The translations under genes and the position numbers were made by a program. 24,730 nucleotides of DNA from a virus (Duplodnaviria; Caudoviricetes), in the IMG/VR virus record IMGVR_UViG_3300030116_006519, positions 1-24,730 of that record. One strand, 5' to 3'. Below, one piece after another: positions 1 through 24,730 of this stretch. The notes below the pieces were generated by a model that was not told where the DNA came from, searched no databases, and saw only the letters and a program-made list of their open reading frames with translations. The number at the start of each line of letters is the position of its first letter. Position 1 is the stretch's first letter.

Positions 1-67
1 CCTGTTGCTCAGAAGATACTCTGATATAACCGTAAATATTATTAATCTGCTTTTTGGGTTGTATCAT
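1..67 (-). CDS. Serine recombinase (resolvase/invertase family), N-terminal fragment running off the window edge
   Basis: Manual translation from ATG at 67 gives MIQPKKQINNIYGYIRVSSEQQ..., containing the YGYxRVS catalytic-serine motif; not in the ORF track. Confidence 0.8.
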   Translation of the reverse strand, partial: MIQPKKQINNIYGYIRVSSEQQ

Positions 68-194
68 CTTTTTTTGCCTTAGCTTTCTCGATGTATTTTA
101 AAACATCCTCTGGGTGAAGCATACCGAACCGCCAAGCACGGAAGTCCCTCGGGGTCATAATCTCTTTCATTTCGTCTGTAAAAGTTTTTTTCAT
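42..194 (-). CDS. Small hypothetical protein (50 aa)
   Basis: Manual translation MKKTFTDEMKEIMTPRDFRAWRFGMLHPEDVLKYIEKAKAKKDDTTQKAD*; AGGAG SD upstream; packs between neighbouring genes. Confidence 0.7.
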   Translation of the reverse strand: MKKTFTDEMKEIMTPRDFRAWRFGMLHPEDVLKYIEKAKAKKDDTTQKAD

Positions 195-204
195 ACTGTC
201 TCCT

Positions 205-624
205 TTAAAAACTTGGGTCTTCCCATCTCTTTCTGAATCCTACATAAATACTTCCCGAATCACTTTTGTTCAATCTGCCTGTTTCAGGATTTAGGTACGA
301 CTGTCTGTATGACCTGTAATCAGCATCATCATGGCACGGATAGATAATCTCATCTTTTTCTTGAAAGTAGAACTCTCTACCCTCAGGGTCATCTGTGTAG
401 ATGTGAGATTGATTTTTGTAGTAATCGTAATTCTCAGTAGGTGTTGCTTTGCACTCCCTAAGAGTTACTTTTCTTTTGCCGACCTCACCTTCAACCTTGG
501 TTATGGTTAGTGGGTACTGGTCGGTATAAGGTGAATAAGTTGCACCTTGTCCAACGAATATTTCAGGCTTGGGTTTAGGTCTTTCCCTTTTTACCTGTAA
601 AATTTTATCTACTATATTTTCCAT
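205..624 (-). CDS. Phage hypothetical protein (139 aa)
   Basis: GGAGG SD; operon packing; VGQGAT...GFRKRWEDPSF pattern resembles a recurrent phage hypothetical family. Confidence 0.8.
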   Translation of the reverse strand: MENIVDKILQVKRERPKPKPEIFVGQGATYSPYTDQYPLTITKVEGEVGKRKVTLRECKATPTENYDYYKNQSHIYTDDPEGREFYFQEKDEIIYPCHDDADYRSYRQSYLNPETGRLNKSDSGSIYVGFRKRWEDPSF

Positions 625-633
625 CTTTCCTCC

Positions 634-822
634 TTATTTTGAGTTTCTTGCTTCAGACAAAGCCTTTTTTGCTCTTATCTTTAGAGCCTCGAGTCTAGGA
701 GTATCTCCTACACTTTTTATATGTTTAGAAATCATCATTTGAGGCTTGTTAGAAATTTGAGTCAATATCCAAACAAGCATTTCTAAATCTGTAGTATTTA
801 GTTTATTTAATTCGTTATTCAT
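634..822 (-). CDS. Hypothetical protein (62 aa)
   Basis: GGAGG SD; first gene after the leftward promoter. Confidence 0.7.
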   Translation of the reverse strand: MNNELNKLNTTDLEMLVWILTQISNKPQMMISKHIKSVGDTPRLEALKIRAKKALSEARNSK

Positions 823-860
823 TTTTTACCTCCAAAGTAAACATAATTGTTTACATGTTT

Positions 861-889
861 ATACTAAACTAAAATATTACAGTTTGCAA
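861..889 (-). promoter_or_regulatory. Leftward sigma70-like promoter
   Basis: TTGCAA (889-884), 17 nt spacer, TAGTAT (866-861). Confidence 0.6.
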
Positions 890-913
890 ACTTTTATTAT
901 CTTTAATATTTAT

Positions 914-942
914 TTGCAATCTATAGCATTTTATTGTATATT
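914..942 (+). promoter_or_regulatory. Rightward sigma70-like promoter
   Basis: TTGCAA (914-919), 17 nt spacer, TATATT (937-942); AT-rich upstream. Confidence 0.65.
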
Positions 943-986
943 ATAGATATGAGATATTTAAACAATAATAAAAAGGAGGTAGTTTG

Positions 987-1409
987 ATGGATAGAAGTTT
1001 TGTTATTGATAAAAAAGAGTTTAACCAAAAGTTTGGGGGGTTGGAGCCTTTTGGTAAGTTTCTCGAAGATGCTATTGCTTTTAATTGCGATATGTATGGA
1101 GGCGGAAATGTTAGGTGTGAGGTCAGCGATTGGGGAGCTGAGTTTTTCTTTACAGGCTCCCCTTTCGATGATGATGCAACAGATGAGCTTATTTTAAGAG
1201 CTACTTTTGTTGACGACAAAATAGAGTTTACCTTTCCAAGAAGATGGGTTGGAGCTTTGACCAGAGAGAGCACTGGTATTTTTCTCAACTTCCTAGAAGA
1301 GCAACTAGAGGAAAACATAAACAATGACCCTCACGACTGGGTTCTTGTATATCACGAACTTCCCTTAGACCATGACGTATATGACGTTAACCTTGACCTT
1401 GGAAAATAA
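987..1409 (+). CDS. Acidic hypothetical protein
   Basis: AAGGAGG SD 7 nt before ATG 987; Asp/Glu-rich. Confidence 0.8.
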   Translation: MDRSFVIDKKEFNQKFGGLEPFGKFLEDAIAFNCDMYGGGNVRCEVSDWGAEFFFTGSPFDDDATDELILRATFVDDKIEFTFPRRWVGALTRESTGIFLNFLEEQLEENINNDPHDWVLVYHELPLDHDVYDVNLDLGK

Positions 1410-1421
1410 GGAGGCGGATAG

Positions 1422-1913
1422 ATGATCAAAAATATATTTGTTGACATGGACGGAGTCTTAGCGGACTTCGTCACAGGGGTTGAAGGTCCAGACTTTCTGG
1501 ACGGACCTTTACTGAGTGAACAGGATTATGATGATAACAAAGAATCATTCATCAACAAAAGATTATTTAAAAACCTGCCACCTATGGAGGGTATGGCTGA
1601 CTTGATAGATTTCATCAAGCAGACTAAGTTACCTTGGGAGATTCTATCTGCGGCAGGATTAACAGAGAACAGAAACTTAGCAGTGTATGACAAAACTGCT
1701 TGGGTAAAAGATCACGTTTGTCCTTATGTGGCTGTGACATGCACCACTAAGGGCAAACACAAGGCAATCTATGCTAAGCCAGATAGAGTTCTAATCGATG
1801 ACAGATTAGAAAATATTGAGGCTTGGGAGGATGCAGGTGGTATCGGCATCTTACACAAAAGTGTAGCCGAGACTATCGAAACTTTAACTACTTTAATTAA
1901 GGAGGAAAAATGA
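1422..1913 (+). CDS. HAD-superfamily 5'(3')-deoxyribonucleotidase (NT5C-like)
   Basis: Motif I FVDMDGVLADF, LSA motif II, K...LIDD motifs III/IV, W...GGIGILH tail. Confidence 0.85.
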   Translation: MIKNIFVDMDGVLADFVTGVEGPDFLDGPLLSEQDYDDNKESFINKRLFKNLPPMEGMADLIDFIKQTKLPWEILSAAGLTENRNLAVYDKTAWVKDHVCPYVAVTCTTKGKHKAIYAKPDRVLIDDRLENIEAWEDAGGIGILHKSVAETIETLTTLIKEEK

Positions 1914-2488
1914 GTTTGACTAGAGAATTTTACATCCCAAAGGATGCTAAAGAAATAAAATGTACTAAAACAGATGCCGTTGCATATATCAACGATTATG
2001 CAGACGGAACCAAATACACCGCTATGGTGTTTGCTGGTAAGAGGTCTAAATATGACAAATATTATGGTTTCAAAACATCTGAGAAAAGAGATCAGTATGT
2101 CCAAGAATATTTCAAAGACATAGCGGCAAGTTACGAAAAAACAAAGCAATATGCTGAAAAGATAAAAGCTATGATTGCTGAGAGGGAGAAGAACTATGAA
2201 GTCGGTGGTATTTTATACAGTGCTTGGGGATATGACCAAACCAATATTGATTATTACCAAATAATTGATAGAACAGACAAAATGGTCACCATTTGTAAAA
2301 TTGGTAAAAAATATTTAGAAACAGAGTATTCTAGCGAAGAAAGAGTGGTGCCTGATAAAGATAACTTCGTTGGGGAGCCTATGAAAAAGAAAATTGGTGC
2401 TTATGGAATCTCCTTAAACAGTTATGCAAATGCGGACCTTTGGGACGGTCAACCGAAGTATCAAACAGCTTACGGCTGGGGTCACTAA
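1910..2488 (+). CDS. Phage hypothetical protein (192 aa)
   Basis: AAGGAGG SD, ATGA overlap; GGILYSAWGYDQTNIDYYQI segment resembles a recurrent phage/plasmid hypothetical family. Confidence 0.8.
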   Translation: MSLTREFYIPKDAKEIKCTKTDAVAYINDYADGTKYTAMVFAGKRSKYDKYYGFKTSEKRDQYVQEYFKDIAASYEKTKQYAEKIKAMIAEREKNYEVGGILYSAWGYDQTNIDYYQIIDRTDKMVTICKIGKKYLETEYSSEERVVPDKDNFVGEPMKKKIGAYGISLNSYANADLWDGQPKYQTAYGWGH

Positions 2489-2713
2489 ATGACCGACATC
2501 AAAAACAAAGTGATCAAGAAATTTCTTGAGCAACTGGAAAAAGAGATAGAGCAGAGGGAAGACTCTCTGCCCTATGTCTTGAATCCACAGGAGCGAGAAA
2601 AAGTTTTGCAAGAAATTGAAGAGCTGGGTTCGATGGCAGATCAAGCCAACGAAAGAGCAGAAGAAATTCTAGCTGAGTACGAACAAAGACAAGCAAAAAG
2701 CAAAGATAAATAA
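2489..2713 (+). CDS. Coiled-coil hypothetical protein (74 aa)
   Basis: Directly abuts the upstream stop; E/K/Q-rich helical composition. Confidence 0.7.
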   Translation: MTDIKNKVIKKFLEQLEKEIEQREDSLPYVLNPQEREKVLQEIEELGSMADQANERAEEILAEYEQRQAKSKDK

Positions 2714-2717
2714 AAAT

Positions 2718-2746
2718 TTGCAAATGATAACAATTTTTTGTAAAAT
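2718..2746 (+). promoter_or_regulatory. sigma70-like promoter driving the structured-RNA array
   Basis: TTGCAA (2718-2723), 17 nt spacer, TAAAAT (2741-2746); predicted start near 2752-2753, followed by a small 5' hairpin ACCC-ATAA-GGGT (2753-2764). Confidence 0.7.
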
Positions 2747-2765
2747 TAAAGAACCCATAAGGGTA

Positions 2766-2905
2766 AGTTCGGGTAACTCCTTTGAGGGCATGTGGTTGCC
2801 CAAAAATCTTGCCCCTTTTTCTTAAAATTTGGGGGGGTGGGAGAAAAGTGCAAGACCTGTTACCTGAACTGTTTCATTCATTTAGGCTTGCACAACCACA
2901 CTGAA
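2766..2905 (+). ncRNA. Structured RNA unit A (multi-pseudoknot, unknown class)
   Basis: P1 2766-2777/2859-2870; P2 GGGCA-TGTGGT-TGCCC 2786-2801; extra G.U-rich hairpin 2807-2842; P3 2848-2858/2884-2893; tail ACCACA 2895-2900 complementary to the P2 loop. Confidence 0.7.
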
Positions 2906-2929
2906 CAATTATGGAGGAACTTAATGGAC

Positions 2930-3043
2930 TCTGGCTAGAACGAGTAGATTCAGGGGTTGTGGTGCTCCTGCCTCCTAGAAAGCGTTATCGGTTTTTCTAG
3001 TCAGAATTATGGATTTTTGACTGATAACGCAGACCACACTGAA
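2930..3043 (+). ncRNA. Structured RNA unit B (same fold)
   Basis: P1 2930-2940/2995-3005; P2 CAGGGGT-TGTGGT-GCTCCTG 2951-2970; P3 2982-2992/3020-3030; tail ACCACACTGAA 3033-3043. Confidence 0.75.
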
Positions 3044-3067
3044 CAATTATGGAGGGACTAAAAGAAC

Positions 3068-3186
3068 TCTGGCTAGCATCTTCTAACAGGGGCTCGTGGT
3101 GCTCCTGAGACAAAGCGTTATTGGTTTTCTAGTCAGAATAGAAGATTAATGGCTTCATTTATGCTGATAACGCACACCACACTGAA
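3068..3186 (+). ncRNA. Structured RNA unit C (same fold)
   Basis: P1 3068-3076/3129-3137; P2 CAGGGGC-TCGTGGT-GCTCCTG 3087-3107; P3 3115-3125/3163-3173; tail ACCACACTGAA 3176-3186. Confidence 0.75.
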
Positions 3187-3188
3187 TT

Positions 3189-3320
3189 ATGAAAAATAGC
3201 AATAAAAAACTAAAAGCAATAGAATGGGGTTTGATTTTGACTATCTTAGCAGGTTTAGTTTTATACAAATACCTAGTTTGGGGTTGCGTAATTATATGTG
3301 GAGATTGGTACGATGACTGA
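3189..3320 (+). CDS. Small membrane protein (43 aa)
   Basis: Manual translation MKNSNKKLKAIEWGLILTILAGLVLYKYLVWGCVIICGDWYDD*; basic N-terminus plus hydrophobic helix; stop overlaps the next ATG (ATGACTGA); no SD. Confidence 0.65.
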   Translation: MKNSNKKLKAIEWGLILTILAGLVLYKYLVWGCVIICGDWYDD

Positions 3321-3771
3321 TAAAAATAGATTCACCAACTGGTTAGCTATGGAAAGCGATGTAAAGGTGACAGAAACACACGCCCAAAAGTTAGGTAAAG
3401 AATGGAGCAGGGCCTTTCAAAGCAAGATAGAACCCATACTGGGCAAAGTAAGCGTCTCTAAAACAGTCGAGACTAAAGCTCTGGTTATAGAGGACGAAAT
3501 AGCAAATTTATTACAAGAAGCATTGCAACACGAAAAAGATTTTATGAAAGAACTAGATCGCCACGAACAAGATGCTATCGAGTACAACGGGGTTGGCAAA
3601 TCAGATCGTGACATAATGCACCACAACACAGCACTTATGTTTGCCTCTCTGTATCTTTGTTATGCAATCATTGCACACCTAAAACACCGAAAAGAACAAC
3701 TTGATTTGATGACTAAAGCTGGCAAGTTGTTTGGCAAAAAAGGCAAGGATGATAAACCGAAGAATGGCTAA
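3313..3771 (+). CDS. Hypothetical protein
   Basis: ORF track 3298..3771; ATG 3313 preferred (GGAG upstream, coupled to the previous stop). Confidence 0.75.
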   Translation: MTDKNRFTNWLAMESDVKVTETHAQKLGKEWSRAFQSKIEPILGKVSVSKTVETKALVIEDEIANLLQEALQHEKDFMKELDRHEQDAIEYNGVGKSDRDIMHHNTALMFASLYLCYAIIAHLKHRKEQLDLMTKAGKLFGKKGKDDKPKNG

Positions 3772-4096
3772 TTATAAGGACCAACAGAAAAAAGTAACAC
3801 TAGTATTAAATGGCAAAAAAATGTCTTTTGTAGCAAGCAAAGAAGAAATTGTAAGAGCGTTTTCCAAAGAAATGACTAAGATATTTTGTGATCGCTACTT
3901 TACTGAAAAAAGTTGTGTTTTATGTAAGAAAAAATTTATTGACAAATCCAAATCACAAAACGCTAAGTTTTGTCAAGAAAAGTGTCTAACAAAAGATTAC
4001 AGAAATAGATACATAGAGACATACAATAAAAAAAACGGCACAAGTTTTACTAGCTATCAATTAATCAGGAGATTGAATGAAAAAAAGAGTGTCTGA
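3764..4096 (+). CDS. Basic Zn-finger protein (CxxC...FCxxxC)
   Basis: CVLCKKKF...KFCQEKC...YRNRY; ATG 3764 overlaps the upstream stop. Confidence 0.7.
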   Translation: MANYKDQQKKVTLVLNGKKMSFVASKEEIVRAFSKEMTKIFCDRYFTEKSCVLCKKKFIDKSKSQNAKFCQEKCLTKDYRNRYIETYNKKNGTSFTSYQLIRRLNEKKSV

Positions 4097-4382
4097 AGAA
4101 ACATACTTGCAAGAATTAATTAAGTTTAGAAAAGTGTTTTGTGATTCTTTTGAAAAGCAGTATGACATAATCAAAACAAGAACATGTAAAAATTGTAAAA
4201 AAAAATTCTTTAAAAGACCCTTAACGCCTGAAAAAAAATTTTGTAGTGATGCGTGTAAATCTACAAATTATAGAAAAAATTTTGTGAAAGCATATAACAA
4301 AAAAAATGGTACAAAACGAAAGTATAAAGACTTTCAAAAAATAAGAGAGGAGTGTAAAGAAAATGAAAAGAATAGTGTCTGA
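4077..4382 (+). CDS. Basic Zn-finger protein, paralog of the upstream gene
   Basis: CKNCKKKF...KFCSDAC...YRKNF...YNKKNGT, pattern shared with 3764-4096. Confidence 0.75.
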   Translation: MKKRVSEETYLQELIKFRKVFCDSFEKQYDIIKTRTCKNCKKKFFKRPLTPEKKFCSDACKSTNYRKNFVKAYNKKNGTKRKYKDFQKIREECKENEKNSV

Positions 4383-4599
4383 ACCTACACAAATAAAACT
4401 CTACGGCAGACCTTTTAAGAAAGTTACAGGCACCAACTTTTACACTTTGTTCGGTAAAGACAGATGGCAGTTCATAGACGGCCATCCTGTCGAGATGTAC
4501 AAAGATGAGAAGTTACTAGAGGCCCAGCAAAAAAATTGGACTGAACTGGATTTTACTCCTCAGTTTGTGTCATTTCTTGGTCGTAAACAAGCGAAGTAG
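4363..4599 (+). CDS. Hypothetical protein (78 aa)
   Basis: GAGGAG upstream; overlaps the previous gene; last gene of the rightward unit. Confidence 0.7.
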   Translation: MKRIVSEPTQIKLYGRPFKKVTGTNFYTLFGKDRWQFIDGHPVEMYKDEKLLEAQQKNWTELDFTPQFVSFLGRKQAK

Positions 4600-4628
4600 T
4601 GTCTCTCAACATGCCTTGTCAATGTTGA

Positions 4629-6968
4629 TTATTCTTCGGCCCCTTTGGGAAATTTAATATTTTTTTTAGCAACATCGACTGTGGTGTCTGCACTAGCTAT
4701 ATTTTTTGCATCAAAAACTAAAGTTTCATCACCTACTTTTATTCCATCATAACCAAACTTTTTCGCTTTTTCAGTAAATTCAGCGGCTCCTTTGCCACCG
4801 ACTCTTATATAGTCAGACAGGCTGTATAAAATATTTTCCGTGTCAGGGAATAACTTTCTAAGTTCAGAATCGAATCTAGTACCTTCTATGATTTGATTTT
4901 TAAGACTTTTTACTGCTCTCGCCTTATCTGCCAAACCGAACCCTGAATATATGCGATTCAGGGTATTCTCTCCCCTCGTAGGATGTTTGACATAAGCGGC
5001 AATACCTTCATTGCCTCTATTATCGCTTGATTGAATAAATTTAACATTTTTGTCTACATAATCATCTATCTTTTTAATAGTTTTCAAACCTTTTTTCGTA
5101 GGTTCGTCCAACATATCTATTTTGTCTAACTCTTTAGCCCAAAATTTAAAATATTTTTTATCCAAAAGTTCAAAATCAGAGTTTCTCTTGTTTTGAGACA
5201 AATCTAAAAATTTGCCTCTAGTGAAATATTTTTTAACGATTGGGCCATAGTATCTAGCCTCTCCGGGTTCCTTGGCGAAATAAAATCCTCTACCAAAAAA
5301 TCCTTCATCTCTATTTCCAATAAATTTTTCGTCAAATTTGTCAAAATCTGCAAAGGTGCCATGATATACAGGTTCGTCAATATTGAAACCTTGTGCTTTC
5401 AAATCAGTAATTTTGTCTGAGCTTTTCACTTTTTTTGGTGTTTCAACTATTGCTTGTACTCCCTCAATACCTTTTTTTGTTGCAGTTTTGGCGATTGGTC
5501 CAGCCACAGGAATTAAATCAAGCAAACTTAAACCTTGACCTAACCTGTCTCTTTCGGCTATAGCGATGTCCGTAGATAGTCCGGGCAACAGCGAGGCTAT
5601 GCCTCGTGCCAGTTGTCTAGCTTGTTCTTGTTCGGGTGTAAAACCTTGAGTTGTCAAATAATCTATGGCTCTTTGATATAAAGTTGGATTGAATATTCTT
5701 TGTTCTTCAAGTGGTGACAGTGGCTCTATGGTGCCTAAGTCAGGACTAACTTCTCCGCTTTCTTGGAATATGTCAATGTCATCCAGATTTAGGTTGCCCA
5801 ACATCTCGAGGTAATTTAATTTCTGTTTTTTATCTTCTACCTCTTTTTCACCATTTTCGACAGCACCACCTAACTGATATTTCTTAGTGATTTCTATTCG
5901 TTTTGGGTCGAATATCACAAATTCTTTGGGGACATCGGGACTTAAAATGCCGCGTGCACCGAAGTCGTCATACATATCTCGACCTGTTATGCCATAAAAA
6001 TTGCCCTTGATGCCAGCTTTCGATAGTTTTTGAGCTTTAGCACGGGGACTGCCCGGTATTCGGACTTGTTCTGCTCCTTTCAGGTGAGGACTTAGATAGT
6101 TATATGGAAGTAACAAGCTCGCATCGTCTAGCCCTTCCTCGCTAAGATAATATTCAGAAAGGCTGAAATCTGTCCTGAGCTCCTCTAACTTATCTCTGTT
6201 AGCGGAGCTGTTAGGAATTTTTTTATTTTCTAGGTCCGACTTAAATTTTTCATACTTCTTCTTATTTTTCTCCACCAGCTTTGCTTGTTCTTGCAACCTG
6301 CGAGTTTCTGCTTTTTTCACGTCTTGCAAAATGCCAGAATCTTTGAGTTTTTTTAGAACAGCTGGTTTTTGTTGGTCGAATCGAACACTGTTTTTTAACA
6401 TTTCATCTTCAGAAATCTTAACGTCTACCTCATACAATTTGCCTTTCCTTCTTGTCCCCTCCGTTATTTGTGTTTTATACGCACTTGCCAGCTGTGGGTC
6501 TGTGGTAAAGTAAACACCAACACCCTCATTTTGCAAACCAAAACCACCACCGCCTTGTTTGGCTCCTGTCATGTCTTCGGGTTTTGGAAACCTAAATTCG
6601 TCAAAGTTTTTCGCTGAAGCATGAAATCCTTTGATTGTATCTGCTCCAGACTTAACGGCTTGCTTGGCGACTGGACCAGCTACGGGTACTACGTCTAAAA
6701 AACTCAGACCTTCTCCCAAAATATCTTTTTCAGCTTTGGCAATATCTGTACTCACACCCGGTATCAGTGAAGCAAGACCTCTTGCAAATGTTCTAGCTCG
6801 CTCCTGTTCTGGCGTGAAACCTTGGGTGGTTAAATAATCTATAGCTCTTTGGTAAAGTGTCGGATTGAATATTCTTTGTTGTTCTAAAGGAGAGAGTGGC
6901 TCTATGGTACCTAAATCAGGACTAACTTCTCCGCCTTCTTGGAATATGTCGATGTCATCGAGTTTCAT
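4629..6968 (-). CDS. Tandem two-module protein, each module a conserved ~105-aa leader plus an ADP-ribosyltransferase-like (ART-PolyVal-type) domain
   Basis: Near-identical LDDIDIFQE(G/S)GEVSPDLGTIEPLSPLE...IPVAGP leaders at aa 3 and aa 395; ART-like H-Y-E patterns FHAS/GVYFT/EFVIFD and YHGT/GFYFA/ETLVFD. Confidence 0.75.
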   Translation of the reverse strand: MKLDDIDIFQEGGEVSPDLGTIEPLSPLEQQRIFNPTLYQRAIDYLTTQGFTPEQERARTFARGLASLIPGVSTDIAKAEKDILGEGLSFLDVVPVAGPVAKQAVKSGADTIKGFHASAKNFDEFRFPKPEDMTGAKQGGGGFGLQNEGVGVYFTTDPQLASAYKTQITEGTRRKGKLYEVDVKISEDEMLKNSVRFDQQKPAVLKKLKDSGILQDVKKAETRRLQEQAKLVEKNKKKYEKFKSDLENKKIPNSSANRDKLEELRTDFSLSEYYLSEEGLDDASLLLPYNYLSPHLKGAEQVRIPGSPRAKAQKLSKAGIKGNFYGITGRDMYDDFGARGILSPDVPKEFVIFDPKRIEITKKYQLGGAVENGEKEVEDKKQKLNYLEMLGNLNLDDIDIFQESGEVSPDLGTIEPLSPLEEQRIFNPTLYQRAIDYLTTQGFTPEQEQARQLARGIASLLPGLSTDIAIAERDRLGQGLSLLDLIPVAGPIAKTATKKGIEGVQAIVETPKKVKSSDKITDLKAQGFNIDEPVYHGTFADFDKFDEKFIGNRDEGFFGRGFYFAKEPGEARYYGPIVKKYFTRGKFLDLSQNKRNSDFELLDKKYFKFWAKELDKIDMLDEPTKKGLKTIKKIDDYVDKNVKFIQSSDNRGNEGIAAYVKHPTRGENTLNRIYSGFGLADKARAVKSLKNQIIEGTRFDSELRKLFPDTENILYSLSDYIRVGGKGAAEFTEKAKKFGYDGIKVGDETLVFDAKNIASADTTVDVAKKNIKFPKGAEE

Positions 6969-6980
6969 TCATTGATTATA

Positions 6981-7532
6981 CTAGCGAAAAGGTGGGCCAG
7001 TAAACCAAGCAACAAGTACATATCTTTCGCCTTTGGTAATCGGTTTGACTTTGTGTGGTAAGAAAGAACTGAAAGCAACTACTTCACCAACTTTAGGTTT
7101 TGTGCAACTAGCACTCTCCCCTGTGCGGAAGCATATCTCACCGCCCTCATACTTGTCGTTGAGCAAAAGACTTACCGAAATTTTTCTAGTGGCTGAGACT
7201 CCCTCGGGTCCCAAATCTATGTGGTACTCGTAACCCTTGCTCGGTGACTTGTATCTTATGACCTGTGCTTTTTCTATACCGTCAATCTCGTAACCAAAAT
7301 ATTGGTTCACATGTTTGGCTATCCTGCTCAGGATTGCGTACAACCTTTTGGCCTCGTAGTCTATGAAATAAATCTCGGCATCTCTAACGCTAGCATTTTT
7401 TTGTTCAGTGCCCCCCGTGTGAATTTTTGCCTCTTGGGGTTCCTTATCAATAATGTAATCCATGAACAACTCTACGTCTTCCTCTTTCAAGGCTAAACCA
7501 GTAACACCATGTTTAGGTAGTTCTGAACTCAT
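6981..7532 (-). CDS. 2OG-Fe(II) oxygenase (prolyl-4-hydroxylase-like)
   Basis: YHID...RKISVSLLLNDKYEGGE...FSSFLPHKVKPITKGERYVLVAW (HxD...H...R). Confidence 0.9.
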   Translation of the reverse strand: MSSELPKHGVTGLALKEEDVELFMDYIIDKEPQEAKIHTGGTEQKNASVRDAEIYFIDYEAKRLYAILSRIAKHVNQYFGYEIDGIEKAQVIRYKSPSKGYEYHIDLGPEGVSATRKISVSLLLNDKYEGGEICFRTGESASCTKPKVGEVVAFSSFLPHKVKPITKGERYVLVAWFTGPPFR

Positions 7533-7876
7533 TGTGCCATTTTGTATTATTCTGTAAAAAATTACAATCCATAGGAATCATAATTTTTGGTGCTTCAGTG
7601 TGATGAACTTAGTTGCGTGTGCACTGCAAACGCAAAACAAGTATTAGGGGGGTGTGGTCAAAAAATAAACAACAAGTGTCAGAAAAAAAGGGCCCCTAGG
7701 GACTCCAAAGGCGTTACAGTGACCGTTGTACATACAAGGATAATTTTGACAGTGCAATGACAAGGCTTTCGTAGTCGTCTGTATCTCTTTGTTTATGCGT
7801 GTTCTGGATAATCGCTTATATTTTTTGATTATTTTGTGTGGTGTCCCAGAAAAAAAGTCAGATGCAAGTTTTTTTA

Positions 7877-8404
7877 TTATCGGTCCTTGTCAGAGTAAGT
7901 CTGGGAATCTGTGCCGAATAATTTTCCTAATCTTTCACGAATTTGTTCTTTGCTCATCTTCTCTAGGTTGGCATTGATATTAATATTCTGCGATCTGTTA
8001 ATCGATAAACCACCGAGCTGATTAAGTTCTTTTATGGCTGATACTGCCGCATTGTATTGACCATTCTCGTAAGCAGTTTCCATAATCTTCCACAACATCG
8101 TACCTGTTTTTTGTGGAGTGATGGCATACTTCTCGGCAAGTTCTTCTTGCTTGAGCTTGATGGCTTTGACTACGTTGGGATAGTCTTTGCCGTTCAATAG
8201 TTTATTAGCAGACACACTTGGAAACTCATACCCTGCTTTTCTGGCCGCTTCGGTCTGGCCACATGTGCCTTCGGTGTAGTGCCATACAAAACTGGTTTGC
8301 ATCTCAGTCAAACCAAACTCTTCATTCTTATCAAATTGACTGGGTGTTTTTACTATTTTGTCTCTCGGTTTCTTTGGTCTACCTGCCATATCACTCCTCG
8401 TCAA
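7877..8404 (-). CDS. terS: Terminase small subunit
   Basis: LTEMQTSFVWHY...QTEAARKAGY...ANKLL HTH; AAVSAIKELNQLGGL oligomerisation-type helix. Confidence 0.7.
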   Translation of the reverse strand: MTRSDMAGRPKKPRDKIVKTPSQFDKNEEFGLTEMQTSFVWHYTEGTCGQTEAARKAGYEFPSVSANKLLNGKDYPNVVKAIKLKQEELAEKYAITPQKTGTMLWKIMETAYENGQYNAAVSAIKELNQLGGLSINRSQNININANLEKMSKEQIRERLGKLFGTDSQTYSDKDR

Positions 8405-8732
8405 TGTGGTAGTTCAAAGTCAACTCTTCACCACAATTTATGTCTCTGGATGTGAAGACGTTAAAAACACGGTAGTCATCCCAATCTAACTCTTCTTCTA
8501 TGTAACAGTTAGCATCCTCATCGTGATTAAAGAAACCACCCAAAGGTGTTCTAATGAAGCCATATATGATTGGCACTTTGATGTGGGACATGCCTAAGTT
8601 AGTGCCTGCACTTATGTCTTCTTTGGCAAACAAACCTAATCCCTCAATATCACTTGGTTCTATGTTGAGAAAGTCGGGCAAGGGTTTGTAGTAAAATTTA
8701 TTGTATTTAGTCTTTCTTAATTTTTTTGACAT
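8391..8732 (-). CDS. SET-domain protein (putative lysine methyltransferase)
   Basis: IEGLGLFAKEDI (GxG), FFNHDEDANC (NH motif), RDINCGEELTLNY (GEELxxxY). Confidence 0.9.
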   Translation of the reverse strand: MSKKLRKTKYNKFYYKPLPDFLNIEPSDIEGLGLFAKEDISAGTNLGMSHIKVPIIYGFIRTPLGGFFNHDEDANCYIEEELDWDDYRVFNVFTSRDINCGEELTLNYHIDEE

Positions 8733-8859
8733 CGCTCACTACTCTTTTTTTAGTTTTCTTCCAATGCTTCCGATACGGGCTGTTGAATATCATATTCCAC
8801 CGCTCTTGCATATCCATTTCGGATATTTGTTGTTTTCTTCTAGTGCTACCTTTCGACAT
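8707..8859 (-). CDS. Small basic phage protein (50 aa)
   Basis: Manual translation MSKGSTRRKQQISEMDMQERWNMIFNSPYRKHWKKTKKRVVSDVKKIKKD*; GAGGA SD. Confidence 0.65.
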   Translation of the reverse strand: MSKGSTRRKQQISEMDMQERWNMIFNSPYRKHWKKTKKRVVSDVKKIKKD

Positions 8860-8883
8860 AAAATCTTTCCTCAATATCATAAA

Positions 8884-8976
8884 TCAATCGTCATTCCATT
8901 CAAACCATATTGCTAAGCAAGTTGCCACGCTTACAAATATAACCATAAACAATATGAATTCTAAGCTATTACTCAT
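8884..8976 (-). CDS. Small membrane peptide (30 aa)
   Basis: Manual translation MSNSLEFILFMVIFVSVATCLAIWFEWNDD*; TATAAT 6 nt before the ATG. Confidence 0.5.
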   Translation of the reverse strand: MSNSLEFILFMVIFVSVATCLAIWFEWNDD

Positions 8977-8989
8977 AGTTATATTATAA

Positions 8990-9170
8990 ACAGGGTAGAG
9001 GGTGTAAGGGTAGGCTGTTCTAATAATACCTTTTTTGTACCTAGTATAAACGTGTTTATACGGCTATCACTTAACACTTTTATTATTATATATACACTTA
9101 CACTACACTGTAGCAATAACCCGATGGACAAAGGGATTGAGGTCAGTGTAAGGTAAAGTGTAGGGTATGT
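8990..9170. other. Candidate replication origin
   Basis: Non-coding; several TACAC/GTGTA repeats in both orientations, palindrome 9044-9061, AT-rich core near 9078-9094; downstream of the primase-helicase operon. Confidence 0.4.
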
Positions 9171-9175
9171 CATTT

Positions 9176-10309
9176 TCATTTCACATTCCATTTTTTGTCG
9201 TAACTTTTATTATTTGGGCCTATATATTCATGTGAGTAACATATTCTCTCAGTGTCTAATTTAAAATGTTTCCAAGTATCCTTCTTATTTCTCTTACATG
9301 ATTTGCTTCTGTCAGCTTGATTTGTTGATGTGGCTCGCCACAAAGAACTCGATTCTCGATACTCGCCCATTCTAATGTGTGCTGTCTTAGAAAAGTATCT
9401 GTAACCTCTTTCTATATGTAAGTCAGCTATTGCATCAGAGAACCTTACACCAATACCCATGCCCTGAAAATCAGGCAGTATAACAGTCCTACACTCACGG
9501 AACTTGTTTCTTCTATCACCATCGTAGAGGGGCGGTATTCTGCCCGGCAACGCTATGCTCGAGCCAAAACCAATAACTTTGCCTGCATAGTTACAAGAAA
9601 AGCATCTAACGGCCATTGGCAGATCAGCAGTCAAATAGTGATGTTTCGCAAATACTGGCCAAATATGTCTGTCTGTAATCCCGATGCTAAAGTTGATTTT
9701 CGGTCTCCGAAGTCGCCCCCGAATCAACTCTTCTGTGTCCGTGTTGTAAACCCAATCAGGTTCTAACCATTGCAAAATATCCTCGTGGCATGTTGCAATA
9801 ACAATACCTTTCAAATTGTTTCTTTTGATGTATTTGGTTATGGCTAAGGAACAACTTTTTGCAACCTCACGATTGACCACAGAAGTAAATTCATCTATCA
9901 GTGCACCCGATTTTAAGACTCTGGCCAAGTCTGCCCTGAAGCCCTCACCATTTGATAACACATTGCGAGGCTTAGCCCAAGTGGGCACAGTATTGAGGCC
10001 TACAGCACTAAGTTTTTCTATCGCCTCGTCTACACTTGCGAAGTGAGATGCAACTGTTTTGCTATTGTCCCAATCAGGTTTAGGCACAGACCCCAGACCT
10101 TTCAAAATTGTTGATTTACCACTGCCACTTGACCCGTAGATTACCCCTATGGCAAAGTCCTCATCTATGTTTGGGAAGTTAGGTACGTTAAATTTTGTTT
10201 GACCTTCAAAAGTAAAATCAAAGTTTTTGTATAGGTCTTTGTCTATTTCTGACATCTTCACCTGTGACTGCAATACTTGTTTACCCTTGTACTTCATCAA
10301 TCGTTCCAA
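9176..10309 (-). CDS. ABC-type ATPase fused to a GNAT-like acetyltransferase
   Basis: Walker A GSSGSGKST, signature LSNGE, Walker B ALIDEF, H-switch ATCH; C-terminal HHYL...RTVILPDFQGMGIG (GNAT acetyl-CoA motif A). Confidence 0.85.
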   Translation of the reverse strand: MERLMKYKGKQVLQSQVKMSEIDKDLYKNFDFTFEGQTKFNVPNFPNIDEDFAIGVIYGSSGSGKSTILKGLGSVPKPDWDNSKTVASHFASVDEAIEKLSAVGLNTVPTWAKPRNVLSNGEGFRADLARVLKSGALIDEFTSVVNREVAKSCSLAITKYIKRNNLKGIVIATCHEDILQWLEPDWVYNTDTEELIRGRLRRPKINFSIGITDRHIWPVFAKHHYLTADLPMAVRCFSCNYAGKVIGFGSSIALPGRIPPLYDGDRRNKFRECRTVILPDFQGMGIGVRFSDAIADLHIERGYRYFSKTAHIRMGEYRESSSLWRATSTNQADRSKSCKRNKKDTWKHFKLDTERICYSHEYIGPNNKSYDKKWNVK

Positions 10310-12477
10310 TCATCATAACTACCCACCGAGCTTACGCTCTTCGTGTCTTCGACAGCAGTGTAGTCTAGGTCATACACGTTCTTACCGTTGGTCCGTCTTT
10401 TCTCGATGCCATGCTCGTGTAAGACACGGACCGCATCTTTGATGTCAGGCATCCTCGGATTGCTGATACCTAAGTCACGAAGCAACTGGGTCATCTGGAC
10501 AGGTCGGGTGTCCTTACTATCGAAGTGCACATGTTGCAGGACTAAGTCTTCGACTGAGCTTTGGGTGCGATAAGTTTCATTCGATTCTTGCAGAAGCTCT
10601 CGCTCATCTGGTGATAAGAACCAGTTCTTCACACCCTTAATATAATACTGCTCCTTGATCTCTGCCCACAGCTGTTGCATGTCGATACCGTGATTGACAT
10701 TGATCTCTTTGACTGCGAGTACCCAAAATCTTCGATTACCTGACGTGTCCGTCAAAAACTCTCTGGCATTGACACTGGCGTAGAAGGCAGTCCGTCTTTG
10801 GTAAGTAGTGAAAGCTCGGTCATAAGGCAAACGCAACTCATCTGTTTTGGCTGTCACAAAGGCCTTGAGTTGGTCTATGTCAGACTTCTTAAAAGTCGAC
10901 TCTATTTCACCGAGCTCCACTATCCAATGAGAGACTGCTCGTTTCACACTATCTTTGTCGGATGGGTTGAGGGTTGCTCCCTCTAACAACCAACCCGATT
11001 CGTAATCGCACAAGCGTTTGAACCATAAAGTCTTACCGAGGCCCTGTGCTCCTTGTAGCACCAAGATACCCTCAAGCTCAACTCCGTTGTCTTCGTAAGC
11101 GGCGGCCACGCAACTGATCAACCACTTCTTTAGTAATATTTCTTTTTGTCTTTTCGATTCGACTGTGACCAAGGTGTCCATGAAAGCCTCCAGTCTCGAT
11201 GTCCCATCCCACGGCTTAGAATCAATCCATTCTTTCACAGGGTTGTATTCCTCGGCTAGTATCTTGAGGTAGTCTCTGACTTTGGTGTGTGGTATGCCCA
11301 TATTGATACACCGATTTTCAATCTCAATCAGGCTCGCTTCTTCCTTCATGTCAGCGATAAACTTCGTTTCAGGTATCTCAATCTCCATGCGTTTCTTGAT
11401 GACGTTGTAGCGGACTGCAATACCATGGGTCGCAAGGACCCCACCGATGTTATCCTTGGTATTGAGTATGCGACCACTGGCACTTCTATGAAAGTCGTAT
11501 TCGATTGGCAGTTCGAGACTTTGCAGAACCACTTCACCTTCGGTGTCCGCAACTTCGTTCTTGTGGTCGTTATAGTCTCCTTTGCTTTCGGGCATGAAGA
11601 CCTCTGCATGGCCTCCAAGCTTTTTGATTATGTTGCAGGCCTTGATAGCTTCTTTCTCCCCCGTCTTACTATCATCGTTGTCGGCAATAAAAATATGTTT
11701 GTGTTGTGGGAAGTATTCATACATAGTCTCAGCTACCGCTGATAAGTTGTACGCATCAAAGGTCACGACCACAGCCTGACTGTAATCGGCATAGTAACTG
11801 CTGGCCGTGGCATAGCCTTCGCAGTAGTTTATGATTTTATTATTAGCATTTTTGAGTAACTCTTGTCCCAAGATAAAAAAGCTCCCGCTTTTTTTAGAAC
11901 CAGTAAGAAATCTTTTTTCGCCTTTGTCATCGATATATTGCAGACCGACCACGGCGAGATGCTGGTCGTACAGCGGAATGATTAGTCGACCTTTGGGGTC
12001 TTGTTTCAAACCATAAGATAAGACTTGTTTGCGTTCTAAGTAGGGATGTTTTTCACAAGGTTCGCTACTGTTCCAGATGGCGACAGCTCGTTCAGCGGCC
12101 TTGCTATACTTCTCAGCTTGTTTGACCTCAGCCTCTTTTCTTAATCTTTCAATCTCCTCTTTGTGAGCTTTGGTCAATCTCCGACCCGCTCCATTCTCAG
12201 GATGCCATGTTGCTTGTGGTTCGTTAGCACTTAGTCGGTAATCACCAAACCGACCAAAGGGCGTTGATTGGTCAGCCCAAAACTGATACCAACCCACCTT
12301 CTTACGTTGGCCACCAACATTTATGTAAGCCCGACCAACCGAACCATCGGTGACCAAACCTTTTTGTAAGTCAGGCTCGATACCGTGGTCTGACAAAAAA
12401 TTAGTAAACTGAGTATGTAGGTCATGGGTTAGGGGCTTAGTAAAATTCTTTTGTGGTTTTTTAATTTTTAGTGACAT
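10297..12477 (-). CDS. DNA primase (Toprim) fused to a VirE/VapE-like helicase
   Basis: HPYL motif, Toprim CEGYATA...IADND...GDYND; P-loop GAQGLGKT, WIVELGE, DTSGNRRF. Confidence 0.9.
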   Translation of the reverse strand: MSLKIKKPQKNFTKPLTHDLHTQFTNFLSDHGIEPDLQKGLVTDGSVGRAYINVGGQRKKVGWYQFWADQSTPFGRFGDYRLSANEPQATWHPENGAGRRLTKAHKEEIERLRKEAEVKQAEKYSKAAERAVAIWNSSEPCEKHPYLERKQVLSYGLKQDPKGRLIIPLYDQHLAVVGLQYIDDKGEKRFLTGSKKSGSFFILGQELLKNANNKIINYCEGYATASSYYADYSQAVVVTFDAYNLSAVAETMYEYFPQHKHIFIADNDDSKTGEKEAIKACNIIKKLGGHAEVFMPESKGDYNDHKNEVADTEGEVVLQSLELPIEYDFHRSASGRILNTKDNIGGVLATHGIAVRYNVIKKRMEIEIPETKFIADMKEEASLIEIENRCINMGIPHTKVRDYLKILAEEYNPVKEWIDSKPWDGTSRLEAFMDTLVTVESKRQKEILLKKWLISCVAAAYEDNGVELEGILVLQGAQGLGKTLWFKRLCDYESGWLLEGATLNPSDKDSVKRAVSHWIVELGEIESTFKKSDIDQLKAFVTAKTDELRLPYDRAFTTYQRRTAFYASVNAREFLTDTSGNRRFWVLAVKEINVNHGIDMQQLWAEIKEQYYIKGVKNWFLSPDERELLQESNETYRTQSSVEDLVLQHVHFDSKDTRPVQMTQLLRDLGISNPRMPDIKDAVRVLHEHGIEKRRTNGKNVYDLDYTAVEDTKSVSSVGSYDDWND

Positions 12478-12500
12478 TTGTTCTTGCTCTTAATATTAGA

Positions 12501-12538
12501 TTGTGTTTTAATTTACACTATGCTATAAAAATTAGCAA
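12501..12538. promoter_or_regulatory. Overlapping divergent promoters (primase leftward, SSB rightward)
   Basis: Minus: TTGCTA (12538-12533), 17 nt, TAAATT (12515-12510). Plus: TTGTGT (12501-12506), 17 nt, TATAAA (12524-12529) with TGn extension. Confidence 0.5.
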
Positions 12539-12558
12539 TATATTATCGAGGAAAAATT

Positions 12559-13272
12559 ATGAGTTTAACAATAAGCAATCAAGGCAATGCTGACCTACCA
12601 AAGTTAGCTAAAGGAGTATATCATGGTACTTGTTTTCGTATCGTTGACTTGGGTGAATCTATCCAAGAATACAAAGGCGAGAAGAATAAAAGAAAACGAG
12701 TACATATTAGTTTTGAAATCACTGAGGCGGTAGACCCCTCTGACAATGCAGTTGATATGGATGATGGGCGACCATTTGCCGTATCTAAAACATACACCGC
12801 CTCTCTTTTTGAAAATGCGGCACTGCGTATTGATCTCCAAGCATGGCGAGGCAAAAGTTTTACCGAAGAAGAATTAAATGGTTTCGACATCGGTAAGCTG
12901 TTGGGTTGCACAGCAAGGATTGAAGTTGGGCATACCGAGCCTAGCGACAAAGGTGCTGGTGGCAATCCAAAAATACTTTCATTGCAAAGACCTGACGGTG
13001 GCATCGAGCAAGGCAAAGAAACTAAAAATGATAAGCAAAAATTTGATCTGTCAGTTTATTGTGACGAGTTTAACGGTAACTCTAGTCCTGAAACAAAAGC
13101 TATGTGTGATGTTTTTGAAAGTCTACCGACATGGCATCAGGAAGAGATACAAAAAAGTTTTGATTATGAGGCGGCTGTCGAGCAAGGTGCAAATAAACCT
13201 GTGACACAAGGCAATGGTGGCTTAGCAGATTTAGCTAAAGATGACAAAAAAGAAGATGACATACCTTTCTAG
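12559..13272 (+). CDS. Single-stranded DNA-binding/annealing-like replication protein
   Basis: RIVDLG...SKTYTASL...LRIDLQAWRG...KLLGCTA pattern; acidic C-terminal tail EDDIPF. Confidence 0.7.
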   Translation: MSLTISNQGNADLPKLAKGVYHGTCFRIVDLGESIQEYKGEKNKRKRVHISFEITEAVDPSDNAVDMDDGRPFAVSKTYTASLFENAALRIDLQAWRGKSFTEEELNGFDIGKLLGCTARIEVGHTEPSDKGAGGNPKILSLQRPDGGIEQGKETKNDKQKFDLSVYCDEFNGNSSPETKAMCDVFESLPTWHQEEIQKSFDYEAAVEQGANKPVTQGNGGLADLAKDDKKEDDIPF

Positions 13273-13274
13273 TT

Positions 13275-13339
13275 TGGTGACAGAGCAACTCCGCCAATAT
13301 CTCTTCATAAACTACCCGTGCAGGGGTTGCTCTCAACCA
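13275..13339 (+). other. Long stem-loop between SSB and DUF3310 genes
   Basis: AGAGCAACTCCGC (13282-13294) pairs with GCAGGGGTTGCTCT (13320-13333), extendable to TGGT/ACCA; 25-nt loop. Confidence 0.6.
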
Positions 13340-13596
13340 TGAAATATGATGATGTCAACCAACCTAAACACTATATGGGTGAGGGAGGACAAGACCGTGT
13401 CATTGAGTGTATCGATGCCATGGTCGCTGTCTACGGTGCCCAAAGAGTAAAGGAGTGGGCTGAGATAAATGCTTTTAAGTATCAGTGGCGACAAGGCAAA
13501 AAGGGTGATCAAACCGAACATATAAAAGACAAACAAAAAATAATCTGGTACACCAGATATTCAATGGGCGATGACCCGAGGAAAGAACATGAATAA
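13339..13596 (+). CDS. DUF3310 family protein (T7 gp1.7 nucleotide-kinase-like)
   Basis: DDVNQPKHY...IECIDAM...NAFKYQWRQGKKG...DKQKIIWY. Confidence 0.85.
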   Translation: MKYDDVNQPKHYMGEGGQDRVIECIDAMVAVYGAQRVKEWAEINAFKYQWRQGKKGDQTEHIKDKQKIIWYTRYSMGDDPRKEHE

Positions 13597-14308
13597 AGAA
13601 ATGAAATATGACATCTACTCACTGCCGAGTGTCTTGATGTTACAACACAGCATGGATGACAAAATGGTTGAGGACCTCAACGACTACCTTGATGGCTTAC
13701 AAAAAAGCAAAGATAAAAAATCAGCTAGTGAAGACTTAGTTGGTCAGATACACTCAGGTGAACAACTTATCATGGACCCCAAAGACAAGAAGGTAGCATC
13801 TTTTCGTGATATGGCTGTCAATCTAGGTATCAAATACATCCAACATTTTGTTCAACACACAGGCACAAATGTCAGACCAAAAAAATTAGGCTTAGACAAA
13901 CTATGGTCTGTGCATAGTTATGAGGGCGATTACAACCCCATACATGATCATCTGACATTAACTAATATGGGTATATCATTTACCTGTTGGACTAAAGTGC
14001 CTGAACAAATAACAAAACATAATATGAAAGATACTGGGTCTTACGATCTATACAATAATTCAGGGGCTATAGATGGCTTCATTAATTTTACTTACGGTTT
14101 GAATCAAACAGGTGACCCAGAGAAACTTAGACCATCGCAATCAAGATACATCAAACCTGAAGTCGGTAAGTTTCTGATGTTCCCATCTTGGATGCAACAT
14201 TGTGTCTATCCGTTCTTTGGTAAGGGTGAACGTAGAACCGTAGCTGGCAACCTCAACTGTTTTGATTTGACAAAAGAAGATATAGACAAGCTCAGGAAGA
14301 AGCAATGA
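13589..14308 (+). CDS. Putative 2OG-Fe(II) oxygenase (TIGR02466-like)
   Basis: WSVHSYEGDYNPIHDH...FPSWMQHCVYPF...ERRTVAGN; ATG 13589 preferred over 13571 (GAGG SD, overlap with the upstream stop). Confidence 0.8.
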   Translation: MNKEMKYDIYSLPSVLMLQHSMDDKMVEDLNDYLDGLQKSKDKKSASEDLVGQIHSGEQLIMDPKDKKVASFRDMAVNLGIKYIQHFVQHTGTNVRPKKLGLDKLWSVHSYEGDYNPIHDHLTLTNMGISFTCWTKVPEQITKHNMKDTGSYDLYNNSGAIDGFINFTYGLNQTGDPEKLRPSQSRYIKPEVGKFLMFPSWMQHCVYPFFGKGERRTVAGNLNCFDLTKEDIDKLRKKQ

Positions 14309-15078
14309 AGTTCGAGGTTGGTGTTTATGATGATATTCCTTATGAGCAGTATGCAGAGATTCCTGCATTCCGTTCTCACGATTTAACATCTGTTATTAAG
14401 TGCCCGTATAGCTGGAAGTATAAAAAGGATGTCAAACAAACACCTGCTATGCTGGAAGGCAGACTGCAACACACTTTGTTTTTAGAGGAACATAAATTTG
14501 ATGAGGAATTTATTATACAGCCTCAAATCGATAGAAGAACCAAAGCTGGCAAAGAAGACTACGAGGCTTTCCTTAATTCAGTAGGTAGTCGCTCAATAAT
14601 CACTCAAGAGCTTTATGATACATGTCAAGAAAGAAGAACAGTTATAGAGTCTTACGTCCCTAAAAAAACAGACATGGTCGAGCTTACCATTTGTTTTTTG
14701 TGGCACTCACAACCCTTCAAGTGTAGGTTAGACTGGTACGACCATGAGTATATCTGGGACTTAAAAACATGTATGGATGCCTCACCTCGTGGCTTTATTC
14801 GTGCTGTCAATAACTTCAACTATCACATGCAAGCATCGCTATACATAGATGCTTGTCGAGCCTCTGGCCTAAAATGTAAAGGTTTTAAGTTTCTGGCCCA
14901 AGAAAAAAAGGACCCATACCCCTATGCAGTTTATAGTCTATCTGGTGAATCAATACAGTACGCTCAAGCTAGAAACGAACAAGCCCTTCAAGTGTTGTTG
15001 AAATGTGAAGCCAGTAAGGAGTACAGGCCTTTCGACCTGTACGGTGAACAAGTCATAGAACTTAGTGACCTGTATTAG
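14305..15078 (+). CDS. PD-(D/E)XK nuclease, exonuclease VIII/RecE-like (DUF3799)
   Basis: GRLQHTLFLE, DRRTKAGK, KCRLDW...WDLKT, YHMQASLY, FLAQEK. Confidence 0.85.
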   Translation: MKFEVGVYDDIPYEQYAEIPAFRSHDLTSVIKCPYSWKYKKDVKQTPAMLEGRLQHTLFLEEHKFDEEFIIQPQIDRRTKAGKEDYEAFLNSVGSRSIITQELYDTCQERRTVIESYVPKKTDMVELTICFLWHSQPFKCRLDWYDHEYIWDLKTCMDASPRGFIRAVNNFNYHMQASLYIDACRASGLKCKGFKFLAQEKKDPYPYAVYSLSGESIQYAQARNEQALQVLLKCEASKEYRPFDLYGEQVIELSDLY

Positions 15079-15235
15079 ATTTTTGTAAATCTAATATATC
15101 ATTAAACCTTTTCCAATCATCCTTGTCCATATCGGCAAAAGTAATTTCTGCGTATGGCTTGTTGTGTTTCTTTTCCAACATCCTCTGGTTGATGTGTTCT
15201 AGTAATGGTATTAGATCGTTTTTAATATGCTTCAT
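15062..15235 (-). CDS. Small hypothetical protein (57 aa)
   Basis: Manual translation MKHIKNDLIPLLEHINQRMLEKKHNKPYAEITFADMDKDDWKRFNDILDLQKSNTGH*; GAGGAG SD and ATGA overlap. Confidence 0.7.
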   Translation of the reverse strand: MKHIKNDLIPLLEHINQRMLEKKHNKPYAEITFADMDKDDWKRFNDILDLQKSNTGH

Positions 15236-15483
15236 GCTTCCTCCTCTAAGTGTCCAATCAACTCACCATACTTATTGAAAAGATAATTATTCATTTCACA
15301 AAATTCTATCTGGTCGTCTAAGTCCATATCGGCAAAGTAGTCATACTTGATTATTGTATTGCCGTTTTCGTCTTCGTCTTCATAGTCAAAAGGACTGTCA
15401 TACATATAATGTATGAATGTAGCTTTTGCTTTATCATCTAGCTCTTTATATTCATAAGCTCTTACAGTTATTAATTTACTCAT
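15232..15483 (-). CDS. Acidic hypothetical protein (83 aa)
   Basis: GAGGAG SD; operon packing. Confidence 0.75.
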   Translation of the reverse strand: MSKLITVRAYEYKELDDKAKATFIHYMYDSPFDYEDEDENGNTIIKYDYFADMDLDDQIEFCEMNNYLFNKYGELIGHLEEEA

Positions 15484-15664
15484 CTTTCATCTCCTCTTTT
15501 CTTTTGTTTAGTAAATTGGTATATCTTGTCCAAAGTCGTCTGTCTTCTGGGTGGACATCTCCACTCACTCGCCACCAATATTCACTTTCGCTCCAACCTT
15601 TGTAATATCGGCTTTCAACTGCAAACAACTTATCTTCTATTTGTTTTACTGTTAGCTTACTCAT
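15476..15664 (-). CDS. Hypothetical protein (62 aa)
   Basis: GAGGAGG SD; overlap coupling. Confidence 0.7.
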   Translation of the reverse strand: MSKLTVKQIEDKLFAVESRYYKGWSESEYWWRVSGDVHPEDRRLWTRYTNLLNKRKEEMKDE

Positions 15665-16046
15665 CAGATACCTCCTCCTCAGGGTTATTATCTTTTATTG
15701 TTTTTTCGAAATCTGTCATGGCCATCTCCCAAGGTCCATAATGTTCAGTTTGTGTCAACCAGCCACGAACTTCCTTGAGATCATATAGTTTGACTTCATT
15801 ACAATCGATGTTCCCCACCTGATAATATCTGTCCTTTGGAATCATCGCATTTTGTTCTGTGTCAAAAACAAACTTATCTGGAATCTCTAATTCAAGCCAA
15901 GCGTGACCATATCTTTGATCTTTTACATAGCCTGCTTGCCCCGTCACATTACCGTGTGCAAGTCTTAAATTTTCAAAGCCACCACGACCAGAACTTGCCA
16001 TTTCTAGCATGGTTTTTACGCTGGATTCATAACAATTACCCATCAC
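15657..16046 (-). CDS. Small transglutaminase/papain-like fold protein
   Basis: GNCYE...LAHG...GHAWLE...VFD, a Cys-His-Asp arrangement. Confidence 0.6.
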   Translation of the reverse strand: MMGNCYESSVKTMLEMASSGRGGFENLRLAHGNVTGQAGYVKDQRYGHAWLELEIPDKFVFDTEQNAMIPKDRYYQVGNIDCNEVKLYDLKEVRGWLTQTEHYGPWEMAMTDFEKTIKDNNPEEEVSDE

Positions 16047-16291
16047 CTTACTCCTATTAATTTATTAAAGTTTGAAACAGCAATTTTGTCTAAAACTATT
16101 TTTTCATTGCTGTCTAAGATAGCATTGACAATTTCCTCTTCTTCTACTGGACCCCATTGTGTGTTATCAACAGTATCGTCTTTAAACAAAGGTGCCGTCC
16201 ATAAAAATTCACAACCACCATTACCTGCCGTTTCCATCATATAAGCGTTGCCTCTATATTCTGGAACAGTGAATATTTGATACTTTTTCAC
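16043..16291 (-). CDS. Hypothetical protein (82 aa)
   Basis: AGGAGG SD before the GTG start. Confidence 0.7.
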   Translation of the reverse strand: MKKYQIFTVPEYRGNAYMMETAGNGGCEFLWTAPLFKDDTVDNTQWGPVEEEEIVNAILDSNEKIVLDKIAVSNFNKLIGVR

Positions 16292-16407
16292 TACGCTAAA
16301 CCTCCTATTAATTGTAATGTCAAAGTAGCGAACAAACCGAAAACAGCTAAAAGTACCTCTGTTTCCTCATCTATCCATCTCTTTGTTTTCCAAACTAAAT
16401 AACTCAT
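16291..16407 (-). CDS. Small membrane peptide (38 aa)
   Basis: Manual translation MSYLVWKTKRWIDEETEVLLAVFGLFATLTLQLIGGLA*; TAG overlaps the next GTG; TTGCAC-16-TATAAT just upstream. Confidence 0.55.
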   Translation of the reverse strand: MSYLVWKTKRWIDEETEVLLAVFGLFATLTLQLIGGLA

Positions 16408-16495
16408 CTACTATTATTATACAAAATGCAGACAAATGTGCAAGTTTTTATACAAAACAACATCAGAATTAAAGTATGGTAATTTTGATATTTGT

Positions 16496-16524
16496 TTGCA
16501 CAATCCACCAAAATACTATAAAAT
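16496..16524 (+). promoter_or_regulatory. sigma70-like promoter, one half of a divergent pair
   Basis: TTGCAC (16496-16501), 17 nt spacer, TAAAAT (16519-16524). Confidence 0.6.
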
Positions 16525-16546
16525 TTGTCAGTATATATATTTAGAT

Positions 16547-16711
16547 ATGGAGAATAAATTAAACGACAACAATAAAATTAGAAAGAGTTTAGCTGTTGAT
16601 GTTGCTACTTATGACTTGTTACAAGACATCTGTGGTAAAGAGAGAAGGCCCAAAATAGACCAGTTAAAAGTTCTTATAGAAAAAGAACACGATAGACTGT
16701 TTGCCTCATAA
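16547..16711 (+). CDS. Small ribbon-helix-helix-like DNA-binding protein
   Basis: KSLAVDVATYDLLQDICGKERRPKIDQLKVLI (strand-helix-helix pattern); ATG 16547 lies after the promoter. Confidence 0.55.
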   Translation: MENKLNDNNKIRKSLAVDVATYDLLQDICGKERRPKIDQLKVLIEKEHDRLFAS

Positions 16712-16717
16712 TCTGGC

Positions 16718-16951
16718 ATGATTAATTTTTTAAAAAAAATGTCTGATACAAAAACAATAAATTCTGATGTGCCTGTGGCCGATGAAGTCATCGAGTTTTA
16801 CAGTCGTCTAAACTTACAACAACAAGCATCACTTATGAGATTGATGGCTCGTAATCTAATGATAAATCTAAACGGTAACGAAGTGTGGGGTCAAGAATTA
16901 GATTATGAAGTTAGCGGTGCTATGATCAAGGCCCACCAAAAACCAGACTAA
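16718..16951 (+). CDS. Hypothetical protein (77 aa)
   Basis: Follows the RHH gene; convergent with HNH. Confidence 0.65.
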   Translation: MINFLKKMSDTKTINSDVPVADEVIEFYSRLNLQQQASLMRLMARNLMINLNGNEVWGQELDYEVSGAMIKAHQKPD

Positions 16952-17202
16952 AATTTTTTCTTTCTAGCTGTTTTGGTTCTAGCAAAAGACCTGTTATTAG
17001 ATTTTCTCATGGCCCTCAGATTATTTGATTTATTATTGAGTGGATTCCCGTCACGATGATGTATGTCTAAGCCATCTCCTATTTTTACTCGTCCTTGTTT
17101 CAAAGCTAATCTTCTCGCTTTATTACGAGCTGATCTTCTTTTTATCTGTTCAGGACGAGCATGATAGTTTGCATACTCTTTAGCATAGTTTCTTGCCATC
17201 AA
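16948..17202 (-). CDS. HNH endonuclease-like small basic protein
   Basis: GDGLDIHHRDGNPLNNKSNNLR...NRS. Confidence 0.8.
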   Translation of the reverse strand: MMARNYAKEYANYHARPEQIKRRSARNKARRLALKQGRVKIGDGLDIHHRDGNPLNNKSNNLRAMRKSNNRSFARTKTARKKKF

Positions 17203-19598
17203 ATTAGGCTTCCAATGCCACCAGCTCGCATAGCTATTTCTCTGTCCCGTTCATCGGGCACTATGGTTGGTGACAAAGCCAAGGCTGGGTCTGGACTTTC
17301 ATCTGTCATGTCTACGTCCAAGGACGGCACAGATTCTCTTTCTATTTGTGGCATCAAAATATTCGAAACCTCTGCATTTGACACCTCTCTAAAATTAGCT
17401 TCGTTTGGCACAGGAGCAGATGATACTGGTTCGGTTTTTGCGTTAAGTTGTTCTGGTATCTCTACACTGTTATGGGATAGGCCATGTAAAACAGCTTCTA
17501 CTTCATCTCTGATGTCAGGGTTTAGCTCGTGTATTTGATATAATCTTCTAACGTGTTGTACAAATGAGTTGGGGTCATAAGCTACTTGTTTCACACCTTG
17601 TGATAACCAGTTGACAAAACTCTTGTTAGTCAAAAGTTTTGCAGACCCATAAGTGCCCAAGATAGCTCCTAAGCCATAATCAAACGAACCACCGCTTTTG
17701 CCGATGATGCCCCCTATCTCACCACCAAAAGTAGTTAATAACCCTATTGAATATATACCCTTGGCTGTTTGTGAAGGGTTAGCTCCTCTTATACTGGCCT
17801 CTTTGACCTCGTTTATAACCGCAACTAAATTATCTAGCTCAGGCACTAAATCTTCATATCGGCCACCTTTAAATAAAACATCTTTAGCTTCATTAGACAA
17901 AGTGTTGTAGTTGGTCAAAAAGGTTGCTGGACTAAAATTTGTAACGTCATCTATTTGACCACCCATAATGTCTTTGACTGACTCTTTGGCTAAAAGCTCA
18001 GGTGTGGCGATGCCCGCCTTAGGACTGCCTAGAGAACCTAGGAAATAACCAGATAGAGCTTCAAACTCGTCTTCTGTAAATTCATCTCGTAATTTTCTCA
18101 GCTGTGTTGGCCCATCTTTTGCTCCTGATACAAGTGCTTTCGTAATTTTTGAAAAATCACCGTCTGCCGCTTTTTTTAACAAGTTGTCAACGTAAGATAT
18201 AGAACCATCTGAAGCTAATTTACTTCTGGTAAAATCATTAGCAATTTTTAACTTCTTCAGGGCCTCATCACTACCCGATTTATTGACCAACTCCTGCATA
18301 TCATTTGTTATTGCCTTATAGAGTCTTTTGAACTGTGCTCGCTCACCACCAGTTGCACCAGCAGTTAAAGGGTCACCAAGGTCTTTACCTATGTAAGTTC
18401 TGATATTTTTTAATGTGTTGTAATTCAAGGAACCGTTTTGTATATCAACATTGTATTTTTTTAGATGATCGAGTATGGCTTTATTTTGACCTTTAGCAAC
18501 AGAGCTTTGACCAACCTCTCGGCTTATCTGCTCGGTTACCTCGATGATAAACTTACCATCGGTTGACAGGCTAGGGTCAATCAAAGAAGAGATTTCATCG
18601 TACATCTGACTGCTTTTAGCATCAAATTTTGCTCTAGCATTTTGTAAATATTTGTACGTCTTTTCACCAACTTCATATTTAGAACTTGAACCACCATACT
18701 TGTCTACAATTTTATTAACGCTCTGTTCAATTTGGTTAATGGTTTGTTTAGCATTTTGTTGCATAGCTTTGGTTGAAGGCGGAGCACTTGCTAAAGCCCC
18801 TTCAATCATTTGAACTGCTGTGTTCCCAGTAGCAACTCCGACTGAAGGGTCTGTGATACCTGCTTTTATCAAAGCATTAGCTCGTTGACTGTTGCCACCT
18901 AAAACATAGTTTAGGTTGGCTCCTACTTGATATTTTGCTCCATTCAATAACTTATTACTTACAGGACCTAACGTTCCGTTTAAAACTGCTGTTGTTGTGT
19001 AGTCGAAAAATTGTTGACTTGGGGTGCGACTATCCTCAGTTTCTCCAAATAGTGTCAACAACTCAATATATGCTTCTCTGGCTGTCGCTGAGCCTAATCC
19101 TTCGCCAATCAAAATGCCTGCCCCTACTCCAGCTGGTCCTGCTGGCACTCCTACTGTAGCTCCTAATGCGGCACCACCAACAGCACCCACAACTTCCGCT
19201 ACCTCGGGCCCTGCATCTGCAAACACGTCTTTGAATGTTGGTGCGGCCATTCCGAAAATCCTGAAGTCTTCATCAAATAAAGTCAAATTACCTGTTTCGG
19301 GGTCGGTGTAAACAAAATTGTTTCTACCGAATCTTTGCTCACCAAACTGGGGACTCAACACGCCCACAGGGATAGCATCAGGATAAAACTTACGCAAGGT
19401 GTTTAACCTGTCTTCGGGAGACTGAGCGGCCATGACCTGTGCTCGTACATCAAAGGGAGCACCAACTTGATCATCTATAGAATCTAACAGCTGTTGCTCT
19501 GCTAGGACTAAAAGTTGGTCGGCATCACTTTTTTTACTAAAATCGTTGTTTTCTAAATAATCTAGTAAATCTTCGTCTGTAAATTTTATTTCGCTCAT
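17199..19598 (-). CDS. Probable internal virion/DNA ejection protein (799 aa)
   Basis: Large helical protein with a Gly-zipper hydrophobic segment (GAVGGAALGATVGVPAGPAGVGAG) and C-terminal hydrophobic stretches; located in a structural operon. Confidence 0.6.
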   Translation of the reverse strand: MSEIKFTDEDLLDYLENNDFSKKSDADQLLVLAEQQLLDSIDDQVGAPFDVRAQVMAAQSPEDRLNTLRKFYPDAIPVGVLSPQFGEQRFGRNNFVYTDPETGNLTLFDEDFRIFGMAAPTFKDVFADAGPEVAEVVGAVGGAALGATVGVPAGPAGVGAGILIGEGLGSATAREAYIELLTLFGETEDSRTPSQQFFDYTTTAVLNGTLGPVSNKLLNGAKYQVGANLNYVLGGNSQRANALIKAGITDPSVGVATGNTAVQMIEGALASAPPSTKAMQQNAKQTINQIEQSVNKIVDKYGGSSSKYEVGEKTYKYLQNARAKFDAKSSQMYDEISSLIDPSLSTDGKFIIEVTEQISREVGQSSVAKGQNKAILDHLKKYNVDIQNGSLNYNTLKNIRTYIGKDLGDPLTAGATGGERAQFKRLYKAITNDMQELVNKSGSDEALKKLKIANDFTRSKLASDGSISYVDNLLKKAADGDFSKITKALVSGAKDGPTQLRKLRDEFTEDEFEALSGYFLGSLGSPKAGIATPELLAKESVKDIMGGQIDDVTNFSPATFLTNYNTLSNEAKDVLFKGGRYEDLVPELDNLVAVINEVKEASIRGANPSQTAKGIYSIGLLTTFGGEIGGIIGKSGGSFDYGLGAILGTYGSAKLLTNKSFVNWLSQGVKQVAYDPNSFVQHVRRLYQIHELNPDIRDEVEAVLHGLSHNSVEIPEQLNAKTEPVSSAPVPNEANFREVSNAEVSNILMPQIERESVPSLDVDMTDESPDPALALSPTIVPDERDREIAMRAGGIGSLI

Positions 19599-20296
19599 CT
19601 TGGTTTTACCTCAGGTTGTTCCATGCTTCCTGCACCACTAAACAAATCTAAACCAATCATACTTGAATACACAGATGGATTGGTTTTAGCTCTTTCTATT
19701 ATTTTATTACGGAAATTTTCATCCTCATAAAATCTTTTTTTTAATTCTTCGAGACTACTATCATCTTTTTCACCAACTGCACCTGCTGATTTTTTTACCT
19801 CATCGTAGGCTTTACCAGCACCACCTTTAATAGCCTCAAAAGCGATTCTTCTCGAATCAGCTCTTTGTTCTAATGTTTTGGGGTCATCTCCTAGTTTCGG
19901 AAAATAGGTTGCATCGACCCACTGTATTTCGGACTCTGCAATAACGGCTCCTGTTTCAAACCTAAGTTGTGCTGTCATAAAATCTAAAGCCGCTCTTTCA
20001 TACTGCTTGAACTCAGGGCTTTGTAATAAATAAGTCACTGCGGTATCGCCTATGAGGGGTGCGTTTTGTAAGACATAGTCCCTGAAATTTCTTGGGTTGA
20101 AACCTTTTTTTTCTAAGTCCTCTAATATGCCCAGTGCGTTTTCCATACGAACTGCGAAGCCAGCCAACTTGTTTTGGTCAGCTGTAAAAGGACTTTTCTT
20201 TTTTTCGGTACCCTCTATTGGCTTAAACTCAGGTTTGAACTCAGCCTGTTTCCCAAGAATCTTGTCTTTTTCTTCTTGGCTTACTACTCTAGGCAT
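19595..20296 (-). CDS. Probable virion/ejection protein (233 aa)
   Basis: LRFETGAVIAESE...YFPKLGD pattern; coupled to both neighbours. Confidence 0.55.
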   Translation of the reverse strand: MPRVVSQEEKDKILGKQAEFKPEFKPIEGTEKKKSPFTADQNKLAGFAVRMENALGILEDLEKKGFNPRNFRDYVLQNAPLIGDTAVTYLLQSPEFKQYERAALDFMTAQLRFETGAVIAESEIQWVDATYFPKLGDDPKTLEQRADSRRIAFEAIKGGAGKAYDEVKKSAGAVGEKDDSSLEELKKRFYEDENFRNKIIERAKTNPSVYSSMIGLDLFSGAGSMEQPEVKPR

Positions 20297-21087
20297 TATT
20301 CGCTATCTCCTAGAATTTCTTCTTTTGTGTATTCTATAACTTGTCCATCCTTTGTTAAATAATAATAGGAATCTCCCTCTTGTCTTAAAAATTCGGCTTC
20401 TTGGCCTTCGTATGTTTGTGTTATTGGCACACCTTCTGGTGGTCCTGCGGGGGTTGCCAGTATAGCATCAACATTGAAACCTTGTATGTAACCCGTGCCT
20501 TCATCAGTAGTAACAGTCTTCGGCGTTTCCAAAAATTGTTTAGCAAACAGAACCGCTTGGCTATTCAGTTTATCTGGGTCATCTTTAGCCGCTAGTATTA
20601 TATTTATAGCGGCACCAGTCATCGAGCCATCTGGAAAAACACCTTTACTGCCCTGTTTCGCTAAATCAAACTGCATTTCCAATATTTTTTGAGCTGATTC
20701 AAATTCTCTTTTATTCTCGGCCTCAGCTTGTTGTCTTGCAAACAGAGCGAAGTCTCTAGCTACTTTGTCATTTTGTGCCCTCAATTTTTGGGCTCGCTCA
20801 CTAAATAAGTTGAAACCCATAGCTAGGCCCATCCCTATAGAGGGTGGTTGGCCACTTTGTGCTTGAGCTGAAAGTCCTGCACTTAGTTGTGTGGCTAAAT
20901 CAAAAATATTCTGTCTTCTACTTTGTGGAAACAAATCTTGATAAAGCTCCATTTGACGTTGAATGTCTTCTTGGGTTATTTGGTCCTGCCTTAAACCCCC
21001 AAATAAATCTATTATGTCTTCTGGAGAAACCTCACCACCATTTGCTCTTTCTATTTGTTCAGGTATTTGTGCTCTAGTTATTGCCAT
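20296..21087 (-). CDS. Probable virion/ejection protein (263 aa)
   Basis: MAITRAQI...ANGGEV N-terminus; helical with a hydrophobic segment. Confidence 0.55.
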   Translation of the reverse strand: MAITRAQIPEQIERANGGEVSPEDIIDLFGGLRQDQITQEDIQRQMELYQDLFPQSRRQNIFDLATQLSAGLSAQAQSGQPPSIGMGLAMGFNLFSERAQKLRAQNDKVARDFALFARQQAEAENKREFESAQKILEMQFDLAKQGSKGVFPDGSMTGAAINIILAAKDDPDKLNSQAVLFAKQFLETPKTVTTDEGTGYIQGFNVDAILATPAGPPEGVPITQTYEGQEAEFLRQEGDSYYYLTKDGQVIEYTKEEILGDSE

Positions 21088-21096
21088 CTGTAATTA

Positions 21097-23127
21097 TTAT
21101 TGTGGGTTTAAAAAGTTGCCAAATGCTCCGAAAGCACCGAGTCCTGTTGACAATGCGGCTTGTAACGGACTTGGTGGTGGAGTGAATGTAGTTCTTGTTT
21201 GGAATTGTCCTGCTGGAGCCATACTGATGAATGGTGCTAGTGCTTGGAACTGTGCTAACGGTGCTTGTTGAGCTTGTAGCAGATTCCTTCTTTGAGCATC
21301 AAGCATAGCTTGTTGTTGAGCTTGTTGCTGTTGCCCGAAGGCTCCTAGTTGACCGATGCCAGCCTGAGCTTGTTGTTGTGCTTGAGCTCCAAGGCCTTGT
21401 AATGCTGAGCCTAACCCAAATCTGGCTTGTTGTCGTTGTTGTGCTATCTGTTGCTCAAGGTTACCTAATCTTCCGAAAGCACTTGCTAAGGCTTGTTGGC
21501 CACCAAATCTTTGACTGCCAATACTACCCAAAGATTGTCCAAGGGCTTGTTGTGAGCCTAATCTTTGTCCTGCCAGACCCGCTAATGTAGAGCCAAGTTG
21601 TTGTTGTGCTCCTAATCTTTGTCCTGCCAAGCCAGCTAATCCTTGAGAGGCTAATCTTTCTGCTTGTCGTTGTCTTGCGAACTCACCGAGTCCTGTTTGC
21701 TGTGCCTCGGAGAATCCTCTTGCCCTGATGCCACCTAGTGCCTCTGCCAGTCCCCGTCCTAGGGCTCTTTGTCTTTCTTCTGCTCCTAACCTAGCTCTTG
21801 AACCGAAAGCCGATTCACCACCTCTTGCTATATCTTGAGCTCTTGCCCCAATGTCGCTCAGTGCCCCTTGCTCCATAACATCTCGGACCGTTTGTTGCAC
21901 GACTTGTTCTTCAAAAGGATTAAAAAATCTACTGGTCATACTAGGGTCGTAACCACCGAGAGTGCCTCTTAGCAGACCCTCAGATTCACCCAAGCGACCA
22001 CCAAACTGTCCTGTAGCACCCAGCTGTAAGGCACCTATCCCACCGAGACTACGACCAAACTGATCGGTTGCTCCTCTAAGTAATCGTTCTTGTTGTCCAA
22101 GACCTGACAATAAACCGCCTAAACCTTCTTGTGTTGCTCCTAAACCTTGTTCTTCTCTTTCTCTTGCTCGCTGTAAACCCTCTTCCATGGCACTGACACC
22201 CCCACGAAAAGCAGACTCAGCATCTCGTAGAAAAGGTCGCTCTATTCCAAAGGCTTGTCGTGTTAACTCTTGTGCTATCAGTTGATCGGGAGAAAACCCA
22301 GCGACTTGTTCAGGTATAACAATAGGCTTGCCTTCGGCATCAAAGAAAGTTCGCTCAGCGGCACGCATGGCCCCCGGTATGAAACCTCCTTTGCCGTCAA
22401 GACCGAATAGTAGTTGTTTTGTTAGGGGGTCTAAACCAGTTTCAACTCTATCTATTTGGGAAGCAAAAGGTTGTGGTTGATTCATCCCAGAAGGTGCTCC
22501 GGGTGGCGGTGGTGTGTCTTGTACTTGCACATCGGGAGGAAGATTCACAGTTGGTTGTGGTTCTACTGGTCCTTGTGGTAAGCCCCCCTCTATTTGGTCT
22601 AATGTTATGGGGTTAATTTTGCCTTCTGGTGGAGGGACTGGTCTACCGACAGCAATTTGATCTGCTGGGCCAATAATCTGTCCATCTGGGCCAAAGATTT
22701 CGGTTGGTCTAACACCCTGTCTAAATGGGTCCACGGGTGCTGGTCGTCCTTGGGGTGGGCGTGCTATGAAAGCTCTAGCATCTTGCCCGAAACCTTTATC
22801 ACCCGGCTTTAGATTGATTTGTTGTTGTAGTCTTTGCCTAAACTCTTCTGGTGTTTGTCTTTGTTTGAAGGTTTTACTTCCTGCTCTTATATTTCGAGTT
22901 GGAATATACTGCATCAGCTCATCATCCGACATGTCTATTAATTCTTGTAAGCTGGGTAGATTCGGTGGTGGTGGTGTTAGCCCTAAACCGGGTACAAGTT
23001 GTGTTGGAGCTAAACCACCTTGTGTTCTAAGCCCTGAACCGGGTATAAGTTGTAGAGCATTTCTTACAGGCATAGCTCTTTGAATTAAGCCACCTTGTTG
23101 CATTTTAGGAACTAAATTTCTGTTCAT
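21097..23127 (-). CDS. Gly/Gln/Ala-rich DNA pilot-like ejection protein (676 aa)
   Basis: Pro-rich N-terminal region, FFNPFEEQVV and AFGSRA motifs, 18-aa amphipathic repeats, hydrophobic C-terminus. Confidence 0.6.
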   Translation of the reverse strand: MNRNLVPKMQQGGLIQRAMPVRNALQLIPGSGLRTQGGLAPTQLVPGLGLTPPPPNLPSLQELIDMSDDELMQYIPTRNIRAGSKTFKQRQTPEEFRQRLQQQINLKPGDKGFGQDARAFIARPPQGRPAPVDPFRQGVRPTEIFGPDGQIIGPADQIAVGRPVPPPEGKINPITLDQIEGGLPQGPVEPQPTVNLPPDVQVQDTPPPPGAPSGMNQPQPFASQIDRVETGLDPLTKQLLFGLDGKGGFIPGAMRAAERTFFDAEGKPIVIPEQVAGFSPDQLIAQELTRQAFGIERPFLRDAESAFRGGVSAMEEGLQRAREREEQGLGATQEGLGGLLSGLGQQERLLRGATDQFGRSLGGIGALQLGATGQFGGRLGESEGLLRGTLGGYDPSMTSRFFNPFEEQVVQQTVRDVMEQGALSDIGARAQDIARGGESAFGSRARLGAEERQRALGRGLAEALGGIRARGFSEAQQTGLGEFARQRQAERLASQGLAGLAGQRLGAQQQLGSTLAGLAGQRLGSQQALGQSLGSIGSQRFGGQQALASAFGRLGNLEQQIAQQRQQARFGLGSALQGLGAQAQQQAQAGIGQLGAFGQQQQAQQQAMLDAQRRNLLQAQQAPLAQFQALAPFISMAPAGQFQTRTTFTPPPSPLQAALSTGLGAFGAFGNFLNPQ

Positions 23128-24722
23128 TCTGAACTAGGTTGTGCAGAGGCTTCGAAAGCATCCATGATTTTATACATGTTTGCCATACCTCTTTCCCTAT
23201 CCTCCTCAAAAGACGGCACTAAACTTAAGATGCCACCTTGGTTTTGTAGTTCGAAAGAACCAGCTCCTCGAACTGCTCGTCCTGTCATTACATACTCGCC
23301 ATCGCTTAGCATAGCAGGTATGTCGTCACTGGTTTCTGTGCCAGCTCCATTGATCGGACCATCTCGTCTAGGAAAGTCCTGTGGCTCTATTTCGCCACCT
23401 TCTCGGAACCCTTGGACTGCACCACCCTGTGCATACTGCATGACTGGGCCTCCAGCTTGCATACCTCTGGCTAAGCCACCAGTCAAATCTTCTAAACCGT
23501 TACCGTAGACACCGCCACCGTATGCCATGTTTTTTTCTATGTTTTCTATAGCACCACCGAGAGATGCCATTCTTGGTTGACCTCCTGAAAGTTCAGGTAT
23601 AGTACCTTGCGGTAGTAAACCAAACTCAACAGGATTTGGAGCTGGTTGTCCCATCCTTCTTGCAATCTCTGCTTCTATATTATATCTACCACTAGCATCC
23701 ATGGTTGTTAGAGGGGTCAAAGGGACACCCTGTGCACGCTTAGCTTCATCGAAAGCTAGTTCACCCAGTTTAGCCGCAAGTGCTCCAGCACCAGCTAATC
23801 CTAAGAGATTGCCAACGCCACCGCCTCCACCACCAGAGCCTCCGCCACCAGTCAAAGCTCCAAGCAAACCAGACGTACCACCAGTGGCAGTTGGTGCACC
23901 TAGACCTAGGGCACCTGTTAGTCCTGTTCCTGCGGCTGGTCCACCTGCAAAAGTTGTGCCTGCACCACCAAAAGGCCCACCAGCAAAAAGATTCGAAAGT
24001 CCTGCTTTGATACTTCCCGCACCGCCAGCAATACCACCAGCTATGGGGGATATGCCGGGTATCCCTAGCCCAGCAAGACCACTTATGGCAGGACTCAAGA
24101 ATTGCCCAACCCCTTGCAGTGCACCGCCTATAACTGGTATTTTAGTTGCTAGGCCTCCTAAACCGCCGAGCACGCCACCTAAAGCTGTACCCACACCGGG
24201 TACAAAAGCGGCTATAGGTGCAACTTTCCTGATGACCTTACCAACTTTACCGAAAACTTTTTTTAATTTTTTGAAAAAACCGAACTCTTCTAAACCTGTC
24301 ATCGGGTTAAGACTAGCGACACCTGCCCCGACTATAGCTTCTTCTGGGTTAATACCGAGTTCCCTAAATTTTGTCTCTAACAATGACTCTACTTCTTCGT
24401 CTTCCAACATCTCTGGAGGTAGAACAATCTCACCTGCTCGTAAATGTGCTAATTCAGTGTCTTCGCCTTGTCCTGCCATGGCAAGTTCTTGTCCTAAGGA
24501 ACCTAACGGAGCTTCACTTTTTATTTGGCCTCTTTGTGCAAGGATGTCTAATAAATTTTTGTCCTCTTCGCTCATATCTACCAGACCCTCTGGTATTACA
24601 CTTTGTGCTTGAGGCACCTGTGGTTGTGGACTCATAGCCATAGGAGAAACACTAGAAACTGCTTGCTCTGCTATCTGTTGAGGAGACCTTGAAAGTTTGT
24701 TTATCATCGAATCTACTATCAT
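23124..24722 (-). CDS. Gly-rich virion protein (532 aa)
   Basis: GEDTELAHLRAGE...NPMTGLEEF, long Gly-rich hydrophobic region, GAGTETSDDIPAMLSDGEYV; start lies near the window edge. Confidence 0.65.
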   Translation of the reverse strand: MIVDSMINKLSRSPQQIAEQAVSSVSPMAMSPQPQVPQAQSVIPEGLVDMSEEDKNLLDILAQRGQIKSEAPLGSLGQELAMAGQGEDTELAHLRAGEIVLPPEMLEDEEVESLLETKFRELGINPEEAIVGAGVASLNPMTGLEEFGFFKKLKKVFGKVGKVIRKVAPIAAFVPGVGTALGGVLGGLGGLATKIPVIGGALQGVGQFLSPAISGLAGLGIPGISPIAGGIAGGAGSIKAGLSNLFAGGPFGGAGTTFAGGPAAGTGLTGALGLGAPTATGGTSGLLGALTGGGGSGGGGGGVGNLLGLAGAGALAAKLGELAFDEAKRAQGVPLTPLTTMDASGRYNIEAEIARRMGQPAPNPVEFGLLPQGTIPELSGGQPRMASLGGAIENIEKNMAYGGGVYGNGLEDLTGGLARGMQAGGPVMQYAQGGAVQGFREGGEIEPQDFPRRDGPINGAGTETSDDIPAMLSDGEYVMTGRAVRGAGSFELQNQGGILSLVPSFEEDRERGMANMYKIMDAFEASAQPSSE

Positions 24723-24730
24723 GTTATTGT

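Follow-up and report, generated by a model that had tools for sequence, protein, structure and literature searches.

Early in the window, as we call the whole 24,730-nt stretch of phage DNA analyzed here, lies a tandem array of three units (A, B, and C), which are copies of a real, selected, and uncatalogued phage RNA fold carried in an array of variable copy number, and for which the function is only inferred. The predicted fold is a double pseudoknot read from the + strand, and it would represent a new kind of phage RNA element. A selected and repeated + strand phage RNA had already been proposed in a first-pass annotation of this DNA, and the compensated pairs, a descriptor null, and the negative Rfam searches described below bear this proposal out.

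The source record is a fragment of 24.7 kb, about 46% complete, and the stretch is present in marine and seawater metagenome runs. Its gene products include a primase-helicase, a terminase small subunit, an exonuclease VIII-like protein, and two 2OG-Fe(II) oxygenases. The array is located in the variable early region, between a gene with a 74-aa product (2489-2713) and a gene encoding a hydrophobic peptide of 43 aa (Table 1).

From 5' to 3', each unit consists of the first strand of P1 (P1a), a linker of 8-10 nt, a P2 hairpin with a GUGGU loop, a linker ending in AAA, the first strand of P3 (P3a), and the second strand of P1 (P1b), followed by a loop of 13-25 nt, P3b, 1-2 nt, and an ACCACA able to pair with the P2 loop as P4. 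P3a and P1b together make up an uninterrupted strand of 22-24 nt, the loop closed by P3 spans 23-37 nt, and the units are 109-140 nt long. The duplex energies were −11.5 to −16.4 kcal/mol for P1, −12.3 to −16.1 for P3, −6.2 to −10.4 for P2, and about −6.8 for P4. Conservation of unpaired positions is sparse, with the AAA before P3 and the UGA after P4 being retained.

The topology shared by the three units agrees with the first-pass annotation, all the stems that it named being found in place on the + strand, but P1 of unit C has 9 bp rather than 11 and unit A contains an additional hairpin between P2 and P3. The stems of A had been described as entirely different from those of B and C, which was an overstatement, as 9 of the 25 P1-P3 pairs that align between A and B are the same. 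The G.U pair said to occupy an equivalent position in P1 of every unit is in fact one column apart between A and B/C, with A-U taking its place in the single-copy relatives; the two wobble changes from B to C in P3 are present as described. The 11-mer tail occurs three times in the window, always in the array, and is invariant there as claimed, but ACCACA is followed by CUGAG or UUGAG in relatives instead of CUGAA.

Table 1. Features of the array, of its surroundings, and of cassette repeats in related records. Positions are those of the window unless a record is named.
Feature	Position	Strand	Remark
Sigma-70-type promoter candidate, TTGCAA-17-TAAAAT	2718-2746	+	9/12 consensus match
Unit A	2766-2900	+	orthologue of the single copy in relatives
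Unit A, P1	2766-2777/2859-2870	+	12 bp
Unit A, P2	2786-2790/2797-2801	+	5 bp
Unit A, P3	2848-2858/2884-2893	+	10 bp, one bulged A
Unit A, P4	2791-2796/2895-2900	+	6 bp
Optional hairpin between P2 and P3, A-type units only	2807-2842	+	predicted fold; differs between populations
Tail of A and linker to B, first copy of 44-nt direct repeat	2895-2938	+	repeat search, 91%
Unit B	2930-3038	+	P1-P4; absent from the two-copy form of run X8
Unit B, P1	2930-2940/2995-3005	+	11 bp
Unit B, P2	2951-2957/2964-2970	+	7 bp
Unit B, P3	2982-2993/3019-3030	+	12 bp
Unit B, P4	2958-2963/3033-3038	+	6 bp
Tail of B and linker to C, second copy of 44-nt direct repeat	3033-3076	+	repeat search
Unit C	3068-3181	+	25-nt loop, 14 nt shorter in run X14
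Unit C, P1	3068-3076/3129-3137	+	9 bp
Unit C, P2	3087-3093/3101-3107	+	7 bp
Unit C, P3	3115-3125/3163-3173	+	11 bp
Unit C, P4	within unit, 3068-3181	+	5 bp and a C-A mismatch
43-aa hydrophobic peptide gene	3189-3320	+	starts 7 nt after P4 of the last unit; 3' end overlaps start of next gene
Cassette repeat sites	L485:3291 and 3432; L487:6473 and 6614; L500:5095 and 5236
Cassette repeat sites	L485:3910 and 4094; L483:9667 and 10001

A four-helix descriptor containing no sequence terms gave scores of 83, 78, and 77 for the three units, and none of 2000 dinucleotide shuffles of the region reached 77 (maximum 76), a null that is lenient since the descriptor was written after the units had been seen. 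It replaced an initial null requiring two unbroken 9-bp helices, which caught one of the three units and 8 of 300 shuffles. The next best site in the window scored 68, and the minus strand of the region gave no descriptor match. On the + strand, 11 of the 84 pairs of P1-P3 are G.U, and all eight units folded were more stable than their own reverse complements. A minus-strand RNA was rejected on the silence of the descriptor and the weaker folds, and the + strand assignment made at first reading was supported.

In agreement with the earlier view that no known family applies, searches with Rfam 15 returned no match at the gathering threshold, and no known ribozyme, either in the window or in seven related loci; four weak matches (E values of 1.8-6.2) fell far under the threshold. 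ARAGORN reported no tRNA or tmRNA gene. No description of the motif was found in the literature, where the supplements of a survey of 10,000 candidate viral RNAs are only partly searchable and three of their six text files contained no match; the motif may thus be among those candidates (PMC10690425).

As judged from sequence searches, the family is found in one lineage and in two deep sequence types (A and B/C). Two records (L001 and L281) are near-identical to the window over the array and do not constitute independent support. A single A-type unit is present in five records (L282, L376/L483, L453/L500, L485, and L487) of a close lineage, the primase being 93% identical in G001. The copy number is 1, 2, or 3, the two-copy form without B being seen in a contig from run X8 that joins the tail of A to unit C (2905 to 3064). 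A contig from run X10 covers 2831-3300 with five differences. Loose ends in run X8, at 3085-3138 of the window, also gave a glimpse of another unit resembling C, in which the first linker and the loop differ and A-U replaces the P1 wobble.

The pairs were registered by coordinates, and not through a covariance model, because MAFFT misaligned B and C against A; R-scape would have no power with two deep sequence types. Between A and L282, 24 pairs are identical, three show one-sided and four two-sided changes, and none is broken (7/7 changed pairs still paired), and between L282 and B the corresponding numbers are 17, 4, 11, and 0 (15/15 still paired), counts of unbroken pairs that are favored by placing the helix ends where pairing stops. 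B and C share 29 identical pairs, with three one-sided changes, no two-sided change, and one broken pair at the end of P4; their loops differ throughout, and only three core pairs differ, all still paired. Unit C is without two terminal P1 pairs, and A has a bulge in P3. With only two deep sequence types, both from one lineage, these estimates of conservation are crude.

Within populations, both stem changes in unit B in run X10 yield G.U pairs. Among the changes listed for runs X9 and X14, with 14 substitutions and two indels beyond the list, those in unit A fall outside the four core helices and cluster in the optional hairpin. Other changes in run X14 affect linkers and loops, together with one insertion at the loop end of P2. 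The linkers adjoining P4 are also variable (A, AG, AC, and others in runs X8 and X10).

Further members were sought in several ways. A tandem-tail pattern gave three loci in IMG/VR, of which one was real (near-identical to the window) and two were unrelated duplications; a B-type pattern gave 119 loci from 59 of 64 parts, with a near-identical contig as the sole pass; and a B-type P3 pattern gave 11 loci, one real and 10 unrelated. The 82 loci obtained from GTDB had a best helix score of 53, versus 60-68 for true units, and blastn against cultured phages returned short chance matches only. The metagenome scan used a 192-aa gene as the query and covered 13 of the 64 parts. A set of 74 loci reached through a 377-aa gene, checked by blastn only, was set aside, this gene being widely shared and its loci contributing no further member, and 49 sister records, searched with a pattern blind to the A-type spacing, added none. 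Finally, the descriptor, run over 40 stretches (24 sister records; 1.2 Mb, both strands), found no unit; the one site with a score of 79 turned out to be a long inverted repeat (L634, minus strand, about 4400-4475) that separates two divergent genes and is likely an operator or a divergent promoter pair.

Insertion at short direct repeats, the route taken by the gene cassettes of this lineage, likely also built up the array, to judge from the sequences at the junctions. These cassettes are flanked by direct repeats of 8-24 nt at start codons, which copy the ribosome-binding site or the first codons of the next gene, and the early region is reshuffled in this way. A 24-nt repeat is present in L485, L487, and L500 and single in L282 and L483, and repeats of 21 and 8 nt are present in L485 and L483, respectively. 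The repeated tail flanks units B and C in a cassette-like manner, and the units are mosaic between populations. In the first copy of the 44-nt repeat, a Shine-Dalgarno-like GGAGG accompanies an ORF of four codons ending in P1a of B. The minus strand of the window at 1-67, continued in L007, encodes the beginning of a serine recombinase of the resolvase family, whose counterpart directly after the peptide gene in single-copy relatives is 92-93% identical; the location on the opposite strand here indicates that the early region was rearranged.

The array had been described as promoter-driven, which does not hold up as a general description. The promoter candidate lies upstream of it, and although such matches are not enriched in the window (15 versus 11.8 ± 3.3 in shuffles), so that its score by itself is at chance, the candidate is supported by its retention in relatives: the −35 hexamer and the 17-nt spacer recur at the corresponding position in L282, L483, L485, L487, and L500, with TACAAT as the −10. 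In the window, the array begins about 13 nt past the predicted transcription start, but in 5/5 distant records the single copy is found about 450-600 nt behind the promoter, inside an operon and after three or four small genes.

The distance of 7 nt between P4 and the AUG of the peptide gene is the same in the window and in 5/5 single-copy records. The peptide, of 43-46 aa, is of the membrane type (19-residue hydropathy of 2.1), without a PHROG, Pfam, PADLOC, or Atlas match; its homologues are 67-74% identical between lineages, and its codons show 8-12 synonymous versus 11-14 replacement changes, mostly conservative. Although the gene that follows it may be a resolvase-family recombinase, a 152-aa gene, or one of two different inserted genes, and the genes upstream of the unit also differ between records, the unit remains next to the peptide gene. 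Of the 22 resolvase loci, five contained the unit, all with the peptide gene, 15 more distant loci showed neither, and two were too short to tell. A link of the unit to the resolvase was discarded, since sister phages with the resolvase lack the unit; the association with the peptide gene may be plain linkage within one lineage. On the + strand, no terminator-like site, sought as a G+C-rich hairpin with a U run, was found at 2714-3300. The RNA run X20 provided two 151-nt contigs, both at 3209-3483 and neither over the units, which is evidence neither way.

The helices follow the order ABCBDADC, which has genus 2 and is palindromic, reading the same backwards. In other words, two hairpins are present, with the 5' strand paired to the loop of the second (P1) and the 3' strand paired to the loop of the first (P4), an arrangement that, in the modeled fold, clamps both RNA ends. 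This order is not among the 14 pseudoknot patterns tabulated for 1939 solved or curated RNAs in a 2012 set (PMC3390330).

We tentatively propose, with a probability of about one in three, that the unit is a cis-acting mechanical roadblock, which would shield the mRNA of the downstream membrane peptide from 5'-end-dependent decay. P1 and P3 would stack into a rod of about 20-23 bp standing in the way of a nuclease arriving from the 5' end, with RNase E scanning and RNase J as candidates; the rod would stop the nuclease, the downstream message would live longer, and stable 5' ends or small RNAs would accumulate at the unit borders. Extra copies, having arrived by recombination at the short repeated tail, would add redundancy. 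The conservation of pairing and helix length while sequence identity drifts is as expected of a mechanical element, and since the unit travels with the peptide gene, has its ends clamped, and keeps its fold in tandem copies, a roadblock is the best fit to our data. Some observations do not suit it. The P4 sequence and the AAA and UGA are conserved around one junction, as would befit an active or protein-binding site, and a mechanical block needs none. In the window, the array begins so close to the predicted start that a 5' barrier would have little upstream RNA to guard against. The size of the P3 loop, which is not the 15-16-nt ring of exonuclease-resistant RNAs (xrRNAs), also counts against a roadblock.

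Precedents exist for such a function. In xrRNAs, a ring is latched by a second pseudoknot, the elements are often in tandem, and they also block RNase J1 (PMC8374639). As in the xrRNAs of flaviviruses and plant viruses, a second pseudoknot would form a latch, and tandem, drifting copies precede a reading frame; P1a pairs inside the P3 loop, so that the 5' strand of the unit may likewise be held within a closed loop. Known xrRNAs have a ring of 15-16 nt, with a three-way-junction core in the flaviviral classes (PMC8374639), whereas the P3 loop of the unit is larger and no such junction is predicted; in addition, its helices approach one turn, it belongs to a DNA phage, and its resistance to nucleases is putative. 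In E. coli, RNase E scanning is blocked by pseudoknots with 8-15 coaxial pairs, to an extent proportional to their length, and these likewise lie in the 5' region upstream of a gene (PMC9943677). They are mostly engineered inserts, whereas the unit is natural, with about 20-23 pairs in P1 and P3 and a second pseudoknot. By these analogies, the unit would most plausibly work like an xrRNA or an RNase E obstacle, yet it departs from xrRNAs in ring size and in its lack of a predicted three-way junction.

The junction conservation raises the possibility, an unlikely one, of a new class of self-cleaving ribozyme that would cut the polycistronic transcript just upstream of the peptide gene, the array then releasing monomers of 138 and 143 nt. 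The conserved bases gather at the P2/P3/P4 junction, and the unit is a genus-2 double pseudoknot of ribozyme size. The hammerhead is a three-way junction with a core of CUGANGA and GAAA, and the units do not fit it, with CUGAAC, CUGAAU, CUGAGU, or UUGAGU after P4 and a P4b that is a single strand rather than a stem-loop. The closest in form are the HDV-like (delta and theta) ribozymes, likewise genus-2 double pseudoknots of about 100 nt found in phage intergenic DNA (PMC10879173, PMC3390330), and an intergenic site in a phage operon is usual for small ribozymes (PMC6765202, PMC4604425). The HDV-like order is, nonetheless, ABCDCADB, and that of the unit equals neither this order nor its reverse; of the HDV-like features described in these sources, the 2-bp P1.1, the J4/2 strand for the catalytic cytosine, and the tRNA neighbour are missing. 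The pistol ribozyme has three stems and one pseudoknot between the P1 loop and the P2-P3 junction, and is of genus 1; it also has 10 highly conserved positions (PMC4604425), against the few conserved unpaired bases of the unit. The variability of the linkers beside P4 and the absence of a known ribozyme in the window and the seven related loci further weigh against cleavage. The first-pass annotation had found no match to the hammerhead, HDV, and pistol layouts, and helix order, genus, and the Rfam negatives agree with it.

The constant distance to the AUG could alternatively reflect a translation element, an equally improbable reading, that would dock S1 or the 30S subunit and position the AUG of the membrane peptide, a ribosome stopping in P1a remodeling the fold and so coupling both genes. 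P4 ends 7 nt before the AUG in 6/6 cases, where a Shine-Dalgarno would lie, and the peptide gene lacks a Shine-Dalgarno match in the window and the single-copy records, versus 10/12 genes at 42-4599 with a match of 4 nt or more. Genes without it are nevertheless common here, 13 of the 31 window genes having a match of 3 nt or less. The gene upstream of the unit stops inside P1a in 4/5 single-copy records, but no ORF ends in P1a of window unit A, of unit C, or of L500, and in the window, units A and B keep their fold even though the only ORFs behind them are short and unconserved. The small toxin genes timP and tisB need pseudoknots for translation and, as here, the pseudoknot is upstream of a small hydrophobic peptide gene, there in the 5' UTR of a type I toxin gene (PMC11228461); these mRNAs combine a sequestered Shine-Dalgarno with an antisense sRNA, whereas here no Shine-Dalgarno and no antisense RNA were identified and the pseudoknot ends 7 nt before the AUG. 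IRES pseudoknots were dispensable or inhibitory in E. coli (PMC9458429). Several simpler signals were considered and rejected. A short ORF in P1a is not conserved, as neither A, C, L500, nor the X8 form has it, and a helix that would mask the AUG can form in the L282 type but not in C. A frameshift signal was dropped because no slippery heptamer was seen by eye ahead of P1a, and a tRNA-like 3' end was dropped because the spacing from P3 to CCA varies.

It is also conceivable, if quite doubtful, that the last copy alone works and that the upstream copies are passengers of cassette recombination bound to decay, a reading that can coexist with some of the others. This lineage does insert cassettes with 8-24-nt direct repeats at start codons, and a form without B exists. 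Yet the internal unit B has the strongest helices and its population variants keep pairing, and the three core pairs that distinguish B from C are all paired.

A rather more doubtful role is that of small RNAs released as trans decoys for a host RNA-binding or defence protein, the two-type array raising their dose and range. The array directly follows the promoter in the window, its copy number is 1-3, the P4 sequence is kept while the other helices drift, and the units are mosaic between populations. Type III antitoxins such as ToxI and CptI likewise combine a promoter, tandem pseudoknot repeats, and a gene, but these repeats are near-identical single H-type pseudoknots of 36-45 nt in the solved examples, followed by an RNase toxin (PMC4627078); here, double pseudoknots of 109-140 nt precede a 43-aa membrane peptide without a family match. 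No + strand terminator-like site follows the array, no effector, toxin, or defence gene was recognized near it, and the single-copy unit is tightly flanked by coding sequences. A guide scaffold is unlikely, the variable loops being mostly 8-14 nt and no effector gene being recognized nearby.

In organization, the nearest arrays are those of the ncRNAs of UG27 reverse transcriptases, also in phages, with units of 135-167 nt, a kept structure despite divergent sequence, a pseudoknot, and gain and loss of units (bioRxiv 10.64898/2026.09.22.753630). The UG27 units have a long central hairpin bracketed by AUC-N7-UANAG and UUYA motifs, which by eye is absent from the present units, and these arrays need the reverse transcriptase and two accessory genes. 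A match to PF00078 (reverse transcriptase) was found in 0/5 records, which are 24-50% complete, and there was no reverse transcriptase among the genes flanking the array.

The lengths of P1 and P3 (12/10, 11/12, 9/11, and 10/12 bp; overall 9-12 for P1 and 10-12 for P3) raise a further question. Two helices of about 11 bp or more can make a pseudoknot a true knot (PMC5381007); unit B reaches this length, and the other units are borderline. A synthetic knot was built on two 12-bp duplexes, the same two-duplex layout as in the unit, and one natural RNA knot is on record (PMC13725558, PMC11218946). A coarse A-form model yielded an unknotted chain with the shortest loop routes and a trefoil if P1 is crossed by the loop the other way round, and it permits both threaded and unthreaded routes for P1a inside the P3 loop. 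The knotted route would need about 9-12 nt of loop and the unknotted one about 5-9 nt, versus 13-25 nt in the units and 10-11 nt in two population variants. A loop across P1 of 10-14 nt would suffice for the knotted route and exceed what the unknotted one requires. We consider it very unlikely that the unit is a naturally selected RNA knot, a P1/P3 trefoil latched by P4 that would serve as a nuclease-proof or catalytic module stacked in arrays, because threading is hard for a nascent RNA with tethered ends.

The fold, supported by compensatory change, matches no Rfam family and is known from one phage lineage. Should it prove to block nucleases, phages would have evolved a counterpart of the viral xrRNAs, which would also serve as a compact stabilizer of mRNA in bacteria; should it cleave, the fold would define a new ribozyme class. 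With P1 and P3 near one turn, it is also a concrete candidate for addressing whether natural RNAs form true knots.

Other structured elements were observed in sister phages. A leader hairpin with compensatory changes lies just before the ribosome-binding site of a conserved gene (L202:5472, L204:1346, and L210:6115, with similar cases in L215-L217), with no Rfam match in L202, L210, or L216. Two different conserved leaders lie 500-650 nt after the 192-aa gene, one in L203, L213, and L285 and the other in L207-L209 and L214, with no Rfam match in L203 or L207. In the window itself, the region 7533-7876, between an oxygenase gene and the terminase small-subunit gene, contains no genes but G and C runs and hairpins; on its minus strand, at 7594-7604, is a copy of the 11-nt tail with one mismatch, for which no upstream partner loop was seen and the descriptor gave no match. 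Three 48-nt repeats with 54-nt spacing occur at 21485-21640, within a 676-aa gene. At 4629-6968, on the minus strand, the window encodes a protein of 779 aa, which gave two ART-PolyVal ADP-ribosyltransferase-like matches and whose gene contains a 300-nt internal duplication; different versions of this protein are found in relatives.
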